Shown here: piece by piece, positions 1-64,000 of the stretch | Layout: each line of letters opens with the position of its first letter | How positions within the stretch are numbered: the first letter of the stretch is position 1 | DNA from: an uncultured Candidatus Saccharibacteria bacterium | Lineage (GTDB): Bacteria; Patescibacteriota; Minisyncoccia; Phycocordibacterales; CAYSCM01 | DNA length: 64,000 nucleotides | Direction of reading: 5' to 3' | Assembly (NCBI GenBank): GCA_964429815.1 | Contig: CAYSCM010000001.1 | Coordinates: forward strand, 320,001 to 384,000 | Notes under the pieces: model-generated | What the model was told of the DNA's origin: nothing | The model's input: only the letters and a program-made list of their open reading frames with translations | Database searches by the model: none | Made by a program: the position numbers and the translations under genes

Positions 1-2454
<2,454 letters not shown>

Positions 2455-2694
2455 CGGCGGCGGTTCTGATTAGGTAGAGAAAGAAAGGGAGGCCCGCCAT
2501 GCATATGCGCGGATATGGATCTTCGGAGGGCGAAGTGAATATTCTCCTCCTGTACCTGCTCGTTGGGCTTGTTGCACTCATTCTGTGGGTTACGGCTCTC
2601 ACGGATAAGCTCCGTACTGGCCTGCGGGTAGTTGCCACTCGGGGCAAGAGACTCGTCGGTCGATTCGACACCCGAGACACTTGACAGGCTTCAT

Positions 2695-2726
2695 AGAGCT
2701 CCGCACTAGTGCGGAGCTCTTTGTTT
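2695..2726. terminator. intrinsic terminator hairpin after ligA
   Basis: agagctccgcactagtgcggagctct followed by ttgttt. Confidence 0.6.
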
Positions 2727-2753
2727 CAGCTCTAAAAGTGCTAGCATAACGCT

Positions 2754-3041
2754 ATGTTCGGAACCGATGACGTTAAAAAGCTCGCCGCCCTCGCGCGCAT
2801 CGAGCTCGGGAAAGCCGAGACGGAAAAGCTCGCCAAGGAGCTTTCCTCCATAGTCTCTTTCGTCGACCAGGTGCAAAGGGCACCTACGGGCACTGAGGAA
2901 GACAAACCGTCGCTCCGCAACGTCATGCGTGACGACATCGATCCGTATCCGCGCGGAGCCTTTTCAGAGAAGCTCCTTTCCGCGGCCCCGAAGCGAGAGG
3001 GCAGGTATTTCAAGGTAAGGAAGATAATCACCCGCTCATGA
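2754..3041 (+). CDS. gatC: Asp/Glu-tRNA amidotransferase subunit C
   Basis: 95 aa; typical GatC N-terminus (VKKLAALARIEL...); overlaps gatA start by 4 nt. Confidence 0.85.
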   Translation: MFGTDDVKKLAALARIELGKAETEKLAKELSSIVSFVDQVQRAPTGTEEDKPSLRNVMRDDIDPYPRGAFSEKLLSAAPKREGRYFKVRKIITRS

Positions 3042-4453
3042 AAGAATTACAAGGGCTTTCGCTTACCAAAGTCCGCGAGCTTCTCCATGCACGGGAAATT
3101 TCCTCGGAAGAACTCACCCGACAGCTCCTCGAAGTAGTCGAAAAAAGGAACGGACAGGTAAACGCATACCTGGAAGTATTTGATGACGCACTTGCGCAGG
3201 CGAAGGCCGCCGATGCGAGAATCGCTTCGGGAGAGAGCGGCGCGGTACTTGGGGTCCCGCTTGCGATAAAAGACAACATCCTCATCGAAGGGCGTCGTGT
3301 CGGGGCGGCATCGAAGATCCTCGAAGGCTATGTCGCAAGCTACGACGCGAGCGCGATAGGGAAACTCAGAGCTTCCGGAGCGGTATTTGTGGGCCGCACC
3401 AATATGGACGAATTCGCGATGGGCGGCTCAACGGAAAATTCCGCCTATGGCGCGACCAAAAATCCCCACGACGAAACTCGCGTAGCCGGCGGCTCTTCCG
3501 GAGGGTCCGCTGCAGCCGTCGCCATGGGCGGGGCGTGCGCCGCGCTTGGCTCAGATACGGGCGGCTCGGTGCGGCAGCCGAGCTCGTTTTGCGGGGTCGT
3601 GGGGCTCAAGCCGACCTATGGCGCCATTTCCCGCTATGGGCTTATCGCCATGGGCTCCTCGCTCGACCAGATCGGTCCGATAGGAAAAAGCGTTTCTGAT
3701 GTCCAGGTCCTTTTCGATGTCATGCGTGGTCGCGACAGTCTTGACTCGACCAACACGCCACCGGAGCTTTATCCAAAAGGCGGAAAGCCGATGACCATTG
3801 GAATCCCGTACCATTTTTTGGGAGAAGGAATGGAAACCGATGCACGTGCGGTGTTCGATTCCGCGGTCAAAAAAATGGAGAATGCCGGCTATAGGATTAA
3901 AGACATCAAACTCCCGAGCGTCACCTATGCGCTCCCGGTCTACTATATAGTGATGCCGGCCGAGGCGTCGACGAACCTTGCGCGCTTTGATGGCGTACGC
4001 TACGGGCTCCGCCGGGACGGGAAGGATATGCTCGACGAATATCTCAAGACCCGCGGCTTTGGGTTCGGCCCGGAAGTTCGGCGTCGCATCATTCTCGGGA
4101 CTTATGTTCTGTCGGCCGGCTATTACGATGCATACTATCGAAAAGCTGATGCACTCCGGCGCGTCATCGCAAGGGAGTATCAAAACGCATTTGAGGATGT
4201 CGACCTCATTGTGACGCCAACGACCCCGGGACCTTCCTTTAAGGTTGGGGCGAAACAGGACCCACTTTCTCTCTACCTCGAAGATATTTTTACCGTCCCC
4301 GCAAACCTCACAGGGCTTCCCGCTATGTCAGTGCCTTCCGGAGTAGTCTCCCGGGACGGCCAGGACGTGCCGCTTGGCATTCAATTCACGGCACCGCAGG
4401 GAGGAGAAGGATCTTTGTTTGCGGCCGGGATAGATTTTGAACAGGTCCGCTGA
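3038..4453 (+). CDS. gatA: Glu-tRNA(Gln)/Asp-tRNA(Asn) amidotransferase subunit A (amidase)
   Basis: 471 aa; amidase signature GGSSGGSAAAVA and Ser-cisSer-Lys context. Confidence 0.95.
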   Translation: MKELQGLSLTKVRELLHAREISSEELTRQLLEVVEKRNGQVNAYLEVFDDALAQAKAADARIASGESGAVLGVPLAIKDNILIEGRRVGAASKILEGYVASYDASAIGKLRASGAVFVGRTNMDEFAMGGSTENSAYGATKNPHDETRVAGGSSGGSAAAVAMGGACAALGSDTGGSVRQPSSFCGVVGLKPTYGAISRYGLIAMGSSLDQIGPIGKSVSDVQVLFDVMRGRDSLDSTNTPPELYPKGGKPMTIGIPYHFLGEGMETDARAVFDSAVKKMENAGYRIKDIKLPSVTYALPVYYIVMPAEASTNLARFDGVRYGLRRDGKDMLDEYLKTRGFGFGPEVRRRIILGTYVLSAGYYDAYYRKADALRRVIAREYQNAFEDVDLIVTPTTPGPSFKVGAKQDPLSLYLEDIFTVPANLTGLPAMSVPSGVVSRDGQDVPLGIQFTAPQGGEGSLFAAGIDFEQVR

Positions 4454-4488
4454 AGACGGGTGCTTGGTGTCGTATACTAGAGAGCGAA

Positions 4489-5055
4489 ATGAATGAGATA
4501 ACGTTCCTCAATCTCGAGTATTTTTTTCTCCTGATTTACAACTTTTTTACGGGAGCGCATATCGTCGCCGCGCCCGAACACATTCGGGCCATTTGGAAGA
4601 CGTTTTCTTTTTTCTCCACGTTCATCAGCCTCCTTTTCCTTTCCGTCGCCATATATTCCTATGTGCGTCTGAGGGCCATCCGTCGGGATGAAGTGAAAAA
4701 GTATGGATACGTGCCCCTAGTCGAGTCTCCGCGGGAAAGGCACGACCCTCGTTGGCAACGGGTAGAGGCGCTCATGTCTTCGCTCAATGAGAACGACTGG
4801 CGCCAGGCCATCATCGAGGCGGATGTCATGCTCGACGATATGCTAAAAGGCATGGGCTACCCCGGCGATACGCTCGGGGAGCGGCTCAAGTCCATCGAAT
4901 CGAGCGATTTCGAAACCCTCAACGATGCATGGGAAGCGCACAAAATACGAAACGAGATAGCGCACGGCGGACTCGATTACCACCTCGACCGACGTCGCGC
5001 GCAGCACGCTGTCAACCTCTTCGGGAACGTGTTTCGTGCAAATTATTTGATATAG
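4489..5055 (+). CDS. hypothetical membrane-anchored protein
   Basis: 188 aa; N-terminal TM segments, no recognisable catalytic motif. Confidence 0.5.
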   Translation: MNEITFLNLEYFFLLIYNFFTGAHIVAAPEHIRAIWKTFSFFSTFISLLFLSVAIYSYVRLRAIRRDEVKKYGYVPLVESPRERHDPRWQRVEALMSSLNENDWRQAIIEADVMLDDMLKGMGYPGDTLGERLKSIESSDFETLNDAWEAHKIRNEIAHGGLDYHLDRRRAQHAVNLFGNVFRANYLI

Positions 5056-5113
5056 AAACCGGGGATTGGTCACACGTTTCGCTTCGCGAACTCGCGATCC
5101 CGCCCCACCGTCG

Positions 5114-5181
5114 CCTCACTCTCTCCGCAATCCAGAGAACAGAAAAGGACACGCAGAAGCGTGTCCTTTTCTGTTCTTGTT
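5114..5181. repeat. hairpin-containing direct repeat, copy 1 (about 68 nt)
   Basis: About 91% identical to 6285-6348; internal 19-20 bp stem gagaacagaaaaggacacgc/agaa/gcgtgtccttttctgttc. Confidence 0.75.
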
Positions 5182-5240
5182 ACACAGCTAGGACGATAGT
5201 GGCTCAAGATTTATAAGTTGGTTTTCCACACTTATGCTGC

Positions 5241-6116
5241 CTAGAAGTTTATATTTATGACGGTTCCGGCTACGTCTGAAATGTGGAAATAGGGTGGAGG
5301 TGATAAGGATTCAGAATTGAAAACGAAAGGATGTGAGGTTGTGGAAATACCGTCGCTTGCCTTGAAGGAGATCTGAAAAGTCGGGGTGTAGAATACTACA
5401 GTCGACATAAGATCACTTAATTTCGTTACCATCGGAACTAGATAATCATATATGCCGTCATGACCAACCGTTGCACTAATGGCTGTCATGTTTGGCGTCA
5501 ACGAAAAAGTAGAGGTTGCATTAGCAAAATGGTCATACGCGACGACCTGTATTGAACGGAAATCAATTGGAAAGGTAGTGTTCAAGGTAACCGAGCTGTT
5601 AGAAAGAACTGCGTAAATTACCTTTTTAGGAAGCACAGGAATTTGAGGACTTGCTACCGCTACTACAAGAGGCGGTGGGCCTTGTGGTGTAGGTGGTGGT
5701 GCCGGCTGGAACTCCTTTTTCTGCTGAGCAATTAACATATTCATCTTATTCTCTAAGTCCTGTATTGCGGCCGTTGTCGTGGGGGCGCTTTGACCGTCAG
5801 CACTTGTCGAAACCTGACTGATATGTTTCCGCGTAAGGGGACCGACATAACCCGACGCAGGAGAAATGCCCTCTTTAATTTGGAACGCGATTACAGCCCT
5901 CTTTGTCATAGGTCCGAAGAATGAAGTAATCGGTCCGGAATATACATTTTTTAATGTAAGAAATTGCTGAAGAGCAGCAACATCAGCACCTCTGATTCCT
6001 AGTGACAGGTTTCTATTGAAAGTAGCGTCAGCAAAAGCTACTAGAGGCAAAACTGCGAATACCAAAAGAAGTTTCTTCATTGAATACAATATGCAACAAC
6101 TGGCGCCGTTAAGCAA
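5241..6116 (-). CDS. secreted protein with peptidoglycan-binding (PG_binding_1-like) domain and Pro-rich linker
   Basis: 291 aa; signal peptide MKKLLLVFAVLPLVAFA; GIRGADVAALQQFLTLKN...TKRAVIAFQ motif; PAPPPTPQGPPP linker. Confidence 0.7.
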   Translation of the reverse strand: MLNGASCCILYSMKKLLLVFAVLPLVAFADATFNRNLSLGIRGADVAALQQFLTLKNVYSGPITSFFGPMTKRAVIAFQIKEGISPASGYVGPLTRKHISQVSTSADGQSAPTTTAAIQDLENKMNMLIAQQKKEFQPAPPPTPQGPPPLVVAVASPQIPVLPKKVIYAVLSNSSVTLNTTFPIDFRSIQVVAYDHFANATSTFSLTPNMTAISATVGHDGIYDYLVPMVTKLSDLMSTVVFYTPTFQISFKASDGISTTSHPFVFNSESLSPPPYFHISDVAGTVININF

Positions 6117-6284
6117 AATTACTCGAATCCGTCAAAGTGTGAGATTTTGTTCATTGCGGGGTAATTGGTCACGGATATTTCGCTCGTCGTCGCTCGCGAA
6201 ATTCCGCGACCCCGGCTCGGCATCGAAATCCGCTGATTTCGATATGCCTGCGCCTTGCAATTCCCGCCGCGAGGCAAGTAGTTG

Positions 6285-6348
6285 CCTCGCTCTCTCCACA
6301 AACCAGAGAACAGAAAAGACACGCAAAAGCGTGTCTTTTCTGTTCTTG
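6285..6348. repeat. hairpin-containing direct repeat, copy 2
   Basis: Same 68-nt unit as 5114-5181 with paired G/C single-base deletions on both stem arms; directly abuts 3' end of tRNA-Met. Confidence 0.75.
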
Positions 6349-6420
6349 TTGCGGGGGCGGGAATTGCACCCGCGACCTCAAGGTTATGAGCCTTGCGAGC
6401 TACTGCTGCTCCACCCCGCT
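6349..6420 (-). tRNA. tRNA-Met (anticodon CAU); initiator-like overall layout with A1:A72 mismatch
   Basis: Manual fold: AGCGGGG/UG/GAGC-AGCAGUA-GCUC/G/CAAGG-CUCAUAA-CCUUG/AGGUC/GCGGG-UGCAAUU-CCCGC/CCCCGCA-A; no encoded CCA. Confidence 0.8.
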
Positions 6421-6454
6421 ATGATGGGAGAAGTATAGCCAAAGGGGAGATTTA

Positions 6455-6493
6455 TGCAAATAAAAAAGTAACCCGCTGGTGTATGCGGGTTAC
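6455..6493 (-). terminator. intrinsic terminator for 6490..6822 gene
   Basis: gtaacccgc-tggtgtat-gcgggttac hairpin followed by T6 on minus strand. Confidence 0.65.
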
Positions 6494-6822
6494 GAGGCTT
6501 TGCCGTTGTATTTCTTTCGGCCGCGCTTAAATTCTTTGAGCACTTCGTCAGAGATGAGGAGAAATTCCTTCTGCCCACCATCGTCCACGTGCTTTTTGCG
6601 CCGAATCGGAATTTTCATCCAAAGGGTCCTTGAGCGGGTGTAGAGGTAGATCACCTCTACGGGTCCCTCGTCGGAAAAGACGCCGACATCCTTTCGAGGA
6701 TCCTCCGGTCCAAAACCTTTCTTATAAATGTGCTGCGGTTCCTTGGGATCGTCGTTTTTCTCGATGTAGGGCATCCCATGCGGGATGTCGCGAAAGTGCA
6801 TGAGTCCCAATTTCATGACCAA
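6490..6822 (-). CDS. hypothetical protein
   Basis: 110 aa ORF, basic C-terminus, followed by terminator. Confidence 0.45.
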   Translation of the reverse strand: MVMKLGLMHFRDIPHGMPYIEKNDDPKEPQHIYKKGFGPEDPRKDVGVFSDEGPVEVIYLYTRSRTLWMKIPIRRKKHVDDGGQKEFLLISDEVLKEFKRGRKKYNGKAS

Positions 6823-6979
6823 CCCCCTGTGCTCCTTTTTCCTACTTGATGATGTGATGGAAATAGAGTTGCGTCAACGAACAAAGCCCAATTCAAGTTT
6901 TTATTTTGCGTAACCTGGTGGACGCTGTTGGAACTAAAATACGTGAAAATCAGGAATGCATTTATATTCCCGATCTATC

Positions 6980-7303
6980 CTAAGAATCACCCTCAATCAT
7001 CTCGCCCACCAAAAAGTCGCAGCCATTAGGGCCGACGACTGCCGTGTGCTCCTTACTAGGTGGGACATCAAATCGGTCACCTTCTTTAAGGGTTACTTCT
7101 TCATCACCAAACTGAAACGTGAGTCCGCCGCCAAGTATGTACATGCTGACTTTGTCCTTGTGGACATGCGCCGGGTACTTCGTTCGTGCGTCATCATGCC
7201 ATTCATACACGTGAGGGAATCCTTCGTCAGCCAATTTGTGCTTCAATACCTCTTTATCCATAACTGAATTGTAACAAAAATGGACTATCTTTCGGATAGT
7301 CAT
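6980..7303 (-). CDS. cupin-domain protein
   Basis: 107 aa; cupin_2-like His cluster HVHKD...; beta-barrel pattern. Confidence 0.65.
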   Translation of the reverse strand: MTIRKIVHFCYNSVMDKEVLKHKLADEGFPHVYEWHDDARTKYPAHVHKDKVSMYILGGGLTFQFGDEEVTLKEGDRFDVPPSKEHTAVVGPNGCDFLVGEMIEGDS

Positions 7304-7515
7304 TTTTCAACCAATCTACGATTATTTGCGCGGTGGACGGTAGCGTGGACCTGGTCAGGCATTCCATAATCGCCGTCGCGATTATGGCCGCACGACCCTG
7401 CCTCGCGGTTTCGCGTGCTGGCGAAACATCGCTCCGGCCTTCAAGTCCCGATGCCGCTTCGCGGCTTCTAAAATCCAAAACCCGCCGGAATAAATCCCGA
7501 CGGGTTTTGACTTAG

Positions 7516-7590
7516 CGCGGCGGACGGGACTTGAACCCGCAACCTCCCGCGTGACAGGCGGGTGCTCTAACCAAGTTGAGCTACCACCGC
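7516..7590 (-). tRNA. tRNA-Asp (GUC)
   Basis: Manual fold: GCGGUGG...CCCGC-CUGUCAC-GCGGG...GCGGG-UUCAAGU-CCCGU-CCGCCGC-G. Confidence 0.9.
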
Positions 7591-7647
7591 ATCTTTACGA
7601 TGCGAACGCAGACACTGTAGCAGAAAATGAAGGTCTTTCAAACGGTC

Positions 7648-8127
7648 TCACTCTTTAATGTTCTGAAAAGAAAGGCGGTCATATTCATCTGTAGGAAAGA
7701 CAGCAAAACCTGAGTCCTGCCAGAGCACAAACTCTGCAATGCCGCAGTCGAGAGCCAGGCGGCTACAAACGGTGCAGTAGGGCTTGCCAGAGTGTTTGGG
7801 TTCACCCACCTCCGTTACCCGAACAAAATATAAGCGGGAGCCTTTTATTTTTTGTGGATTACGGCTTTGCGCGTCCAGTATCGCGCGCCACTCCGAATGC
7901 ATGCAGCATGTATGATCGTAGCGATAGTTTTTCGGCAGTTCATATTCACTGAGGCAGGTCCGGTAAATCGGGTTGTCTAAGGGAGGAGCGTTGTATCCTT
8001 CGCCTATTACTTCGCCGTCTTTTACGATGACGGTGCCACACTTTGCCCTAAGACATAGCGCCTTTCGGGCGACTCGGGCCGCCTCATCAATCCAGTGTTT
8101 AGCTTCTTGTTCTGCAACAAGCTTCAT
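7648..8127 (-). CDS. cytidine/deoxycytidylate deaminase-family zinc enzyme
   Basis: 159 aa; CMHSEW...PYCTVCSRL (H/C-x-E ... PCxxC zinc motif). Confidence 0.6.
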   Translation of the reverse strand: MKLVAEQEAKHWIDEAARVARKALCLRAKCGTVIVKDGEVIGEGYNAPPLDNPIYRTCLSEYELPKNYRYDHTCCMHSEWRAILDAQSRNPQKIKGSRLYFVRVTEVGEPKHSGKPYCTVCSRLALDCGIAEFVLWQDSGFAVFPTDEYDRLSFQNIKE

Positions 8128-8140
8128 GATCTTAAAGCTG

Positions 8141-8214
8141 TGCCGGGGGACGGGATCGAACCGTCGACCTGACGCTTATGAAACGTCCGCTCTAACCGAC
8201 TGAGCTACCCCGGC
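8141..8214 (-). tRNA. tRNA-Met (CAU) (could be elongator Met or lysidine-Ile2)
   Basis: Manual fold: GCCGGGG...GACGU-UUCAUAA-GCGUC...GACGG-UUCGAUC-CCGUC-CCCCGGC-A. Confidence 0.85.
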
Positions 8215-8233
8215 GCAGTCTTACGCTATCATC

Positions 8234-8674
8234 GTGCCAAGAACTCTACAAGGAGCGCGCTATACTGTGGTAATGCGCTCAATTCAGATTATTTTGCTCG
8301 GGCTCATCTTCATTGGGATTGGTCTCATTGCGACGAAAAATCTCTGGCTCCCTCCGCTTGCAGATGCTGTGGTAGAGCGTGAGGGAGCGAAAATATGGAT
8401 CGATCAGTATTTCTCAAAAGATCCTTCGCATGTGTACTACGCATCCTTCCAGGGCGGAAAGGAGGGCGTGATAACGGTCACGACCAAGGCTCTCGAAGGA
8501 GCGGACCCGGATACGTTTAGAAGAGTAAGCGATATGACTGTCAGCACGACAACCGCCAGCTATCGTGAGTGGGCGCTCTATAGCGACAAAAACTCGACGT
8601 ACACCTACCTCATTTTCAAAACCGCGGGCGGCGTTCAAACGCTCGTGACCGCGACAAGCTCAAGCGCGCGGTAG
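8234..8674 (+). CDS. hypothetical membrane-anchored secreted protein
   Basis: 146 aa; N-terminal TM helix then soluble domain. Confidence 0.5.
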   Translation: MPRTLQGARYTVVMRSIQIILLGLIFIGIGLIATKNLWLPPLADAVVEREGAKIWIDQYFSKDPSHVYYASFQGGKEGVITVTTKALEGADPDTFRRVSDMTVSTTTASYREWALYSDKNSTYTYLIFKTAGGVQTLVTATSSSAR

Positions 8675-8675
8675 C

Positions 8676-9842
8676 ATGAAGCGCATCTTTAGTTTCCCAC
8701 GCAATATTTTCTTTCTCGGACTGACGAGCCTCTTCAACGATTTTTCCTCCGAGATGATCTACGCTGTATTTCCGGCTTTTTTCACCTCTGTCCTCCATGC
8801 TGGCGCACAGTCGCTCGGGCTTGTCGATGGTATCGCGGAAGCTGCTTCAAATTTTTTTAAGATTTATTCCGGCAATCTCTCCGACCGCCTCGGGAAGCGC
8901 CGGCCGCTGGTCATTGCGGGCTACACACTTTCCGTTTTCACACGTCCGCTCTATGTACTGTTTGCTTCCGTGGGCGGGGCGCTTAGTCTGCGCGTTCTCG
9001 ATCGTGTTGGAAAAGGCTTTAGGGACGCGCCAAGGGACGCTATTATCTCACTCTCGACACCGAAAGAAGAATTGGGCCGATCATTTGGCTTCCATAGGTC
9101 GATGGATACCCTCGGTTCCATTTTAGGACCCCTAGCCGCATATTTCCTTCTCCTCTATTTCCCGGGACAATTCGGTTCGCTTTTTTTGGCTTCGTTTGGA
9201 GTAGGCCTCATTGCGCTGTTTTCGCTCCTTTTTATCTCCGATGCAGCGATCTCGACCGGGCCGCTCAAGCGCGGATTTATCGGCTCACTCGACCGATACT
9301 CAAAAAAATTCAAACTGTTTCTCCTCGCCGTATTCATCCTCTCAATGGGGGCCCTTCCGGTTGCGGTCTTGCTCCTCAAGACAGAGTCGCTCGGACTCAA
9401 CATTGCCACTATACCCCTCTTCTACGTCGTCTACAGCATTTCTTACACCATTTTTTCTTTTATCGCCGGCAGTGTGAGTGACAAGATGGGCTCTCGCATT
9501 GTTATATCTCTCGGCTATCTAACTCTCATCGCCAGTTACTTCTTTATAGATGCCGCGCGGAGCGCCTGGAGCCTCGCGCTCGGTTTTTTTGTGTTAGGAC
9601 TTTTTCCGGCCCTTACCGATGGAGTTCAACGCTCTCTTGCGTCACAACTCTCGGGAACGCAGGAGCGCGGAGGGGCGCTCGGTCTTCTCAATGCGGCAGT
9701 GGGCCTCGGTGCGCTCATTGCGGGAGTTGGCGGTGGCTATGTGTGGCAAATGTTCGGCCCCAGCGCCGCATTTTTCGTTGGCGCTAAAGTGATTCTCGTA
9801 GGTCTCGTTGTTTTTGTTATCGCATCGCGATTACGCAGGTAA
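8676..9842 (+). CDS. MFS transporter
   Basis: 388 aa; about 12 TM segments, MFS-like loop GKRRPL. Confidence 0.8.
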   Translation: MKRIFSFPRNIFFLGLTSLFNDFSSEMIYAVFPAFFTSVLHAGAQSLGLVDGIAEAASNFFKIYSGNLSDRLGKRRPLVIAGYTLSVFTRPLYVLFASVGGALSLRVLDRVGKGFRDAPRDAIISLSTPKEELGRSFGFHRSMDTLGSILGPLAAYFLLLYFPGQFGSLFLASFGVGLIALFSLLFISDAAISTGPLKRGFIGSLDRYSKKFKLFLLAVFILSMGALPVAVLLLKTESLGLNIATIPLFYVVYSISYTIFSFIAGSVSDKMGSRIVISLGYLTLIASYFFIDAARSAWSLALGFFVLGLFPALTDGVQRSLASQLSGTQERGGALGLLNAAVGLGALIAGVGGGYVWQMFGPSAAFFVGAKVILVGLVVFVIASRLRR

Positions 9843-9889
9843 TGTTTTTGCAAAACGGGCGAAATTGGCTAGTATGTTCATTGTTTTGT

Positions 9890-9962
9890 GCCACCTTAGC
9901 TCAATTGGTAGAGCAACGGTATCGTAAACCGTAGGTTCCCGGTTCAAGCCCGGGAGGTGGCT
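9890..9962 (+). tRNA. tRNA-Thr (CGU)
   Basis: GCCACCU...ACGGU-AUCGUAA-ACCGU...CCCGG-UUCAAGC-CCGGG-AGGUGGC-U. Confidence 0.9.
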
Positions 9963-9991
9963 CCCTGAAATGTTCAGGTCGCATACGCGAT

Positions 9992-10064
9992 GCCGAAGTA
10001 GCTCAGTTGGCAGAGCATTCCCATGGTAAGGGAAAGGTCGCCGGTTCGATTCCGGCCTTCGGCT
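9992..10064 (+). tRNA. tRNA-Thr (GGU)
   Basis: GCCGAAG...UUCCC-AUGGUAA-GGGAA...GCCGG-UUCGAUU-CCGGC-CUUCGGC-U. Confidence 0.9.
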
Positions 10065-10068
10065 CAAC

Positions 10069-10950
10069 ATGAAGGACGAAAAAGACGTAAAGAGACGGAT
10101 CGTTTTACTCGAAGCCGCCATGGCCGCGCCGGATTTTTGGGCCGATAAAGAAAAAGCACAAGCTTCCATAAAAGAACTTCGGGAGCTCAAAGCGGCACTG
10201 GAGGGGAGAGGAAAGTACGATGCTGGCGAGGCTATCGTTTCCATTTTCTCGGGAGCGGGGGGAGATGACGCGGAGGATTTCTCCGCGATGCTCTTTGGCA
10301 TGTATCGCAAATTCTCCGAGGGAAAGGGGTGGGGACTCACCCTTCTAGGGGAAAATCAAAACAACCACGGAGGCTTTCGCAACGTGACTTTTGAAATAAG
10401 GGGCAAAAACGTATACGGCACGCTTAAAAACGAATCGGGCGTGCACCGGCTGGTGCGCGTGTCCCCGTTCAACGCCCAAGGTAAGCGTCAGACGTCCTTC
10501 TCTCTCGTCGAAGTCGTCCCGAAGCTTCCAAAGACCGACGACATCGATATCCCCGCCGACGACATCGATATCCAATTCCAAAAGGCGGGAGGCCCCGGCG
10601 GGCAAAACGTCAATAAGCGCGAGACCGCCGTGCGAGCCGTCCACAAACCTACCGGCATTTCGGTCCACGTTACGAGCGAGCGCAGCCAAGCGCAGAATAA
10701 GGAAAAGGCTCTTGAGGTCATCAAAGGAAAGCTCTTCAAAAAGCAAGAAGAAGACAGAAAACGTGAGGCTGCGGGCCTATCAATCTCGAAGACGACGTCC
10801 ATCGAGTGGGGCAACCAGATACGTTCCTATGTCCTCCACCCCTACAAGCTCGTCAAAGACCACCGCACGAGCGTCGAGGCGCACGACCCAGACTCCGTGC
10901 TCGCAGGAAATCTAGAAAAATTTATTGAAGCAGAGAAAAATTTAGAGTAA
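10069..10950 (+). CDS. prfB: peptide chain release factor 2 (short form, no programmed frameshift)
   Basis: 293 aa; SPF tripeptide (RF2-type), GGQ motif ([10 protein letters not shown]), [10 protein letters not shown]; starts 5 nt after tRNA-Thr. Confidence 0.85.
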
Positions 10951-10962
10951 ACTGTCTAAGTT

Positions 10963-11643
10963 GTGATCTATTTCGATAAGGTCAGTAAGGTCTACGCCGA
11001 TAACTCCGTGGCGCTCGACGATGTGACACTCTCGATAGCTCCGGGAGAGTTTGTCTCCGTCGTCGGCCACTCTGGTGCAGGAAAGACGACGCTCCTCAAG
11101 ATGCTTCTTGCGGAAGATAAGCCGTCTTCCGGAAACGTATTTTATGAATCAGTCGATGTGCACCGTCTCAATAGGACCCAAATAAACGAGTACCGACGTC
11201 GTATTGGCGCAGTTTTCCAGGATTTTCGTCTCCTGCCGCACAAAACGGCCTACGAAAATATCGCCTTCGCGATGGAAGCCGCCGGGCGCAGCGACGAGGA
11301 AATAGAATCCGACGTTCCGCACGTTCTCGAACTCGTAGATCTCGCCGATAAAATGTGGAATTTCCCAAAAGAGATGAGCGGCGGAGAGCAGCAGCGCGTC
11401 GCCATCGCGCGCGCCATCGTCAATCAGCCGGATATCGTCATTGCGGACGAGCCGACGGGGAACCTCGACCCCATCAATACCTTCGAGGTGGTTCAAATTC
11501 TCAAGAAGGTAAATGACTTAGGCACTACGGTGATCCTCACAACGCACAACAAAGGGGTCATAGACTCTCTGGGAAGACGTGTCATCACCCTCGATCGCGG
11601 TAGGATCGTGCGCGATGATAAGAGCGGCACGTACGTCCTCTAA
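10963..11643 (+). CDS. ftsE: cell division ABC transporter ATP-binding protein FtsE
   Basis: 226 aa; GTG start; Walker A GHSGAGKTT, signature LSGGEQQR, Walker B IVIADEPTG. Confidence 0.9.
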   Translation: MIYFDKVSKVYADNSVALDDVTLSIAPGEFVSVVGHSGAGKTTLLKMLLAEDKPSSGNVFYESVDVHRLNRTQINEYRRRIGAVFQDFRLLPHKTAYENIAFAMEAAGRSDEEIESDVPHVLELVDLADKMWNFPKEMSGGEQQRVAIARAIVNQPDIVIADEPTGNLDPINTFEVVQILKKVNDLGTTVILTTHNKGVIDSLGRRVITLDRGRIVRDDKSGTYVL

Positions 11644-11666
11644 AAACTGTTGTATACTGGGTCGGT

Positions 11667-12590
11667 ATGTGGACGGCGACAAAGCGCATCATACGGGGCG
11701 GGTTCATAGGATTCCTTCGCAACGGGTTCGTCTCTCTCGCCTCTATCCTCGTCATGACCGTGACCCTCTTTGTAATAGGGTCGCTTTTGTTTTTGGGAGC
11801 TATTTTCAACGCGTCGCTCCAAGAGCTTAAGGACAAAGTCGACGTGAACGTCTATTTCGTAACGACAGCTCCGGAAGACTCCATCCTCGCGCTCAAAAAA
11901 GACCTAGAGGCGCTTCCGGAGGTAAAAGGGGTGACCTACACGAGCCGGGAACAGGCCCTTGCCACGTTTCAAGAGCGCCACAAGGACGACCAGCTCACCA
12001 TCCAGGCGCTCCAGGAACTCGACAACAACCCACTCGGCGCGTCGCTCTCCATCAAGGCAAAAGAGACCTCACAGTACGAAGGTATCGCGAAGTTTCTAGA
12101 AAGCGGCTCGGCGCTCGGAAAGGACGGCACACCGATCATCGACAAGGTGAACTACTTCCAAAACAAATCGGCGATAGACAAACTCTCCTCGATCATCGAT
12201 TCCGCCAACAAAGTAGGGCTCGCCGTCACGCTTATCCTCATCGTCGCCTCCATCATCATTACCTTCAATACTATCCGGCTTGCTATCTATACGAGTCGCG
12301 AGGAAATCTCGGTGATGCGGCTCGTCGGTGCTTCTACCATGTATGTGCGCGGGCCATTTGTTTTCGCGGGCGTTCTCTACGGGCTCATTGCGGCGCTCGT
12401 GACGTTGCTTCTCTTCTATCCACTCGCGCTTTCCTTGGGGCCAGCTACGGAGCGTTTTTTCGGCAGCATCAACATCTTTTCCTACTACGCCTCGAATTTT
12501 GCCCACCTGTTCCTTGTCATAACGCTCTCCGGCGTTATTCTCGGCGGAGTGTCAAGCTATCTTGCGGTCCGAAAATACCTTAAGGTGTAG
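11667..12590 (+). CDS. ftsX: cell division permease-like protein FtsX
   Basis: 307 aa; FtsX topology (TM1, large periplasmic loop, 3 C-terminal TMs); follows ftsE. Confidence 0.85.
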   Translation: MWTATKRIIRGGFIGFLRNGFVSLASILVMTVTLFVIGSLLFLGAIFNASLQELKDKVDVNVYFVTTAPEDSILALKKDLEALPEVKGVTYTSREQALATFQERHKDDQLTIQALQELDNNPLGASLSIKAKETSQYEGIAKFLESGSALGKDGTPIIDKVNYFQNKSAIDKLSSIIDSANKVGLAVTLILIVASIIITFNTIRLAIYTSREEISVMRLVGASTMYVRGPFVFAGVLYGLIAALVTLLLFYPLALSLGPATERFFGSINIFSYYASNFAHLFLVITLSGVILGGVSSYLAVRKYLKV

Positions 12591-12619
12591 GCATACGGGA
12601 GCAATGGCAGAACGTCGGC

Positions 12620-14278
12620 ATGACCAAGAAGGGACATAAATACATTTTCGTGATAGGGGGCGTCATGTCGGGAGTCGGCAAAGGCATCGCCGCCTCCTCG
12701 ATCGGCAAAATCCTTCAAGCGAAGGGTTTTATTGTAAATCCCGTCAAAATCGACCCCTACCTCAATGTCGATGCGGGCACCATGAACCCGACCGAGCACG
12801 GGGAAGTCTTCGTGCTTCGGAGCGGACTTGAGACCGATCAGGACATGGGCAACTACGAGCGTTTCATGGAGCTCGATCTCACGAGCGAGGATTACATGAC
12901 CTCGGGCATGGTCTATCAATCGGTTATCAAGCGTGAGCGCAGTCTCGGCTATCGGGGGAAGTGTGTTGAGGCGATTCCCCATGTACGCGATGAAATTATC
13001 GGACGTATTGAGGAGGCTGCGAAAAAAAATGGCTCCCAGATCTCCATTATCGAAATTGGGGGCACCATCGGCGATTTCCAAAACGCTCTCTATATAGAGG
13101 CGGCACGCATCATGAAGATGGAGCACCCTGATGACGTGCTCTTCATCATGGTCTCTTATTTGCCGGTACCCGGGAAGCTCGGCGAGATGAAGACAAAACC
13201 AACGCAAAATGCCGTACGTCAGCTCAATTCCTACGGCATCCAGCCGGACATAATCCTCGCACGAAGTGCGGTGCCCCTCGACCGTAAACGCAAAGAGAAA
13301 CTTGCTATCTGGTGTAACGTGCGTGCCGATCATGTCATCTCCGCGCCTGATATCGAAAGTATTTATGAAGTACCGCTCAATTTCGAAAAGGACGGACTCG
13401 GAGACATACTCCTCGAACAGCTCAAAATAAAGGCCGCAGGGCGCAAGTCCGATCTCCGCGCATGGAAAAATTTTGTCACCAAGATCCTCAACGGAAAAAC
13501 CGAGCTTCAGGTGGCGATCGTGGGCAAGTATTTCGATACGGGGGATTTCGTCCTCTCCGATGCCTACATATCCGTCATCGAGGCTATTAAATTCTCTGCC
13601 GCCAAGCTCGGTGTGCGGGCGAAAGTGTCCTGGCTCAACTCAAAAGATTTCCAAAATGGTGCGGCAAAACTCGCATCTCTCAAAAAATTCCACGGCATTA
13701 TCGTCCCAGGTGGTTTTGGGGAAACTGGCATCGAAGGAAAAATAGCGGTTATTCGCTATGCACGCGAGAACAAAATTCCCTACTTTGGGCTCTGCTACGG
13801 CATGCAGCTTGCCGTCGTCGAATTTGCCCGCAATGTATTGAAGCTCAAGGGCGCTCATACGCGGGAGATCGACAGCAATCCTACGCATCCGGTCATTGAC
13901 ATCATGCAAGATCAAAAAAAGAAACTCGCTCAAGATGATTACGGCGGCTCCATGCGGCTTGGCGTCTATCCGGCCCACCTCAAGCTGAGAACGCTAGCAC
14001 GGGAGGCCTATAGGAGGGACATGATCGAAGAGCGTCATCGGCATCGCTACGAGGTGAACCCCGACTACGTGGCGAAATTCGACGGCTCCGACATGCTTTT
14101 CTCCGGCGTCTCGCCGGATGGGGTTCTCATGGAAATCATGGAGCTCAAAAAAACTGTCCATCCGTTTTTCCTGGGCACTCAGTTCCACCCAGAGCTTCAG
14201 GCGCGCCCGCTCCACCCCCACCCGCTCTTTACGGCTTTTCTCGCCGCCGCGCTTTCTCGCAAAAAGCGCTCGCGATAA
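12620..14278 (+). CDS. pyrG: CTP synthase
   Basis: 552 aa; N-terminal KYIFVIGGVMSGVGKGI, C-terminal glutamine amidotransferase GLCYGMQ. Confidence 0.95.
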   Translation: MTKKGHKYIFVIGGVMSGVGKGIAASSIGKILQAKGFIVNPVKIDPYLNVDAGTMNPTEHGEVFVLRSGLETDQDMGNYERFMELDLTSEDYMTSGMVYQSVIKRERSLGYRGKCVEAIPHVRDEIIGRIEEAAKKNGSQISIIEIGGTIGDFQNALYIEAARIMKMEHPDDVLFIMVSYLPVPGKLGEMKTKPTQNAVRQLNSYGIQPDIILARSAVPLDRKRKEKLAIWCNVRADHVISAPDIESIYEVPLNFEKDGLGDILLEQLKIKAAGRKSDLRAWKNFVTKILNGKTELQVAIVGKYFDTGDFVLSDAYISVIEAIKFSAAKLGVRAKVSWLNSKDFQNGAAKLASLKKFHGIIVPGGFGETGIEGKIAVIRYARENKIPYFGLCYGMQLAVVEFARNVLKLKGAHTREIDSNPTHPVIDIMQDQKKKLAQDDYGGSMRLGVYPAHLKLRTLAREAYRRDMIEERHRHRYEVNPDYVAKFDGSDMLFSGVSPDGVLMEIMELKKTVHPFFLGTQFHPELQARPLHPHPLFTAFLAAALSRKKRSR

Positions 14279-14287
14279 ACTGGGGAG

Positions 14288-14560
14288 GTGGCGACTATAG
14301 AAAAAAGGATATGGCCAGGGAACTTCGAAGAGGTCCTCTCCGGCAAAAAGACGTATGAGCCGAGACTCCAGGATTTTGTAGTTGAGCCGGGAGATACGCT
14401 CATCTTGCGAGAGTGGGATCCTAAATTAGGCGAATATACAGGACGTAAAATCAAGAAAAAAGTTTCTCAGGTTTCTAAACTTTCTGCAAAGGAGCTTCGA
14501 AAGTATTGGACCCAAGAGCAAATAGAGCACTACGGGCTTCAAATAATCCATTTCACCTAA
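14288..14560 (+). CDS. DUF3850 (ASCH-like) domain protein
   Basis: 90 aa; EEVLSGKKTYEPRLQDF...GDTLILREWDPKLGEYTGR matches the DUF3850 pattern. Confidence 0.6.
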   Translation: MATIEKRIWPGNFEEVLSGKKTYEPRLQDFVVEPGDTLILREWDPKLGEYTGRKIKKKVSQVSKLSAKELRKYWTQEQIEHYGLQIIHFT

Positions 14561-14661
14561 CGCCGTCTTGATGCGGCGTTTCTCGCCCTTGTCGCGCTCG
14601 GCTTCCAGAACTGTAGCGCGATGGCGGGACGTGCTGCGAATAACGGGGCTATACTACTCTC

Positions 14662-16032
14662 ATGCAAGAGTTCGGGAAGAGGATAGCGCAGGGGTATGAG
14701 CGGTTGTTTTCTATAGAAGAAATACGCGCCACCCCTCTCCTCCAGTGGATGTTCGGAGCCATGCTCCTTTTTTTCTTTTATTCTTTCTCCATCTGGCTCT
14801 TCACGGGCGCTGGCACGCAGGAGGCATATAGAAGCGGTGCGGTCGTGTGCTGGCCGTATTTCCCCGATTGCGGCAACTATGCGCTCTTTCACGATCTCTA
14901 CGTCGACTATTCGAAGGGCATTTTCTACATGCTCCTCTACGCGATACTCCTCGCCATCGTGTGGTGCATGTGGAAAGGGAGATGGGCGGCCGCGCATGCA
15001 CTCATGGTCATTCTGTTCCTATGGCAGGCGCTGTTCTCGCTTGTCTTTGCCTACACAATGACGGGGCCGCCGTACTACTACCATCTTTTTTTGACCGCCA
15101 TCCTCCTCTTTGTTCCGTTTAAAGAGTATTTTTTACGAGTCGCCTTTGTTCTCTTGTATTTTCTCTCGGCCACCATTAAATTCGACAGCGGATGGGTACT
15201 CGGTACCGAATTTACGACGCTCAAGACCGGTCTCCCGCTTTTCTCCGACGCGCTGACCCCCATTTTTACCAACATCGTCATCTTTTCGCAGGTGGTCCTG
15301 TGTTGGTTTTTGCTATCGAGCCGTCCAAAGCTGCAGCGCGGAGCGCTCCTATTTTTCGTATTCTTTCACTGGTACTCCGGGATTTTCGTCGGATACCTCT
15401 TCCCGACCATCGCCCTCGTGCCGCTTCTCATTCTCTTCGGGCCGATGTATCGGCCGCTTCCGGCGCCGTTTGACAAACGTGCGCTCCCCGGCGTTTTCGT
15501 GCTCGGGCTCATGATCGCGTTCCATGCTGTCGGGTTCCTCATCCCTGGGGATCGTCGCATGACGCTCGAGGGGAGCCGGTACGGATTTTTCATGTTCGAT
15601 GCGAATTATCAATGCCGCATGAACGTGACTATCTACAGCGACCTGAGGCCTCTGCCTCCCTCAGGGCTTGAGGCGTGGGACAATCCGCTCGGTACGCGCT
15701 GCTACGATTTCTATTGTCTTGTCGGTGTTCATGGAAGCTCGACTAAACACGAGCTTGTGCGGAACGAACGTTACGAGTCAAATTTTTCCCAGCACAGCTG
15801 CGACCCGTACGAATGGTGGGCCCGGTATCGGCCGCAATGCGCCGCTTCGTCGACCAGACGGATTTCTCTTCAATTCGACAATTCAGTAAACGGCAGCCCG
15901 TACTACCGCATCGTCGATGTCGATAATGTCTGCGCTCTCGACTACAGACCATTTAGCAGAAACGAATGGATCAAAGAGCCACCGGAAGCTCCTGTCGTCG
16001 GATATCCGGTCAAGGACGTATATCGCTATTGA
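14662..16032 (+). CDS. polytopic membrane protein with C-terminal Cys-rich extracytoplasmic domain
   Basis: 456 aa; about 9 TM helices, then 10 Cys in the last about 150 aa. Confidence 0.55.
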   Translation: MQEFGKRIAQGYERLFSIEEIRATPLLQWMFGAMLLFFFYSFSIWLFTGAGTQEAYRSGAVVCWPYFPDCGNYALFHDLYVDYSKGIFYMLLYAILLAIVWCMWKGRWAAAHALMVILFLWQALFSLVFAYTMTGPPYYYHLFLTAILLFVPFKEYFLRVAFVLLYFLSATIKFDSGWVLGTEFTTLKTGLPLFSDALTPIFTNIVIFSQVVLCWFLLSSRPKLQRGALLFFVFFHWYSGIFVGYLFPTIALVPLLILFGPMYRPLPAPFDKRALPGVFVLGLMIAFHAVGFLIPGDRRMTLEGSRYGFFMFDANYQCRMNVTIYSDLRPLPPSGLEAWDNPLGTRCYDFYCLVGVHGSSTKHELVRNERYESNFSQHSCDPYEWWARYRPQCAASSTRRISLQFDNSVNGSPYYRIVDVDNVCALDYRPFSRNEWIKEPPEAPVVGYPVKDVYRY

Positions 16033-16262
16033 TATGAATGTCTCAACCACGACGCTTCTCGTGCAAAAATCTTTCGCGGGGAATCCCCCGGTCGAGCTCA
16101 ACGCGCTCCAGCGCTTCCTCGAGCCGCATGCGACGACCATCGTTCATGCGTGGGTCGTACTCTGGATCCTAACCGCTCTGTTCGTTTTGTTGAAACTGCA
16201 TCGAGACTATCGTTCTCGTAGATAGAAAAAAGACGAAGACATGCTAGAATCACGCCGTTATA

Positions 16263-16333
16263 TTGCGGGATCGTCTAATGGTAGGACACCAGGTTCTGGC
16301 CCTGGTAATCTAGGTTCGAGCCCTAGTCCCGCA
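16263..16333 (+). tRNA. tRNA-Gln (CUG)
   Basis: UGCGGGA...CCAGG-UUCUGGC-CCUGG...CUAGG-UUCGAGC-CCUAG-UCCCGCA-G; U1:A72 as in bacterial tRNA-Gln. Confidence 0.85.
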
Positions 16334-16447
16334 GCAGCAGTCAGCGCAGTATCGTGCGAGACCGGAGAGCCTCAGAACTCAAAGGTCCGCCGATTCGCTG
16401 AATGTACTATTCCGTTATTGCATATCCGGTGAGTCCGGTATTCAGAA

Positions 16448-16480
16448 CAAAAATCGCCCCTTACAGGGCGATTTTTGTTG
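16448..16480. terminator. bidirectional intrinsic terminator between tRNA-Gln and recombinase gene
   Basis: aaaaatcgcccc-ttac-agggcgatttttgtt; A/T runs on both sides. Confidence 0.75.
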
Positions 16481-16493
16481 GCCGACTATTTCT

Positions 16494-17825
16494 CTAGAGA
16501 TATCTTTTTGCTTTTAATGTGATTCTGGTTTTAAGAGTTCCTAGCAGTTCACGCTTCTCAAGAACATCGCCTTCTGTCAGGACATGTCTCACATAATGCC
16601 GTGCATCGAAGTGTTCCTCGACACGCTGCGGTGATTGCTGCCCCAAGAACATTCTTTGGAATTTCTTAGCTCGGGCGCGTTCCTCCTCAAATTTCTTGCG
16701 AATTATCGGCTCATTGAGTTCTAATTTATCTATCTGCTCTATGAGTTGTCGGACAAGCTCCTCTTCGCGAATGTAACCGGCGGCTCTACAGGCGCGATCC
16801 TTTGAGCGATTGCATCCGTAGTACAGGTACGTGGCAGTCGTGCCCGTGCTTTTGATGAGTTTGTGCTTCTCCTCGGCGCAGACACCCGAGCCGCACGCTC
16901 CGCAGGTGATGAGTCGTGTGAAGGCGAACTCCTTGGACTCACCGCGCACAATTCTGTCGCGCTTGAGTTGTGCCAGCACCTTTTCATACAGTTCACGGGT
17001 GATTATCGGTTCGTGTTTGCCCGTGTACCATTTGCCGCTCCCGATTGGGTACTCAAACTGTCCGAAGTAGAACGGCGTCTGCAGGATTTTGTAAATGTTA
17101 CTCAAAGTCAGAGGCTTATTGCTCGTTGCGCTTCGGAAATTCATATCGAACTTGAGCCAGTGATAGAGCTTTTGCCCAGACCATTTCTCGTATGCGACCT
17201 TCTCGAACATCTGCCGAACGACTGGTGCACGGTCGGGGTCGACCATGACGTACCCCTTCCGGTCGACACGTTTCTCGTTGAGGTAGCCGGTCGGCGCAGG
17301 CGCAGGCCATAAGCCCATCTCACAGCGCATGCGGAGGCCTCGCTTCACATTCACACTTTTGTTGTCGTTCTCAAGCTTTGCCTGACTGCACAAAATCATG
17401 AGAAGAAATTTCTCACTCGGTGAATTTGTGAACTTCTGGCCGTATGTTCGGATCTCGACGAGAAGTTTTTGGTCCATCAAGTCCACCAGACTCCCGAGGT
17501 CGCCTGCGTTGCGGCTCAGGCGGTCTGGGTTCCAGGTGAGTACACCGTTGAACCGTCCGGAGCGGATGTCTTTGAGAATCTCATTGAACACAGGCCGCTG
17601 GCCGGAGTCCTTCGCAGAGTGTGCTTCACGCCGGATGTCCACGATCTCGATGCCATCACGCTCCGCGATCTCGAGCATTTCCTTCACCTGAGAGTCGATG
17701 GACAGTGCCTGTTTTTCGCTCGTGTCCTCAGTCGACTTTCGAGCGTAGAGTACATACTTAACTGGTACTGCTAATTGCGGCACGAAAGTGCCTGGAGCTC
17801 TAGCCCCTCGGGTTATGGTTTCCAT
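16494..17825 (-). CDS. large serine recombinase (resolvase/integrase family)
   Basis: 443 aa; N-terminal resolvase domain YARKSTEDTSEKQALSIDSQ (catalytic Ser), recombinase domain, zinc-ribbon CGACGSGVC...YYGC. Confidence 0.9.
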   Translation of the reverse strand: METITRGARAPGTFVPQLAVPVKYVLYARKSTEDTSEKQALSIDSQVKEMLEIAERDGIEIVDIRREAHSAKDSGQRPVFNEILKDIRSGRFNGVLTWNPDRLSRNAGDLGSLVDLMDQKLLVEIRTYGQKFTNSPSEKFLLMILCSQAKLENDNKSVNVKRGLRMRCEMGLWPAPAPTGYLNEKRVDRKGYVMVDPDRAPVVRQMFEKVAYEKWSGQKLYHWLKFDMNFRSATSNKPLTLSNIYKILQTPFYFGQFEYPIGSGKWYTGKHEPIITRELYEKVLAQLKRDRIVRGESKEFAFTRLITCGACGSGVCAEEKHKLIKSTGTTATYLYYGCNRSKDRACRAAGYIREEELVRQLIEQIDKLELNEPIIRKKFEEERARAKKFQRMFLGQQSPQRVEEHFDARHYVRHVLTEGDVLEKRELLGTLKTRITLKAKRYL

Positions 17826-17917
17826 ATACCCAAAGGAATGACGCCTCCCGCCAGGAAGTCCAACGTCTAAGTTGGTAACCTTCAGAGCCGATTTGACTTT
17901 GATTCATTTGATGCATT

Positions 17918-18229
17918 ATGATGGTAGGTATGGAAGATTCAGTTTCAGGGTACAAAGCAGTTAAACGGCTCGCGGTAGAGCGGCCTGATTGGCTCCCTAT
18001 CATTCGAGAGTGCTTGAATTTGCGGAAAGAGATTCACAACACTGACTTTGCTGGCGCATGGGTATATCAGCGTCTTCAAGAGAAGGGCGGACCGAAATTT
18101 TCAAATCTGCGTCTTCTTGTTAGCTTTGGCATCTTGAAGAAAGAGGCGACCTCACGCGGTGGTCGACGCGCGTACTACTCCTTCGTCGATCCTGAGGGTG
18201 TCGAGAAAGCATTAAGCGAGCTTTCATAA
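17918..18229 (+). CDS. hypothetical small protein (possible DNA-binding/controller) upstream of methyltransferase
   Basis: 103 aa; ends 5 nt before MTase start. Confidence 0.4.
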   Translation: MMVGMEDSVSGYKAVKRLAVERPDWLPIIRECLNLRKEIHNTDFAGAWVYQRLQEKGGPKFSNLRLLVSFGILKKEATSRGGRRAYYSFVDPEGVEKALSELS

Positions 18230-18233
18230 TTTT

Positions 18234-19331
18234 ATGAAAGTCAAAGTTGCGAACACAAGCCTACACGGCGCAAAGAAAGCGAAAAAAGACGAGTTCTACA
18301 CTCAACTCGTTGATATTGAAAAAGAGCTGAAGCACTACAAAAACCAGTTTCGCGGCAAAGTCGTGTACTGCAACTGTGACGACCCGTTCGAAAGCAACTT
18401 TTTCAAATACTTTGCCGCAAATTTCAACGCGCTTGAGTTGAAAAAACTTATCACGACGAGCTTCGTCAAATCGCCTATCGCTGGTGGGCAGTTGCCGCTT
18501 TTTGAAATGCAGGGGCTAAAACCCGACGGCAAAGAACCGTTTAAAATTGCAATACGGGAGGTCCCAGACGCGGACGGCGACGGTGCAATCAATCTTGATG
18601 ATGTGAAGTATCTACTGCAGCACGACAAGAACACAGCAACCCCGCTGAAAGGAAACGGCGATTTCCGCAGCGATGAATGCATGGAATTTCTTAAAGAGGC
18701 AGACATCGTCGTGACAAACCCGCCATTCTCACTTTTTCGTGAATACATTTCGCAACTGGTAGAACACAACAAAAAATTCCTGATCATCGGCAACATCAAC
18801 GCCGTCACCTACAAAGAAGTGTTCCCTTTGATTAAGGCAAACAAACTATGGCTCGGTGCAAGTATCCATAGTGGGGACCGCGAGTTCCGAGTGCCGGAGG
18901 ACTACCCGCTAAACGCAGCTGGCTACCGAGTTGACAGCGACGGAAACAAATATATTCGCGTCAAAGGTGTGCGCTGGTTTACCAATCTCGATTACGACGA
19001 ACGCCACGACAGCGTTGTGCTTTACAAAAAGTATTCGCCAAAAGAATATCCTAAATACGATAACTACGACGCCATAAATGTGAACAAAACTGTTGATATT
19101 CCCATGGACTATAAAGGCGCTATCGGTGTACCAATTACTTTCCTTGATAAATACAGCCCCGACCAATTTACAATTCTAGGCGCACTAATCTCTGGTCCAC
19201 TTGGACAAGAGCTAGGAGCGACCAAAACAAAACAGATCAGGCCAAACGGAAAAACGACAATGGAATACGGGCCTATTATCAAGACGAAGGGTTATTACGG
19301 AAGGATTGTCATTAAAAATAAAACGCTATGA
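18234..19331 (+). CDS. M.EcoRI-family N6-adenine DNA methyltransferase
   Basis: 365 aa; N-terminus KKAKKDEFYTQ...KVVYCNCDDP...FFKYFA and IVVTNPPFS (motif IV); collinear with M.EcoRI as recalled. Confidence 0.9.
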   Translation: MKVKVANTSLHGAKKAKKDEFYTQLVDIEKELKHYKNQFRGKVVYCNCDDPFESNFFKYFAANFNALELKKLITTSFVKSPIAGGQLPLFEMQGLKPDGKEPFKIAIREVPDADGDGAINLDDVKYLLQHDKNTATPLKGNGDFRSDECMEFLKEADIVVTNPPFSLFREYISQLVEHNKKFLIIGNINAVTYKEVFPLIKANKLWLGASIHSGDREFRVPEDYPLNAAGYRVDSDGNKYIRVKGVRWFTNLDYDERHDSVVLYKKYSPKEYPKYDNYDAINVNKTVDIPMDYKGAIGVPITFLDKYSPDQFTILGALISGPLGQELGATKTKQIRPNGKTTMEYGPIIKTKGYYGRIVIKNKTL

Positions 19332-20419
19332 AAATCGAGCTACAAAAAATAAAAATACGCGATGTCGTGAATGGCTACAAAGACAGCGCCGAGGAAGGCG
19401 TCGTAGCGTATGGTGGTAAGCTCGATATTCGTCCAAAGTACCAGCGTGAGTTCATCTACAAAGACAAACAGCGCGATGCGGTGCTTGATACGGTCAAGAA
19501 AGGATTTCCACTCAACGTTATGTATTGGATGGTGCGGGAGGACGGCGGTTATGAAGTGCTCGACGGCCAACAGCGCACCATCAGCATCGGCCAGTATGTC
19601 AATGGTGATTTCTCGCTCGGCGACCGCTATTTCCACAATCTCATCAAGGAGGAGCAAGAGCAGATTTTGAGCTACGAGCTGATGATTTATTTCTGTGAGG
19701 GCACAGATAAGGAACGGCTCGACTGGTTTAGGACAATCAACATCGCGGGCGAAAAGTTAACAGACCAAGAGCTTCGCAATGCTGTATACACTGGCCCTTG
19801 GCTTTCAGACGCAAAACTCAAATTCAGCAAGACGGGCTGTGCTGCCTATCACTTGGCAAACGACGGTGGGGCGCTCGTCAGTGGCTCGCCGATCCGACAG
19901 GAGTATTTGGAAACTGCACTCTCATGGATAAACAAGGGTGAGGTTGCGGCCTACATGGCGAAGCATCAGCATGACAAAGACGCTGAGAAACTATGGACTT
20001 ACTTCCAAGACGTAATTGGGTGGGCGCGAAAGACGTTCCCCAACTACCGCAAGGAAATGGCGCATGTGAACTGGGGTGAACTATACAATGAGTTCAAAGA
20101 CAAGAAACTGAATGCCGCCAAACTCGAAACCGAAGTCAAGAAACTAATGCAGGACGAGGATGTAACGAAAAAGTCCGGCATCTATCCGTATGTTTTGACC
20201 GGCAACGAGCGCGAACTTTCTATCCGCGCGTTCACCGACAAAATGAAGCGCGAGGCATACGAGCGACAAGACGGCGTCTGTCCGTTTTGCAAAAAGAAGT
20301 TTGACGTTTCAGAAATGGAAGCCGACCACATCACGCCATGGCATGAGGGCGGAAAAACAACAGCTGAAAACTGCCAGATGCTCTGCAAGCAAGATAACCG
20401 GACAAAGTCCGGGAAATGA
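19328..20419 (+). CDS. DUF262 (ParB-like nuclease-fold) protein with C-terminal HNH endonuclease domain
   Basis: 363 aa; IRPKYQREF and DGQQRT DUF262 motifs; C-terminal CPFCKKKF...ADHITPWHEGG...NCQMLCKQDN HNH; start overlaps MTase stop (ATGA). Confidence 0.85.
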   Translation: MKIELQKIKIRDVVNGYKDSAEEGVVAYGGKLDIRPKYQREFIYKDKQRDAVLDTVKKGFPLNVMYWMVREDGGYEVLDGQQRTISIGQYVNGDFSLGDRYFHNLIKEEQEQILSYELMIYFCEGTDKERLDWFRTINIAGEKLTDQELRNAVYTGPWLSDAKLKFSKTGCAAYHLANDGGALVSGSPIRQEYLETALSWINKGEVAAYMAKHQHDKDAEKLWTYFQDVIGWARKTFPNYRKEMAHVNWGELYNEFKDKKLNAAKLETEVKKLMQDEDVTKKSGIYPYVLTGNERELSIRAFTDKMKREAYERQDGVCPFCKKKFDVSEMEADHITPWHEGGKTTAENCQMLCKQDNRTKSGK

Positions 20420-20476
20420 ATCGAGAAGTCATCGAAAAAAACATGGCGACGAAATGACACAGACCATAAATATCCC

Positions 20477-21184
20477 ATGATAGAGCTACCATCTTGGCTT
20501 AAGATTGGAAAAATAATCGAAAAACTCGATTTCTCCAATTGGTTTAGTCGCCAGTTAAGAGATGATCAGCGTAAGTATGTGGGTGGGGACTACATCGAGA
20601 AAGTGGAAATACATAACCACGCTCCTTCAGGCACCATCGAGGAAGATCCGCTGGCCAGAGGACTGTATACGCTTGGTTTGGAAAGACGGCAGGTAGACAC
20701 GTACGGGGGCTTCTTCAATAGTTTTTATCTAGAAGTAGAGAAGAGACGGGAGCGTCAAATAACGAGAAGTGCTCATACCATGCTATTGGGTGCGGTTTTT
20801 GCCGTCGGGACAAAGTATCAAAACAATCCTGAGTGGAAAGAACACTGCTCATCGTCATTACGTGAAATATTCCACGAGTGGAGTGGCCCAGATGAATTCA
20901 GGCGGGACCTTGTTTCTGTCTACAACCACAGCAACGCAAAAGGAGGGCTTGCAACAGACGAGGAGGATAGTCTAACGTCATTTTGGCTTCTGTATCGATA
21001 TTTCTCTAGTATAGATCATCATCAAGCATCCGGAATACTGCACGCTCTACGCGCATTTCTTAGAGATAGCTCGCTTAAAATCGAGGACTGCGTGAATGAC
21101 GATATTTTTATTGAGAGAGCAAAAGATTTCTTCTCACATTTATCTCGTATTTCTGAAATCGCAAAGAAACGTACTGAACCATGA
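20477..21184 (+). CDS. hypothetical protein (no recognisable domain), upstream partner of 998-aa protein
   Basis: 235 aa; stop overlaps next start (ATGA). Confidence 0.6.
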   Translation: MIELPSWLKIGKIIEKLDFSNWFSRQLRDDQRKYVGGDYIEKVEIHNHAPSGTIEEDPLARGLYTLGLERRQVDTYGGFFNSFYLEVEKRRERQITRSAHTMLLGAVFAVGTKYQNNPEWKEHCSSSLREIFHEWSGPDEFRRDLVSVYNHSNAKGGLATDEEDSLTSFWLLYRYFSSIDHHQASGILHALRAFLRDSSLKIEDCVNDDIFIERAKDFFSHLSRISEIAKKRTEP

Positions 21185-24177
21185 ACCAGATCGAATTACA
21201 CAACAGGATAGATGAGTACATTGCTCACGGCCCAGGGAAGGCTGCATGGACGGCTGTAAAAAAAATAACTGAGATTCACCTCGACGTGAAGAAGTATTTT
21301 TATACTAGAGCCGATGAAAAGTGGTTTGACTTGGTACGCGGAGATATTCTGAATGTGGCGAAGACAAAAGCTAGTGATCCCACGAAATACTCATATCAAA
21401 CGCCTGAGCTTGATTATTTGGCTCGGGTGGCTGAGATAATTCCACAGAAGGTCACTAAACTCATTTTAGACACTTCCATATCTAAAGAGAACTTCAATCC
21501 AGAAGTGGTTGATCGTTTTCTTTGGATTTCGAGCAAATTGCCCGCCGACCAACTTAAACGAGTAGTCGTGAAAATCCGCGATGATCAATGGATTCAACTT
21601 ATGGCGCCTTTCAATAGGTGGGTTTTTGAATATCAAAAGATGTTCGAGACGCTTGCAGTTGCCAAGGACCAGGACAGCATACTTATCCTTGCGGAAGCGG
21701 TTTTGCGGACACGTTCAAAGGATGAGCTGGCAAAGATTAACAATGGGATATCGACGGACAATCCCTTCTTCCTTTCAGACCTCAGCGAAACAGACATTTT
21801 CAGTCTTCTTGCCTCTTCTGATGATAAACATCTAGATGCTGCTCTTCGGGTCGCAACTAATGCACTCGCGGGCGTTATCAGGACTGGCGATCGAGAAGAT
21901 AACGTTTTTGAAATCGGTGAGATTTTTCACCTCTTTGATGTTGACTTTTTTTCTCTTGAATTGGGCAAGGGCCGACATTATTCACATAGAGATGAGGTCA
22001 GAGAACTGGCAGCCGTTGTCAAAACACTCGTGAATCGCTCTATTGGTAAGAGCTGCAACGATTCAAAAGAGACTCGCCGGATCTACGAACACATAGAACG
22101 TTTGCCGGATAGTCGATCCATGTGGCGACTGCGGCTCTATGTCTGGAGTCTGTGTCCGAAGGTGTTCAAGGACGAATTACAGACTGCATTTTTCAAGGGC
22201 CTAGAGTCGCGAGAAATGTTATGGCCAATTACAGGCGGTGCGGAATACGATCACGCTCTTAAAAGGTGTTTTGATGTTGTTCTGTCCGAGGAGGACCGGA
22301 AGGCATATATTCAACGTGCCTTTGAGATACTTGACGTGAATGAAGAGCACCCATACGGCTACGGTATATTTGCCAGTATCCAAAGGCATCTGTCAGAACC
22401 GCAGAAGCAGCGGGTGGAAGCCCTCTACAAGATGCCGCTTGATCCAAATTATACGCCTGAGCCTAGCGTAGGTCATTCGTATGCCGGCACAATAGTTTCG
22501 CAGTCACCCAAGGAGGCAGATGATGTCTGGGGAAAGCCGGTTCCGGAGATTGTACAAGCTCTAGAAACCCGCTTGACGCCGGAGCAACTACAAAAGATAG
22601 ACGGTAGGAAAGATTTTCTAAAACCGGTAAACGCAGAGGGGGTGGCGGATAAAATGCGGTCACAAATGAAAGAACGCACGAGTGAATATACCGCCAACGC
22701 GACTTTGTTTTTCGATAGAAAACTAATGGATCCACACTACACCTACTCCTTCTTCCGTGGCGTGGATGAGATTATTCGCTTGCATCGAGAAAAAGTGTCA
22801 GAAATAAACTGGCAGCAGATTATTGCGCTTGGTGTCGCAATTACGAAAGAAGGACAACGAGAGTCTTTTGATTTCACTAAGCGAGAAAGGGAGCACTTCG
22901 ATGCCTGGCTCGCAGGATGGATTGGTGTACACGACGGCCTCGGAGATGTTTTGCAGGATTATCTCCGAAATGATAACGGAATCACTGAGGAGTCCTTCAA
23001 TAAGAACCGGGAGGATCTTTTCAAGATTATTTGCTACCTACTCACCATACCGGATCCGGTTCCTAAGGACGAGCAACCTGAAACGGCTGGCATGACTACC
23101 ACGCCGCCCGGCGGAGAGAAATTAGTGAGCGATCCTTTCGCGATAGCCATTAACTCGGTTCGCGGCCGAGCATATCAAGCGTTCGTAATGTTTATGGAGT
23201 GGGATGGGCGTAAGTATGCGAAGGACGCAAAAGTGAAGCTATCTCCAGATGTATTGCAAGAGTACAAGGATCTTTTAGCGCGTGAAAATACCGGCGCAAT
23301 TTTCTTCATGTACGGACACTATCTACCGTTTTTCTACTTCCGCGATGTTAAGGAAGTCCGAAAGCTCCTCCCGCAAATATTTACGAGCGACAGTAAAAAG
23401 GTTCATCTGTATCTCGCGGCGTGGGAGGGTTATCTGACTCGTAGTCTCTATCGAGAGATGTTTGTCCAGCTACAGGGTGAATACGAACGAGCAATCAAAA
23501 ATAATCCTGACTCTTATCCGAAAAGAAATTACCGTGCAGACCTTGACGAAGCATTAGCAACTCATATGGCATTGGCGTACATCCACTTCGAGGATTTCAC
23601 GCTTGATTCAAGTCTGTTCAAACTTTTTTGGAGCACTCCAAACCAAAAGAGGTATCAAGAGTTTGTATCATTCATCGGACGCTATGTGATCTCGAAAGAT
23701 CATGCAAAGGAGAATCTCGCTGAAAATCCTGAGATCAAACTTTCTAAGCTTATTGACTTCTGGGATTGGACGCTTGAATACGTTAATGACCCGGATGTAT
23801 TTGCCGAATATGGTTTCTGGATGGATACAACCGGTGGTTTATATGACGATGTAACGGCACTTGCCCGAAGGATTCAGAAAACACTCAAAAAATCTAAAGG
23901 TAAAGTCGACTGGGAGATTAAGCTAATGGATTCGCTCCCGACGTTGGCGGCAGCAGTCCCCAAGGACACACTGGAGATTTTACGACTTTATCTCAAACCA
24001 CTTGATGTGAGCCCACGCAGTCGACACTTCATGCATGTCGACGCCGACCTTGTAAATATTTTCAGGACGCTGCATAAGAATCCAGAGACTCAAGACGAGA
24101 CTTATAAGTTGATCGACGAACTCCTGCCGTTGGGGAATGGGGTGTATTGGAAGTTGAAGGAGGCCTTAACGGAGTAG
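21181..24177 (+). CDS. large hypothetical protein (998 aa), predicted alpha-helical, no NTPase or nuclease motifs recognised
   Basis: Uninterrupted 3 kb ORF in lower-GC island; Trp/Tyr-rich; no Walker A. Confidence 0.7.
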   Translation: MNQIELHNRIDEYIAHGPGKAAWTAVKKITEIHLDVKKYFYTRADEKWFDLVRGDILNVAKTKASDPTKYSYQTPELDYLARVAEIIPQKVTKLILDTSISKENFNPEVVDRFLWISSKLPADQLKRVVVKIRDDQWIQLMAPFNRWVFEYQKMFETLAVAKDQDSILILAEAVLRTRSKDELAKINNGISTDNPFFLSDLSETDIFSLLASSDDKHLDAALRVATNALAGVIRTGDREDNVFEIGEIFHLFDVDFFSLELGKGRHYSHRDEVRELAAVVKTLVNRSIGKSCNDSKETRRIYEHIERLPDSRSMWRLRLYVWSLCPKVFKDELQTAFFKGLESREMLWPITGGAEYDHALKRCFDVVLSEEDRKAYIQRAFEILDVNEEHPYGYGIFASIQRHLSEPQKQRVEALYKMPLDPNYTPEPSVGHSYAGTIVSQSPKEADDVWGKPVPEIVQALETRLTPEQLQKIDGRKDFLKPVNAEGVADKMRSQMKERTSEYTANATLFFDRKLMDPHYTYSFFRGVDEIIRLHREKVSEINWQQIIALGVAITKEGQRESFDFTKREREHFDAWLAGWIGVHDGLGDVLQDYLRNDNGITEESFNKNREDLFKIICYLLTIPDPVPKDEQPETAGMTTTPPGGEKLVSDPFAIAINSVRGRAYQAFVMFMEWDGRKYAKDAKVKLSPDVLQEYKDLLARENTGAIFFMYGHYLPFFYFRDVKEVRKLLPQIFTSDSKKVHLYLAAWEGYLTRSLYREMFVQLQGEYERAIKNNPDSYPKRNYRADLDEALATHMALAYIHFEDFTLDSSLFKLFWSTPNQKRYQEFVSFIGRYVISKDHAKENLAENPEIKLSKLIDFWDWTLEYVNDPDVFAEYGFWMDTTGGLYDDVTALARRIQKTLKKSKGKVDWEIKLMDSLPTLAAAVPKDTLEILRLYLKPLDVSPRSRHFMHVDADLVNIFRTLHKNPETQDETYKLIDELLPLGNGVYWKLKEALTE

Positions 24178-24178
24178 C

Positions 24179-24397
24179 TTAGAGGAAATACTCAACATTC
24201 TTTCCGTATAGCTTCGCCAGCTTGTTGAGCCATATTGCTTCTACCCGCAATTCTCCCAGCTCAACTTTCGACACCCACGACTGAGAGCATTTGAGTTTGT
24301 CAGCGACCTCGGCTTGTGTCAGCCCCGCATCAAGGCGGGCTTTCCTCAGTCGCTTCACGAATACAGCCCGCTCGTCAGTATGAATGGACTTTCTCAT
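24179..24397 (-). CDS. XRE-family HTH transcriptional regulator
   Basis: 72 aa; LTQAEVADKLKCSQSWVSKVELG HTH. Confidence 0.8.
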   Translation of the reverse strand: MRKSIHTDERAVFVKRLRKARLDAGLTQAEVADKLKCSQSWVSKVELGELRVEAIWLNKLAKLYGKNVEYFL

Positions 24398-24424
24398 ACC
24401 TATAAGCGTCTATTCCGTTATGGG

Positions 24425-24443
24425 ATATTCCAAAATGGAATAT
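24425..24443. promoter_or_regulatory. perfect palindromic operator atattcca-aaa-tggaatat in divergent XRE/nuclease promoter region
   Basis: 8-bp perfect inverted repeat with 3-bp spacer, 28 nt upstream of XRE start. Confidence 0.6.
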
Positions 24444-24527
24444 TCAATGTTAGGCTACGAATGTCCGACAAAGGCAAGAGTTGGTAACCTCCTTCGCAAG
24501 CCTCCGAATCTAAGTTAGGAACACCAC

Positions 24528-24995
24528 ATGGACCCTATATCCAATAACAAGCGTAATACCATCCTTACCGGCGTCTCCGGCGAGTACTACGTCGCCGCTG
24601 AACTTTCGCGTCGTGGATACCTCGCCTCTATCACACTTCGCAACACCAAAGGCGTAGACATCCTCTGCTCAAACGCGGAGGCGAGTAAATCTGTAGGTAT
24701 CCAGGTAAAGGCAAAGTCGGGTAATGATCGTGTATGGATTCTCAACGAGAAAGGAGAACATTACTACGCGAACAATCTCTTTTACGTTTTTATCAACATC
24801 GACGACGGTCTCAACAAGCATCCTGAGTACACGGTCGTGCCCAGTAAGGTAGTTGCCGAGTACGCTCGCGAGTCGCACGCGAGGTGGTTAAGCGAACCGA
24901 AGAAGGACGGCAGCGCTCGCAAAGACACGACTATGCGGAAGTTTCAGGATCCGGAGGAGAAGTATCTTGGTCGGTGGGATCTGTTGGGTCTTTGA
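24528..24995 (+). CDS. PD-(D/E)xK-fold nuclease-like protein (YraN/Hjc-like motif)
   Basis: 155 aa; GVSGEYYVAAELSRRGY...RNTKGVDILC resembles GxxGE...GEIDLIA core. Confidence 0.5.
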   Translation: MDPISNNKRNTILTGVSGEYYVAAELSRRGYLASITLRNTKGVDILCSNAEASKSVGIQVKAKSGNDRVWILNEKGEHYYANNLFYVFINIDDGLNKHPEYTVVPSKVVAEYARESHARWLSEPKKDGSARKDTTMRKFQDPEEKYLGRWDLLGL

Positions 24996-25560
24996 ATTCG
25001 TTCCCGTATTTCTCATTCAACCTCTCGAGTGTCTTTTTGCTAATAACGATCTGCCCGTTTTCGTCTGAAAATGCTTCAATTAGGTCTTGTTTTCTCTGTC
25101 TCTCAACTTCGTCAAGGAATTTCTTCAACGAAGCCTCTCTGACAAGTAACTTCCCGTCGGGGCCGGTGAACATCCTCCGCAATTTCTTCAGGTCGATTTC
25201 CATCTGGTAGTCGGGACCGAATTCCTCATAGTCGTCGAACTTATCCATGAGCGGTATCTTCTCCTCCTCGCCGCGAAGCTTCGGGCTGTAGAACTTGCTG
25301 TTGTGCGTGAGGAAGAATTTGGAGTCCGCCTTGTCCCCGTTGTTGATCCCTTTGATGATGTTCGACTCCGCCTTCTCGCTCACGGCCTCCCGGCTCACTC
25401 TCCGCACGGTTTCCGCGGCCCGCTTGAATTCCGGGTCGTCGTGCATCCACCGGTATATGGTCATGCGCGTAACGTCGACCTTTCGCGCGGCCGTGCCGAT
25501 AAACGGCGTGGTCTCCAACGCCTTGAGGAATTCCTCGCGTTTATCGGCACCGTGCGTCAT
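24931..25560 (-). CDS. phage terminase small subunit-like HTH protein
   Basis: 209 aa; N-terminal HTH GTAARKVDVTRMTIYRWMHDDPEF; acidic C-terminus; 3' end overlaps the convergent gene by 65 nt. Confidence 0.5.
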   Translation of the reverse strand: MTHGADKREEFLKALETTPFIGTAARKVDVTRMTIYRWMHDDPEFKRAAETVRRVSREAVSEKAESNIIKGINNGDKADSKFFLTHNSKFYSPKLRGEEEKIPLMDKFDDYEEFGPDYQMEIDLKKLRRMFTGPDGKLLVREASLKKFLDEVERQRKQDLIEAFSDENGQIVISKKTLERLNEKYGNEFKDPTDPTDQDTSPPDPETSA

Positions 25561-25563
25561 AAA

Positions 25564-26925
25564 CTAGCCGATCTTCACGCGCTTCTTGCCTGTGAACTTC
25601 TCCCAGCGATTGAGAATTACTTCGGCGTACACAGGTGATTTCTCAATCAGGAAACAACGCCGACCAAGCGTGATGGATGCGATGAGCGTCGACCCGCTCC
25701 CGCCGAACGGCTCAAGCACGAGCTGCCCGCGCTTCGTGAGCGTCTTGATGTACGGCACGAGAATCTCGATCGGTTTTACGCCGAAGATGATCGCTTGGCC
25801 TGAAGATTTTTCATCAGCGGCATTGAACTCGATGAAATCGGTCGGGCAGTATTTCTTGTCTTTGCCGTAGCTCTCCCAGTGTGCGCCCTTGCCGTCAATG
25901 GCAAAGAGTGCCGTTTGGTACTCGTTCTCGTACAACTCCTGTTCGTTCTCGAGATTCAGACCGCTGTACTCCTCGCTCGTGCCGACCATCGCGATGTCGT
26001 GCTTGGAGAAGAACTTATTGCGCCCCGCGTATCCTTGGTTGCGGTTCGGCAAGTGCCACACGATCATATTGCGCACCTTCCAGTGCTTTTCCATCTCACT
26101 CCAGATTTCGCGAATGTTCTTCCAGTTTTCGTAGCAGATGATTGAGAAGTCCTTATTCGCAACTTTCGCAACATTGCTCATCCATTTCTCGGTGAAATCG
26201 GCTGGCAATGATTCTGTTTCAAGATAGCGACGGTTCTTCTTCGAGCCGAACCCAACCGTTGGCTCGCCATTGCGGGTCTTGCCTTTGAGGTAGTCCAGCC
26301 GATACGGAGGGTCCGTCATAACCATGTCCGCCTTTTCGGACATGAGCTTGAGCACATCTTCTTCGATAGTGCTGTCCCCACAGAGAAGCCGCGAACCGTC
26401 GAGCTCGTACACGTCGCCCTTCCGCACACCGATTGTTTTGATGTCGAGCTTTTTGAGCTCTTTCTCAAGTGAGAATTCCGCCTCCGTAGAATCTTCCTCA
26501 AAGATGTTGTCGAGTTCTTCGGAATCGAAGCCGACAGCCTCAAGGAATGCTTCGTCGAACTCGGCGAGCAACAGGTCGTAATCCCACTCACCGACAGCCT
26601 TGTTGAGGCGGAGGCAGAGGTCCTTCTCTTTTTCGATATCGGCAATGTGGACGAAGACGCACGGCACCTCCTTGTACCCGAGATCTTTCATGACTTCGAA
26701 GCGGAGGTTGCCGCCAATAATGACGTTCTCGCGCTCCTTGGCGCGGTTTACTACAAGGGGATCAACACTTCCATGCCGCTCAAGACTCTCGCGCACGGGC
26801 TTCTTCGTGTCATCGTTGACCAAACGAGGATTATATTCGGCGTGCTTAAGGCTGGTAATGGGAACATATTCGACCCACAGTTTGTGAGCCGTATCCGCAG
26901 AGACTGCGACAGTGTTTTTAGTCAT
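25564..26925 (-). CDS. ParB-like nuclease domain fused to DNA N6/N4 methyltransferase (phage-type)
   Basis: 453 aa; ParB N-terminal domain (VPCVFVH, GGNLRFE), then MTDPPY (motif IV) and C-terminal PFGGSGST (motif I): beta-class order. Confidence 0.85.
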   Translation of the reverse strand: MTKNTVAVSADTAHKLWVEYVPITSLKHAEYNPRLVNDDTKKPVRESLERHGSVDPLVVNRAKERENVIIGGNLRFEVMKDLGYKEVPCVFVHIADIEKEKDLCLRLNKAVGEWDYDLLLAEFDEAFLEAVGFDSEELDNIFEEDSTEAEFSLEKELKKLDIKTIGVRKGDVYELDGSRLLCGDSTIEEDVLKLMSEKADMVMTDPPYRLDYLKGKTRNGEPTVGFGSKKNRRYLETESLPADFTEKWMSNVAKVANKDFSIICYENWKNIREIWSEMEKHWKVRNMIVWHLPNRNQGYAGRNKFFSKHDIAMVGTSEEYSGLNLENEQELYENEYQTALFAIDGKGAHWESYGKDKKYCPTDFIEFNAADEKSSGQAIIFGVKPIEILVPYIKTLTKRGQLVLEPFGGSGSTLIASITLGRRCFLIEKSPVYAEVILNRWEKFTGKKRVKIG

Positions 26926-27012
26926 ATGGTTACGACTATTAACGAATAATAGGAGACGCTATGCCTCCTGTATGTAGTAGTCGCCGGAAAATCGGAGTTT
27001 AATACCCGCCCC

Positions 27013-27453
27013 TCACAGCTCCAATCCTGCGGGATATACTCGATTGGTTATGTAGGTATCACGCCCCGCGCGGCGGCGGAGGTCCTTTATTCCGTTTTTG
27101 AGAATGCTAAGAACGTATGTACGCGGCGCTGCGCCATTTTTGTGCTTGAAATTGAGCTTCGCGTTGATAAGCCGCAACTTCAGTTCGCTTTCTATATCAT
27201 CGGGGTCAAGATCTGGAACCCACTCGTATTCAGCAATCTTTCTGATGTCCGCGCTATATTGCAAATAGAGTTTAAAATTCGGTGCCATGCAATGGATTCT
27301 ACAACCGGTGTTCGAGTAAAAGGTGCCAGGCGAGAACGCAAAAATCTCCAATGACCCTAAATGAAGCATTCGAGATTTTTGAAAACGGTGGATAACTGAT
27401 TTGACGGGTTTTCGCAAAACTCTTGAGTGTCGTAACATTCGTATCATTTTCAA
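27013..27453 (-). CDS. hypothetical protein
   Basis: 146 aa ORF in AT-richer DNA; no motif recognised. Confidence 0.3.
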   Translation of the reverse strand: MKMIRMLRHSRVLRKPVKSVIHRFQKSRMLHLGSLEIFAFSPGTFYSNTGCRIHCMAPNFKLYLQYSADIRKIAEYEWVPDLDPDDIESELKLRLINAKLNFKHKNGAAPRTYVLSILKNGIKDLRRRAGRDTYITNRVYPAGLEL

Positions 27454-27557
27454 AAAATGACCCCAACCGAGACGGGTCAGTTTGCTATCATGAAAGTCTC
27501 CAAAGAATCCTTATAGTGTCTTACCACTCTGGGTTCTGAACCGGAGCGGCCAGCAGA

Positions 27558-27851
27558 TTACTTGGATTTCAAATAAAGCTCGCTGTATTTAATCATCGCG
27601 TTTTCGATGACTTTGAGACCCCTGCCTTTTCCCGTTGCGGTATAGATCCCCTCTTTTGATTTTGCGATTAAGCCGAGCTTCTTGAGGCGCATGAGCTTAA
27701 GGGTAAGCGTGCGGGTCGATATTCCTTGAAGCCAGCCCTCAAGCTCAGAAAAACGCTTCGGTCCTTCCGTAAGCGCTCGCATGATAAGCATCGTCCAGGT
27801 GTCAGAAAGGAGTTCGGCAACCCTGGTAATAGGGCAGGTCTCTTTGGTCAT
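27558..27851 (-). CDS. HxlR-family winged-helix transcriptional regulator
   Basis: 97 aa; CPITRVAELLSDTWTMLIMRAL...FSEL typical HxlR/MarR-like. Confidence 0.8.
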   Translation of the reverse strand: MTKETCPITRVAELLSDTWTMLIMRALTEGPKRFSELEGWLQGISTRTLTLKLMRLKKLGLIAKSKEGIYTATGKGRGLKVIENAMIKYSELYLKSK

Positions 27852-27868
27852 AGCTGTACTCTAGCATA

Positions 27869-27931
27869 GAAGACTTTACAAAGTAAAGTCTTTATTGTGG
27901 GGCTATGGAAACTGCTTTACAAAGTAAAGTA
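27869..27931. promoter_or_regulatory. two copies of palindrome (a)agactttac-aaa-gtaaagtctt in the HxlR/LUD divergent intergenic region
   Basis: 27869-27893 and 27913-27931 share ctttacaaagtaaagt. Confidence 0.55.
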
Positions 27932-27967
27932 CTTAGTGGAATATAGTGCTCTACTAGCTTCTATTTC

Positions 27968-28594
27968 ATGCATATGCCACAAGTCGCTGCATCAAAAAAA
28001 GAGAACGTGCCAACGTCACTCATTGATACGTTCAAAGAACGTAACATTGAAGTGATGCTCATCAAAGGTCGGGAGGGGGCGCTTGAAAAAATTAAAGAGT
28101 TGATTCCGGCAGGAGCGTCGGTGATGAATGGCACTTCGAGGACTCTCGAAGAGATCGGGTATATCGATTATCTGAAATCGGGCAAACATAGCTGGCGCAA
28201 TCTCCACGAGGAGATTTTGAAAGAAAGTGATCCGGCAAAGCAGGCGCGCCTGCGCAAGGAGGCATCGATCGCCGACTATTACCTCGGGAGCGTACATGCG
28301 CTCACGGGGGAGGGGGAGTTCCTCATAGCTTCTGCCTCTGGAAGCCAGCTTCCGGGCGTTGTGTTCAATGCCAGCAACCTGATTTTCGTAGTAGGAAAAC
28401 AGAAAATAGTCCCCGATCTGGCAGCCGCATTTAAACGCCTCAAAGAATACGTTGTTCCGCTTGAAGATGCACGCATGAAAAAGGCGCATGGCATAGGCAC
28501 GCTTCATTCGAAGACCTTACTATTTCACCGGGAAGCTCCGTTTACCGGACGCAAGGTTTACCTACTCCTCGTCGACGAAGAGCTTGGGTTTTAG
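27968..28594 (+). CDS. LUD-domain (LutC/YkgG-like) protein
   Basis: 208 aa; lactate-utilisation LUD domain pattern. Confidence 0.7.
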   Translation: MHMPQVAASKKENVPTSLIDTFKERNIEVMLIKGREGALEKIKELIPAGASVMNGTSRTLEEIGYIDYLKSGKHSWRNLHEEILKESDPAKQARLRKEASIADYYLGSVHALTGEGEFLIASASGSQLPGVVFNASNLIFVVGKQKIVPDLAAAFKRLKEYVVPLEDARMKKAHGIGTLHSKTLLFHREAPFTGRKVYLLLVDEELGF

Positions 28595-28648
28595 TCCGCC
28601 AAGCACTCACTAGTGCCGGCATAACCTCGCCCATGTTGCTCCGCACGA

Positions 28649-29919
28649 TTGCTGCGGCAGAGGTATACTTTGTGTATGGCTAAAGTATGGCTTGGCGTTA
28701 TCGGCCTCGTCATTTTGGGAGGGGCTTTTTGGGGATTACGGCATGAATTGTCCGCACCTGCTTCGACCGACCAAAATAATCAAGCCCAAAAAATTTCCTC
28801 GCTGCAGCCGACACTGAATTCGAATACGCAAACAAAAACCACCGAGACCTCATCCTCCCATCGCGCAACAGGTGGCGCACCCCTTAGCCAAAGCGAGCTC
28901 TTGGCACTCGCAGACAACAAGTATAGTAACGGTGCGATACCCCTTGGCGATTATAAGTACATCACCTCCGGGCCCAAGAAGGGCTACATCTACCTCTGTC
29001 GCGCCATGGGCGGAGGCGGTGGCGCGCAGGCGAATGGTCCGTGGATCCACGGAAGTACTTGGAATCCGAGCGAGAAGATTGCCGTACGCGGAGCAATCGT
29101 TTGGCCGAATGCGACATTTTCAAACATCATCTCCGGTGCCAGTCGCATTCTCTCGGGGAATGGACTCCCCGTCGGCTACACAACCGGGGTATTCCCGATT
29201 TCCGCAAGCGACCCCGCGTATGCTTACGATAGGAACCCTAACTCCATTTCAGCGCAGTCTTTGTTGAAGACCCTTCCGGAAAATCCCGCGTACAGCGATT
29301 CGCCCTACTGCATGGGCGGGGAAGTGGGCATCATGCTCTCGGGGTGCCGCTTTTCAATGGATTTGATGCGGACACGCGGGATGCCGTCGCGCATGAGGTG
29401 CAAGATTCTTGTGGCGGCCATCCGGAGAGGACCGGACAGTACCACTACCACGGGCTCTCGGCTTGTTTTAAGGACACGAATGTTTCGACCGTGCTCGGCT
29501 ATGCACTCGACGGCTTTCCGATAACCGGTGGCACGGTCGCAGCGAATGCCTACCTCACGACCGAGAACCTCGACGAATGTCATGGACTAGTGAGCGACGT
29601 CGTCATAGATGGAGAGGTGCGGACGACCTATCACTACGTGTTGACGCCAGATTTTCCCTACTCCGCAAGCTGTTTCCGGGGGAAACCGGTGTCACTTATG
29701 ACCGGGGGAGCGGGAGCGTCGGGTTCTCAGATAACACCAATAAGCCAGCCTTCGCAGAGCACGAGAGGCATCCCGGGGCAACCACCTCAAGAAGCTATCA
29801 GTGCTTGTATCGGTAAGTACTCAGGCATGTCGTGCTCTTTCACCTCATCTTACGGCGACATCATCTCCGGCAACTGCGCCACGCCGCCTGGCTCGCAGCT
29901 CGCTTGTGTTCCGCAATGA
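28649..29919 (+). pseudogene. YHYH-domain secreted protein interrupted by a 1-nt frameshift in a G4 run (or sequencing error)
   Basis: ORF 28649..29524 and ORF 29344..29919 read as one protein (...GEVGIMLSG|VPLFNGFDADTRDAVAHE...GHPERTGQYHYH) if one G is added at 29341-29344. Confidence 0.6.
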
Positions 29920-30461
29920 ACCTGGACCTTACGCTATTTCGTGCCATAAACGACCTCGCTGGTTCGTCGCGCTTCCTCGATTACGTCGCAATTTTTTTCG
30001 CAGAGTACTCTCAATATCTCTGGGTCGTCGTACTCGCGGGGTTTTTCGACATTCCTTCAAAACGCCTTAGCGAACATCGTGACATGGTGACGCTCGCGCT
30101 CGTCGCGGCCCTCACGGCGCGTTTCGCTATCAAGCCGCTCATCGCTTTCTTTTATGCGCGACCGCGTCCTTTCGAAGCCCTCTCTGGCGTGCACCAACTT
30201 ATCCCACTCATCGGTGGAAGTGGCTATTCGTTCCCCTCCGGTCACACACTCTTTTTCTTTGCAATAGCGACCGTACTTATCCGCTTTAATCGACGAGCGG
30301 GAACCATCGCTTTCATTGCCGCAACCCTTATGACGCTTTCCCGCATCTACGCAGGAGTCCACTACCCAAGCGATGTTCTCGCGGGAGCGATCATCGGCAT
30401 CGTGGTCGGATTGGCGACGGTTGCCCTGTATCGACGCTACGCCGCGCCTGCGCGCACGTAA
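29916..30461 (+). CDS. PAP2-family phosphatase (undecaprenyl-diphosphatase-like)
   Basis: About 181 aa from ATG 29916; PAP2 motifs KxxxxxxRP, PSGHT, SRIYAGVHYPSD. Confidence 0.8.
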   Translation: MNLDLTLFRAINDLAGSSRFLDYVAIFFAEYSQYLWVVVLAGFFDIPSKRLSEHRDMVTLALVAALTARFAIKPLIAFFYARPRPFEALSGVHQLIPLIGGSGYSFPSGHTLFFFAIATVLIRFNRRAGTIAFIAATLMTLSRIYAGVHYPSDVLAGAIIGIVVGLATVALYRRYAAPART

Positions 30462-30595
30462 GACCCTTCTTCTCGTGAAGGTCCACGAGGGCCTCTCTCC
30501 CAGTGACGGCGTATTTTTAACCTTCCGTTCATGGGAGCTTTGGTTTGATGAGGATGGTCGACATTAGCGGCCAGCCTATCCGCACAGCATAGCGT

Positions 30596-30781
30596 ATGCA
30601 TGGAAACGGGGCGCACAACTCACGAAAAAAGAAACGTGGATTCGCGGCGATGGACAAGGAGTTACAGCGTAAAATCGCCAGCAAAGGGGGGAAAAGCCAG
30701 GGCAAGGAGAACAATCCCGGCAACTTCGCCAATAATCCCGAACGCGCCAGCGTCGCTGGCCGCAAAGGGGGCCAGTCGTAA
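30596..30781 (+). CDS. KGG-repeat general stress protein (YciG-like)
   Basis: 61 aa; KGG(K/Q)S motifs repeated; followed by strong terminator. Confidence 0.6.
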   Translation: MHGNGAHNSRKKKRGFAAMDKELQRKIASKGGKSQGKENNPGNFANNPERASVAGRKGGQS

Positions 30782-30784
30782 GCC

Positions 30785-30817
30785 AAAAAAACACGCCACG
30801 TGTGGCGTGTTTTTTTG
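30785..30817. terminator. bidirectional intrinsic terminator
   Basis: aaaaaaacacgccacgtgtggcgtgttttttt. Confidence 0.85.
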
Positions 30818-30911
30818 GGTGATTTTAATACGCGGAGAAAAATTCACGCTACCTTTAGCGACGCCGTGAGAGACTTCAGAGCATAAGTTACTAACCTAAC
30901 AAGAAAAAGTT

Positions 30912-31064
30912 ATGCTCATAACCATCGCGGTCATTCTCCTCATCCTCTGGCTCCTAGGCGTAATAGGCGTCTACACCATCGGCTGGTTCATCCATATTCT
31001 TCTCGTCGTCGCCGTCATACTTTTTCTCGTACGCATCATTCAGGGAAAAAATCCGCTCACCTAA
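30912..31064 (+). CDS. lmo0937-family small membrane protein (50 aa; not in ORF track)
   Basis: MLITIAVILLILWLLGVIGVYTIGWFIHILLVVAVILFLVRIIQGKNPLT matches the lmo0937 family pattern. Confidence 0.55.
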   Translation: MLITIAVILLILWLLGVIGVYTIGWFIHILLVVAVILFLVRIIQGKNPLT

Positions 31065-31082
31065 GAATCGGATGAAAGGTTT

Positions 31083-31790
31083 TTGTTCGAGAAGATGATC
31101 TCGGCTAACGGTTCACCTACCCTTCATGACGGCTCCTGGTACAATGCGGCGATGAATCCGCATGCACGAGGAGGAATTCTCGGTATCGTCCTTGTGCTCG
31201 TGCTGTGCTCAAGCATTGCGGCGTATGTTCTCTTTCGCAGCGGGCTCGTCGAGACCGGGGGAGAGGGAGTGTTTGAGACAGGTCCATGCGAACTGATCGC
31301 GATGGTGACGACGACCGTCTACGCAAGGCCTGACAGGGACGCCTCCGTATCGGGGTTTCTCTCGTCGCAAGAAAAAGTAGGCGTCTCCGGCATAACTGCC
31401 AAAGGTTGGTTCGGCTTCGATCCCGGAGTTGCCCACACGGTATCTATCGGTCCGTTCCGACTGCGCTACATTGCACCGGACACAGGTGCCCGCCTCTCCG
31501 GAAACTGCGCTGACGTACCCACAGTGATCACACTTCCTCCGTTCGTGTGTTTTACTATGGCCGGAACGGTAACTCCCATATACTCACGTCGCTCCTCGAC
31601 CTCTTCCATCGTCGCGGTCATGCACCTCGGCGATTATGTCGAGGTGACCGGCAAGACCGACGTTGAAGGCGCTCATGATTTCGTCCGGGTGGACTCGCGA
31701 GAAGGGAGTCTGCCAGGGGATATAGTCGGGTGGGTAGAAGGCTCCTCCACCAACCTCAATGGCGCTTGCGGGCGACTGCCGCACCTCTAA
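31083..31790 (+). CDS. hypothetical membrane-anchored protein
   Basis: 235 aa; one TM then extracytoplasmic domain. Confidence 0.5.
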   Translation: MFEKMISANGSPTLHDGSWYNAAMNPHARGGILGIVLVLVLCSSIAAYVLFRSGLVETGGEGVFETGPCELIAMVTTTVYARPDRDASVSGFLSSQEKVGVSGITAKGWFGFDPGVAHTVSIGPFRLRYIAPDTGARLSGNCADVPTVITLPPFVCFTMAGTVTPIYSRRSSTSSIVAVMHLGDYVEVTGKTDVEGAHDFVRVDSREGSLPGDIVGWVEGSSTNLNGACGRLPHL

Positions 31791-32302
31791 CTTAGAAAAA
31801 AGAGGTGATATATGACGCGTACGAACGGGTCTATGTCCGGCCCGTAGACGATAGCCGTACCGAAACCTCCGGTTATCGTGATGGTGATAAGACCCGCGAC
31901 CGAAAGAAAGATGCGCAGGGGAGGATACTGCAAGATTTTCTCGAGCCTTGCAAGACATAGCCCCGCCCATCTTGAAAAGAATTTCGAATAACGCTCCTCA
32001 AGAAAGAAAAGGGCGTATCCGATTCCGAGCGCCGAAAAGAGAAACGCCGTTGTGTAGCCGAACTGCGAATGGACCCCGATGAGAGCTTCTTTCTCAGGGT
32101 GCTGTGCGAGTACGTACTCTTGCGTCACCTCGCCGAGCTGCGTCGCGATAAGGGCGAGGACGGCCCCGGCGATGACAAGTGTTCCGCGGAAATGCCTCCA
32201 GTGAGGTCCGCGAAACCACCCACCGGAAGAAGCTATTTCCGCGATCGCATAGGCAACGAGGAGGCCGATTGGGAAGTGAACGAAGAGGGGGTGTAGGTTC
32301 AT
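31787..32302 (-). CDS. DUF2231-like membrane protein
   Basis: 171 aa; MNLHPLFVHFPIGLL N-terminus; 4 TM. Confidence 0.55.
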   Translation of the reverse strand: MNLHPLFVHFPIGLLVAYAIAEIASSGGWFRGPHWRHFRGTLVIAGAVLALIATQLGEVTQEYVLAQHPEKEALIGVHSQFGYTTAFLFSALGIGYALFFLEERYSKFFSRWAGLCLARLEKILQYPPLRIFLSVAGLITITITGGFGTAIVYGPDIDPFVRVIYHLFFLS

Positions 32303-32311
32303 CGGCCTACG

Positions 32312-32752
32312 TTAGCGAGGCCGAGCTCCGGCGGCAAAAAAGGTTTCGGTGGTCGAAGCAGGTCGTATTTGGATCGAGTTTGCCGTAATAGAGCCGTCCG
32401 AATTGTTACTGCCGGCAGCAACGATGTTTTCACCGAGCACAAGGTCGTCGAGGTTCCCCGCGACCATTTTCCCGACCATCGTCGAAGCGCCGAAGAAGAC
32501 GATGCGGGAACCGCCGGAAGGCAACTTTACGGTGACGCTTTGTTCGTCCTTCGCGATTATCTCTCCCACCGCGGCGTTACCGAGACGCCCCCGCTGGGTC
32601 GCCCCGGTCGCCCCGGCTCCGCCAAACCCTCCGGCAGTGCGTACTGCGCGCGCTCCGGTACCGGAGCGCGCGTGAAGCACGCCTGCGTAAAACGATGCAC
32701 CGCTTGCGATGATGAGGACGACGGCGACGATGATAAGATTTTTTCGGTTCAT
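32312..32752 (-). CDS. small secreted protein (DUF5666-like)
   Basis: 146 aa; signal anchor, Gly-rich linker, beta-rich C-terminus; last gene of ABC operon. Confidence 0.5.
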   Translation of the reverse strand: MNRKNLIIVAVVLIIASGASFYAGVLHARSGTGARAVRTAGGFGGAGATGATQRGRLGNAAVGEIIAKDEQSVTVKLPSGGSRIVFFGASTMVGKMVAGNLDDLVLGENIVAAGSNNSDGSITANSIQIRPASTTETFFAAGARPR

Positions 32753-32782
32753 GGTAGATGGTTACGTTACTAATTAATAATG

Positions 32783-34006
32783 CTACTCATAGCGAAGTGC
32801 CTCGATGGGGTTAAGCTGTGCCGCGCGCCGAGCCGGATAGTAGCCGAAGAGTATTCCTATCCCCGCCGCCACTCCGAACGCCAGGATGACCGAAGAGATG
32901 GAGACGCTCGTCTGTACAAGTCCGAGCGCTTTGACAGCACGGGCCAGAGCCCAGCCGAGAAGTATCCCAATGACACCTCCTACCCCCGTGAGCGCCACGG
33001 CCTCGGCAAGGAATTGGACCGTGATGTCGTGTCGAGTCGCACCTATTGCTTTGCGAAGCCCTATCTCTCGCGTGCGCTCGGTAACCGTCGTCAGCATCAT
33101 GTTCATGATGCCAATGCCGCCGACCACCAGCGATATCCCCGCGATCGCAGCAAGAAGAATAGTAAGGGTCCCGGTGATGCTTGAGGCCGTCGCGATGATA
33201 TCCGCCTCGTTGATGGTCGAAAAGTCGGCGGCGGTGGGGTCCGAGATGTGGTGGCGATTAAGGAGCAGCGTCGTAATATCCTGCTGCATCTGGGTCATGG
33301 CCGCCGCATCGACAGCCTCGACGCTTATGGTCGAGAGGTAGGAACTTCCCGCAAGGTAGCGCTGCGCGGACGTGAGCGGTACGTAGATAGCGTCATCGGG
33401 GTTGTTAAAACCGGACCCGCCCTTGCTTTTGGTGATACCGATGACCTTGAATTGCACCCCTTTGATACGGACGACGTCCCCCAAGGCATCCGCACCTTCG
33501 CCGAAAAGGTCGTCGCGGGCGGTGGGACCAAGGACCGCGACCTTGGCGAGCGAGCGGTCGTTTTGGTCGGAGATAAAAGAACCTTCGTCGACTTCAACGT
33601 TGCGAACCGTCGGGTAGCTGCCCGTCGTACCGATGACCGAAGTGTTCGTATTAGTGCCCTTGGCGCTTATTTGGTAGCGCCCGGTGAGTTCCGGCGCAAC
33701 GGCTTCGACGGAATTCACCTCGGAAGCGACGGCGTCCGCATCGCCGCGCGTGAGCGACTGGGCCGTACCGCGCCCGGTAGATATAGTGAACCCCGGCCCG
33801 CGTTGTGCGCCCGGGGTCACGAGTACCAAATTAGCCCCGATCGATTGAATACTTGCTTGAATGGAATTTTGAGCGCCTTGCCCGACCGATATCATCGCAA
33901 TGACGGAAGAAATTCCTATCACGATGCCCAGGACCGTAAGGGAAGAGCGCACCTTGTTGGCGCTCATGGCGTGGTACGTCTCATCCATAACGTCAGTGAA
34001 TCTCAT
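32783..34006 (-). CDS. ABC transporter permease, MacB/FtsX-type
   Basis: 407 aa; TM1, large periplasmic domain, C-terminal 3 TM; overlaps ATPase gene by 4 nt. Confidence 0.85.
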   Translation of the reverse strand: MRFTDVMDETYHAMSANKVRSSLTVLGIVIGISSVIAMISVGQGAQNSIQASIQSIGANLVLVTPGAQRGPGFTISTGRGTAQSLTRGDADAVASEVNSVEAVAPELTGRYQISAKGTNTNTSVIGTTGSYPTVRNVEVDEGSFISDQNDRSLAKVAVLGPTARDDLFGEGADALGDVVRIKGVQFKVIGITKSKGGSGFNNPDDAIYVPLTSAQRYLAGSSYLSTISVEAVDAAAMTQMQQDITTLLLNRHHISDPTAADFSTINEADIIATASSITGTLTILLAAIAGISLVVGGIGIMNMMLTTVTERTREIGLRKAIGATRHDITVQFLAEAVALTGVGGVIGILLGWALARAVKALGLVQTSVSISSVILAFGVAAGIGILFGYYPARRAAQLNPIEALRYE

Positions 34007-34710
34007 ACATTGGCGTGAAGTCGATGTCGACCTGTCTTTTCATCGGAGACGACCATGCCGTCTCGAATGGAAATGATACGCTGCGCATGCTGTGCAACGT
34101 CGTGCTCGTGCGTGATGATGACGATGGTACGACCGAGCTCGCGGTTGAGGCGCCCGAAGGTGTCGAGCACTACCTCGCCCGTTTTGGTGTCGAGGTTACC
34201 GGTCGGCTCGTCGGCGAGGATGAGCACCGGATCATTGACGAGCGCGCGAGCGATGGCGACGCGCTGCTGTTGGCCGCCCGAGAGAAGGTTGCTCCGATAG
34301 TAAAAGTGTCCCTCATCGAGACCCGCTTCGACGAGCGCCCTCTTCGCTCGAGTCTCTCTTCCATGTTCGGGCATTTGGGCATAGACCAAGGGAAGCATCA
34401 CGTTGCGCATGACGCTCGTGCGGCGCAAGAGGTTGAAAGTTTGAAACACGAACCCGATTTTGGCCCTTCGTATGGACGCAAGCGCATCGTCGGAGAGCGT
34501 CGATACGTCGATGCCGTCGAGCGAGTACGTACCGCTCGAGGGCGTATCGAGGCAGCCAAGTATGTTCATGAGCGTCGATTTTCCCGAGCCAGACGGGCCC
34601 ATGATAGCGACGAATTCACCGGTTTTTATACTGAAGGAAATACCCCGGAGGACGATGGTTTCGAGATCACCAGCATGAAAGATCTTAGTGATGTCCGTAA
34701 GCTCGATCAT
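34003..34710 (-). CDS. ABC transporter ATP-binding protein (MacB/LolD-type)
   Basis: 235 aa; [35 protein letters not shown]. Confidence 0.9.
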
Positions 34711-34712
34711 GG

Positions 34713-36488
34713 TCAGCGTCCGCCCGTTTGTATCCGGACGTTGCCACCGCCGCGGGCGCTCCCGATGAGGCTCGGCGCTTGTTGCGTCACTGTCGTCGCA
34801 GCGGATATGGTGCGGGAGATTATTTGTTCTCCCTCGTCGAGACCCGAGGTTATTTCAACCGCGCTGTCGCTCGTGAGCCCGACCGTGACCGGCGTGCGGA
34901 TCGGTGTCTCGCTCGTCGTAAGGCCCTGTGCCGAGTCTGTGGACGTCGCGACGGGCGGGTTAAAGACCTCGACGTAACTTGCACCGCCTTGTGATTTGAC
35001 GGCGGAGGAGGGGACGATGAGCGCGTCCGTTTTGCTTCCGCTGATGATGGCGGCTGAAACGCTCATTCCAGGCTTGATGTGTGCGTCTTGGGTATCGAGA
35101 TGAATGTCAACGGTATAGGTGACCACCCCCTGCGAGACGGTGCCCACCGTATCGACCGATGCGACTTCACCGGTGATGGAAAGCCCGTCGATGGCGTCGA
35201 AGGTAAGGGTGGCCTTCTGTCCCACCCTGACCTTCGCGACATCGACCTCGTTTAGGGTTACCTCGGCGAGTTGATCGGACGTTACGAGCGTGGCAACAGC
35301 GCTCCCCGCGCTCACCGAGTCGTATTTTTTAACGTTGACCTTGGCAAGCGTTCCCGCGAAAGGCGCGTACACGGCATAATTGTTTAGTGTCTGCTGCGCA
35401 TCCAAGAGCGCGTTTCGTCGCTGCAACAACGTGAGCTGGGAGGATTGAATATCAAGACTATCCGCGCCCGCCTTTAATTTTTGAAGCGACTGTTGCTTTT
35501 CGAGAATCGTCGACGTAGCGGTCTCTATCGCCGTTTTGTTCGTCAGAAGGCTTTGCACGTCGCCATTGACCTGTCCCGTATACGTCCCGAGATTGGTGAG
35601 GTAGACAGTGAGCGTCGAAGGGATCGCAAGTGAGTGCTCGGTGAGCCGGTCTTTTACGAAGTTGTAGAGATCGGTCGCGCTTTTAATAGCGTCACTTATC
35701 TTTTTGCTGGTGTCATAGGATTCACCGATAAGGCCGGTAAGGGTGCCGGCGTCCGCGCCACGAGAAGTAGCTTTGTAGTCGGCAAACGTTTTGTTGTAGG
35801 CATCATTCGCCCCTAGGTAGGCAGCGATGGCGGCATCTTTGTAGGTTGTTACGTTGTTGTCGAAGAGGCGAACCATATCAGAGAACGCGGAAGCGTTGTC
35901 TTGCGTGTTTCCTCCGACATTGTTGTGACCATAGAGGGCGTCGTAGAGGCCGCTCATGACCGACGGCAAATTAAGGAACGCATTACTTACAGAGCTGAAA
36001 CCATTATCAAGACCTTGGCTGTAATCGCTTTGCGCTTGAGAGAGCGCGTTTTGGGCCTGCGTCAGGGAGAGCGTGTCCGCTGGCTCCGTCAATTTTTGAA
36101 GCGCTATCTGGGCGCTTTGAAGGTTAGCCTCCGCGTCTCGCACTCCTTTTTGCGCGTCGGCGCTGTCGAGGGCGACGATAAGTTGCCCTGCATGGACGAC
36201 CTGCCCCCGCGCGGGGCTTACGTATACGACGTCGCCTCCCGCTTTAGGCTTAAGGTCGATTTGCTGCGAAGCAAGAACCTGTCCGGTACCGGTCACCGAG
36301 GAGACGATGGTTCCGCGCTCCGCCCTAGCGAGCACGTAGCGCGTCTGACTCGGCGTCGACGAAAAAGCGCCATAGGCGTAATAGCAAAATCCAAAAAAGG
36401 CGAGAAGGGAAATAGCCGAGGTAATCTTATGAGCTTTTGCGCGGGCAACCATACGCATAAGAAAACGACTATTAGGAGAAGATTTCAT
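34713..36488 (-). CDS. HlyD/MacA-family periplasmic adaptor (membrane fusion protein) with long coiled coil
   Basis: 591 aa; N-terminal TM, biotinyl-lipoyl-like segments, extensive Q/L/A-rich coiled coil. Confidence 0.7.
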   Translation of the reverse strand: MKSSPNSRFLMRMVARAKAHKITSAISLLAFFGFCYYAYGAFSSTPSQTRYVLARAERGTIVSSVTGTGQVLASQQIDLKPKAGGDVVYVSPARGQVVHAGQLIVALDSADAQKGVRDAEANLQSAQIALQKLTEPADTLSLTQAQNALSQAQSDYSQGLDNGFSSVSNAFLNLPSVMSGLYDALYGHNNVGGNTQDNASAFSDMVRLFDNNVTTYKDAAIAAYLGANDAYNKTFADYKATSRGADAGTLTGLIGESYDTSKKISDAIKSATDLYNFVKDRLTEHSLAIPSTLTVYLTNLGTYTGQVNGDVQSLLTNKTAIETATSTILEKQQSLQKLKAGADSLDIQSSQLTLLQRRNALLDAQQTLNNYAVYAPFAGTLAKVNVKKYDSVSAGSAVATLVTSDQLAEVTLNEVDVAKVRVGQKATLTFDAIDGLSITGEVASVDTVGTVSQGVVTYTVDIHLDTQDAHIKPGMSVSAAIISGSKTDALIVPSSAVKSQGGASYVEVFNPPVATSTDSAQGLTTSETPIRTPVTVGLTSDSAVEITSGLDEGEQIISRTISAATTVTQQAPSLIGSARGGGNVRIQTGGR

Positions 36489-36491
36489 ACG

Positions 36492-36959
36492 TTAGCGCAT
36501 CGGGGGCGGCGGCAGGACGCGAACAAACCGCGCGACGACCTGGGAGCTATCATTTGGATTGCCGATGACGACGACGTAATCATCCTCAGCAAGCGTTGAG
36601 GAAGAAATGATCTGTTCCCCGCTGCGAATAGTGGTGCTCGCGTTGAGAAGGACGACCTTTTCTTCTCCGCGCGGCTCTTCGACCAGGAATGTCGGGAGGG
36701 AGACTTTGATTATTTTCCCAAACGCACCATTTCCACCCGGAAGGTTGAAGAAAGAAGATCCCATCGGCATTCCACGATCTTCTCCCGAACGGAAGACACG
36801 GTAGTAACTATCCCCAAAACGATACGCAAACCCCGCCTCATGCCGTCCCACGACGACACCAGCCTGGAAGACGACAAGAACGCTGATAATGGCAAGGAGA
36901 GCTATCAAGACGCGACGCAACGTCTTCGATTCGAACGTCGAGTGCAGGTTCATGTGCAA
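36492..36959 (-). CDS. hypothetical membrane-anchored protein
   Basis: 155 aa; single TM. Confidence 0.5.
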   Translation of the reverse strand: MHMNLHSTFESKTLRRVLIALLAIISVLVVFQAGVVVGRHEAGFAYRFGDSYYRVFRSGEDRGMPMGSSFFNLPGGNGAFGKIIKVSLPTFLVEEPRGEEKVVLLNASTTIRSGEQIISSSTLAEDDYVVVIGNPNDSSQVVARFVRVLPPPPMR

Positions 36960-36962
36960 AAG

Positions 36963-37400
36963 TTATGCGTAGCGAATAAAAAATGGTCGCGATGTGCCGA
37001 ACAAAAACCGAAGCGACAGAAGGAAGGTGGAAAGAGACAGCAACACTGCAATGAATCCCATGACCGGCAGCGTCTGCGCGATCGAGAGCAGGAGCTCTCG
37101 CCAGACTTCTAGTGCAGATGAGCCATCGCTTACGACGAGGCGTACATATGAGGTAAAGCCGCTGATGCTCGCCTCATTGAGGAGCAATCTCATTGCAGGA
37201 ACGAGGGCTCCGAACGAAAGAAGCGAACAAAGACCCATCGTAAAGATCTGAAGTCGATGGCCGCGCCTCATGCGTCGCATGAGCGCCTGTTCGATAGCGC
37301 CTTTCAAGGCAAGACGGGGCCGCGGTGAGGCTAGGCTTTGGAAGATTTCTTCGTAGGAAGTCATGGTATGTATACGTAAGAGGAGCGCATCTGGGTGCAC
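36963..37400 (-). CDS. membrane protein, possible anti-sigma factor
   Basis: 145 aa; immediately downstream of ECF sigma on the same strand; TM segments. Confidence 0.4.
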   Translation of the reverse strand: MHPDALLLRIHTMTSYEEIFQSLASPRPRLALKGAIEQALMRRMRRGHRLQIFTMGLCSLLSFGALVPAMRLLLNEASISGFTSYVRLVVSDGSSALEVWRELLLSIAQTLPVMGFIAVLLSLSTFLLSLRFLFGTSRPFFIRYA

Positions 37401-37553
37401 TCCTCCTTCTCATGGCCGGCGCGATAAAGTCGGCATATCGCGCCAGCGCGATAAACGCGCTACGCCCATCTGGCAGTGCCAGCGCGCGCAGGCGAGAGGC
37501 TTATGGCCTCTACATAAGAATACGGACAAAGTGTGAATCTTGGTGCACCATGC

Positions 37554-38168
37554 TCATTTCCGCTCTCGAAGGTCGAGGCTGGAGCGAAGTTTTTCGATGG
37601 CGCGTCGATGTCGGCTCTTTACGGTATTGTTCGATTGTCCGAGAATGTTCCCGATTTCCTCAAAGGTGAACCCATCGATATAGTGAAGATGAAGTACTTC
37701 TTGTTGCGGTAGAGGGAGCTCCTCCATGACTTCGGCGAGATGTCGCGCGTCTTCGGCGCGAGCGGCCAGCTCGGAGGGCAGAGCAGCGTTATCGGGAAGA
37801 TTCTCCGCAAACGAGCCGGCACGTTCGTCGCTCTCGAGCTCGGAGAAAAGTGTCTCGCGCCGCTTTCGCAAGAGATCTATCGAGGCATTACGGGCAATGT
37901 TGTAGAGCCATGTACGAAAACTCCAAAAACTGTCGTAGCGCGCAAGATTACGCCAGACTTTCACGAACGTTTCCTGTGCCGCATCTTCAGCGACTTCTTC
38001 TCGTCCGGTGAGCCGGAAAACGAATGCGTACACGCCAGGCAGATGACGTTCGACAAGATTCGCGAGGGCCGCCTCGTCGCCGTGCAGCGCTTCGTCCACG
38101 AGTTCTTTGTCTGAGCGCGGGTCCATGGGGGAAAGCGTAGCGCGTGAAAGCGAAAAGTAAACCGTCAC
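37554..38168 (-). CDS. ECF-family RNA polymerase sigma factor
   Basis: 204 aa; region 2 (YAFVFRLTGREEVAEDAAQETFVKVW) and region 4 HTH. Confidence 0.85.
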   Translation of the reverse strand: MTVYFSLSRATLSPMDPRSDKELVDEALHGDEAALANLVERHLPGVYAFVFRLTGREEVAEDAAQETFVKVWRNLARYDSFWSFRTWLYNIARNASIDLLRKRRETLFSELESDERAGSFAENLPDNAALPSELAARAEDARHLAEVMEELPLPQQEVLHLHYIDGFTFEEIGNILGQSNNTVKSRHRRAIEKLRSSLDLRERK

Positions 38169-38306
38169 GACTTGACTTGCTATACTAGGGTCGTAGTGTC
38201 TTGATACCTACGCTAACGGGCTGAAAACAGTTATAACGCGGCTTACCTTAAGCGTATTTTCTCCGCGAGGCCGTGGTAATAGCCTCGAGTCCGTATCGTC
38301 ATCATT

Positions 38307-38816
38307 ATGGAAGAACAAAAGAGGGCGTTCCTAGCGGCATATGAGGAGCATGCGGACGCGCTCTACCGCTACTGTTATTTCAAAATAAACGATACCGAGA
38401 TCGCACGAGATTTATTGCAGGACACGTTCGCAAAAACGTGGAATTACATTGCGTCGGGCAACACGGTAAGCAACATGAAAGCGTTTCTCTATCGCTCGAT
38501 CAACAACGAGATCATCGACGAATACCGGAGGAAGAAGCATGCCTCACTTGAGGTTATGGCCGAAGAATCGGGATTCGATCCGGTGGCTCCGGAGATGAGC
38601 TCTCACGAAGAGCTGCTCGACGGGAAGCGAGTATTGACGCTCCTTGGCCATCTGCCGAAGCTCTATCGGGATGCGATATTCATGCGCTATGTGGAGGAGC
38701 TTTCTCTCACCGAAATAGCGGAGATACTCGGTGAATCGGAAAATACCATCTCCGTGCGCGTTCACCGTGGAATAAAAAAACTGCGGGAACTTTTCGACGA
38801 AAACATACGAACATGA
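38307..38816 (+). CDS. ECF-family RNA polymerase sigma factor
   Basis: 169 aa; region 2 (LYRYCYFKINDTEIARDLLQDTFAK), region 4 (LSLTEIAEILGESENTISVRVHRGIKKLR). Confidence 0.85.
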   Translation: MEEQKRAFLAAYEEHADALYRYCYFKINDTEIARDLLQDTFAKTWNYIASGNTVSNMKAFLYRSINNEIIDEYRRKKHASLEVMAEESGFDPVAPEMSSHEELLDGKRVLTLLGHLPKLYRDAIFMRYVEELSLTEIAEILGESENTISVRVHRGIKKLRELFDENIRT

Positions 38817-40066
38817 ACGAACGAAACGCTAATTCAATAGAGGAAATCCTCACGCGCGGAAAAAGCGTCCGGCTTTCTGATTTTGAAAAGGGAGAGATGC
38901 GCAAATCCCTCATCAACACGATGGAGACTACTTCGTCGCGACCCCGCATATATCGCCAAGCGCGTGCTCTTTCTTGGAGTTATCTTTCGATGCGGGTGAG
39001 CGTCGCTTCGCTCCTCGTGCTTTTCCTCGGGGCTGGGACGTCGTTTGCGGCTCAGAGCGCGGTCCCGGGCGACGCACTATATCCCATCAAAGTCGGTGTG
39101 AACGAAAAAGTCGAAATTTTCCTTGCTAGGAGCCAAAAAGCGCTCGCCGAAGTAACCGCCAAGCATGCGCTCACGCGCCTTACGGAAGCGGAGACCCTCG
39201 CGTCGGAAGGAAAGCTCGACCCCAAGAAGAAATCCGAGGTCGAACAGCGTTTCTACAAAAACGTGGCCGATCTGCGCGGGAATCTCAAGAAATTGGAGGG
39301 GAGCGGCGACTACGCGGCGGCGACCAACGTGAGCTCCTCCTTCGAGGAGGGTCTTGGTGAGCATCTTGGTGCCTTTGTCAATCTCTCCGGAAACATTGCA
39401 ACGGCAACGCCCGAAGTAGCCGCCATTGCCGACTCGGTGGGCAGCGAGCTCCAGTCGACCCAGAACGAGCGGGTAGCGATCTCTGAGCGGGAAATCTCCG
39501 AAGCGGCGACGACCACGCTCGCGCAAGTCCGTGCCGCTTCGGATAGCGCGCAGAAGAAAATCGCGGACGTTGAAGCGTTCGTGTCCCAATCTTCCTCCTC
39601 GACACCCTCCCCGGTATCTGCCGTTGTCACTGAGCGTCTTAGCGCTGCAGAAGAACTCTTTGCGCGCGCGGTGGCCCTTCAAAATGCCGGCTCCTACGGC
39701 GAAGCGTTCGCGCTCTTTAGGGAGGTGCAGTCGCAAGTACAGGACGTCAAACTCCTCACCATTTTGGGTACGAAGGTAAAGCGCGGACTCACGGTGCGCT
39801 CCGCTCAAGGGGTCGCAACAAGCTCGCTCACGGGTTTTCCCAAAAAGGGAGAGGAAGGCTCGGGTGAAAAGGTCCAGGTACGTGCGGAACTCGCCCCCCA
39901 ACCAAAGGCCGCCGAGCTCGACATCAACGGTGAGCTGCGACAATCCGCTGATGAAAAATCATTGAGCACCAGCAGCGAAAGGAGGGGTATCAAGATACAG
40001 ATCGATCGAGATGGGGAGCAGAGAGACGAGGAAAGCTCCGGCGTTCATCTCAATATCGATCTCTGA
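38813..40066 (+). CDS. DUF5667-like membrane-anchored protein (putative anti-sigma/partner of ECF sigma)
   Basis: 417 aa; overlaps sigma gene by 4 nt; single TM; helical extracytoplasmic domain. Confidence 0.55.
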   Translation: MNERNANSIEEILTRGKSVRLSDFEKGEMRKSLINTMETTSSRPRIYRQARALSWSYLSMRVSVASLLVLFLGAGTSFAAQSAVPGDALYPIKVGVNEKVEIFLARSQKALAEVTAKHALTRLTEAETLASEGKLDPKKKSEVEQRFYKNVADLRGNLKKLEGSGDYAAATNVSSSFEEGLGEHLGAFVNLSGNIATATPEVAAIADSVGSELQSTQNERVAISEREISEAATTTLAQVRAASDSAQKKIADVEAFVSQSSSSTPSPVSAVVTERLSAAEELFARAVALQNAGSYGEAFALFREVQSQVQDVKLLTILGTKVKRGLTVRSAQGVATSSLTGFPKKGEEGSGEKVQVRAELAPQPKAAELDINGELRQSADEKSLSTSSERRGIKIQIDRDGEQRDEESSGVHLNIDL

Positions 40067-40121
40067 AATTTTGATACCCGACCGAGAGCCGGTCGTCTTC
40101 CTCAAGGAGGGGTACAATAGC

Positions 40122-41267
40122 CGGATGGAGCCGCTCGCCTCGAAAATACGCCCCGAACAACTTTCTGACTTTTTCGGCCAGGAACATTTGGTCGGGAAGG
40201 GTAAGCCTCTGCGCGAGGCGATCGAAGGAGGGCACCTCTTCTCCTTCATCCTCTGGGGACCTCCCGGCTCCGGAAAGACCACCCTCGCGCGCATCTACGC
40301 AAAAGCCCTCAATGCCGAGTTCCACGAGCTCTCCGCCGTCGACTCGGGAAAGGACGACATTAAGGCGATCGTCGGGAAACGCGGCCAACTTGCGCTCGGC
40401 AAACCCAAGGTCCTCTTTATCGATGAGATACATCGATTCAACAAAGCCCAGCAGGATTTCCTGCTGCCGTTCGTCGAAAAAGGAGAACTCACGCTCATCG
40501 GGGCGACGACTGAAAACCCTTCTTTCGAGGTCATCCCCGCGCTTTTATCCCGCTGCCGCGTTTTTGTCCTCTCGGAGCTTTCAGAAAAGGATATGGAAAA
40601 GATACTCAAGCGGACGGGCTTCAAGATGGGCAGCGAGGCTAGAGGGTGGCTTATCCGGCAAGCAGGAGGTGATGCACGACAGGCTATAACGACGCTTGAA
40701 GCGGCGCACCGCCTCTACGGAAAAATTTCCGCCGAAACGCTCAGAGAGACCATTCAGAGCACGCACCTGCGGTACGACAAGAAGGGGGAAGAACACTACA
40801 ACACCGTTTCCGCGTTCATTAAGAGCATGCGTGCCTCGCAACCCGATGCGGCCCTCTACTATCTCGCACGGATGATCGAGGCAGGAGAGGACCCGCTCTT
40901 CATTGCACGCCGCATGGTCATTTTCGCAAGCGAGGACGTTGGCCTAGCCCAACCGACAGCGCTCGTCGTCGCCAACGAAGTGTTTCGGGCGTGCGAGACG
41001 ATAGGCTACCCTGAGTGCGCCATCAACCTTGCCCATGGCACTGCCTACCTTGCGACAGCGAAGAAAAATCGGGACTCCTACAATGCCTACCTTGCAGCAA
41101 TGGACGACGTGAAGACCTACGGCAACCTCCCCATACCGCTTAAGGTGCGCAATGCGCCGACAAAGCTTATGAAGGAGCTCGGGTACCACAAGGGCTACAA
41201 ACTCTATGACAGAGAAAGCTACCTTCCGGAAAAATTGAAGGGAAAAAAGTATCTCGGCGGGACCTAA
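40122..41267 (+). CDS. rarA: replication-associated recombination protein A (AAA+ ATPase)
   Basis: Start taken at MEPLASKIRPEQL; GPPGSGKTT Walker A, DEIHRFNK; MgsA C-terminal domain. Confidence 0.85.
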   Translation, partial: RMEPLASKIRPEQLSDFFGQEHLVGKGKPLREAIEGGHLFSFILWGPPGSGKTTLARIYAKALNAEFHELSAVDSGKDDIKAIVGKRGQLALGKPKVLFIDEIHRFNKAQQDFLLPFVEKGELTLIGATTENPSFEVIPALLSRCRVFVLSELSEKDMEKILKRTGFKMGSEARGWLIRQAGGDARQAITTLEAAHRLYGKISAETLRETIQSTHLRYDKKGEEHYNTVSAFIKSMRASQPDAALYYLARMIEAGEDPLFIARRMVIFASEDVGLAQPTALVVANEVFRACETIGYPECAINLAHGTAYLATAKKNRDSYNAYLAAMDDVKTYGNLPIPLKVRNAPTKLMKELGYHKGYKLYDRESYLPEKLKGKKYLGGT

Positions 41268-41290
41268 GCCCCCTTTGGTATACTCTCGCT

Positions 41291-41917
41291 ATGCACAGAA
41301 ACCTCATCGTCGGCTTCATCGCTCTTAGTGTCCTCGGGGTAGGCGGATACCTCCTCGTGGGAAGGTCTTTCTTGGGATCGGAGGTGAGCAGGAACCCTTC
41401 AGGACCGATGCAAAGTGGTTCCTTCCGCTCTCTTGCCGCGAGCGTGGCGCCGCGGCGCTGTTCCATCATAAGCGGCAGCGGCCCCTCTGCGACTAACGGA
41501 GTGCTCTACATCGCTTCGGGAAACGTCCGTGGCGACTTTACGGGCTCGGCGGGAGCCGGAAGCGTGGAGAGCCACATGATAGTGAAGAGGAATGTGAGCT
41601 ACATCTGGAGCTCGGCGACGGCGCAAGGTTTCAAGATGAGCGTCCCCTCGGCGTCCTCTGGCGGACAGGAGAGTGTCTCTGGGAGCCTCTCCTACGACCA
41701 GACGGTAGAGTATTCCTGCGAACCTTGGAGTGTCGACCAGTCGAAATTTTCTCTCCCGACGGGGATTTCCTTCTCCGACGTCTCTCAAGTGCAAAGCGGC
41801 GCCGCCGGAGCGGCCGGGAATGAGGGTCTGCGCGGAACGGCCGAGCAGTGCAAAGCGTGCGAGAGCCTCTCCGGCGCCCAGAAGGCGCAGTGTCTTGTCG
41901 CGCTCTCGTGCCAGTAA
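41291..41917 (+). CDS. hypothetical secreted protein
   Basis: 208 aa; signal anchor; Ser/Gly-rich. Confidence 0.5.
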   Translation: MHRNLIVGFIALSVLGVGGYLLVGRSFLGSEVSRNPSGPMQSGSFRSLAASVAPRRCSIISGSGPSATNGVLYIASGNVRGDFTGSAGAGSVESHMIVKRNVSYIWSSATAQGFKMSVPSASSGGQESVSGSLSYDQTVEYSCEPWSVDQSKFSLPTGISFSDVSQVQSGAAGAAGNEGLRGTAEQCKACESLSGAQKAQCLVALSCQ

Positions 41918-42319
41918 ATGATGGAGCGCGAGCGATTCGAAGAGCTGGTGACGCAGGAATTTCCGAATGCGGTACCGGAGAGATTCCGCGGTCATATCAA
42001 AAACGTCGCCCTCCTTGTCGAAGATGAACCCTCGGAGGAAGTTCGCGCCGAGGAAGGGCTTGCCGGCAACGAGACGCTCCTTGGTCTCTATCGAGGGATT
42101 CCCTACGATGACCGCGGCGGCCTCTATGGGGTGGGGGCGACGCTCCCGGATACCATAACGCTCTATCGAATACCCATTCTCGAGGAAGCGGGGGAGAGCG
42201 AGGAAAGGGTGCGGAAGATTATACGGGAGACCATCTGGCACGAGGTGGCGCATTACTTCGGGTTCTCGGAGAGAGACGTAGGGCGTCGCGAGGAAGACGG
42301 CACCAATTATTCACGCTAA
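41918..42319 (+). CDS. zincin-like metallopeptidase family protein (DUF1025-like)
   Basis: 133 aa; HExxH in WHEVAHYFG. Confidence 0.6.
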   Translation: MMERERFEELVTQEFPNAVPERFRGHIKNVALLVEDEPSEEVRAEEGLAGNETLLGLYRGIPYDDRGGLYGVGATLPDTITLYRIPILEEAGESEERVRKIIRETIWHEVAHYFGFSERDVGRREEDGTNYSR

Positions 42320-42328
42320 CCAAGATCC

Positions 42329-42724
42329 ATGTCCTATGCAGGCAATGTCATCAAGGAAACCGAGGAGAACCACTTTTTTCGAAAAGTTGTGTACACGGGA
42401 GAAAAATCCCAACTCGTCGTTATGGAAATTCCCGTTGGCGGAGACGTGGGGGAGGAAATACACGAGCACGTCGAACAGTGGCTTTTCTTTGAGGCAGGAA
42501 CCGGCAAAGCGGTCGTCGGAGAAAGGGAGTGGAGCGTGGGTAAGGGCGATGTTGTCATCGTGGCCGCAGAGACTCGACACAACTTCTTCAACGTCGGCTC
42601 GGAACCTCTCAAGATATATACGATCTACGTTCCGGCAAACCACATCGATGCGCGCATTCACAACACGAAGGCGGATGCCAAGAGGGATGCTCAAGATAAG
42701 GCATTCGGCGAGTGTGTCGTATAA
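42329..42724 (+). CDS. cupin-domain protein
   Basis: 131 aa; cupin_2 motif with His/Glu cluster (EEIHEHVEQW). Confidence 0.65.
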   Translation: MSYAGNVIKETEENHFFRKVVYTGEKSQLVVMEIPVGGDVGEEIHEHVEQWLFFEAGTGKAVVGEREWSVGKGDVVIVAAETRHNFFNVGSEPLKIYTIYVPANHIDARIHNTKADAKRDAQDKAFGECVV

Positions 42725-42804
42725 TTTGGGGATAAAAAACTTTGGGAAGAAAGCGCGCCGCGTATACTAACGTTATCGTAATTTTTTAGCAGCTGTTTGA
42801 TTTC

Positions 42805-43182
42805 ATGGACGAAAAAGAACCAATGATTGAGCGCAAGGCCTTCCAACAGTGGGCCGTGCTTGCCATCCTTATCCTTTCTCTGGCCGGGAACTACTTCCTC
42901 TACAAAGAAAACAGGAAGTTGTCGACGAACCCGCAGATCGCAGTTCAGCAGCAAATAGAGGCCATTGTCAGCAAGGTAAGCAAGCTCATCGTGCTTCCCT
43001 CCGACGAAACGCCGACCATCGTGACCATAGCCAACACGACCGATCTTAAAAATCAGCCGTTCTTCCAGAACGCCAAGCCTGGCGACCAGGTCATCATGTA
43101 CCCGAGCAATCGGCGCGTCATAATATACCGCCCGAGCGAGAACCGCATCATTGAAGTGGGGTTCATCAATATCGGCCATTAG
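42805..43182 (+). CDS. hypothetical membrane-anchored protein
   Basis: 125 aa; single TM. Confidence 0.45.
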   Translation: MDEKEPMIERKAFQQWAVLAILILSLAGNYFLYKENRKLSTNPQIAVQQQIEAIVSKVSKLIVLPSDETPTIVTIANTTDLKNQPFFQNAKPGDQVIMYPSNRRVIIYRPSENRIIEVGFINIGH

Positions 43183-43195
43183 GAAAAATTAGGGA

Positions 43196-43230
43196 AAACG
43201 CGCCGCCCGACGCGGCGCGTTTTGCTTTTG
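43196..43230 (+). terminator. intrinsic terminator
   Basis: aaaacgcgccgcccgacgcggcgcgttttgcttttg. Confidence 0.8.
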
Positions 43231-43262
43231 AAAAAGAAAGTGCGCCGAAAAATTTCGGCGCA

Positions 43263-44450
43263 CTAGGTGCACTGCGCGAGGCCTTCTATGGCCTTGCGGA
43301 AAATCTCCCTCCCGCGCTCGAGTACGCTCTCGCGGAGAGCGCGGTTCGCGGGGAAGAATATCTCGTCCATATACGCGCGGCTCTCGCGAGCGTACGGACA
43401 TTCAGGGTCTTCGTAGAGGTAGGTTCCGACCGCGTTACGCGCACAGACGGCCCACGAGCTCTTGAGGAGCTTATAGGTTCCTATCTCGACGCATAGCCCG
43501 AGAAAGAGGGCGCCATGCTCTCGGGCGAGCTCATCGGCGACGAGCGTTTCGATGACGCCGGACGAGTGGACCGCGATCGATTCGTCCGCAGCCGTCGCTT
43601 CGATGGTTCCCACCCCGAACATCCGCTCCATCCGTTCGTTCTCACGACCTCCTTTCGGAAAGTGGCTGATGAGCGAAAATTCCCCGGCTCTCCCCAGGCC
43701 GGTATGGAGATCGAGAAGAAGCACACGCTCGGCGCTTTTCGGGAGGCACCGGCGGACAATGCGACGAAGAGCGATGGCGCTTCTCGTCGGTCGACCATCG
43801 CCGGCATAAAAGACCCCCTGCGGGTAGTCTCCTTGACCGGTGCCAATGACACGCTTTAGTTTCCGTTTCCCCTCAGCAAGGCTCCACTTCCGGATCGCTT
43901 CAAGCAGCCAGAACTCGCAAACAGCTTTGAGGCACCCGGTGTAGCGCCAGAGGTCGGGGAGGCGCGGGTTGATATAAGGGTTGAGCTCGACGTACTCCGG
44001 CGACGTCGCTACTTTGGTAAGCGTTCCGTCGCGAAGCTTCCATGCTTCCCAATTCGCGCGGTTAGGATCGACATTGTTTTCATCGTTTCGGTGTGAGTGC
44101 GATGAGCCCCACGGGTTGAGGCCGTGGACGGCGAGCAGTCCGACGTGTGCCGGTGCTCTCTTATCCCACGCACCCATAAGCTCGTTTACTAGCATGGATC
44201 CCATGTAGAGCTCGGATCCATGGAGACCCGTCGTGACAAAAAGTACGCTCTGTGGCTCTGACGTCCCGCGATAGGCGGCAATGGTGACGAGCTCATCCTC
44301 GCCAACGCTCTTCCGGTACAAGCCGCGAATGCCTCGGCGCCAGAGACATTCGACGTGAATGATCGCACCGGCCGCTTCCGCCGCGGCGTAGAATGCTTTG
44401 CACGAGTCTGGAAACGTCGGCCTTGGCATCGTGAGTAGGCGATTGGACAT
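43263..44450 (-). CDS. M14-family metallocarboxypeptidase-like protein (DUF2817 / succinylglutamate desuccinylase-aspartoacylase-like)
   Basis: 395 aa; zinc motif HGSE (TGLHGSELY) and DLHTGLG. Confidence 0.6.
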   Translation of the reverse strand: MSNRLLTMPRPTFPDSCKAFYAAAEAAGAIIHVECLWRRGIRGLYRKSVGEDELVTIAAYRGTSEPQSVLFVTTGLHGSELYMGSMLVNELMGAWDKRAPAHVGLLAVHGLNPWGSSHSHRNDENNVDPNRANWEAWKLRDGTLTKVATSPEYVELNPYINPRLPDLWRYTGCLKAVCEFWLLEAIRKWSLAEGKRKLKRVIGTGQGDYPQGVFYAGDGRPTRSAIALRRIVRRCLPKSAERVLLLDLHTGLGRAGEFSLISHFPKGGRENERMERMFGVGTIEATAADESIAVHSSGVIETLVADELAREHGALFLGLCVEIGTYKLLKSSWAVCARNAVGTYLYEDPECPYARESRAYMDEIFFPANRALRESVLERGREIFRKAIEGLAQCT

Positions 44451-44537
44451 ACTGTCCCTCCTATCCTTGTCGAGGTACGACGTGCTCCTTTAATCCTATA
44501 CCCGAGCGGATGTGCGGGGAAGAGTACAATACAAGCT

Positions 44538-45611
44538 ATGGCCATCATCGGACACATAGACCTCGACGCCTTCTTCGCCTCCGTGGAGGAGCGCGACAAA
44601 CCCTTCCTCAAAGGAGAACCCATCGTCGTTGGTGCCGATCCGAAAGGGGGAAGCGGCCGTGGCGTCGTCGCGACCGCCAACTATAAAGCGCGCGAGTACG
44701 GCATACACTCGGCGATACCTATCTCGCAGGCATGGAAGCTCTCAGAGTTGGCACGAAAGTCGGGGAAACCCCAAGCGGTTTTTATCGTACCCTCCAGTCA
44801 CAAGTACGGGAAAGCTTCGAAGGAAGTTTTCAAGGTCGTGAGAAGTCACGTAACGAGCATCGAGGAAACCTCCGTCGATGAAGCGTACCTCGACCTCACC
44901 TTCACGAAAACTCTTTTGGGAGCGATCGCGCTCGCGCGCGCTGTGAAGCGCGATATCTATCGCCGTACGGGGCTTCGCGCGACGGTTGGCATCGGGCATA
45001 ACCGCATGATGGCAAAGATCGCAAGCGGCCATAAAAAACCAAATGGTCTCACGGTCGTCTCCGAACAAAAGGCCGAGAAATTCCTGGAACCACTTCCCGT
45101 TCGCATCTTGCCGGGCGTCGGCCCAAAGACCGAAGCGGCGCTTCGGCGCTATGGTGTAAAAACGGTCGGGGACGCTCGGAAATTCTCCTGGGTTGAGCTC
45201 GTCGAGCACTTCGGCTCATGGGGCTACGACCTGTATGAAAAAATCCGTGGCATCGCCCCGGCGAAGCTCTACAAGGACGAACCGTACAAATCGATCGGAG
45301 AGCACGAGACGTTTGAGACCGATACGGACGACCTCGACGCTATCATGAAAACGATAAGCGGCATGGCGGGAAGGCTCCTCAAACGACTTGTCCGTCACAA
45401 TTTTTCCGGCTTCAAGACGGTTGTCATCACGGTGCGTTTCTCCGATTTCACCACCAAGAACCGCTCGGTGACCGCCAAGGAAAAGATAGATAGCCAAAAA
45501 GTCCTCGAGGTGCGCGCGCTCAAGCTTCTCCTGCCGTTTTTCGACCGAAGCGAGAATCCCCGAAGGCTCCCGATACGGCTCGTAGGACTCAGGCTCGAAA
45601 AACTCGTTTAA
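44538..45611 (+). CDS. dinB: DNA polymerase IV (Y-family)
   Basis: 357 aa; IIGHIDLDAFFASVE, SVDEAYLD, little-finger domain. Confidence 0.9.
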   Translation: MAIIGHIDLDAFFASVEERDKPFLKGEPIVVGADPKGGSGRGVVATANYKAREYGIHSAIPISQAWKLSELARKSGKPQAVFIVPSSHKYGKASKEVFKVVRSHVTSIEETSVDEAYLDLTFTKTLLGAIALARAVKRDIYRRTGLRATVGIGHNRMMAKIASGHKKPNGLTVVSEQKAEKFLEPLPVRILPGVGPKTEAALRRYGVKTVGDARKFSWVELVEHFGSWGYDLYEKIRGIAPAKLYKDEPYKSIGEHETFETDTDDLDAIMKTISGMAGRLLKRLVRHNFSGFKTVVITVRFSDFTTKNRSVTAKEKIDSQKVLEVRALKLLLPFFDRSENPRRLPIRLVGLRLEKLV

Positions 45612-45634
45612 AAAGCGCGTGCTACAATAGCGCC

Positions 45635-46762
45635 ATGAAAAAACTCATAGTCGGCGCGGCGGCCCTCTTTGTCGTTGCCCTACCGGTCTCTGCCGCTACG
45701 ATGCGCGCGGGTAACGATTATATGCTCGGCCAGAACCAGACGGTCCCGGACAATCTCTACGCGGCAGCAAGCAACCTTACGCTCTCGGGCGTCGTCTTCG
45801 GTGACGCGCTGGTAGCGGGAAGGACGGTGCTCCTCAATGGGCTCGTCAAGGATGACGTCGCGGCCGCAGGGGGCACGGTTCAGCTCCTCTCGACGGTAAA
45901 CGGCGATGCGCGCGTCGCCGGAGGCGACGTAACGATCGGCGGCAAGATCGCCGGCGACCTCATCGTCGCCGGCGGCACCGTGCATGTGCTCCAGAGCGCT
46001 GTCATCGGAGGGGACGTCGTCATGCTCGGCGGGGCGCTCACCTTCGACGGGGTCGCTCTCAAAGATGTGCGCATGATAGGGGGCAGTGCTCTCATCCACG
46101 GCCTCATTACAGGCTCACTACGCGCAAATGTCTCGAAGACGGTCACCGTCGCGACCGGCGCTTCCATTAAGGGGAACTTCGATTACGCCGCCCCGACCCC
46201 GGCGACGGTCGAGAAAGGCGCCATAATCGGCGGGAAAATAACCGCGACGACGACACCGGCAGCGCCAAGCGAAACGCAGGCGATATTCGCAACCCTCGTC
46301 TCCATCGCACTCCTAACGAAATTCATTATCTTGGCGCTCGCCGCGGCGCTCCTCGTCTATTTCTTCCCCCGTGCGAGCTCCTCCGTCACGATGAAGACGC
46401 TCGCTGAAATTCCAAAGAACACCATTCTCGGCTTTACCGCGCTCGTCGTCATTCCGATTGCCTCCGTTCTCCTTATGGCGACAGTGCTTTTCTTCCCCTT
46501 TGGCATCCTCGTCCTCATCCTCTACGCGTTCCTTCTCGGGCTCTCCAAGCTCTACGTAGGCGTCGTCGCGGGGGCTCTTCTTTCTAAGTGGTTCGTGAAA
46601 AGGGAGGGGGTGAATGTTGGCTTTGCCATTCTCGGTACGGCGGCTATCGAGCTCGCCTCACTCATTCCTATCGTCGGCTGGATAGTCTCAGCGGTGTTTT
46701 GCCTCGCTACGTTTGGGGCCATTATGCGCATCCTCAGCGCCCGCTACGGCGCGCAGCGATAG
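45635..46762 (+). CDS. bactofilin-like (polymer-forming, beta-helical repeat) protein with C-terminal TM region
   Basis: 375 aa; signal peptide; repeated GG(D/T)V..(G/A)G motifs; about 4 C-terminal TM helices. Confidence 0.5.
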   Translation: MKKLIVGAAALFVVALPVSAATMRAGNDYMLGQNQTVPDNLYAAASNLTLSGVVFGDALVAGRTVLLNGLVKDDVAAAGGTVQLLSTVNGDARVAGGDVTIGGKIAGDLIVAGGTVHVLQSAVIGGDVVMLGGALTFDGVALKDVRMIGGSALIHGLITGSLRANVSKTVTVATGASIKGNFDYAAPTPATVEKGAIIGGKITATTTPAAPSETQAIFATLVSIALLTKFIILALAAALLVYFFPRASSSVTMKTLAEIPKNTILGFTALVVIPIASVLLMATVLFFPFGILVLILYAFLLGLSKLYVGVVAGALLSKWFVKREGVNVGFAILGTAAIELASLIPIVGWIVSAVFCLATFGAIMRILSARYGAQR

Positions 46763-47168
46763 TGTGGATAGCGGATTCTGTTATACTACGCTCTGGCACG
46801 CGTGAGTTCCTGCTTTTTACTGTCTAGCGTAGTGAGAGAAATCAAAGCTTGCTTTGGTTTCCGAGCGAGCGACGACAGCAAGGGTTCCAAGAACCCTTAG
46901 TTTGCCCCACAGCGCAAGGTCCTTCTTGTTAGATGGGGCAAATCGGAGATGAAAACAGCCCCCGCTCTCCCCTATATCAGCACAGCTGATCGGGCGATCA
47001 TCAGCATCGCTCGATGTTGATGATATAGCCGCGGCGGGCCGTTTTCGTTTTGCGCCTTACTTCAGGCTTATTTTTGCAAAAGAGAATGAATAAAACCGGG
47101 CGTCCCAATCGTCGGCACGTTCAGCGCCGACGCACGGAAGTAGCAGCGCCTGAGCGTAAACTTTGCAG

Positions 47169-47206
47169 TGGCGGCTCGTGCAAAAGCGAGCCGCCTTTTT
47201 CTTTTG
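47169..47206 (+). terminator. intrinsic terminator ending a non-coding stretch upstream of nth
   Basis: tggcggctcgtgcaaaagcgagccgcc + tttttctttt. Confidence 0.8.
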
Positions 47207-47223
47207 ATGCTACAATCCCGGCC

Positions 47224-47892
47224 ATGACTAAGGGGAAGGTGATTGAGCGGAGGGGAAGAATCTTGAGAATGAACACACTCCTGAAGCGGCTTTACCCAAA
47301 TGCAAAAATTGCCCTCCGTTACAGAAACAATTGGGAACTTCTTGTTGCGGTGCAACTTTCCGCGCAGTGCACGGACAAAACGGTCAATCGCGTTACGGAA
47401 AAGCTCTTCAAGAAGTACAAAACGCTCGACGACTACGTAAAGGCAGGTCCTCGAGAGTTCGAGCGGGATATTTTTCAAACGGGGTTTTACAAAAATAAGA
47501 CCAAAAACATTCTTGCGGCAGCGAAGCTCATCAAAGAAGACTACGGCGGCAGAATCCCTAAAACGATGAAAGAGCTGCTCCTCATTCCCGGTGTTGCACG
47601 GAAAACCGCGAATGTTGTTTTAGGGAACGCGCACGGTGTTGTCGAGGGTATCGCCGTCGACACGCACGTGCGCCGCTTTGCGCTCAAATTCGATCTAACC
47701 GACCACCGCGACCCGGTCAAAATCGAGCGCGACCTCATGGAGCTTTTGCCTAGGAAGGAGTGGTTTGCCTTTACCTACCGCATTATCGAATACGGCCGGA
47801 AGGTCTGCCCAGCACGCGTTCACGATTGTGCGGCTCATCCCCTTAGCAAAATCTACGCTCTCGCTGCGGGGCGCTTTCCCAAGGCGAAGTAA
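47224..47892 (+). CDS. nth: endonuclease III-family HhH-GPD DNA glycosylase
   Basis: Start at MTKGKVIERR after the terminator (ORF track's longer N-terminus runs through the terminator); HhH (LLIPGVARKTANVVLGNAHG) and catalytic Lys/Asp region; only 2 Cys at C-terminus. Confidence 0.75.
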   Translation: MTKGKVIERRGRILRMNTLLKRLYPNAKIALRYRNNWELLVAVQLSAQCTDKTVNRVTEKLFKKYKTLDDYVKAGPREFERDIFQTGFYKNKTKNILAAAKLIKEDYGGRIPKTMKELLLIPGVARKTANVVLGNAHGVVEGIAVDTHVRRFALKFDLTDHRDPVKIERDLMELLPRKEWFAFTYRIIEYGRKVCPARVHDCAAHPLSKIYALAAGRFPKAK

Positions 47893-47906
47893 GATAAAAT
47901 GATAGC

Positions 47907-48590
47907 ATGAGAAGGCTCGCCATCTTCGATATCGACGGGACCCTTTTCCGCTCCTCGCTCATCATCGAGCTCATCGAAGAGCTTATCGAGCAGGATATTT
48001 TCCCGAAATCCATGCGCGATATGTATCTGCGCGAGCAGGGGGCGTGGCTCGACCGGAGGGGAAGCTATGAGGACTATATAATGAAGCTCGTCGTTGCGTT
48101 CGAAAAGCATCTCAAGGGAGTTTCTTACAAAGACTTTACGGCGGCCGCGAAGGTCGTGACGGTGAAGAAGAAAGACCGTGTGTACCGATATACTCGTGAC
48201 CTCATTAAAAAACTGAAACAGGAGGACTACTACCTGCTCGCTGTTTCGCAATCCCCGAAGGCCATTCTCGAGCCCTTCGGCAAAGGTGTCGGCTTCGACA
48301 AAATCTACGGGCGCATCTACGAAGTGGGGCCGTCCGAGCGCTTCACGGGCGGCATTGAAGACCTCAATCTCATCGCGAACAAGGCAAATATCGTCAAGCG
48401 TGTCCTCGAAAAAGAAAAGCTCACGCTCGATGGCTCCGTCGGGGTGGGCGACACGGAGGGGGACATAGCGTTTCTCGAAATGGTCGAAGAGCCGATATGC
48501 TTCAATCCCAATGCCGCCCTCTACAAGCACGCCAAGCGGCTCGGCTGGAAGGTCGTCGTCGAGCGGAAGGACGTCGTGTATGAACTCTAA
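47907..48590 (+). CDS. HAD-superfamily hydrolase (subfamily IB-like)
   Basis: 227 aa; LAIFDIDGTL motif I. Confidence 0.75.
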   Translation: MRRLAIFDIDGTLFRSSLIIELIEELIEQDIFPKSMRDMYLREQGAWLDRRGSYEDYIMKLVVAFEKHLKGVSYKDFTAAAKVVTVKKKDRVYRYTRDLIKKLKQEDYYLLAVSQSPKAILEPFGKGVGFDKIYGRIYEVGPSERFTGGIEDLNLIANKANIVKRVLEKEKLTLDGSVGVGDTEGDIAFLEMVEEPICFNPNAALYKHAKRLGWKVVVERKDVVYEL

Positions 48591-48598
48591 GCACTTCT

Positions 48599-48838
48599 AT
48601 GAAGAAACTCTTTAGGAGTGAGAGGGATAGGCGCGTCGCCGGCGTCATCGGCGGAGTGGGGGAGTATCTCGACATCGACCCGACATTCCTGCGGGTCATT
48701 TTTATTTTCATCCTGGTCTTCAGCGGGTTTCTCCCCGCTACAGTCGTCTACCTCCTCGCTGTTTTGGTCATTCCGCGGCACCCGCGGATCTCAAAACCCA
48801 ACGCACTCCACTTTGACGCACAGGCGCATGACCTCTGA
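48599..48838 (+). CDS. PspC-domain protein
   Basis: 79 aa; RDRRVAGVIGGVGEYLDIDPTFLRVIFIF is the PspC signature. Confidence 0.7.
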   Translation: MKKLFRSERDRRVAGVIGGVGEYLDIDPTFLRVIFIFILVFSGFLPATVVYLLAVLVIPRHPRISKPNALHFDAQAHDL

Positions 48839-48874
48839 AGAAAAGACCGCCGGGGGTATGGCCGGCGGTTTTAG

Positions 48875-49069
48875 TCATTGACGCGATCGAAGGACGGCGG
48901 CTACGAAGAGCGCGAGGGCGATAAGGCCGATTCCTCCCCATAGCAATATTCCCCCAACGGTAAGTCCCCATGCATCGAAAGCGGGGAGCATGGACGGTTC
49001 CGTCGTTGCCGCACTTAGTATATCAGGATGATACAATGGCGTCGTGAACGCAGCGCCGACGTCCCGCAA
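48875..49069 (-). CDS. hypothetical small membrane protein
   Basis: 64 aa; one TM; overlaps start of mutY-like gene, so uncertain. Confidence 0.3.
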   Translation of the reverse strand: MRDVGAAFTTPLYHPDILSAATTEPSMLPAFDAWGLTVGGILLWGGIGLIALALFVAAVLRSRQ

Positions 49070-49868
49070 CGTAAAACGCTTTCAAAAGCTTGTGCTCGGA
49101 CATTTCCAAAAAGCCGGCCGCGACTTGCCCTGGCGGCGCACCCGCGACCCATACCGCATCCTCCTTTCCGAGATCATGCTCCAACAGACGCAAGTGGAGC
49201 GCGTCATACCCTTTTATGAGCGTTTCTTTGCCCGATTTCCTGACGTTACGTCACTTTCCCGGGCCAGTTTCGCTGAGGTATACGAGTATTGGAAAGGGCT
49301 TGGCTACAATCGTCGCGCCAAAGCGCTACGCGACCTCGCCGAGGTCATAGTGCGAGAGCATGGTGGGGCGTTTCCCTCGACCGCAAAAGCGCTCGAAGAG
49401 CTTCCTGGAGTCGGTCGCTATACCGCCGCCGCGGTCGCCGCGTTTGCGTTTAGCAAGAGAGTCATCCTCATCGAGACCAACATCCGCACGGTCTACCTCC
49501 ATCACTTTTTTTCGGGGAAGGGGAAAGTGGACGACAAAAGCATCGAGCCGCTCATCGAAAGAACTCTCCCCGACAGAGATTTCGCACGATGGTACGCCGC
49601 GCTCATGGACTATGGGGCACACTTAAAAAAGAACGGCGTTAAGCTCAACTCGAGGAGCCGCTCCTATGTCCGGCAAAAACCGTTTAAAAACTCGACACGA
49701 AAACTGCGCGGAGAAATACTGCGCCGTCTTTCGGAGAGCGAAGGGCAGATGGTGGAGAAACTTCGCCATGAACTTGGGGCAAAAGCGTACCTCTTTCGCC
49801 GTGAGCTGCAAAAGCTCAAGAGCGAAGGGCTCATCGTCCTTGAACGTGCCCACGTACAGCTTGCCTAG
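49044..49868 (+). CDS. MutY-family adenine DNA glycosylase (short; no Fe-S cluster loop, no NUDIX domain)
   Basis: 274 aa; LLSEIMLQQTQVERVIPFYERFFARFP and LPGVGRYTAAAVAAFAF (HhH-GPD). Confidence 0.7.
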   Translation: MNAAPTSRNVKRFQKLVLGHFQKAGRDLPWRRTRDPYRILLSEIMLQQTQVERVIPFYERFFARFPDVTSLSRASFAEVYEYWKGLGYNRRAKALRDLAEVIVREHGGAFPSTAKALEELPGVGRYTAAAVAAFAFSKRVILIETNIRTVYLHHFFSGKGKVDDKSIEPLIERTLPDRDFARWYAALMDYGAHLKKNGVKLNSRSRSYVRQKPFKNSTRKLRGEILRRLSESEGQMVEKLRHELGAKAYLFRRELQKLKSEGLIVLERAHVQLA

Positions 49869-51067
49869 CGCGTATCGCGGATGATAGAGGCAAAAAATAC
49901 GCCGCAGAAGGTAAGGATTCCAAAGACAAGAAAGAGGTAGCGAAGCGGCAGGAAAAAGAGAAGGACCGATCCGGTGAAAATGCCAAGGAGCGTCGCGGTC
50001 GGCTGTATCATGCGGAAAAGCGAAATAGCGTGGGCGCTGCGCCCGTCCACTTTTTTGAAAAAATAGGATTCGGTCGAGACCTCGACGAGCGCTCCGCCGA
50101 CATTCGTCAGGTAGAGAATGGAGCTCCACAGAAGGACGCTCGCGGCCTGTGAGTAGGAGATGGCAGCGACCCCGGCCCCAAGTATCACGAAGCCAAGGAT
50201 CATAAGCTCCTGCTCGCCGAGATAACGGTCCGCGATATGTCCGAGCGGTATTTCGAAAATGACGTAGGGTACCTGCGTTACGGCGAGAATGACGCCAAGC
50301 ACAGGCCAAGAAAATCCAAGATGCACGTGGAGGTAGATGGGAATGTAGACGACGGAGATGGCGTAGAAAAGACGGAGCATGAGTTGCGAGGAAAATACGC
50401 CGAAGAGGTCGCGGTTGCGTGCGAGAGAGCGGAGCGAGCGCAGGAGGTCTCGAATCCCGATGCCGACGTAGGGAGGGTCGACGAAGTTGCGGAAACGCAG
50501 CGCGATGACGACAAGAAAAGGTATGAGGAAGAAAACCGACACGAAGTAGACGCTTCTGAAATGTTCTTCGAGGCCGACGATCGCTCCCATGATAAAGGGC
50601 GCGATAACGAACGCGAGGTTCGCCAACCCGAGATAGAGGCCTCGCACGCCGCCGGTCACATCGTCCTCGCCGTCGCCAGGATGGCTGTAATTCTCGAGGA
50701 ATATATCCAGCGAAAAGAAAATAGCCGGCTCAAGTCCCAGAAGCAGTATGTCGAGCACAATTATAAGAAAAGGGCTCGTGACGGTAGCGAGCCCCAAGAG
50801 GATGCCCATTTGAAGGGCAGCGAAAATGACCAGCGAGCGATAATTGCCGAGCTTGCGGAGCACTTGTGAGGCGGCGATAAAAGTGAAGAGGGAGCAGAAA
50901 GCCGAGACGATGTAGACGACGCCGACGTAGCGCTCGCCGAGGAGGTTCCCTATGAAGTTGCTGTTGACATAGAGGACGAAGGTGAGCTGAAGGTAGGCTA
51001 TGAAGCCAGCAAGATAGAGCCAGCGGATTTTTCGCAGACGAAGGATGCGGAGTGCCGTGGTAGACAC
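49865..51067 (-). CDS. MFS transporter
   Basis: 400 aa; 12 TM. Confidence 0.75.
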   Translation of the reverse strand: MSTTALRILRLRKIRWLYLAGFIAYLQLTFVLYVNSNFIGNLLGERYVGVVYIVSAFCSLFTFIAASQVLRKLGNYRSLVIFAALQMGILLGLATVTSPFLIIVLDILLLGLEPAIFFSLDIFLENYSHPGDGEDDVTGGVRGLYLGLANLAFVIAPFIMGAIVGLEEHFRSVYFVSVFFLIPFLVVIALRFRNFVDPPYVGIGIRDLLRSLRSLARNRDLFGVFSSQLMLRLFYAISVVYIPIYLHVHLGFSWPVLGVILAVTQVPYVIFEIPLGHIADRYLGEQELMILGFVILGAGVAAISYSQAASVLLWSSILYLTNVGGALVEVSTESYFFKKVDGRSAHAISLFRMIQPTATLLGIFTGSVLLFFLPLRYLFLVFGILTFCGVFFASIIRDTR

Positions 51068-51088
51068 TCCACCAGTATATAGAGTTAC

Positions 51089-53029
51089 TTAGACCCCGAG
51101 AAGCACCGGAATGACGATAGGGCGCTTGTTGGTCTTTTGGAAGAGGAACATCTCGACCGCGTCGGTGAGACGATCTTTCACGTAGTCGAAATTGATGGGG
51201 TTTTGTCCGGCCGTTGAGTCCTCGACGCTCTTTTTGATGATGAGGCGCGCCTCGCCAAGGAGCTGCTGGCTCTCGCGCAGGTACACGAAGCCGCGCGATA
51301 TGATGTCCGGCGATTTGCGCAGTTTTCCCGTCTTGAGGTTTATGGTCGTAATGATGACGAACATTCCGTCCTGGGAGAGCGCTTTGCGGTCCCGGATGAC
51401 CACTTCCTGCATGTCCCCGATGGAAAAGCCGTCCACCATACGGATGTTGCTCGGAGCCTTTTCCTTGCGCACGCTGATGCGCGTGCCCTCCTCGCGTATC
51501 TCGACGATGGAGCCGTTATCGGGGATAACGATGTTCTCCTCTGGCGTCCCGACGGATTTCGCTATCTCGGCATGGACACGCAGCATGTAGTGGTATCCGT
51601 GGAGCGGCATGAAGAATTTTGCACCGATATGGCTGTGTATCCAGGCGGTCTCGTCGCGGTTGGCGTGACCGGAGGAGTGGACGTCGGAAACTTGGTAGTG
51701 GATTATTTTCGCGCCCTGGCGGGAGAGATTGTCCTTCAATTTCTGCACCGCGCGTTCGTTCCCCGGGATGATGGAAGAGGAGAGGATGATGGTGTCGTGC
51801 TTGCTGAGCTTCAAGTACTTGTGCTCCATCATCGCGGTGCGCATGAGCGCAGCGAAATCGTCTCCTTGAGCTCCGGTCGCGAGGATGAGGATTTTCTCTG
51901 GCGGGTACTCCCCCATCTCCTCAATGCCGATGAGCGTGCCCTTCTTAGTCTTGAGCATCCCCATCTGCTTTACGATCTCAACGTTGCTTTTCATGGAGCG
52001 CCCCTCGACGACGACCTTGCGGTCGTGCTTCTCCGCGAACTCGATGACTTTCATAATGCGCTCAAGCTGCGAGGAGAACGTACCAATGATGATACGTCCC
52101 TTGATGTCGCGAATGTACCCCTCGAGTGTATCGAAGACCTTGGTCTCGGGCACGGAATAGCCTGGTTTTTCAACGTTGGTCGAATCCGCCATGAGCATGA
52201 GGACCTTTTGACCTTTAAATATCGAGTACTCTTTTTCCTCTTTTTCGGATGGGACGCCGTCGATGTGATCGAGCTTAAGGTCGCCTGTGTGTACGATCCA
52301 TCCATAAGGGGTTTCGATGATAACCCCCATCGAGTCGGGAATGGTGTGTGTGACTGAAAAGAAGCGCACGGAGAGTCCGCCTATTTTTATGGTCTCCTCT
52401 TTCTCGACCTCGATGATGGTCGGCTTCCCGAGGTGCGCAAATTCTTCCTGGCGCTTCTTTATCATAAGCGTCGTCAACTTGCGCGAGTAGATGGGCGGGT
52501 TGCCTATTTTGTCGATGAGGTAGGGGATGCCGCCGATGTGGTCGAGGTGGCCGTGGGTCACGATGACCGCGCGTATCTTGTCCTTGCGGTCTTCGAGGTA
52601 TTTGGTGTTGGGGAGAATGAAATCGATGCCAGGGGTTTCCTCGATGCGGAACTGGAAGCCCATGTCGACAATGATAATGTCGGGACCAAACTCGATCGCG
52701 GTCATGTTGCGGCCGACTTCCTCGACGCCGCCGAGCGGAATGATGCGAACGACGCCCGATTCGATGGCGGGAATGTGGACTTCGGAGCCATTTCCGTTGC
52801 CGTTTTGCATCGCCTCTCCCACTTCTCGGGGCATGAAGCGCTGGTCACGACGCCTGCGTTCGCGGCCAGCTCCGCCACGGCGACCTCCGCGTCCCATCGG
52901 ACGGGCTCCGCGCGAGGTTCCGCCTGCTTCCGTGGCGCGGCCGCCCATCGGACGGCCGCCGCGGCGACGCGAAAAGCCACGGGAATGCCCTTCCTGTCGG
53001 TGTTGTGGTCGGTTTTGTTCGTTGTCCAT
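51089..53029 (-). CDS. rnj: ribonuclease J (metallo-beta-lactamase/beta-CASP) with Arg/Gly-rich N-terminal extension
   Basis: 646 aa; VVTHGHLDHIGG, beta-CASP and C-terminal domain; first about 95 aa RGG/RRR-rich low complexity. Confidence 0.9.
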   Translation of the reverse strand: MDNEQNRPQHRQEGHSRGFSRRRGGRPMGGRATEAGGTSRGARPMGRGGRRGGAGRERRRRDQRFMPREVGEAMQNGNGNGSEVHIPAIESGVVRIIPLGGVEEVGRNMTAIEFGPDIIIVDMGFQFRIEETPGIDFILPNTKYLEDRKDKIRAVIVTHGHLDHIGGIPYLIDKIGNPPIYSRKLTTLMIKKRQEEFAHLGKPTIIEVEKEETIKIGGLSVRFFSVTHTIPDSMGVIIETPYGWIVHTGDLKLDHIDGVPSEKEEKEYSIFKGQKVLMLMADSTNVEKPGYSVPETKVFDTLEGYIRDIKGRIIIGTFSSQLERIMKVIEFAEKHDRKVVVEGRSMKSNVEIVKQMGMLKTKKGTLIGIEEMGEYPPEKILILATGAQGDDFAALMRTAMMEHKYLKLSKHDTIILSSSIIPGNERAVQKLKDNLSRQGAKIIHYQVSDVHSSGHANRDETAWIHSHIGAKFFMPLHGYHYMLRVHAEIAKSVGTPEENIVIPDNGSIVEIREEGTRISVRKEKAPSNIRMVDGFSIGDMQEVVIRDRKALSQDGMFVIITTINLKTGKLRKSPDIISRGFVYLRESQQLLGEARLIIKKSVEDSTAGQNPINFDYVKDRLTDAVEMFLFQKTNKRPIVIPVLLGV

Positions 53030-53033
53030 GAAG

Positions 53034-54818
53034 TTAAATCGTAGGTGCTAAAAAGCTCCATACCTTATCCGTCGCCATGTACCAGCTCCGGACATCGGCG
53101 AAGCGCTCTGCGGGCGTTGTCACAAGGCCGAGCTCGATGCCCTTAAGCGACTTGGGCACGATGTAGATAAAGTCCGGCGAGTAAAGGAATATGGCCGGGG
53201 TTTCTCCCGAGACTATCGAAGCGAACTTGTCGTATGCATCCATGCGCGCGTTCGGCTGCGAAGAGCTTCGTGCGGTCTCGAGGAGTTTGTCGGCGTCTTT
53301 GTTGGTGTAGAGGGCGATATTAAGACCAGGGTCATTGCGCTGTGAGCTGTGCCAGAAAGCGAAGAGATCGAGCTCGCGCCCCACAATCTCGCCGAAAAGG
53401 AGCGCATCATAGTTGCGTGGACGTATCACGTTCTGGTTGAGGTCGCCCGTATCGAAAACCTTGAGCGTCACGTCCACACCGAGCGCTTCCCAGTCCTTTT
53501 TGAGGAGCTCCGCCGTCTGTTTGAGCTCCGGCGCAGAGGCGGTCGAGAGCGAAAAGGAAAGCTTCTCAAGGGTCTTTTTGTTCTTCTTTTTTTCATACAC
53601 TTTGTCGGTCTCGTTGTACGACCAGCCGTTGCGCTCAAGGATTGCTCGCGCGGAGGCGATGCGGGCTTCGGAGGACGTCGCGTCCCACGAGGAAGCGGGA
53701 AGGAGGTACGGCGGGAGCGGCGAGTCGATGACCTTGCCATAGCTTCCAAGCACGCTTTGCACGATCTGATCCTTGTCGATGGCGACGTCGAGAGCTTTGC
53801 GCACCTCGATGTGCGTGAATATCGACGCTTGATTCTGGTTGAAGAAGACCCCGAAGATGCGCGGCAGCGGGTATTTCAAAACGGTCTCACGGGAGGGAAT
53901 CGTCCCGAGTGTTTCCGGAGAAAGTCCCGCGGCCGCCTGCACGTCCCCGGAGGAAAGCGCGGAGGCGAGCTCGCCAACGCCGGAGTAGAAACGAACCGTG
54001 AGCTGTGCTATATGGGCGGTTCCGAGCGCCTCGTTTTCAAACGGCGCAAGCTCGTAGGAGGTCGGGATGCCCGAGGAGTTTTTTGAGATGGATGAGACAC
54101 GGTACGCCCCAGAGCCGATGGGGTTTACATTGTAATCGCTGAACGCGAATTGGTCGGCGGGGATGTTCTGCCAGATATGGGAGGGAAGTATCCCCATGGT
54201 CGTGTTCTCCAGAAACGGCGCGTAGGGGGCTTTTAGGTGGAAGGCCACCGTGCGCTCATCGATTTTTTCCACCGTGATGCCTTCCCAGTTGGCCCGCCGC
54301 GGGCTCTTTATCGTCGGGTCGAGCGCGCTGTTGACCGTGAAGACCACGTCATCGGAGGTCAAAGGCGTGCCGTCCTGGAAGACAAGGCCGGGTTTAAGGG
54401 TGAAAGTGTACGTCAGGCCGTCGGAGGAAATAGTATAGCCCTGCGCGAGGTCGGGAATGAGCGTGCCGGCAGGGGTCGGACGCAGAAGCCCCGCGTAGAC
54501 AAGCTCGGTCAGATCGCGGTCGGCGTCGGAGATAGCGAGTATGGGATTGATGAAACGAGCGGTACCTACGACCCCCTCGGTGAGGGAGCCTCCGCGGGCC
54601 GGTACCGAAACGAGAAGAGAGGCGTTTACTTCGTAGACGACAAAGAGTGCCGCGGCCGCGACGAAAAGCGAGAGCGCTCCGAAAAGGACACGCTCCGCCG
54701 GAGAAAGCCGCGATACCAAGGCGGAGAATCTCTGCATAAAGGATGGCCGTTTTGAGGCCGGGGGAGATGATTCTTCTTGAACGCCCGAATGAACGTTCGA
54801 TTGCTGCGGAAATTCCAT
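53034..54818 (-). CDS. ABC transporter substrate-binding protein, family 5 (oligopeptide/nickel-type)
   Basis: 594 aa; N-terminal TM anchor; SBP_bac_5 architecture. Confidence 0.8.
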   Translation of the reverse strand: MEFPQQSNVHSGVQEESSPPASKRPSFMQRFSALVSRLSPAERVLFGALSLFVAAAALFVVYEVNASLLVSVPARGGSLTEGVVGTARFINPILAISDADRDLTELVYAGLLRPTPAGTLIPDLAQGYTISSDGLTYTFTLKPGLVFQDGTPLTSDDVVFTVNSALDPTIKSPRRANWEGITVEKIDERTVAFHLKAPYAPFLENTTMGILPSHIWQNIPADQFAFSDYNVNPIGSGAYRVSSISKNSSGIPTSYELAPFENEALGTAHIAQLTVRFYSGVGELASALSSGDVQAAAGLSPETLGTIPSRETVLKYPLPRIFGVFFNQNQASIFTHIEVRKALDVAIDKDQIVQSVLGSYGKVIDSPLPPYLLPASSWDATSSEARIASARAILERNGWSYNETDKVYEKKKNKKTLEKLSFSLSTASAPELKQTAELLKKDWEALGVDVTLKVFDTGDLNQNVIRPRNYDALLFGEIVGRELDLFAFWHSSQRNDPGLNIALYTNKDADKLLETARSSSQPNARMDAYDKFASIVSGETPAIFLYSPDFIYIVPKSLKGIELGLVTTPAERFADVRSWYMATDKVWSFLAPTI

Positions 54819-54853
54819 ACGGTCCGGGGAAGAGCCCCGGGATTAGGCGTTAG

Positions 54854-55087
54854 TTAGCGAAGGATAAGTGCGGCAAATGCGGAGAGCGCGAACAGGGTGC
54901 CTAGCACAACAGAGCCCCAGAAGAGGTAGAGCTCGAGACCACGGCGCGTGTGGAACGCCGCCGAAAAATTGTCTCCGCCAAAGGCTCCCCCTAGAGAACT
55001 CCCCCGTCGTTGCAGAATGATCGCGGTGACGAGGAGGACGGCGAGGAGGACTTGGGCATACGGTAAAACGGACTTCAGCAAACCCAT
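54854..55087 (-). CDS. secG: preprotein translocase subunit SecG
   Basis: 77 aa; two TM with Gly-rich loop (SSLGGAFGGDNFSAAF). Confidence 0.6.
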   Translation of the reverse strand: MGLLKSVLPYAQVLLAVLLVTAIILQRRGSSLGGAFGGDNFSAAFHTRRGLELYLFWGSVVLGTLFALSAFAALILR

Positions 55088-55170
55088 GTGGGAGCTACTC
55101 TAGCAGACCCCGCTTTGGCGTGCAAGTATTTGGACTGCCTTTACATATTAGTGAACCTTGACTATCATGC

Positions 55171-55449
55171 ATGCCTCCAGCACAGGAGGTCCCCATGGCT
55201 ACATTGTCACGGACGGCCATAAAAAGAGAAAATCCCACTCCAAACAAAAAGAGAATCGAAATCGAAACCTTAACAGCGTGCGAATATCAGGACCGCCTCG
55301 TAAGGATCCTTACAGAACGTGTCAACGAGGGGTGGGAAATTGCGGCAGTAACTTTCTCTCACTTAGGAGAACCTGCAGGAGCGAACGGCTACGCGGTGGG
55401 TTTCAAGTGGAGGCACTTTTTTGTTGTTTTGAAGAGGGTCGGAGAGTAA
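55171..55449 (+). CDS. DUF4177-like small protein
   Basis: 92 aa. Confidence 0.45.
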   Translation: MPPAQEVPMATLSRTAIKRENPTPNKKRIEIETLTACEYQDRLVRILTERVNEGWEIAAVTFSHLGEPAGANGYAVGFKWRHFFVVLKRVGE

Positions 55450-55458
55450 TGTGCTGCG

Positions 55459-55488
55459 CCGCCCGGTCTCGGGCGGCTCTTTTTTTGG
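55459..55488 (+). terminator. intrinsic terminator
   Basis: gccgcccggtctcgggcggc + tcttttttt. Confidence 0.8.
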
Positions 55489-55490
55489 AA

Positions 55491-55518
55491 TTGACACGCT
55501 CTGAAACTTTTTTATACT
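55491..55518 (+). promoter_or_regulatory. sigma70-like promoter for groES-groEL (TTGACA-N16-TATACT)
   Basis: ttgaca at 55491-55496, tatact at 55513-55518; no CIRCE inverted repeat seen. Confidence 0.55.
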
Positions 55519-55542
55519 ACAGGCACTTTTATTTTTATTCCC

Positions 55543-55863
55543 ATGACATCAAAAAAAGTCTCTAAAGAGAACCTGATTCCGCTTGGTGATCGTGTGCTTG
55601 TAAGGCCGGTCGAAGAAACACAAAAAGAACGCAAGCTGCCCTCCGGTATCATTCTTCCCGAGAGCGTTTCTAAGGATAAGACGGACAAGGGGATCATCGT
55701 CGCGACGGGAGAAGGGCGTGTGACCGATGAGGGAAAGAAAATCCCGATGAAGGTGAAGGTGGGCCAGACGGTGCTTTTCCAGTGGGGCGATAAGTTCGAG
55801 ATAGGCGGCGTTGAGCACTACCTCGTCTCCGAGAGCAATATTTTAGCGGTCGTTAAGAAATAA
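55543..55863 (+). CDS. groES: co-chaperonin GroES
   Basis: 106 aa; LIPLGDRVLVRPVEE...GIILP. Confidence 0.95.
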   Translation: MTSKKVSKENLIPLGDRVLVRPVEETQKERKLPSGIILPESVSKDKTDKGIIVATGEGRVTDEGKKIPMKVKVGQTVLFQWGDKFEIGGVEHYLVSESNILAVVKK

Positions 55864-55866
55864 TCG

Positions 55867-57519
55867 ATGTCCAAGCAAATTCTTTTTGAAGACAAGGCTC
55901 GCCGCGCCGTAAAGGGCGGCATTGATAAGGCGGCGCAAGCCATCAAAATCACCCTCGGCCCCCGTGGGCGCAATGTCATTTTCGACAGGAGCTACGGCGG
56001 CCCGACCATCACCAACGACGGAGTCTCCATCGCCAAGGAGCTCTCCTTTAAAGACAAGTTCGAGAACATGGGCGCGGAGCTCGTGAAAGAGGTCGCCAAT
56101 AAGACCAACGATATGGCAGGGGATGGCACCACGACCTCGGTCGTTCTCTTTCAAGCCATTCTTGAAGAAGGTCTCAAGAACACGACCATGGGCGTGAATC
56201 CGATGGGGGTGCGCGCGGGCATCGAGAAAGCCTCAGCCCAAGCGGTAGATATCCTCAAGAAAATGGCGAAGAAAATTGCCGGGAAGGACGAGGTGAAGCA
56301 AGTCGCCACTATCTCTGCCGAATCGGCCGACATCGGGGTAAAGATTGCCGAGACCATCGATGAGGTCGGCAAAGACGGCGTCGTCACGGTCGAAGAGTCG
56401 CAGTCCTTCGGCATCGAGACCGAGGTTGTCGAGGGCATGGAGTTCGACAAAGGCTACATCAGTCACTATATGGTCACTAGCCCGGAGCGTATGGAAGCCG
56501 ATATGCGAGACCCCCTCATCCTCGTGACCGACAAGAAGGTAGCCTCCGTGCAGGAAATCCTCCCTGTCCTCGAGCAAGTCGCGCGAAGCGGCAAGAAAGA
56601 TCTCGTTATCATCGCCGACGACGTCGAAGGCGAGGCGCTTGCCACCTTTATTCTCAATAAACTGAAAGGCACGTTCAATGTACTCGCGGTCAAGGCTCCC
56701 GGCTACGGCGACCGTAAGAAAGAAATGCTCGGCGACATCGCGACCGTAGTCGGAGGGCAGGTCATCTCCGAGGAGACCGGCTCGAAGTTTGAGAGCGCGA
56801 CCCTCGACATGCTTGGGCGAGCCTCCCGCGTCATCGCGAGCAAGGATTCGACCAAAATCGTCGGCGGCAAGGGAAAGAAGGCCGACATCGACACGCGCGC
56901 GAAGAGCCTGCGCAAACAGCTCGAGAATACCGATTCCAAATTTGATAAAGAAAAGCTCGAAGAGCGCATTGCGAAACTCTCCGGCGGGGTCGCCATCATC
57001 CGCGTCGGTGCGGCTACCGAGACCGAAATGAAGTACCTCAAGCTCAAGATCGAGGATGCTGTGAACGCGACCAAGGCCGCCATCGCCGAGGGCGTCGTTG
57101 CCGGCGGCGGCGTGGCACTCCTCAAGGCGGCTATCGAGCTTGAAAAGTGGATAGAGGCCCAAAAGGGAAAGGCGACGCGTGACATCGAGGTCGGCTACGG
57201 CATTGTGCTGCGCGCGCTCGAAGTGCCCATTCGCCAGATCGCGCTCAATGCGGGGAAGGGCGATGGCTCCATCATTGTGGAGAAGATCAGAAACGGAAAA
57301 GGAAATATGGGCTACGACGCTCTTAAAGATGAGATGGTTCCCGACATGCTCGATGCGGGCATCATCGACCCGGTCAAGGTGACGCGCTCAGGCCTTCAGC
57401 ACGCAGCTTCTGCAGCGGCGATTCTCCTCACTACAGAAGCCGCTATTGCGGACGAACCAGAAGAGAAAAAGGATATGCCGGCTATGCCTCCCGGGGGAAT
57501 GGGCGGCATGGACTACTAA
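55867..57519 (+). CDS. groEL: chaperonin GroEL
   Basis: 550 aa; [12 protein letters not shown]-terminal GGM repeats. Confidence 0.97.
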
Positions 57520-57523
57520 AAAA

Positions 57524-57560
57524 CCGCGCCCTTTCCACAAGGGCGCGGTTTTTTTCTCTC
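57524..57560 (+). terminator. intrinsic terminator after groEL
   Basis: aaaaccgcgccctttccacaagggcgcggttttttt. Confidence 0.85.
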
Positions 57561-57571
57561 ATTGCGCCGAC

Positions 57572-58153
57572 ATGGAGTTAGACTATACTAGTACCACCAT
57601 GACCTACATCCTCATTGGCGTAGTCGTTATCGTGGTGCTCTGGACGATCTCTGCCTTTAACCGCTTTGTGACCCTGCGCAATCGCACGAGTGAGGCATGG
57701 GCGGATATCGATGTCCAGCTCAAGCGCCGCTACGACCTCATTCCCAACCTCGTTGAGACCGTGAAGGGCTACGCTGCGCATGAGAGCGGCCTCATCGAGC
57801 GGGTGACCCAGGCGCGCGCCAGCGCGATGCAGGCGGGCTCTACTGCCGATAAGGCGAAAGCGGAAAACGCACTCTCACAGACGCTCAAATCGCTCTTTGC
57901 AGTGGCGGAGAATTATCCGAACCTCAAGGCCAACGAAAATTTCCTCGAGCTCCAACGCGAACTCTCCGATACCGAGAACAAAATCCAGGCAGCGCGCCGC
58001 TTCTACAACACCAATGTGCGCGACCTCAACACGGCGCTTCAAGTTTTCCCGGGTAATCTCATAGGTCCTTCCTTCGGCTTCAAACCCGCGGAATACTTTG
58101 AACTCGGCGAGGCGGATGCCGCTGCTCGAGAGCCGGTCAAAGTTTCTTTCTAA
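57572..58153 (+). CDS. lemA: LemA-family protein
   Basis: Start after groEL terminator (ATG 57572, or 57599 MTYILIG); N-terminal TM plus LemA conserved NRFV...RRYDLIPNLVETVKGYA. Confidence 0.8.
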   Translation: MELDYTSTTMTYILIGVVVIVVLWTISAFNRFVTLRNRTSEAWADIDVQLKRRYDLIPNLVETVKGYAAHESGLIERVTQARASAMQAGSTADKAKAENALSQTLKSLFAVAENYPNLKANENFLELQRELSDTENKIQAARRFYNTNVRDLNTALQVFPGNLIGPSFGFKPAEYFELGEADAAAREPVKVSF

Positions 58154-58183
58154 AACCCTTTTTCGTTTTAGTTTAAAGCCACC

Positions 58184-59071
58184 ATGGCTTCTCTTTATAC
58201 TCATCAGGACGAAAATATTGCAAAGACTTGGCTGCTCGTCAGCGTTTTCTTCGCGCTCGTCGTGGGGCTTGGCTACATCATCTCGCTCTACTACCACAAT
58301 CCTTCCATTCTCGTGATCGCGGTTGTCGTCGCGGTCCTAATGAACATTTTTTCCTATTGGTATTCTGACAAAATAGTCATTTCTATGGCTGGTGCCCGGC
58401 CGGCGCCAGAGAGTGAATTTCCGCAGCTTCACCATGTGGTTGAGAACCTAGCTATTACCGCGGGGCTCCCAAAACCAAACATATACGTCATCAATGATCC
58501 TGCACCCAATGCGTTTGCAACAGGTCGCAATAAAAACCACGCTATCGTAGCGGTAACTTCTGGTCTCATCTCTCTCATGAATAGAAACGAGCTCGAGGGT
58601 GTTATCGCGCACGAGCTCTCGCACATAGGCAATCGCGACATGCTCGTCATGACGCTTGTCGTGGTACTCGCCGGTTTTGTCGCCATTATATCCGACATAT
58701 TTTTGCGCATGAGCTACTTTGGAGGAGGCAGGCGTGACGACCGAGGTGGCAACGTGCTGGCGATACTTGCTATCGTCGGCGCGATTCTCGCGCCGCTCGC
58801 AGCGACCCTTATACGCTTGGCTATCTCGCGCCGTCGAGAATTCCTTGCAGATGCCTCGGGCGCGCTGCTGACGCGCTACCCGGAAGGCCTCGCCTCGGCG
58901 CTTGAGAAGATAGGCTCCTACAACCGCCCGATGATTCGCGCCAACAATGCCACCGCCCACCTCTATATTAGTAACCCCTTTGGCGCCCGCATCGGACAGG
59001 GCATTGCACGCCTCTTTATGACCCACCCACCGATCGAGGAGCGCATCAAAGCGCTTCGCGATGAGGCATAA
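58184..59071 (+). CDS. htpX: protease HtpX (M48)
   Basis: 295 aa; HELSHIGNRD (HExxH), 4 TM. Confidence 0.9.
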   Translation: MASLYTHQDENIAKTWLLVSVFFALVVGLGYIISLYYHNPSILVIAVVVAVLMNIFSYWYSDKIVISMAGARPAPESEFPQLHHVVENLAITAGLPKPNIYVINDPAPNAFATGRNKNHAIVAVTSGLISLMNRNELEGVIAHELSHIGNRDMLVMTLVVVLAGFVAIISDIFLRMSYFGGGRRDDRGGNVLAILAIVGAILAPLAATLIRLAISRRREFLADASGALLTRYPEGLASALEKIGSYNRPMIRANNATAHLYISNPFGARIGQGIARLFMTHPPIEERIKALRDEA

Positions 59072-59073
59072 GA

Positions 59074-59430
59074 GTGCAGTTGCCTCCAAAGCGTCTCTAT
59101 GGCAGTATCGTGAGCGGACTTTTGAACACGGAGGAAAAGATGTCCAAGAGGGTTTTGATCGCTGCAAACGGCAAGGTCTCAGAAGCGCTCGCGCGGCATA
59201 TAAATAAGTCGCAGCGCACGATCGCGCACACGGCGGTGGTTGCAGAGCAGGCGCAAGGGTTCATCTCGCCAGCCGATGCGGTGACCGAAGGTTTCGGCGG
59301 CCATTTCGACGAAGCGCGCTTTCTCGCCACTCCGGCTCAAGGGAGCTTCTCCCGCGAGCCCAATCGGGGAAACAATAGCCGGCGTGGTCTCGCCTGGCAC
59401 CGCCGCCGCATCGGTGGCGATCCGATCTGA
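59074..59430 (+). CDS. hypothetical protein
   Basis: 118 aa; followed by strong terminator. Confidence 0.45.
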   Translation: MQLPPKRLYGSIVSGLLNTEEKMSKRVLIAANGKVSEALARHINKSQRTIAHTAVVAEQAQGFISPADAVTEGFGGHFDEARFLATPAQGSFSREPNRGNNSRRGLAWHRRRIGGDPI

Positions 59431-59447
59431 CAATCCTTACTCCACGA

Positions 59448-59491
59448 TGCATCGCGCGATTCCTTGAGGAATCGCGCGATTTTTATTTTTG
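59448..59491 (+). terminator. intrinsic terminator
   Basis: atcgcgcgattcc-ttga-ggaatcgcgcgat + tttttattttt. Confidence 0.85.
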
Positions 59492-59873
59492 TCTCGCACC
59501 CTACCGTCTCAGAAGCGACTGAAGGGAAGTAATGAAAACCGGGATGCTTAAAATTCCCGTCAGGTATTCTACTGATGTGTAGGCCTCTCCCGTTTTAAAG
59601 ATGTCATGGAAAAGGAGAAAATCAACGAACAAAAAGCCGACTATTAAAACAATGTCGAGTAGTTTTCTCATGCTCACATAACTAGTATACAAAGACTGGG
59701 TTTCTTAGCGGTCGGCGTAATTGTGTGTTACAACTCTTGGGTATTTAGGAGGCGTCGCATGGTGCTTTGAACCGTAGGTTTAAAGAGCTGGAGGCGCGAC
59801 GGCGGCGAGGCGGGGTCGCGGAAATTTTCAGTAGAAAATTATCCGTGACCTAGTGCACATTTGTTTGCAGGGC

Positions 59874-59958
59874 GGAGGGTTCGCATAGCGGTCTAGTGCG
59901 CACGCTTGGAAAGCGTGTGAACCGAAAGGTTCCGAGGGTTCGAATCCCTCACCCTCCG
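59874..59958 (+). tRNA. tRNA-Ser (GGA), class II with long variable arm
   Basis: GGAGGGU/UC/GCA-UAGCGGUCUAG-UGC/G/CACGC-UUGGAAA-GCGUG/UGAACC-GAAA-GGUUCC/GAGGG-UUCGAAU-CCCUC/ACCCUCC-G; same layout as E. coli tRNA-Ser(GGA). Confidence 0.85.
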
Positions 59959-60066
59959 CCCTGTATGCAAGGCTCGAGTGAATTTTCATCTCTCCGCCTC
60001 CGCCCAATCTTTACATACATGCATATCGGGTTACGGGTTCTTTAAAAATTGTAAAGAAAAGGGCAC

Positions 60067-60483
60067 TCATGATTGAGTGCCCCCAGACGACTTTTTCTCT
60101 TCTTTAGCTTTTCGCCAGCTTGAAATATTAGCGATGTCCAAGCCACATTCACGAGCGATGTCGAGCATAGCGTGGTGAAACTCGTGAACGGAGTTGAGTG
60201 CCCAGCTGAACCCGTCAGGATCGAAGTTGTCACCGTTAATCTCCGCAGTGAGCCGAGTGACCCCTGCCCGCGTCACTTCAGCACTGAACTCAAGCAGATT
60301 GGAATGCGATAGTTTTTGGTCAGCCATCGCCTTCCAACCACGGTCTTCCCGCTCCAAGGGAAGCATTGGTTCCGTGCAACGCTTTGCCTTGTAGTGGTCC
60401 ATATAGCCACATGCAGCATCTGTCCTACCCGTTTTTTCACTGCGTTGACGAAGCTTTTCAAAGAACTCTCCAAAGGTTGTCAT
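60067..60483 (-). CDS. hypothetical protein
   Basis: 138 aa. Confidence 0.45.
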   Translation of the reverse strand: MTTFGEFFEKLRQRSEKTGRTDAACGYMDHYKAKRCTEPMLPLEREDRGWKAMADQKLSHSNLLEFSAEVTRAGVTRLTAEINGDNFDPDGFSWALNSVHEFHHAMLDIARECGLDIANISSWRKAKEEKKSSGGTQS

Positions 60484-60719
60484 GGTTGCCTCGCGGTTTA
60501 ACCTATCAGCATAGTAACCTAGGGATATATAATATGAGTATGCAAAAAATTAAGATTGAAAACCATACGTTCTCCGGCGGGCTCTGGCTCGCCGCGTGGC
60601 TTTTCACGATAGGGTTTCTCAAACTCACCTTCTGGCAGGGCGTGTGGGCGATCCTCATTTGGCCCTATTACCTTGGCTTGCATTTCGCGCCGCTCCATTA
60701 AGATTCCCGTATCAGCGAT

Positions 60720-61127
60720 ATGTCGGTACTGAGAGGATTCAAACAATTCATTCTCCGCGGCAACGTCATCGACCTCGCGGTCGGCGTTGTGATCGGCGCC
60801 TCGTTCAACTCTGTCGTCACCGCACTGGTGAAAGATTTGCTCACGCCGCTCATCGGCGCCATAGCAAAGGTGCCGGATTTTTCAGGCCTCAGCTTCACGA
60901 TACACGGGAGTAAGTTCATGTACGGCGACCTCCTCAACGTCGTCATTTCTTTCCTCCTGATCGCCGTTGCCGTGTACTTTTTCATTATTACGCCGATGAA
61001 CGCGCTCATTGCGCGCTCCCGCAGAGCTCCGCCGGCAGACCCGACCACCAAGAAATGCAGGGAGTGTCTCTCCGAAATCCCCCTCGATGCGCGCCGCTGC
61101 GCACATTGCACCCAGGTAGTAGTCTAG
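60720..61127 (+). CDS. mscL: large-conductance mechanosensitive channel MscL with C-terminal CxxC...CxxC zinc-ribbon tail
   Basis: 135 aa; FKQFILRGNVIDLAVGVVIGASF; tail KKCRECLSEIPLDARRCAHC. Confidence 0.85.
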   Translation: MSVLRGFKQFILRGNVIDLAVGVVIGASFNSVVTALVKDLLTPLIGAIAKVPDFSGLSFTIHGSKFMYGDLLNVVISFLLIAVAVYFFIITPMNALIARSRRAPPADPTTKKCRECLSEIPLDARRCAHCTQVVV

Positions 61128-61269
61128 ACATTCCAAGGCTTACCATAAGGCTTTTATGCTGTGGAAAGCCGGAGACCACGTCGGAAGCGTCTCTGATAAA
61201 ATAGGAGTGTGCAACAAATCTTGCCCGGTCGAACGGCAAGTGATTACCCATTAACAATCTTCAATACCT

Positions 61270-61692
61270 ATGTCACTTTTTACTCCGAAAGGGTTCCTCA
61301 TGTGGGGAGGTGTCGTCCTCGTAGTGGTCGCGATCCTCGGCTACGTTGGCGTCATCGGTCCGACGGCGCAGAGCAGCATTTTCGGGAACTTCTGGTGGTT
61401 TGATAATGCGGAAAACATCGCGCACCTTGTGCTCGGCGTCGTCGCGCTCATCGCCATGTATGTCCTCTCGGCAGGCATGCAGAAGAACCTGGTGCTTCTA
61501 GTCGGCGTCGTGGGCATCCTCGTTGCTCTCTACAACCTCGTTGGCACTCAGCTACTCGGGGCGAACCTCGAAAGCCCGGCTGACCTCATCCTCCACCTTG
61601 CGGTGGGTGCGTGGGGCCTCTACGCGGGACTTCGCAAGGCTCCGATGATGGGTTCCTCGATGTCTATGGGCAGCGGGATGGGCTCCATGTAA
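61270..61692 (+). CDS. hypothetical 4-TM membrane protein
   Basis: 140 aa. Confidence 0.5.
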   Translation: MSLFTPKGFLMWGGVVLVVVAILGYVGVIGPTAQSSIFGNFWWFDNAENIAHLVLGVVALIAMYVLSAGMQKNLVLLVGVVGILVALYNLVGTQLLGANLESPADLILHLAVGAWGLYAGLRKAPMMGSSMSMGSGMGSM

Positions 61693-61707
61693 GATTTGCC
61701 TCGCATA

Positions 61708-61740
61708 CAAAACCGCCCGGGAAATCCGGGCGGTTTTGTA
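61708..61740 (+). terminator. intrinsic terminator
   Basis: caaaaccgcccgggaaatccgggcggttttgta. Confidence 0.85.
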
Positions 61741-61796
61741 TTGAGAGGAATTCAACTTCCTAAAACCGATACGGGAAAAGTGCTACTCTATAGGGT

Positions 61797-62207
61797 ATGG
61801 CAAATCTCAAAGACAAAGACGAAGCGTATTGGAAGAACAAGCTCACTCCCGAGCAGTACGAGGTGTTGCGAAACGCTGCGACCGAAGCTCCGTTTTCCGG
61901 AGAGCTCTACGACAACAAAGAAACCGGCATGTATCAGTGCGCCGCCTGCGGGTTTCCGCTCTTCTCTTCGAAAGATAAGTATGACTCTGGCACCGGATGG
62001 CCGTCCTTTGTGCGTCCCGTGGGGAGCGTGGAGACGGCCGACGATGGCTCTCACGGCATGCGCCGCATTGAGGTGACATGCCCGAACTGCGGAAGTCATC
62101 TCGGTCACGTCTTCGACGATGGTCCGGATCATATGCCGGATGGCTCTCCTGCGACGGGAAAGCGCTACTGCATCAATTCCTGCGCCCTCGACTTCAAACC
62201 TGAATAA
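61797..62207 (+). CDS. msrB: peptide-methionine (R)-S-oxide reductase
   Basis: 136 aa; CxxC...CxxC zinc site, GTGWPSF, catalytic [17 protein letters not shown]. Confidence 0.9.
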
Positions 62208-62258
62208 GGACTTTTGTTACCGCGCTGAAATGTCTATTATAAAAAGTATTACACTTCT

Positions 62259-62684
62259 ATGTATATAGGTATGGACATACCGATCAATTACATCGCCGTT
62301 CTCATAGCCGCCATTGCAGGAATGCTCATCGGCGCGCTGTGGTACTCGCCGCTTCTCTTTGGGAAAGTATGGATGCGGCTCATGGGGATGCAGATGGGCA
62401 TGACGCCGGAGGGGAAGAGCCGCGCCAAAATGGGTTACGCGTTCGGTTTCATAGCCGCGCTCGTCAGCGCTTATGTACTCGCGCATTTCGTGTACCTCGT
62501 CGCCACGGTCTCGCTTTCCGAGGGACTTATCCTGGGATTCTGGCTCTGGCTTGGGTTTATTGCCCCCGTCATGCTTGGCATGGTGCTCTGGGAAGGCCGG
62601 CCTTGGGGGGTCTACTTCATAAACGTCTTCTACCAGCTCGTAAGCATTCTCGCGATGTCGGTCATCCTTACCCTCTGGGTGTAG
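62259..62684 (+). CDS. DUF1761-like membrane protein
   Basis: 141 aa; 4 TM. Confidence 0.5.
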   Translation: MYIGMDIPINYIAVLIAAIAGMLIGALWYSPLLFGKVWMRLMGMQMGMTPEGKSRAKMGYAFGFIAALVSAYVLAHFVYLVATVSLSEGLILGFWLWLGFIAPVMLGMVLWEGRPWGVYFINVFYQLVSILAMSVILTLWV

Positions 62685-63408
62685 GAATACCGGCGCTCTC
62701 AAGAAGCCTGGAAAGCTCCGCTCCCTCGATACGGCGCACCTTGCCGGAAGGAAGCTTGCCTAGGAGAATATTCCCAACGCGGATGCGCTTGAGGCTTCTC
62801 ACCTGGTAGCCGAGCGCCGCGCACATGCGTCGCACCTGGTGTTTTTTTCCCTCCGTGAGCGTGAGGCGAAAGGTGCGATCGGAGAGTCTCCTCGCCTTGG
62901 CGGGCTTGGTCGTATAGCGCTCGATACGCACGCCCTTTTCCATCTTCACGAGGTCCCCTCCGAGGACTTTTTTATCGACCGCCACCTCATACTCTTTTTC
63001 TTTGAGTGCGCCCGGCTCGAGGAGCCCGCGCACGATGCGTCCGTCGTTGCTTAGGAGGATGAGTCCTTCCGAATCTTTGTCGAGTCGGCCGATCGGGACG
63101 ACGCTTTTGGAAAATTTGGAAAGCGAAGCGATATCGCTCTGTCCCTCGGAGGGGGAATGCGTGACGATGCCGCGCGGTTTGTTGAACGCGAAGTAGACGA
63201 GCTCCTTTTGCACCGAAGCGATGTTTTTGTCGAGCTCTACGAGATCTGCTTCTCGCACGACATCGCCCAATTTTGCGACGGCGCCATTGATGCGAACGTA
63301 TCCCTTCAGTACGAGCTCGTCGGCTTTGCGTCGCGACGCGATGTGACGCTCGGCCAAATATTTATTGATGCGCACCGGAAACCGAGATGCCATTGCGAAA
63401 CTATACAT
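62668..63408 (-). CDS. rRNA pseudouridine synthase (RsuA/RluB family) with S4 domain
   Basis: 246 aa; S4 (RINKYLAERHIASRRKADELV), catalytic PIGRLDKDSEGLILLSNDG. Confidence 0.85.
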   Translation of the reverse strand: MYSFAMASRFPVRINKYLAERHIASRRKADELVLKGYVRINGAVAKLGDVVREADLVELDKNIASVQKELVYFAFNKPRGIVTHSPSEGQSDIASLSKFSKSVVPIGRLDKDSEGLILLSNDGRIVRGLLEPGALKEKEYEVAVDKKVLGGDLVKMEKGVRIERYTTKPAKARRLSDRTFRLTLTEGKKHQVRRMCAALGYQVRSLKRIRVGNILLGKLPSGKVRRIEGAELSRLLESAGIPTPRG

Positions 63409-63554
63409 GCTGCACTACGCTGCGCAATGCGAAATCATACGTGTGTGATTTTTATGCGTTGGCCACTGATGCAGCGAGAAGGAAGGAGTTCTGTGAAGAG
63501 GTGAGCGGGCGCGTGAAGGGCCTTTTTCCAAACGGAGCGAAAAGTTAGTATCAT

Positions 63555-64000
63555 ATGCTCATGGGGAAACTCTTGATAGGGTTCTTGGTGCTCGCGATCG
63601 GCGCGACCGCCCTCGTATTTCTCGCCGCGAACGAGGGAAGTGTGGCTCCCTACGCACAAAACGGGGCGCAGCTCACGAACATGTATCTTGGGAACCTGCC
63701 CCTTAAGGTTGAGATCGCCCGCACGGATGCCGAGCGTCGCCTTGGACTAGGCGGCCGCATCTCGCTCGAGCAAGATCAAGGCATGCTCTTCGTGTTTGAC
63801 CGTCCGCAGCGCCTCGAGTTTTGGATGAAAGACATGCATTTTCCGCTCGATATGATCTGGCTCGATCAAAATTTTATGATAGTCGATATTTCAAAGGACG
63901 TTCGGCCTGACACGTACCCGCAAACCTTCTCGCCAAAAATTCCGGCACAATATGTACTGGAAGTCAATGCCGGGGTTTCAGATAGTTTCGGTATCGGGGA
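63555..64000 (+). CDS. DUF192-domain protein, 3'-truncated by window edge
   Basis: ATG 63555; signal anchor; LGGRISLEQDQGMLFVF...DMIWLD typical DUF192. Confidence 0.6.
   Translation, partial: MLMGKLLIGFLVLAIGATALVFLAANEGSVAPYAQNGAQLTNMYLGNLPLKVEIARTDAERRLGLGGRISLEQDQGMLFVFDRPQRLEFWMKDMHFPLDMIWLDQNFMIVDISKDVRPDTYPQTFSPKIPAQYVLEVNAGVSDSFGIG

What the first reader, a model, noticed from the sequence alone, without database searches (positions are those of the whole stretch)
20477..24177. Translationally coupled pair of orphan genes (235 aa + 998 aa) inside the defence/mobile island: candidate undescribed system
The two ORFs overlap by ATGA and sit between a restriction-modification-like operon and an XRE regulator/nuclease pair. 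The surrounding DNA is lower-GC and begins with a serine recombinase next to a tRNA. Neither protein shows any motif I can assign: no Walker A, no HNH, PD-(D/E)xK, HEPN, SIR2, TIR or helicase signatures. The 998-aa product looks like a long alpha-helical repeat protein rich in Trp/Tyr. Small-plus-very-large gene pairs embedded in defence islands next to R-M systems are the usual context in which new anti-phage systems have been found.
Basis: partly seen in the sequence, partly recalled or inferred. Interest (0 to 1): 0.8.

Follow-up and report, generated by a model that had tools for sequence, protein, structure and literature searches.

The report
Split capsid-sensor-type phage defence gene pair
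The two "orphan" genes are a split version of a known type of single-protein phage-defence sensor (Dsr1-like), in which the usual NAD-degrading head is replaced by a small, uncharacterised predicted-nuclease protein; it is a new variant rather than a new kind of system.

Summary
In detail: ORFs of 235 aa (A, 20477-21184) and 998 aa (B, 21181-24177) overlap by ATGA in a low-GC stretch between an R-M operon and an XRE gene. They are not orphans. B has at least 240 homologues. Its C-terminal two-thirds is homologous to the sensor of Dsr1 (PADLOC Dsr1 E 7.5e-19; hhalign 99.3% to a Dsr1-like protein). A recent preprint reports that this sensor class recognises phage major capsid protein and carries interchangeable N-terminal effectors.

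A is homologous to the N-terminal domain of ~1200-aa fused relatives (hhalign 97.3%), so A+B is one protein split in two. An A-like domain is fused to or abuts B in 63 of 80 loci. Elsewhere its place is taken by a CHAT protease, an LmuA-type nuclease or membrane proteins. Two sensors 86% identical in one MAG carry A and CHAT respectively.

A is a confident all-alpha fold, not SIR2. Residues N117, S127, R129, E/D130, H181 and H182 are 97-100% conserved, and A is distantly related to Pfam pP_pnuc_1 (predicted nuclease). Neighbours are rich in R-M genes.

Verdict: a two-gene Dsr1/Avs7-sensor-type defence module with an uncharacterised effector; a new variant of a known kind.

The parts
20477..21184 (+). 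Gene A (235 aa): the stand-alone effector-position subunit, a pP_pnuc_1-like all-alpha domain preceded by a ~50-aa leader
   Evidence: ORF. Homologous to the N-terminal domain of fused ~1200-aa relatives: hhalign 97.3%, E 1.7e-11, 149 columns. AF2 pLDDT 82.7, above 90 for residues ~55-235, seven helices.
20477..20626 (+). Leader of A (residues ~1-50, MIELPSWLKIGKIIEKLDFSNWF...): an optional N-terminal module of unknown role
   Evidence: Absent from most A homologues of 191-203 aa. Shared with P0122, with the A of L011, and with the non-A partner proteins of L034 and L040 (BLASTP E 2.3e-6). AF2 confidence is low for residues 11-49.
20789..20869 (+). Motif 1 of A (G105-I131: GAvFAvgt..NPEW..H.SSLREI), which contains G105, N117, S127, R129 and E130
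   Evidence: Across 150 representatives at most 50% identical to each other: R129 100%, S127 99%, G105 98%, N117 98%, E/D130 97%. This is the stretch that matches Pfam pP_pnuc_1 profile positions ~10-44.
21017..21022 (+). Motif 2 of A (H181-H182), directly after helix 160-180
   Evidence: H181 100% and H182 97% conserved across 144 aligned representatives. Invariant in alignment A1.
21181..21184 (+). ATGA stop/start overlap between A and B (inferred translational coupling)
   Evidence: Sequence read directly. The same 4-nt overlap occurs in 8 other split loci, and 10 more have gaps of 0-7 nt.
21181..24177 (+). Gene B (998 aa): the alpha-solenoid sensor subunit
   Evidence: At least 240 homologues. 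AF2 pLDDT 90.7, pTM 0.71, all-alpha. In fused relatives the alignment to B starts at B residue 3, right after the A-like domain.
21181..22179 (+). N-terminal third of B (residues 1-333): family-specific helical region, the presumed docking platform for the effector subunit
   Evidence: Not covered by the Dsr1 alignments. Residues 51-150 are among the most conserved blocks of the family. Directly follows the A-like domain in fused proteins. The docking role is inferred.
22180..24150 (+). Dsr1-type sensor region of B (residues 334-990)
   Evidence: hhalign of the B family against the Legionella plasmid protein WP_070322551.1: 99.3%, E 1.1e-20, 577 columns. That protein matches the PADLOC Dsr1 model at 8.4e-34 over profile positions 469-1214 of 1227. 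B residues 420-932 match the Dsr1 model directly at 7.5e-19.
18234..20419 (+). Adjacent type II R-M operon (EcoRI-type MTase plus GmrSD_N-HNH REase): context, not part of the module
   Evidence: Related cassettes have many different neighbours.
16494..17825 (-). Large serine recombinase next to tRNA-Gln (16264-16335): context, the likely mobility gene of the island
   Evidence: Pfam Resolvase, Recombinase and Zn_ribbon_recom; tRNA.
24179..24397 (-). XRE-family HTH gene convergent with B: context, a possible island regulator
   Evidence: Pfam HTH_31 1.9e-12 and HTH_3 1.1e-8.

Best explanation
A and B together form a two-subunit version of a single-protein innate-immune receptor of the Dsr1/Avs7-sensor type.

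B is the sensor, a ~1000-aa alpha-solenoid whose C-terminal two-thirds is homologous to the Dsr1 sensor. A occupies the effector position. In Dsr1 that position holds the SIR2 NADase. Here it holds a small all-alpha domain distantly related to Pfam pP_pnuc_1 (predicted nuclease), with a near-invariant N-S-R-E/D...H-H constellation.

Proposed mechanism:
1. A and B are made in fixed ratio by translational coupling.
2. A docks on the N-terminal region of B, as in the fused relatives.
3. B binds a conserved phage protein during infection. By analogy with EcDsr1 and SeAvs7, this is the major capsid protein.
4. The resulting conformational change or oligomerisation switches on A.
5. A degrades nucleic acid, RNA or DNA, and stops phage replication by abortive infection or growth arrest.

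Shown here: the homologies, the fission/fusion relationship, the strict gene linkage, the effector swapping and the defence-island embedding.

Inferred: the docking, the trigger, A's enzymatic activity and the outcome.
For: Sensor identity:
- B residues 420-932 match the PADLOC Dsr1 model at 7.5e-19.
- Family members P0017 and the L046 sensor also hit it (3.7e-14 and 6.5e-18).
- tblastn of B finds a Legionella plasmid protein (E 2e-13) that is itself a strong Dsr1 match (8.4e-34).
- hhalign of the B family against that protein gives 99.3% over 577 columns, running to the C-terminus.
- The literature reports a Dsr1/Avs7 sensor shared by non-STAND proteins with diverse N-terminal effectors, with split forms analysed and MCP as the trigger.

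A and B are one unit:
- 28 of the top 120 B homologues are ~1165-1216 aa, and their alignment to B starts at B residue 3, at positions ~150-203.
- hhalign of the A family against those N-terminal extensions gives 97.3%.
- In 80 genomic loci an A-like domain is fused (22), split and abutting (36) or divergent and abutting (5).
- A and B distances co-vary: Mantel r 0.47, 0 of 2000 permutations.

A sits in the effector slot:
- In other loci the same slot holds a CHAT protease (31.4 bits against a cut-off of 24), an LmuA-type nuclease domain (5.3e-13) or TM-helix proteins.
- L003 (A partner) and L004 (CHAT partner), from one MAG, have sensors 86% identical over 997 aa.

A looks enzymatic:
- R129 and H181 100%, S127 99%, N117 98%, H182 97% and E/D130 97% across 150 diverse representatives.
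- 10 of 31 family members hit pP_pnuc_1.
- Two superfamily members reach its gathering score (P0143 26.3 bits, P0191 26.6 bits).
- hhalign of A1 against P0143 gives 96%.

Defence embedding:
- Among 146 immediate neighbours: N6_Mtase 12, Eco57I 10, type IIG R-M 10, ResIII 6, plus Mrr, Vsr, serine recombinases and SocA/Panacea.
- Four IMG/VR viral contigs carry the cassette.
Against: - No experiment exists on this clade.
- The window's own A does not hit pP_pnuc_1. Family hits are mostly below the Pfam cut-off and rest largely on one ~30-residue motif.
- pP_pnuc_1 is itself only a predicted nuclease.
- Some B-family members (P0068, the L018 sensor) do not reach the PADLOC Dsr1 model at E 0.01. 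Identity to Dsr1-like sensors is only ~23-26%, so the ligand may differ from MCP.
- In Caldilineaceae the A-like domain is fused behind an FRG domain, a putative effector in its own right. A need not be the only or main effector.
Confidence: 0.68

Rival explanations
1. The sensor assignment is the same, but A is not the killing effector. It would be a coupling or regulatory module, for example an adaptor or auto-inhibitory cap, or a binding site for a small molecule or nucleic acid. The lethal activity would lie elsewhere: in B, in a trans-acting partner, or in extra domains such as FRG.
For: - Caldilineaceae partners are FRG + A-like (P0211, FRG 1.7e-16). Frg is proposed as an ART-superfamily antiviral effector or NADase (PMC9503650).
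- A has no specific structural match to any nuclease.
- The window's A is below every Pfam threshold.
Against: - In most loci (fused ~1200-aa proteins and A+B pairs) no other candidate effector domain exists.
- A is replaced, not accompanied, by CHAT, LmuA-type nuclease or TM partners on near-identical sensors.
- 97-100% conservation of S, R, E/D, H and H fits an active site better than an adaptor.
Confidence: 0.17
2. The pair is not an anti-phage system. It would be an addiction or maintenance module (toxin-antitoxin-like) or another cargo function of mobile elements in Patescibacteria, with B as a scaffold.
For: - It lies in a probable serine-recombinase island.
- It occurs on four IMG/VR viral contigs.
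- No functional data exist.
Against: - Homology to the Dsr1 sensor, an experimentally validated defence protein family (PMC12803255; 10.1101/2021.12.14.472415).
- The partner repertoire (CHAT, LmuA-like nuclease, FRG, TM) is typical of immune effectors.
- Neighbours are enriched in R-M genes.
- A 1000-aa antitoxin would be without precedent (my own knowledge).
Confidence: 0.08
3. A and B are accessory subunits of the adjacent R-M operon (MTase-REase-A-B as one four-gene system).
For: They are on the same strand, only 57 nt lie between the REase stop and A's start, and no convincing terminator separates them.
Against: - Across 80 loci the cassette is found beside many different genes: type IIG, type I and type III R-M enzymes, recombinases and non-defence genes.
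- The same GmrSD_N-HNH/EcoRI-MTase pair does not recur in the top neighbour families.
- Fused single-gene versions exist.
Confidence: 0.04
4. One reading: a categorically new defence system built from two orphan proteins.
For: - There are no Pfam or NCBIfam hits for either protein.
- There is no PDB relative by sequence or fold.
Against: - B is homologous to the Dsr1 sensor.
- A is related to pP_pnuc_1.
- The architecture class is already published.
Confidence: 0.03

Closest known systems
DSR1 / Dsr1 (defence-associated sirtuin 1; Gao et al. 2020; Garb et al., 10.1101/2021.12.14.472415)
   Same: - The large C-terminal alpha-helical sensor is homologous to B residues ~334-990.
- The total length of A-like domain plus B (~1200 aa) matches the 1227-position Dsr1 model.
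- The effector sits N-terminal to the sensor.
- It is carried in defence islands.
   Different: - There is no SIR2 domain. The effector position holds an all-alpha pP_pnuc_1-like domain.
- It is encoded as two overlapping genes here.
- B's N-terminal third is not alignable to Dsr1.
- Identity to Dsr1-like sensors is only ~23-26%.
- NAD+ depletion is therefore not expected.
Avs7/Dsr1 sensor superfamily with variable effectors (Lee et al., bioRxiv January 2026, PMC12803255)
   Same: - A conserved helical-repeat sensor is combined with many alternative N-terminal effectors: NADase, nuclease, kinase, HEPN-like, TM and unknown.
- Split proteins are noted.
- Horizontal transfer is extensive.
- These features match the A / CHAT / LmuA-nuclease / TM / FRG swapping seen here.
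   Different: - There is no STAND NTPase, so it is not an Avs7 proper.
- Whether this Patescibacteria-centred clade and its A-type effector are in their catalogue could not be checked, because the supplements are not held.
- The MCP trigger is shown only for SeAvs7 and EcDsr1.
Pfam PF18165 pP_pnuc_1 (Predicted pPIWI-associating nuclease)
   Same: - It shares the GA-x-[FY]-A...NP[DE][WR]...A-H/S-S-L-R-E motif, and in the best alignments the downstream HH.
- 10 of 31 A-family members hit it.
- P0143 and P0191 reach the gathering score.
- hhalign gives 96%.
   Different: - The window's A itself gives no hit.
- No PIWI gene is nearby.
- The family's nuclease activity is a prediction only. The family name comes from the tool output; its origin in comparative genomics of pPIWI operons is from my memory, and the source paper is not held.
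DSR2 and short-pAgo systems (SPARTA/SPARSA): analogous logic only
   Same: A sensor module is coupled to an exchangeable effector (SIR2, TIR or a nuclease) that is switched on by target recognition. DSR2 also has an alpha-solenoid C-terminal sensor for a phage structural protein (abstracts listed).
   Different: No sequence or fold match to DSR2 or APAZ/pAgo proteins was found. The sensors are unrelated at the level tested.

Membership tests
DSR1 (defence-associated sirtuin 1) | N-terminal SIR2 NADase domain | tested here: not met
   There is no SIR2 hit in Pfam, PADLOC or NCBIfam for A or B. The Dsr1-model match starts at profile position 712, far from the N-terminal SIR2 part. A is predicted all-alpha, whereas SIR2 is a Rossmann-type alpha/beta fold (established knowledge).
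DSR1 (defence-associated sirtuin 1) | C-terminal Dsr1-type sensor domain | tested here: met
   PADLOC Dsr1 7.5e-19 (B 420-932 against profile 712-1167). hhalign to a Dsr1-like protein gives 99.3%, E 1.1e-20, B 334-990.
DSR1 (defence-associated sirtuin 1) | Single-polypeptide system | tested here: not met
   There are two genes with an ATGA overlap in the window. Fused single-gene relatives do exist.
DSR1 (defence-associated sirtuin 1) | NAD+ depletion on phage infection | not testable with these tools
   This requires an experiment. It is not expected, given the absence of SIR2.
Avs7/Dsr1-sensor superfamily (PMC12803255) | Homology to the shared helical-repeat sensor domain | tested here: met
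   Met for the Dsr1 branch. No Avs7 sequence or model was available for a direct test.
Avs7/Dsr1-sensor superfamily (PMC12803255) | Variable effector N-terminal to, or encoded immediately upstream of, the sensor | tested here: met
   A-like in 63 of 80 loci, CHAT in 4, TM-helix proteins in 8, an LmuA-type nuclease or shared module in 3. Sensors 86% identical carry different partners.
Avs7/Dsr1-sensor superfamily (PMC12803255) | Activation by phage major capsid protein | not testable with these tools
   This needs co-expression or pull-down experiments, or at least AF3 complex modelling with cognate phage MCPs.
Avs7 proper (STAND NTPase) | STAND/NOD NTPase domain with a Walker A motif | tested here: not met
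   There is no Walker A pattern and no NTPase family hit.
Pfam PF18165 pP_pnuc_1 | Score at or above the gathering cut-off (26.3 bits) | tested here: inconclusive
   The window's A gives no hit. Ten of 31 family members hit below the cut-off, best 18.3 bits. Superfamily members P0143 (26.3 bits) and P0191 (26.6 bits) reach it. hhalign of A1 against P0143 gives 96%. A is a distant relative, not a certified member.
Pfam PF18165 pP_pnuc_1 | Genomic association with prokaryotic PIWI genes | tested here: not met
   No PIWI or Argonaute family appears among the window neighbours or among the top families of 146 neighbours of related loci.
HEPN RNases | Conserved R-x4-6-H motif in a four-helix bundle | tested here: not met

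The most novel reading that the evidence does not exclude
The A-type domain is a previously uncharacterised enzymatic effector. It would be an all-alpha fold with an N-S-R-E/D...H-H active site, distinct from HEPN, SIR2, TIR and PD-(D/E)xK, with an activity that may not be a simple nuclease.

The Patescibacteria-centred B clade would then be a 'plug-and-play' receptor whose conserved N-terminal platform accepts separately encoded, interchangeable effector subunits (A, CHAT, TM proteins, LmuA-type nuclease). It may sense a trigger other than the capsid protein.

That would make it a tractable model for how a single sensor activates unrelated effectors in trans, and a main innate-immunity module of ultra-small CPR bacteria.
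Probability: 0.3. Interest if true: 0.7.

Novelty: new variant of a known kind. Interest (0 to 1): 0.5.

Why it matters
- **Annotation.** It turns two 'hypothetical proteins', conserved in hundreds of mostly candidate-phyla-radiation genomes, into a recognisable immune module. This extends the Dsr1/Avs7 capsid-sensor superfamily into lineages with tiny genomes, where defence repertoires are poorly known.
- **A testable effector.** It flags a small effector domain with a sharply defined, untested catalytic signature (R129, H181, H182).
- **A natural experiment.** The naturally split form, plus near-identical sensors paired with different effectors (A-type or CHAT), bears on how one sensor switches on unrelated effectors.
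- **Limits.** The general architecture is already published, so the advance is incremental unless the effector chemistry or the trigger turns out to be new.

Tried and rejected
**Hypotheses rejected**
- A as a divergent SIR2. There is no SIR2 hit, and A is confidently all-alpha.
- B as a housekeeping HEAT/ARM scaffold. Foldseek matches to karyopherins and CAND1 have TM scores of 0.12-0.25 only, and the family has a patchy, horizontally transferred, defence-linked distribution.
- An RNA component. Rfam finds only the tRNA, and there are no tandem repeats.

**Searches that found nothing or could not be completed**
- PDB sequence searches with single sequences and with profiles found nothing.
- The afdb50 fold library was unavailable.
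- PHROGs gave nothing for A or B.
- tblastn against phage genomes found no match.
- The promoter and terminator scan was at or below shuffle expectation, so it says nothing about operon structure.
- The supplementary tables of PMC12803255 are not held, so I could not check whether this clade is already catalogued.
- The source paper for Pfam pP_pnuc_1 is not held.
- Exact look-ups of housekeeping proteins returned no names. A Patescibacteria origin is only inferred, from the nearest homologues and the 501.7-kb contig.
- Model coordinates are not exposed, so the 3-D clustering of A's invariant residues could not be checked.


Full report
**1. Observation**

The window holds two same-strand ORFs at the stated coordinates: A (20477-21184, 235 aa) and B (21181-24177, 998 aa). 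A's TGA stop overlaps B's ATG in the tetranucleotide ATGA at 21181-21184.

- tRNA-Gln lies at 16264-16335.
- A large serine recombinase lies at 16494-17825 on the minus strand.
- An EcoRI-type adenine methylase (18234-19331) and a GmrSD_N+HNH restriction enzyme (19328-20419) lie upstream.
- An XRE HTH gene (24179-24397) is convergent with B.
- GC falls to 0.43-0.48 between 18 and 24 kb, against 0.51-0.59 in most of the window.

Neither protein hits Pfam or NCBIfam, PHROGs or any PDB sequence. Neither has a Walker A, HNH or PD-(D/E)xK pattern. B has 2.0% Trp and 4.3% Tyr and is predicted all-helical. The description is therefore accurate, apart from the word 'orphan'.

**2. B is a Dsr1-type sensor**

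The one library hit is decisive. B residues 420-932 match positions 712-1167 of the 1227-position PADLOC Dsr1 model at E 7.5e-19. That region lies well beyond the N-terminal part of Dsr1 that holds SIR2. I checked the link in three ways.
- Other family members hit the same model: P0017 at 3.7e-14 and the L046 sensor at 6.5e-18. P0068 and the L018 sensor do not.
- tblastn of B against plasmids finds a Legionella pneumophila protein, WP_070322551.1, which is IS-truncated (E 2e-13). That protein matches the Dsr1 model at 8.4e-34 over positions 469-1214.
- A profile of 92 B-family sequences aligns to that protein with 99.3% probability (E 1.1e-20) over 577 columns. The alignment runs from B residue 334 to 990, that is, to the C-terminus of both proteins.

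AF2 gives a confident all-alpha solenoid (pLDDT 90.7, pTM 0.71). Foldseek against the PDB returns only generic HEAT/ARM proteins with TM scores of 0.25 or less, so no solved structure of this sensor class was found.

A January 2026 preprint (PMC12803255) reports four things about the Dsr1 sensor.
- It is a helical-repeat domain shared with the STAND protein Avs7.
- It also occurs in many non-STAND proteins that carry different N-terminal effectors: NADases, nucleases, kinases, HEPN-like, TM and unknown.
- 'Split proteins' were analysed together with their adjacent genes.
- The phage major capsid protein triggers both SeAvs7 and EcDsr1.

**3. A is the split-off N-terminal domain**

B has at least 240 homologues, all unnamed, in two length classes: about 1000 aa and about 1165-1216 aa. 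In every long form the alignment to B starts at B residue 3, at position ~150-203. A profile of the A family aligns to those N-terminal extensions with 97.3% probability (E 1.7e-11, 149 columns). A+B is therefore a fission product, or the fused form a fusion product, of one ~1200-aa protein. That is the size of Dsr1.

I scanned one genome per species and analysed 80 loci. An A-like domain is present in 63 of them.
- It is fused to B in 22.
- It is a separate ORF abutting B's start in 36. Eight of these have the same 4-nt overlap and ten more have gaps of 0-7 nt.
- It is divergent but abutting in 5.

A and B distances co-vary across loci (Mantel r 0.47; 0 of 2000 permutations reach it). Split and fused states are intermixed, which implies repeated fission or fusion.

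**4. A sits in an effector slot**

In loci without an A-like domain, the gene abutting the sensor falls into these classes.
- A CHAT protease (PF12770, 31.4 bits, above the cut-off) in 4 loci.
- Proteins with an N-terminal hydrophobic helix in 8 loci.
- A protein with an LmuA-type nuclease domain (PADLOC 5.3e-13), which shares a ~160-aa C-terminal module with two further partners.

In Caldilineaceae, an FRG domain (1.7e-16) precedes the A-like domain. Frg has been proposed as an ART-superfamily antiviral effector (PMC9503650).

The sharpest case is a single Paceibacterota MAG with two cassettes. Their sensors are 86% identical over 997 residues without a gap. One follows an A-type protein (L003) and the other a CHAT protease (L004). 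A is thus interchangeable with a bona fide immune effector on essentially the same sensor.

**5. What A is**

An exhaustive profile search finds just 292 representative clusters in 1.84 billion proteins. In the listed hits the domain is nearly always N-terminal, either alone or on ~1100-1300-aa proteins. Conservation across 150 representatives, each at most 50% identical to the others, is as follows.

| Residue | Conservation |
|---|---|
| R129 | 100% |
| H181 | 100% |
| S127 | 99% |
| G105 | 98% |
| N117 | 98% |
| H182 | 97% |
| E/D130 | 97% |

This pattern is what one expects of an active site.

Ten of 31 family members individually hit Pfam PF18165, pP_pnuc_1 ('Predicted pPIWI-associating nuclease'), and no other family recurs in more than two members. 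The matches cover the GA.FA...NP[DE]W...AHSLRE motif and, in the best cases, extend to the HH. Two more distant superfamily members reach the Pfam gathering score: P0143 at 26.3 bits and P0191 at 26.6 bits. The A profile aligns to P0143 at 96%.

The window's own A is below every threshold. I therefore call it a distant relative of pP_pnuc_1, not a certified member. The nuclease activity of that family is itself only predicted. A HEPN assignment fails, because the only R-x6-H pattern that ends at H181 starts at the non-conserved R174.

**6. Embedding**

The 146 genes immediately flanking the 80 cassettes include the following.
- N6_Mtase (12), Eco57I (10), MmeI and TaqI_C (7 each), ResIII (6) and type IIG R-M enzymes (10).
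- Mrr, Vsr, serine recombinases, SocA/Panacea and IrrE-like peptidases.

Hosts span Patescibacteria (the majority), Caldilineaceae, Nitrospira, Omnitrophota, Verrucomicrobia, Aminicenantia and a Methanosarcinales MAG. That spread indicates horizontal transfer. Four IMG/VR viral contigs carry the cassette. No structured RNA or repeat array accompanies it in the window.

**7. Mechanism**

Shown: B is a Dsr1-type sensor. A is the cognate effector-position domain, encoded separately and tightly linked. The slot accepts unrelated effectors. The module lives in defence islands.

Inferred, by analogy with EcDsr1 and SeAvs7 and from the residue conservation:
- A docks on B's conserved N-terminal region. 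Residues 51-150 are among the most conserved blocks.
- B binds a phage protein, most likely the major capsid protein.
- Activation, possibly through oligomerisation, turns on A.
- A then cleaves nucleic acid and aborts the infection.

I put about 0.7 on 'Dsr1/Avs7-type defence module', about 0.45 on 'A is a nuclease effector', and about 0.35 on 'the trigger is the capsid protein'.

**8. Comparison and novelty**

The pair works like Dsr1, but it fails two of Dsr1's defining features: there is no SIR2, and it is not a single polypeptide. It should not be filed as Dsr1. It fits the broader Avs7/Dsr1-sensor superfamily with swappable, sometimes split, effectors that is already in the literature.

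Three things are new or unverified as known:
- The Patescibacteria-centred clade.
- The A-type effector with its defined signature.
- The evidence for in-trans, interchangeable effector subunits.

I rate it a new variant of a known kind, with interest 0.5. It is not low, because the effector chemistry is unknown and the split form is experimentally attractive.

Noticed in passing
window 16407-16425 and 24410-24428: An imperfect 19-nt direct repeat (CTATTCCGTTAT..ATAT, 17 of 19 identical) lies 8003 nt apart. It brackets exactly the serine recombinase, the R-M operon, A, B and XRE, and coincides with the low-GC stretch. It may mark attL/attR of an ~8-kb island next to tRNA-Gln. By my estimate ~0.6 such matches are expected by chance in 14 kb.
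   Followed up: partly
window 20477-20626 (A residues 1-50); L034:4555-5244; L040:9358-9996: The window's A carries a ~50-aa leader (MIELPSWLKIGKIIEKLDFSNWF...) that most A homologues lack. The leader recurs on unrelated sensor-partner proteins in other loci (BLASTP E 2.3e-6). It looks like a small portable module of unknown role, with low AF2 confidence.
   Followed up: partly
L003:3012-6586 and L004:470-4536 (same Paceibacterota MAG, SMAG_U8138): Two paralogous cassettes in one genome have sensors 86% identical over 997 aa but unrelated upstream partners, an A-type protein and a CHAT protease. This points to a recent effector swap.
   Followed up: yes
L038:8725-9846, L041:160-1251, L054:8939-10063, L069:8831-9937; P0211: Caldilineaceae versions of the partner protein are ~365-374 aa, with an N-terminal FRG domain (Pfam 1.7e-16 for P0211) in front of the A-like domain. 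They therefore carry two putative effector modules in one subunit.
   Followed up: partly
window 24528-24995 (+): This 155-aa ORF has no Pfam hit but matches PHROGs of unknown function (phrog_29029, 1.5e-16).
   Followed up: partly
window 24931-26925 (-): A 209-aa HTH protein with weak terminase-small-subunit PHROG hits (1.8e-8) lies next to a ParB_N-fused N6/N4 DNA methylase (453 aa). The pair is typical of phage or satellite remnants and sits just outside the putative island.
   Followed up: no
window 18234-20419 (+): The R-M pair is unusual: an EcoRI-type methylase (5.2e-149) is coupled by a start/stop overlap to a restriction enzyme built from GmrSD_N (DUF262-type) and HNH domains (PADLOC REase_II 2.7e-140).
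   Followed up: no
L008:6646-9384, L020:6420-9473, L030:5978-9400, L043:3283-6795, L076:6019-9471, L078:5855-9373, L080:6340-9543, L082:6463-9522 and others: In about ten related loci a ~900-1170-aa same-strand gene directly precedes the cassette. The neighbour scan shows ten type IIG restriction-methylase matches, so this looks like a recurrent type IIG R-M plus sensor cassette pairing. The mapping of the type IIG hits to these particular genes is inferred from gene size and match counts, because no per-gene table was returned.
   Followed up: partly
L084:6001-9590 (ENA contig ctg490573_1x): P0143 (320 aa) has a pP_pnuc_1-type domain plus the first ~100 residues of a B-like sensor. It is followed by several short same-strand ORFs on a 1x-coverage long-read contig, so it is probably one fused gene broken by sequencing frameshifts. 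It lies beside a type III R-M methylase and a helicase.
   Followed up: partly
L085-L088 (IMG/VR contigs): Four predicted viral contigs carry the cassette: one split, two fused, and one with a different upstream gene. The module therefore also travels on phages or prophages.
   Followed up: partly

Follow-up and report, generated by a model that had tools for sequence, protein, structure and literature searches.

The divergent gene pair formed by an XRE-type regulator and a 155-residue nuclease-fold protein, located in a 64,000-nucleotide stretch of a Candidatus Saccharibacteria contig (the window), is best read as the regulatory core of a small (~11 kb) integrative phage-like element, with the nuclease as an exchangeable item of accessory cargo; we give this reading a probability of about 0.6. 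Since the cassette of XRE gene, operators and promoter is conserved while the genes in the adjoining slots vary, we assign the former to the backbone of the element and treat the nuclease as one occupant of a slot. The comparison of homologous sequences does not support the XRE and the nuclease being a dedicated or conserved module.

The XRE regulator and its operators

The gene xre (24179..24397, minus strand) encodes a 72-aa protein with a single helix-turn-helix (HTH) domain of the XRE/Cro-CI type. Pfam searches recovered HTH_31 (1.9e-12, 47.7 bits with a cut-off of 27) and HTH_3 (1.1e-08, 35.4 bits with a cut-off of 23), and these two matches above threshold place the protein among the XRE/Cro-CI regulators, bearing out the XRE-type HTH protein of a first-pass annotation of this DNA. 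Its solved relatives include 3eus, ICEBs1 ImmR, the 434 repressor and C.BclI (8.2e-04 for the last), and the Control_protein models of PADLOC match it weakly (2.2e-04). The family is tight, its members being 72 aa long, 75-92% identical and encoded on contigs labelled Paceibacterota, Kaiserbacteria or Patescibacteria. The xre gene appears to be a single-gene transcription unit; it lies tail-to-tail with the gene for a 998-aa protein, which ends at 24177 and leaves 1 nt between the two stop codons, and the gene downstream of xre is convergent in the homologous loci as well as in the window. No protease partner of the ImmA type was seen in the window gene maps.

The spacer between xre and the 155-aa ORF is 130 bp long (24398-24527) and contains a perfect 8+3+8 palindrome, ATATTCCA-AAA-TGGAATAT, at 24425..24443 (operator O1), both as the first-pass annotation had placed them. 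Its half-sites, TATTCC and GGAATA, are separated by 5 bp, and its centre lies 37 bp 5' of the xre ATG. An imperfect copy, TATTCCGTTATGGGATA (TATTCC-GTTAT-GGGATA), occupies 24411..24427 (operator O2) and overlaps O1 by 2 bp, which puts 15 bp between their centres; the centre of O2 is 22 bp and its edge 13 bp 5' of the ATG. The first-pass annotation had missed both O2 (24411-24427) and the TGnTAnnnT motif at 24448-24456 that is described below.

When the spacer is shuffled with its dinucleotides preserved, ~2% of the shuffles contain a perfect 8-bp inverted repeat with a loop of 0-10 nt, and the window as a whole contains 82 such repeats, compared with ~14 in shuffles. Chance statistics alone weakly support the significance of the palindrome, and it is conservation that settles the matter. 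An alignment of 22 metagenomic XRE loci, whose XRE proteins are 64-89% identical, showed the core TATTCCA-N3-TGGAATA to be unchanged in all 22, within 13-46 nt 5' of the start codon and at a constant spacing from it; the flanks diverge. On the xre strand of the same alignment the GGAATA half-site of O2 is invariant and its TATCCC half-site is conserved. At two loci (L105 and L106) the outermost position of both arms of O1 is altered symmetrically, giving ATTATTCCA...TGGAATAAT. Further, the exact operator pattern is present at 25 of 25 loci of the XRE family and at none of the 122 other loci fetched, which comprise every locus of the 155-aa family together with more distant XRE-like loci. Elsewhere in the window only two matches with 2 mismatches were found (16408 and 19032), within chance expectation.

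Because the palindrome is conserved together with the XRE protein across 22 loci, we consider it very probable, from comparative sequence evidence, that O1 is the cognate operator of the window XRE. A cognate palindromic operator near the promoter of its own regulator is thus indicated by conservation (22/22 loci, with strict co-occurrence with the family), and the earlier remark that the palindrome would suit a dimeric HTH protein can be recast as a predicted XRE operator. The check that had been proposed alongside that remark, conservation of the palindrome in homologous loci, gave a divided answer: the palindrome is conserved at the loci of the XRE and absent from those of the nuclease. In the mechanism that we propose, XRE dimers would bind two adjacent sites of the form 6-N5-6, namely the perfect O1 and the imperfect O2.

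Putative promoters and leader

Beyond O1, columns A15, T19, A20 and C22 of the xre strand are invariant in the 22-locus alignment and the conservation of A23 reaches 90% or more. On the plus strand these columns correspond to TGnTAnnnT, the bare pattern of an extended -10 element, which in the window takes the form TG-T-TAGGCT (24448..24456, plus strand) and starts 4 bp beyond O1; its identification as a putative extended -10 comes from the conserved columns and their geometry. In the divergent promoter O1 would accordingly span roughly -20 to -38, a position suited to a repressor. As O1 stands directly 5' of the conserved extended -10, XRE bound there would occlude that promoter, and we lean slightly towards the view that XRE represses it. 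Such a promoter would express whichever accessory gene fills the slot, here that of the 155-aa nuclease. O1 is 85 bp from the start codon of the nuclease and only 13-46 bp from xre; being far nearer to the latter, it could therefore serve the autoregulation of xre alone.

For xre itself a tentative promoter can be drawn by geometry at 24405..24433 (minus strand), in which an invariant -35-like TTGGAA lying within O1 (24433-24428) and a weak -10 of the form nAnnnT, GACGCT (24410-24405), stand 17 nt apart, with O2 in the spacer. O1 and O2 would overlap this promoter region, an arrangement that would lead to negative autoregulation. The xre transcript may start at or beside the ATG and would then be leaderless; no Shine-Dalgarno sequence is present at a usable distance before the xre ATG. 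A generic scan for two-hexamer sigma-70 promoters and for terminators called nothing in 24100-25100, and we infer both promoters from conserved motifs and their geometry.

The predicted divergent transcript would begin with a 5' leader (24457..24527, plus strand) that includes the blocks GTTGGTAAC, CTTCGCAAG, CCGAA and CTAAG-TAGGAACAC, which the alignment shows to be kept also 5' of unrelated genes in other elements. Within it, AGGAA at 24517-24521 is likely to be the ribosome-binding site of the 155-aa gene. The possibility that the conserved leader folds into a structured RNA was rejected, given that RNAalifold returned only an invariant 4-bp stem without covariation; a search of 24100-25100 against Rfam matched no family.

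A conserved backbone with variable slots

The genes of the element are ordered as follows: serine recombinase, cargo block, xre, operators, one-gene slot, a gene resembling that of the small terminase subunit (TerS), a ParB-methyltransferase gene and a sigma-like gene. The TerS-like gene (24931..25560, minus strand) encodes a 209-aa protein that matches phrog_4044, terminase small subunit, at 1.8e-08 and HTH_17 at 1.8e-04, the latter below the Pfam cut-off. It runs towards the nuclease gene, whose 3' end it overlaps by 65 nt, and it is kept beside nuclease homologues at two further loci (L084 and L085); in another locus (L102) a TerL-like protein with a terminase RNaseH-like domain directly follows the TerS-like gene. 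The next backbone gene (25564..26925, minus strand) was recognised by domain matches as a ParB_N-N6_N4 DNA methyltransferase. At L092, L093, L102 and L105 a homologue with 58-71% identity is found on the side of the XRE that the gene occupies in the window, weaker matches (26-42%) were recovered at L095 and L099, and others adjoin nuclease homologues at L084, L085/L086, L014, L024 and L045. Homologues of the serine recombinase (56-62%) are found on the expected side of the XRE loci wherever the flanks are long enough.

The contents of the two slots differ from locus to locus. Genes divergent from the XRE homologues encode Imm_superinfect, UPF0102/Mrr_cat-like, SHOCT and DUF4352 proteins, zinc-ribbon membrane proteins and proteins with no Pfam match, and those convergent with them encode HsdR plus YgjP, HEPN_Swt1, DUF5677, a Mutator transposase or a homologue of the 998-aa protein. 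In the window the convergent position is held by the 998-aa protein itself (21181..24177, plus strand), which matches the PADLOC Dsr1 model at 7.5e-19 over residues 420-932, its C-terminal region resembling that of Dsr1; a 35%-identical homologue fills the equivalent slot at L090. Its gene is the last of a cargo block in which an EcoRI-like methylase and a GmrSD_N-HNH enzyme are also encoded.

The XRE and the nuclease do not travel together. No homologue of the window XRE lies near any of the 80 nuclease-family loci in genomes, and a divergent HTH_3 ORF within 500 nt was found at only 1 of 73 nuclease loci, the single HTH among 77 small divergent ORFs scanned. Conversely, none of 24 metagenome loci of the XRE family contains a nuclease homologue. 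BLAST clustering of neighbours at the 80 nuclease loci recovered no conserved partner gene; the 137 proteins flanking the family belong to 120 different Pfam families, a mixture of housekeeping and restriction-modification (R-M) proteins with few R-M-type genes, and no clear defence-island signal surrounds the nuclease homologues in the 80 genomes. The pair of homologues nearest to the window nuclease (76-79% identity) share a backbone with the window, consisting of serine recombinase, cargo, nuclease, convergent HTH_17/TerS-like gene and ParB_N-N6_N4 methyltransferase, and lack both XRE and operator. More distant homologues occur in accessory regions of plasmids and of Burkholderia temperate phages, and only two loci of the family were found in IMG/VR viral contigs. 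The proposal of the first-pass annotation that the nuclease is an XRE-controlled toxin or abortive-infection effector is therefore not supported, this pairing being absent from 80/80 nuclease and 24/24 XRE loci. Its other suggestion, an immunity-region remnant, came close, in that the XRE, the operators and the divergent promoter are here read as the conserved regulatory core of a small phage-like element.

The predicted nuclease fold of the 155-aa protein

The divergent ORF (24528..24995, plus strand) encodes a stand-alone protein of 155 aa that, from its fold model and motif, almost certainly has the PD-(D/E)xK nuclease fold. Pfam, NCBIfam and PADLOC gave no match to it, PHROGs only families of unknown function, and sequence and profile searches against the PDB only chance matches. 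An AlphaFold model built from a 40-sequence alignment (pLDDT 91.7, pTM 0.86) comprises a helix at 11-28, strands at 32-35, 45-48, 55-64 and 69-73, a helix at 75-78, strands at 84-91 and 100-105, and a C-terminal extension; this alpha-beta-beta-beta-beta-alpha-beta order accommodates the alpha-beta-beta-beta-alpha-beta core of the superfamily. Foldseek searches with the model returned the DREN domain of SPARDA first (9qcc, 9jt2 and 9vx6; E 9e-06 to 1e-04), followed by I-Ssp6803I and Hjc, and the matches among viral structures are likewise PD-(D/E)xK proteins.

The key residues are E19, E25, D44, Q59-V60-K61 and E77, to which the family-specific C-terminal extension adds H117, W120, R137, F139 and W150. 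By secondary-structure register D44 falls just before the second strand (45-48) and Q59-V60-K61 within the third (55-64), which supplies the catalytic aspartate and the (D/E/Q)xK signature of the superfamily. Among 72 representatives with 35-60% identity, D44 and K61 are present in all 72 and Q59 in 70, the other two having E; E77 is kept in 67/72, E25 in 64/72 and E19 in 49/72 (68%). The window protein has both of the acidic candidates in helix alpha1, E19 and E25. The combination of xD with QVK or QIK is an active site verified by mutagenesis in NhoI and Eco15I (PMC11347163). Taken with the fold model, the conserved residues suggest that the 155-aa protein is a metal-dependent endonuclease. 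The first-pass annotation had discerned a GxxGE...VDIL core reminiscent of YraN/Hjc-type PD-(D/E)xK nucleases: the core is real (G15, G18, E19 and D44) and runs on into Q59-V60-K61, and the structure prediction recommended there recovered the nuclease fold, with D44, Q59 and K61 positioned by register as above.

The family is large. A word-indexed database yielded 1731 homologue clusters, the best 120 of these 1731 being 59-81% identical to the window protein, and an exhaustive profile search recovered 3744 clusters at 50% identity; most of the best 150 of these 3744 are single domains of ~150 aa. A genome scan identified relatives at 50-66% identity in Saccharibacteria, Nanoarchaeota, Methanosarcinales, Proteobacteria, Planctomycetota and many other groups. 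Identities of 50-80% across bacterial and archaeal phyla are atypical for restriction-type enzymes, and this unusual conservation hints that the substrate may be a universal one, be it a structure or a modification of DNA. Some database records label members of the family "aspartate ammonia-lyase"; the assignment of fold and active site corrects such annotations and nominates a large, cross-phylum, unannotated family for biochemistry.

Role of the nuclease and alternative readings

By analogy with the tetrameric I-Ssp6803I and DREN, the 155-aa nuclease probably oligomerises, and we propose that it would cut DNA on behalf of the element, directed against competing DNA in exclusion or defence. 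A role in defence or exclusion is a tentative suggestion, to which we give slightly less than even odds; among the PADLOC defence models none matched the nuclease, which speaks against such a role.

The best surviving alternative, which we nevertheless hold to be improbable, is a free-standing homing endonuclease, that is, a selfish gene whose product cuts a specific site in alleles lacking the nuclease and which is copied into them by repair. Its structural kinship and its solitary, patchy, cross-phylum distribution would fit such a gene, but it lies in neither an intron nor an intein, consistent with the empty Rfam search over 24100-25100, and the 80 loci show heterogeneous insertion contexts without a single recurrent target gene. 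Moreover, identities of 50-80% across phyla and ~3700 clusters of intact ~150-aa proteins point to purifying selection rather than to a cycle of decay, and the equivalent slot in the XRE elements holds unrelated genes. Clearly less probable is an Hjc-like resolvase of Holliday junctions or branched DNA that serves the recombination or packaging of the element: most related elements with the shared backbone lack the nuclease, most members of the family are chromosomal and without phage or replication neighbours, and the conserved C-terminal extension of ~50 residues has no counterpart in Hjc.

A toxin-antitoxin or abortive-infection pair, in which the XRE restrains a nuclease toxin either transcriptionally or by direct binding, seems slightly less probable again. 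It is not supported, because XRE and nuclease are not co-conserved in either direction (80 nuclease loci and 24 XRE loci) and the XRE homologues face varied genes; further, the closest nuclease homologues (76-79%) share this backbone and have no XRE, the XRE carries no extra domain with which to neutralise a toxin, and the two genes are divergent rather than arranged in a co-directional operon. An operator whose two sites are centred 15 bp apart, immediately 5' of the gene for an XRE of ~70 aa, resembles C-box architecture, and a very unlikely last reading pairs the nuclease, as restriction enzyme, with the adjacent ParB_N-N6_N4 methyltransferase and takes the XRE as a C-protein-like controller: this layout, the weak matches to Control_protein (2.2e-04) and C.BclI (8.2e-04) and the joint presence of nuclease and methyltransferase in the window and at the loci L084, L085/L086, L014, L024 and L045 are in its favour, but it is contradicted by the methyltransferase being backbone, present also with other slot genes, and by the absence of anything co-transcribed downstream of xre, where the next gene is convergent, while N6_N4 methyltransferases make up only 3 of the 137 neighbours of the nuclease family and a separate complete R-M pair already resides in the cargo block.

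The reading of the locus as the regulatory core of an integrative element with exchangeable cargo could be carried further. The XRE, the double operator, the extended -10 and the leader might together form a portable expression cassette that marks two cargo hotspots; the elements might represent an undescribed family of Patescibacteria, equipped with a serine recombinase, TerS/TerL and a ParB-methyltransferase, that trade exclusion and defence genes from one ultra-small bacterium to another; and the 155-aa protein might found a family of single-gene nuclease defence systems (~3700 clusters in bacteria and archaea) missing from current defence catalogues. We offer this wider proposal as speculation and regard it as rather unlikely in its entirety.

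Implications

To our knowledge, almost no regulator-operator pair is known in bacteria of the candidate phyla radiation, and a clean predicted operator that is backed by conservation and has a precisely defined geometry is rare for these organisms. The recurrent scaffold gathers restriction, HEPN, Dsr1-like and superinfection-immunity genes in its two variable slots and can serve as a practical guide to new exclusion and defence genes in Patescibacteria. The locus leaves the understanding of XRE repressors and of PD-(D/E)xK enzymes as such unchanged.

Comparison with known systems

Among enzymes of known structure, I-Ssp6803I (PDB 2ost; Pfam PDDEXK_5, PF11645) is intron-encoded, unlike the window protein, which also has a conserved family-specific C-terminal extension. 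The window protein and 39 close relatives gave no match to PDDEXK_5 at E <= 1, and three distant members of the family scored 23.4-25.9 bits, below the gathering threshold of 26.1; we rejected membership of the window protein in PDDEXK_5, the link at the family level being marginal. DREN, whose tetramer has itself been described as I-Ssp6803I-like (bioRxiv 10.1101/2025.04.08.647717), is part of SPARDA (short pAgo-associated DNase/RNase), where it is joined to APAZ in a fusion protein that acts together with an Argonaute, whereas the window nuclease stands alone. Assignment to SPARDA was likewise rejected: the protein is a single domain of 155 aa, the gene map contains neither pAgo nor APAZ, and PADLOC gave no match. 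The archaeal Hjc has an EVK motif in place of QVK and chains of 113-130 residues, compared with 155 in the window protein with its 50 extra C-terminal residues; there is no match at the sequence level, and the context of Hjc is housekeeping rather than a mobile element. The modification-dependent NhoI and Eco15I of the BisI family have an active-site configuration like that of the window protein but no detectable sequence homology with it.

As for the regulator, the window XRE differs from the immunity repressors of phages and integrative conjugative elements in facing a one-gene variable slot, with no Cro-like gene or lytic operon opposite. It differs from the controller (C) proteins of R-M systems, to which we did not assign it, in that two operator sites lie upstream but the downstream gene is convergent and no restriction gene is co-transcribed with xre. 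With 434 cI, ICEBs1 ImmR and the C proteins it nonetheless has in common a single XRE HTH domain, palindromic operators whose half-sites are one helical turn apart, and two adjacent sites placed over divergent promoter regions immediately 5' of the regulator gene.

Organization of the island and of the slot opposite XRE

The locus comprising the 72-aa XRE repressor gene (xre, 24179-24397, minus strand) and the divergent gene for the 155-aa predicted PD-(D/E)xK nuclease (24528-24995, plus strand) sits within an island of approximately 11 kb, at 16494-27453 of the window (1967-12926 of L001, the fetched locus covering this part of it). Its genes are, in order, a serine recombinase on the minus strand (16494-17825), a 103-aa ORF, an EcoRI-like methylase (18234-19331) and a GmrSD_N-HNH enzyme (19328-20419; PADLOC REase_II, 2.7e-140). 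Next are a 235-aa ORF and a 998-aa ORF, then xre and the nuclease; these are followed by genes for a TerS-like protein and a ParB-methyltransferase and by a Sigma70_r2-like gene (27013-27453). In related elements a TerL-like gene (Terminase_6C in locus L102) lies 3' of TerS, but it is absent from the window's copy, and no structural phage genes were seen in the island. The nuclease and the convergent 209-aa TerS-like gene (24931-25560, minus strand) overlap at their 3' ends by 65 nt (24931-24995), and nuclease homologues in L084 and L085/L086 also overlap the equivalent gene, by 4 and 35 nt respectively.

The 5' leader between operator and nuclease (24457-24527) is retained upstream of unrelated coding sequences in the related loci L088, L089, L093, L095, L098, L099, L102 and L104, with the conserved blocks GTTGGTAAC, CTTCGC, CCGAA and CTAAGCTAGGAACAC. 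A second group (L087, L090, L091, L094, L096, L097 and L101) shares, as judged by eye, a different upstream sequence. Neither covariation nor Rfam supported an RNA structure in the leader; its candidate roles are a UTR, a recombination boundary of the variable one-gene slot opposite XRE, or something else. In L092 this slot holds a small PD-(D/E)xK-like protein (3384-3923, minus strand) that differs from the window nuclease and matches UPF0102 (1.6e-03) and Mrr_cat (6.3e-03), each below the cut-off. Therefore, unrelated nuclease-fold genes may recur in the slot.

Two homologues of the window nuclease, P0039 and P0074, are named "aspartate ammonia-lyase" in public records, a name that is incompatible with the predicted fold of the family and looks like a propagated misannotation. 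A few members (P0245, P0312, P0359 and P0379) are fused to a DUF4268, DUF6508 or GAF domain, and some of these fusions could be gene-call read-throughs.

Operator-like and inverted-repeat sequences

TATTCCGTTATTGCATA (16408-16424), which lies a short way 3' of the serine recombinase gene, is identical in its first 11 nt to operator O2 (24411-24427). The sequence departs from the operator consensus at 2 positions, and with 4 matches found against 2.1 expected it is within chance expectation. Perfect 8-bp inverted repeats with loops of 0-10 nt number 82 in the whole window, where dinucleotide shuffles give about 14 (range 6-21); besides the operator palindrome (O1, 24425-24443), three, at 27872, 46880 and 58777, have its 3-nt spacing.

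A candidate defence gene pair

The 235-aa ORF lies directly 5' of the 998-aa ORF (21181-24177, plus strand), the stop codon of the former overlapping the start codon of the latter. Searches with the 235-aa protein returned no hits, and neither SIR2 nor any other Pfam domain was found in the 998-aa protein. A homologue of the latter with 35% identity occupies the same slot beside XRE in L090. The two genes (20477-24177) may constitute a two-gene defence candidate; the larger protein matches the PADLOC model Dsr1 (7.5e-19), its residues 420-932 aligning with the model's C-terminal part.

Follow-up and report, generated by a model that had tools for sequence, protein, structure and literature searches.

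To our knowledge, hardly anything is known of the regulatory RNAs of the candidate phyla radiation (CPR), since its bacteria have not been cultured and their compact genomes leave little space between genes. The question raised by the locus described here is whether a gap of about 460 nt between two genes in such a genome holds a gene for an RNA. The window, which is the whole 64,000 nt stretch of DNA that was analysed, is from an uncultured Patescibacteria genome of the Paceibacteria/Parcubacteria type. The best named relatives of its nth and GroEL sequences are Wolfe-, Kaiser-, and Adlerbacteria, with identities of 76% or less. Exact matches to the window over their entire length are seen in two Logan contigs, of 17.5 and 4.5 kb, and the DNA runs SRR12313479 and SRR12313480 contain the contig that the window is from. 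The gap is at 46763-47223, between the stop codon of the gene for a DUF8173-type membrane protein (45635-46762, + strand), which is immediately 5' of it, and the nth initiation codon, ATG 47224. These genes are part of a + strand run of dinB, DUF8173, nth, a HAD hydrolase gene, PspC, and a second HhH-GPD glycosylase gene. The original prediction was of a gene-free, structured region ending in a strong terminator, seen as a candidate non-coding RNA (ncRNA). The region is indeed non-coding, with features on the + strand that run from a credible promoter to intrinsic terminators and a block under strong purifying selection, however it is not one conserved structured RNA of 460 nt.

No credible ORF is found in 46763-47223, as had been predicted. 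Only four gaps in the window are at least as large as this one when ORFs of at least 70 aa are called greedily. Two of these, at 24398-24930 and 57520-58183, contain real genes, and the other two, at 16033-16493 and 59431-60066, each contain a tRNA (tRNA-Ser in the latter). The extended nth frame (47050-47892) does run through the terminator, as the prediction had remarked. This extension is an artefact, because the 221-222 aa homologues begin with MTK.K at ATG 47224, which is the true start. A search of 1.84 billion representatives gave no real homologue of the 58 aa extension; its sole match was of 12 out of 30 residues, counted ten times in one repeat protein. A pseudogene or a genuine N-terminal extension of nth was rejected on the basis of the homologue N-termini and this search.

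The 3' boundary of the region is the promoter of nth itself. The sequence TGCTACAAT, which is the leaderless-promoter motif of this genome, is located 8 bases upstream of the nth ATG (47208-47226 for promoter and start codon, + strand), where the homologue N-termini align, and is kept in the closest syntenic relative as TGCTACAAT-N6-GTG. There are 14 copies of TGnTAnAnT in the window, with 8 of these having ATG, GTG, or TTG 5-7 nt downstream, against an expectation of 1.7 and a maximum of 4 in 100 random sequences; 2 further copies stand before tRNAs. A leaderless gene with an extended -10 of its own is thus the usual arrangement here, as in DUF8173 (TGCTACAAT-agcgcc-ATG), nth (TGCTACAAT-cccggcc-ATG), and the second glycosylase (TGATACAAT-ggcgtc-GTG). 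Searches of the literature for CPR ncRNAs or for leaderless promoters in Patescibacteria found nothing relevant. The near-universal leaderless promoter layout is of use in fixing gene starts, and here it corrects the over-extended nth frame.

Relatives were traced through nth (72-74% identical), DUF8173 (33-58%), and GroEL (75-87%). Full synteny is present in just one of these, L083; another, L092, ends before nth. L083, L084, and L085 are three samplings of one species and are identical in sequence. In L083, nth (74%), DUF8173 (58%, protein), and GroEL (87%) are each the next best match found to the window, the gene order is unchanged, and the gap between DUF8173 and nth is approximately 195 nt. 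Four blocks are shared between the two gaps. Block (i) is TGTGGATA(G/A)CG, eight non-conserved bases, TGnTATACT, and ACGCT. Block (ii) is GTTTG(C/T)CCCACAGCGCAAG, a variable loop, and CTTGTTAG(A/T)TGGGGCAAATCGGAGATGAAAA. Block (iii) is a GC hairpin, CCCC.GC...GCGGCGGG(C/T)CGTTTTCGTT, and block (iv) is ATGCTACAATC with the nth start.

Of the 460 nt in the window, 320 are absent from L083 and approximately 130 are conserved. The palindrome, the 7 bp hairpin, the GGAAGUAGCAGC string, and the strong terminator on which the prediction had drawn are all missing from the only relative. Since the first of these is in the second of three window-specific insertions and the others are in the third, the predicted features are mostly species-specific additions. 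The parts that are conserved, being a hairpin with its tail, a terminator interrupted in the window, and the promoter at 46779-46787, had not been singled out before.

The conserved candidate promoter, P1, has the extended -10 sequence TGTTATACT at 46779-46787 (+ strand), a TGnTAnAnT motif with the counterpart TGCTATACT in L083. Its location is 17 nt past the stop codon of DUF8173, and the bases that come next are TGG, which is not an initiation codon. No TGnTAnAnT is found on the - strand of the region. As the promoter of a small RNA (sRNA), P1 would have the extended -10 that is typical of this genome and is kept in the relative, with transcription predicted to start at about 46794-46795. 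Upstream, in the -35 zone, is the box TGTGGATAGCG (46763-46773, + strand), conserved in L083 as TGTGGATAACG at an equal distance from the -10. The eight bases between box and -10 are not conserved in sequence. The presence of the box TGTGGATA(G/A)CG in this location hints that P1 may be regulated by a DNA-binding protein. Its reverse complement, CTATCCACA, agrees with the DnaA-box consensus TTATCCACA at 8 out of 9 positions (46763-46771, - strand), and the L083 copy contains TGTGGATAA, a perfect DnaA box (9 out of 9; 9883-9891). DnaA-box-like 9-mers number 9 in L083, where 3.3 are expected.

The first part of the predicted transcript, 46795-46827 (+ strand), is approximately 70% identical to L083 (ACGCT..GCAC.CGTG.G.TTC) when read from both sequences by eye, while the MAFFT alignment places the 5' part of L083 differently. 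Conservation of this segment is no higher than that of coding regions.

This is not the case for the hairpin HP1 (46900-46943, + strand; fold z = -3.8). HP1 has a first stem at 46900-46909/46934-46943 and a second of CAAG (46915-46918) and CUUG (46925-46928) that closes a variable apical loop. Between the stems is a 4 x 4 internal loop, CAGC opposite UAGA in the window and UAG(A/U) across the two species. The 14 base pairs can all form in both species, one of them having changed from C-G to U·G. The hairpin leads into an invariant, purine-rich tail of 16 nt, AAAUCGGAGAUGAAAA (46940-46955, + strand), which overlaps the 3' arm of HP1 and the A-tract of the terminator that follows, and which contains GGAG-AUG, a Shine-Dalgarno-like sequence. 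HP1 and its tail are identical between window and L083 at 60 out of 63 positions, against 63-76% at the DNA level for the flanking genes. The exact match of 22 nt at 46934-46955 is the fifth longest in the 18 kb of synteny and the only one of these outside coding sequence, the others being in the MFS-transporter, RNase J, and GroEL genes. Conservation above the neutral level, as looked for in an sRNA, is therefore seen for HP1 and tail in comparison with the one relative.

Terminator T1 follows, with its 5' arm at 46951-46965, its 3' arm at 47031-47046, and a U-tract at 47042-47051 (+ strand). The L083 copy has a 5 nt loop, is called terminator-like by the scanner, and has a fold z of -6.7. 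The window copy has both arms and the U-tract and was missed by the scanner because its loop is 65 nt long. In the T1 stem the two species differ at four pairs: one has a compensatory change from G-C to A-U, two go from C-G to U·G, and one is broken. Taken over HP1 and T1 (n = 30), 25 pairs are invariant, 3 go from C-G to U·G on the + strand, 1 goes from G-C to A-U, and 1 is broken in the window. Covariation in relatives had been proposed as a check on the prediction; these counts come from two sequences and are without statistical power, being equalled in 266 out of 500 shuffles. What this check does provide is the conservation of some 130 nt in one relative species.

The + strand is also the better folder, at -24.9 against -13.2 kcal/mol for L083 HP1 and -28.2 against -18.9 kcal/mol for L083 T1. 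Together with the G·U pairs and the direction of the wobble changes, these fold energies favour an RNA made from the + strand.

Three insertions separate the window from L083, all described here for the + strand. The first, ins1, is approximately 70 nt long (46828-46897, with boundaries that are good to about 10 nt; z = -3.5). It has hairpins at 46838-46848/46851-46861 and 46880-46887/46891-46898 and folds to -23.6 kcal/mol on the + strand against -16.3 on the -. The second, ins2, is a branched palindrome of 60 nt (46971-47030, z = -3.7) within the T1 loop, placed exactly where L083 has the 5 nt loop of T1. This is the long imperfect palindrome of the original prediction, with arms at 46972-46982/47018-47028 and 46997-47009/47012-47024. 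The third, ins3, occupies approximately 155 nt (47049-47206) between the T1 U-tract and the nth promoter. Its body (47046-47168) is weakly structured, with a z of -1.3 that is not significant. It contains the 7 bp hairpin cgtcggc/gccgacg at 47110-47132, with its 9 nt loop ACGUUCAGC, and the GGAAG(U)AGCAGC stretch, GGAAGTAGCAGC, at 47136-47147, both as predicted. It ends in T2, the strong terminator that had been predicted, called by the scanner and with a z of -4.0; its stem of 10 pairs (8 of them G-C) and 6 nt loop occupy 47170-47195 and are followed by TTTTTCTTTT, the T-tract at 47196-47205. Both T2 and the T1 of L083 have the GC-rich stem-loop and following U-tract of an intrinsic terminator. 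No second copy of ins1, ins2, or ins3 is found in the 64 kb window, where blastn-short returns only the query itself.

The folding of the region is strong as a whole. The + strand of 46763-47210 has a minimum free energy of -188.5 kcal/mol against -146.8 +/- 5.8 for shuffled sequences (z = -7.2), and none of 100 shuffles folds as well. The - strand has a z of -5.5, the predicted transcript 46794-47206 (+ strand) one of -7.9, and the segment made up of T1 and ins2 one of -5.7. The structure is a chain of local hairpins without a single global fold. In a GC-corrected scan of the whole window in 120 nt segments the region is among the top 25 and is not the most extreme.

In the sequences searched, the HP1 element is confined to the junction of DUF8173 and nth in two species. 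With the 461 nt as the query, nhmmer found no match in 80 nth loci of GTDB species representatives, and a motif regex across all loci found the window's own species and L083/84 only. Likewise, a metagenome scan for CCCACAGCGCAAG-N(2-20)-CTTGTTAG found only the L083 species, and a scan of viral sequences with an 18-mer of the tail found no match. The covariance model of HP1 and tail (R1) found no further homologue or paralogue in the window and related loci (approximately 690 kb), filters having been off for the last set of loci. In a second relative, L097 (nth 71% identical), the downstream order nth-HAD-PspC-glycosylase-MFS-RNase J is kept, and upstream of nth there is a DUF378 gene, a plain terminator, and a leaderless promoter, with no HP1. 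That L097 lacks the element despite this downstream synteny suggests that it is dispensable and very narrow in its distribution.

Other intergenic differences were seen in the cluster. The L097 sequence at 5565-5620 (AGATAAGAAATGCCCCTGCC...GGGGATAGCG) bears a weak resemblance to T1 and the box (R1 E = 0.2). The nth-HAD interval of L097 carries an unrelated non-coding stretch of 306 nt, and the dinB-DUF8173 interval, only 23 nt in the window, is 463 nt in L083 and has an ORF for a Cys-rich protein of 123 aa. With inserts that differ between L097, L083, and the window, the intergenic content of this cluster appears to be fluid.

A small RNA gene most simply accounts for the combination of a conserved, genome-typical promoter that has no initiation codon, a hairpin and tail of very high conservation, and then a terminator. 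The locus may therefore be an sRNA gene with its own promoter, of the 3'-UTR-derived kind, that has been enlarged here by hairpin insertions; this reading is put forward with even confidence. P1, just past the DUF8173 stop codon, would start a + strand transcript at approximately 46794. The core of the RNA would be HP1, the 16 nt tail AAAUCGGAGAUGAAAA, and T1, making an RNA of about 120 nt in the relative, and the sRNA gene would have its terminator in common with the DUF8173 mRNA. The three segments may have been gained in the lineage of the window or lost in that of the relative. Having ins2 in its loop probably weakens T1, and T2 would then stop the read-through ahead of the leaderless nth promoter. 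Two products are expected in the window, one of approximately 255 nt that stops at T1 and one of approximately 410 nt that stops at T2. The most likely mode of action would be in trans, through HP1 and the tail, by target pairing or protein binding, with the HP1 internal loop and the purine-rich tail with its GGAG-AUG as the likely contact surfaces. In a search of the window for targets of the tail, the only complementary sequence has 3 mismatches in 16.

As the main rival to an sRNA gene, the region would do no more than serve the DUF8173 mRNA as its 3' UTR and terminator and the nth promoter as an insulator, with HP1 stabilising or processing the mRNA and the insertions being neutral, hairpin-rich filler. 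This is less probable, although it would account for the location and would fit with the absence of any terminator for DUF8173 itself ahead of T1 in either species. It would fit also with the presence of the element only where DUF8173 precedes nth (window and L083), it being absent where DUF378 does so (L097), and with an ins3 body that is not significantly structured. However, it leaves unexplained why TGTGGATA.CG and TGnTATACT are conserved, across a variable spacer, right past the stop codon. A stabilising hairpin needs structure only, which likewise leaves the sequence-level conservation of the HP1 internal loop and the tail without explanation.

It is improbable that the whole transcript of approximately 410 nt (46794-47206) is one large structured ncRNA in which all of the hairpins matter and of which the relative has a reduced version. 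Its low fold z-score on the + strand is what would be expected of such an RNA, each of the insertions folds independently, with a preference for the + strand, and ins2 is exactly at the tip of a helix, as are expansion segments. Against this, the 320 nt of insertions are missing in the sole relative, the ins3 body has the insignificant z given above, and the predicted long-range helix that would close the structure needs bases upstream of the predicted transcription start. There is also no Rfam family for it, and no second copy or homologue in the approximately 690 kb of related loci.

An elaboration of the sRNA reading, in which HP1 and tail are the working part of a new, Patescibacteria-specific regulatory RNA, its promoter controlled by DnaA through the box in the -35 zone, that links replication status or DNA damage to the repair genes around it (dinB, nth, and the second HhH-GPD gene), with the insertions as expansion segments, is speculative and must be thought improbable as well.

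A cis-acting leader or attenuator of nth is also hard to credit. In it read-through from P1 into nth would be controlled, with HP1 as the sensor, T1 as the expression platform, and pairing of UGGGGC in the 3' arm of HP1 with GCCCC in the 5' arm of T1 as a possible antiterminator. The order in L083 of promoter, conserved hairpin, and terminator immediately upstream of nth would suit this, as would the GGGGC/GCCCC complementarity in the window and a weak, non-significant likeness to attenuator architecture (Phe_leader, E = 2.8). However, a conserved leaderless promoter that belongs to nth itself is located past T1 and T2, and no Shine-Dalgarno site for nth would be present in an mRNA made by read-through. 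T1 is separated from nth in the window by 155 nt and the strong T2, the candidate antiterminator is only 4-5 bp and weaker still in L083, and no riboswitch family matches.

That the conserved part encodes a small protein is very unlikely. Two frames come into question, one being ..LVCPTAQ(G/A)..C* (46849-46932 in the window; in L083 18 codons, GTG-initiated, at 9922-9978, read by hand) and the other a GTG ORF at 46802-46900 of the window. In both species the LVCPTAQ frame stays open across HP1 and has its stop at a shared TAG, both substitutions in the 5' arm of HP1 are synonymous in it, the loop indel is of 3 nt, and there is a GTG 14 nt past the -10 in both species. The two frames are out of register in the window, however, and the LVCPTAQ starts are not homologous, being a TTG within ins1 and a GTG close to the predicted transcription start. 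A Shine-Dalgarno site is lacking, and the position is not that of a leaderless gene. Conservation does not end at any stop codon, identity of 100% continuing for 26 nt past that of the LVCPTAQ frame, and the tblastx matches are in several frames on both strands, as for conservation at the nucleotide level. A small protein gene with an alternative start had been named as what would overturn the original prediction; ORFs of at least 20 aa share no start-to-stop frame between the species and have no Pfam match.

It is equally doubtful that the conserved parts act as DNA, in the form of a site for DnaA or another protein, an origin-like or a recombination site with the hairpins as palindromic binding sites, since for all the perfect DnaA box TGTGGATAA of L083 (8 out of 9 in the window), the enrichment of such 9-mers there, and the large indels by which the three relatives differ in neighbouring intergenic regions, the box stands alone rather than in a cluster, an AT-rich unwinding element is missing, and G·U pairing is preserved by the stem changes on only one of the strands, which is a signature of RNA and not of a DNA palindrome. 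A replication origin was rejected, there being one box, no AT-rich region, a GC content of 51-54%, and no skew switch.

If the sRNA reading is correct, a promoter-to-terminator unit with a core as conserved as the coding sequence of GroEL or RNase J would give metatranscriptome searches a concrete candidate. The locus would also show how an sRNA gene and its terminator take up hairpin insertions, and how an insertion in a terminator loop is backed by a second terminator. The practical value is limited, the element being present in two genomes only.

Comparison with known RNA families placed the region in none of them. At gathering thresholds, an Rfam 15 scan of the whole window found 7 tRNAs only, and scans of L083 and L097 gave chance-level matches at most. 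ARAGORN found no tmRNA, and no tRNA or tmRNA in the region. The SRP, 6S, tmRNA, RNase P, and riboswitch models, which had been suggested as candidates, gave nothing at E <= 10 in a permissive scan of 46600-47400. The best score in the region was for mmgR / suhB (RF00519), with 19.1 bits against a gathering score of 41 (E = 0.26). The likeness is a GC hairpin and U-tract at 47139-47210, so that the match covers a generic terminator only, in a segment absent from L083, and the region is not a member of this family. A permissive scan of L083 9850-10070 gave Phe_leader as best, with 15.8 bits against a gathering score of 55 (E = 2.8).

Domain IV of SRP RNA has a GNRA tetraloop at the end of a helix in which there are conserved internal loops, both symmetric and asymmetric. 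The string GGAAGUAGCAGC is loosely like GGAAGCAGC of this domain, and a faint resemblance to it had been noted in the original prediction. This was not upheld, because no SRP model aligns even with permissive filters. The string is in ins3, where it follows the 47110-47132 hairpin and is outside any GNRA-capped helix with the two characteristic internal loops.

The 60 nt palindrome ins2, with terminal inverted repeats of 8-11 nt (CTATATCA / TGATATAG) and a position in an intergenic terminator, is like a MITE or REP-like element. This identity is not supported, as none of the three insertions has a second copy in the 64 kb window and there is no clear target-site duplication.

With the large RNAs OLE, GOLLD, ROOL, HEARO, and raiA the region shares a long gene-free stretch, many hairpins, and a very low fold z-score. 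It differs from them in having no Rfam match, only approximately 130 conserved nt, and local hairpins without supported long-range helices.

The closest likeness is to the type I 3'-UTR-derived sRNAs that have their own promoter, such as DapZ and MicL of the enterobacteria. As in these, the promoter is at or just past the end of the upstream CDS, the terminator would be common with the upstream mRNA, and the short body is made up of a hairpin, a conserved single-stranded stretch, and a terminator. The element has no sequence or Rfam relationship to them, its known occurrence is limited to two uncultured Patescibacteria genomes, and the window copy has been enlarged approximately threefold by its insertions. 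The locus is neither SRP-like nor an instance of another known RNA, and is best regarded as a new, narrowly distributed candidate sRNA locus of a familiar kind.

In the window, nearly all of the gene starts examined have an ATG or GTG codon preceded at 5–7 nt by an extended -10 motif (TGnTAnAnT). A start codon follows 8 of the 14 TGnTAnAnT motifs, against 1.7 expected. Motifs at gene starts lie at 31137, 41276, 45620, 47208 and 49029 on the forward strand and at 27866 and 7276 on the reverse strand; others precede tRNAs at 16242 (+) and 7622 (-). Because the motif sits so close to these starts, the genes of the window appear to be leaderless and to have a promoter each, also within runs of genes on the same strand. 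The same layout is seen in the related loci L083, L095 and L097. Four further extended -10 motifs have no start codon at the leaderless distance, at 38178–38186 and 61194–61202 (+) and at 55097–55105 and 49017–49025 (-); they may belong to genes with a leader or to other transcripts that are non-coding.

A hairpin element of approximately 60–70 nt is present twice, at 5110–5169 and 6281–6339, and no other 120-nt windows of the entire 64 kb fold as strongly. The copies are 88–89% identical and each has a near-perfect stem of 18–19 bp (AGAACAGAAAAGGACACGC / GCGTGTCCTTTTCTGTTCT). The second copy adjoins the 3' end of a tRNA-Met (6348–6420, - strand).

DnaA-box-like 9-mers, defined as TTATCCACA with at most one mismatch, number 14 in the window versus 7.6 expected. 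There are nine in the whole 20.7-kb L083 locus, where 3.3 are expected and where none of 100 shuffles reached nine; three of these are inside 400 nt (13569–13955). At L097 5565–5625, AGATAAGAAATGCCCCTGCC...GCGGGGGC followed by a T-tract is similar to the 5' arm of T1, the terminator hairpin of the candidate small RNA locus, and the CCCCTGCC within it is identical to L083. The T1-like part is followed by GGTGGGGATAGCG, which is similar to the TGTGGATAGCG box, the DnaA-box-like motif of the candidate promoter. The covariance model of the conserved hairpin and its tail (R1) scores this sequence at E = 0.2. It may be a rearranged remnant or a chance occurrence.

The gene caller over-extended nth in L095 (246 aa) and likewise in L083 (240 aa). 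The L095 nth homologue is 72% identical, and the apparent gap of approximately 525 nt upstream of it (1158–1685) holds a Cys-rich ORF, roughly 115 aa long, that the gene caller missed, then a terminator, then a TGTGATACAAT leaderless promoter. L097, a third relative, whose downstream genes come in the same order as in the window, has a 306-nt non-coding stretch (6679–6984) separating nth from the HAD gene, against 14 nt in the window. This stretch has a folding z of -3.2, no Rfam match and no similarity to the window; its 3' end is a terminator plus leaderless promoter. Between dinB and DUF8173, L083, the closest relative, has a 463-nt stretch (8267–8730, equivalent to L084 3756–4219) containing a 123-aa CxxC...CxxC ORF and a terminator, where the window has only 23 nt. 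Within the same cluster, the large insertions and deletions are placed in different intergenic regions from genome to genome.
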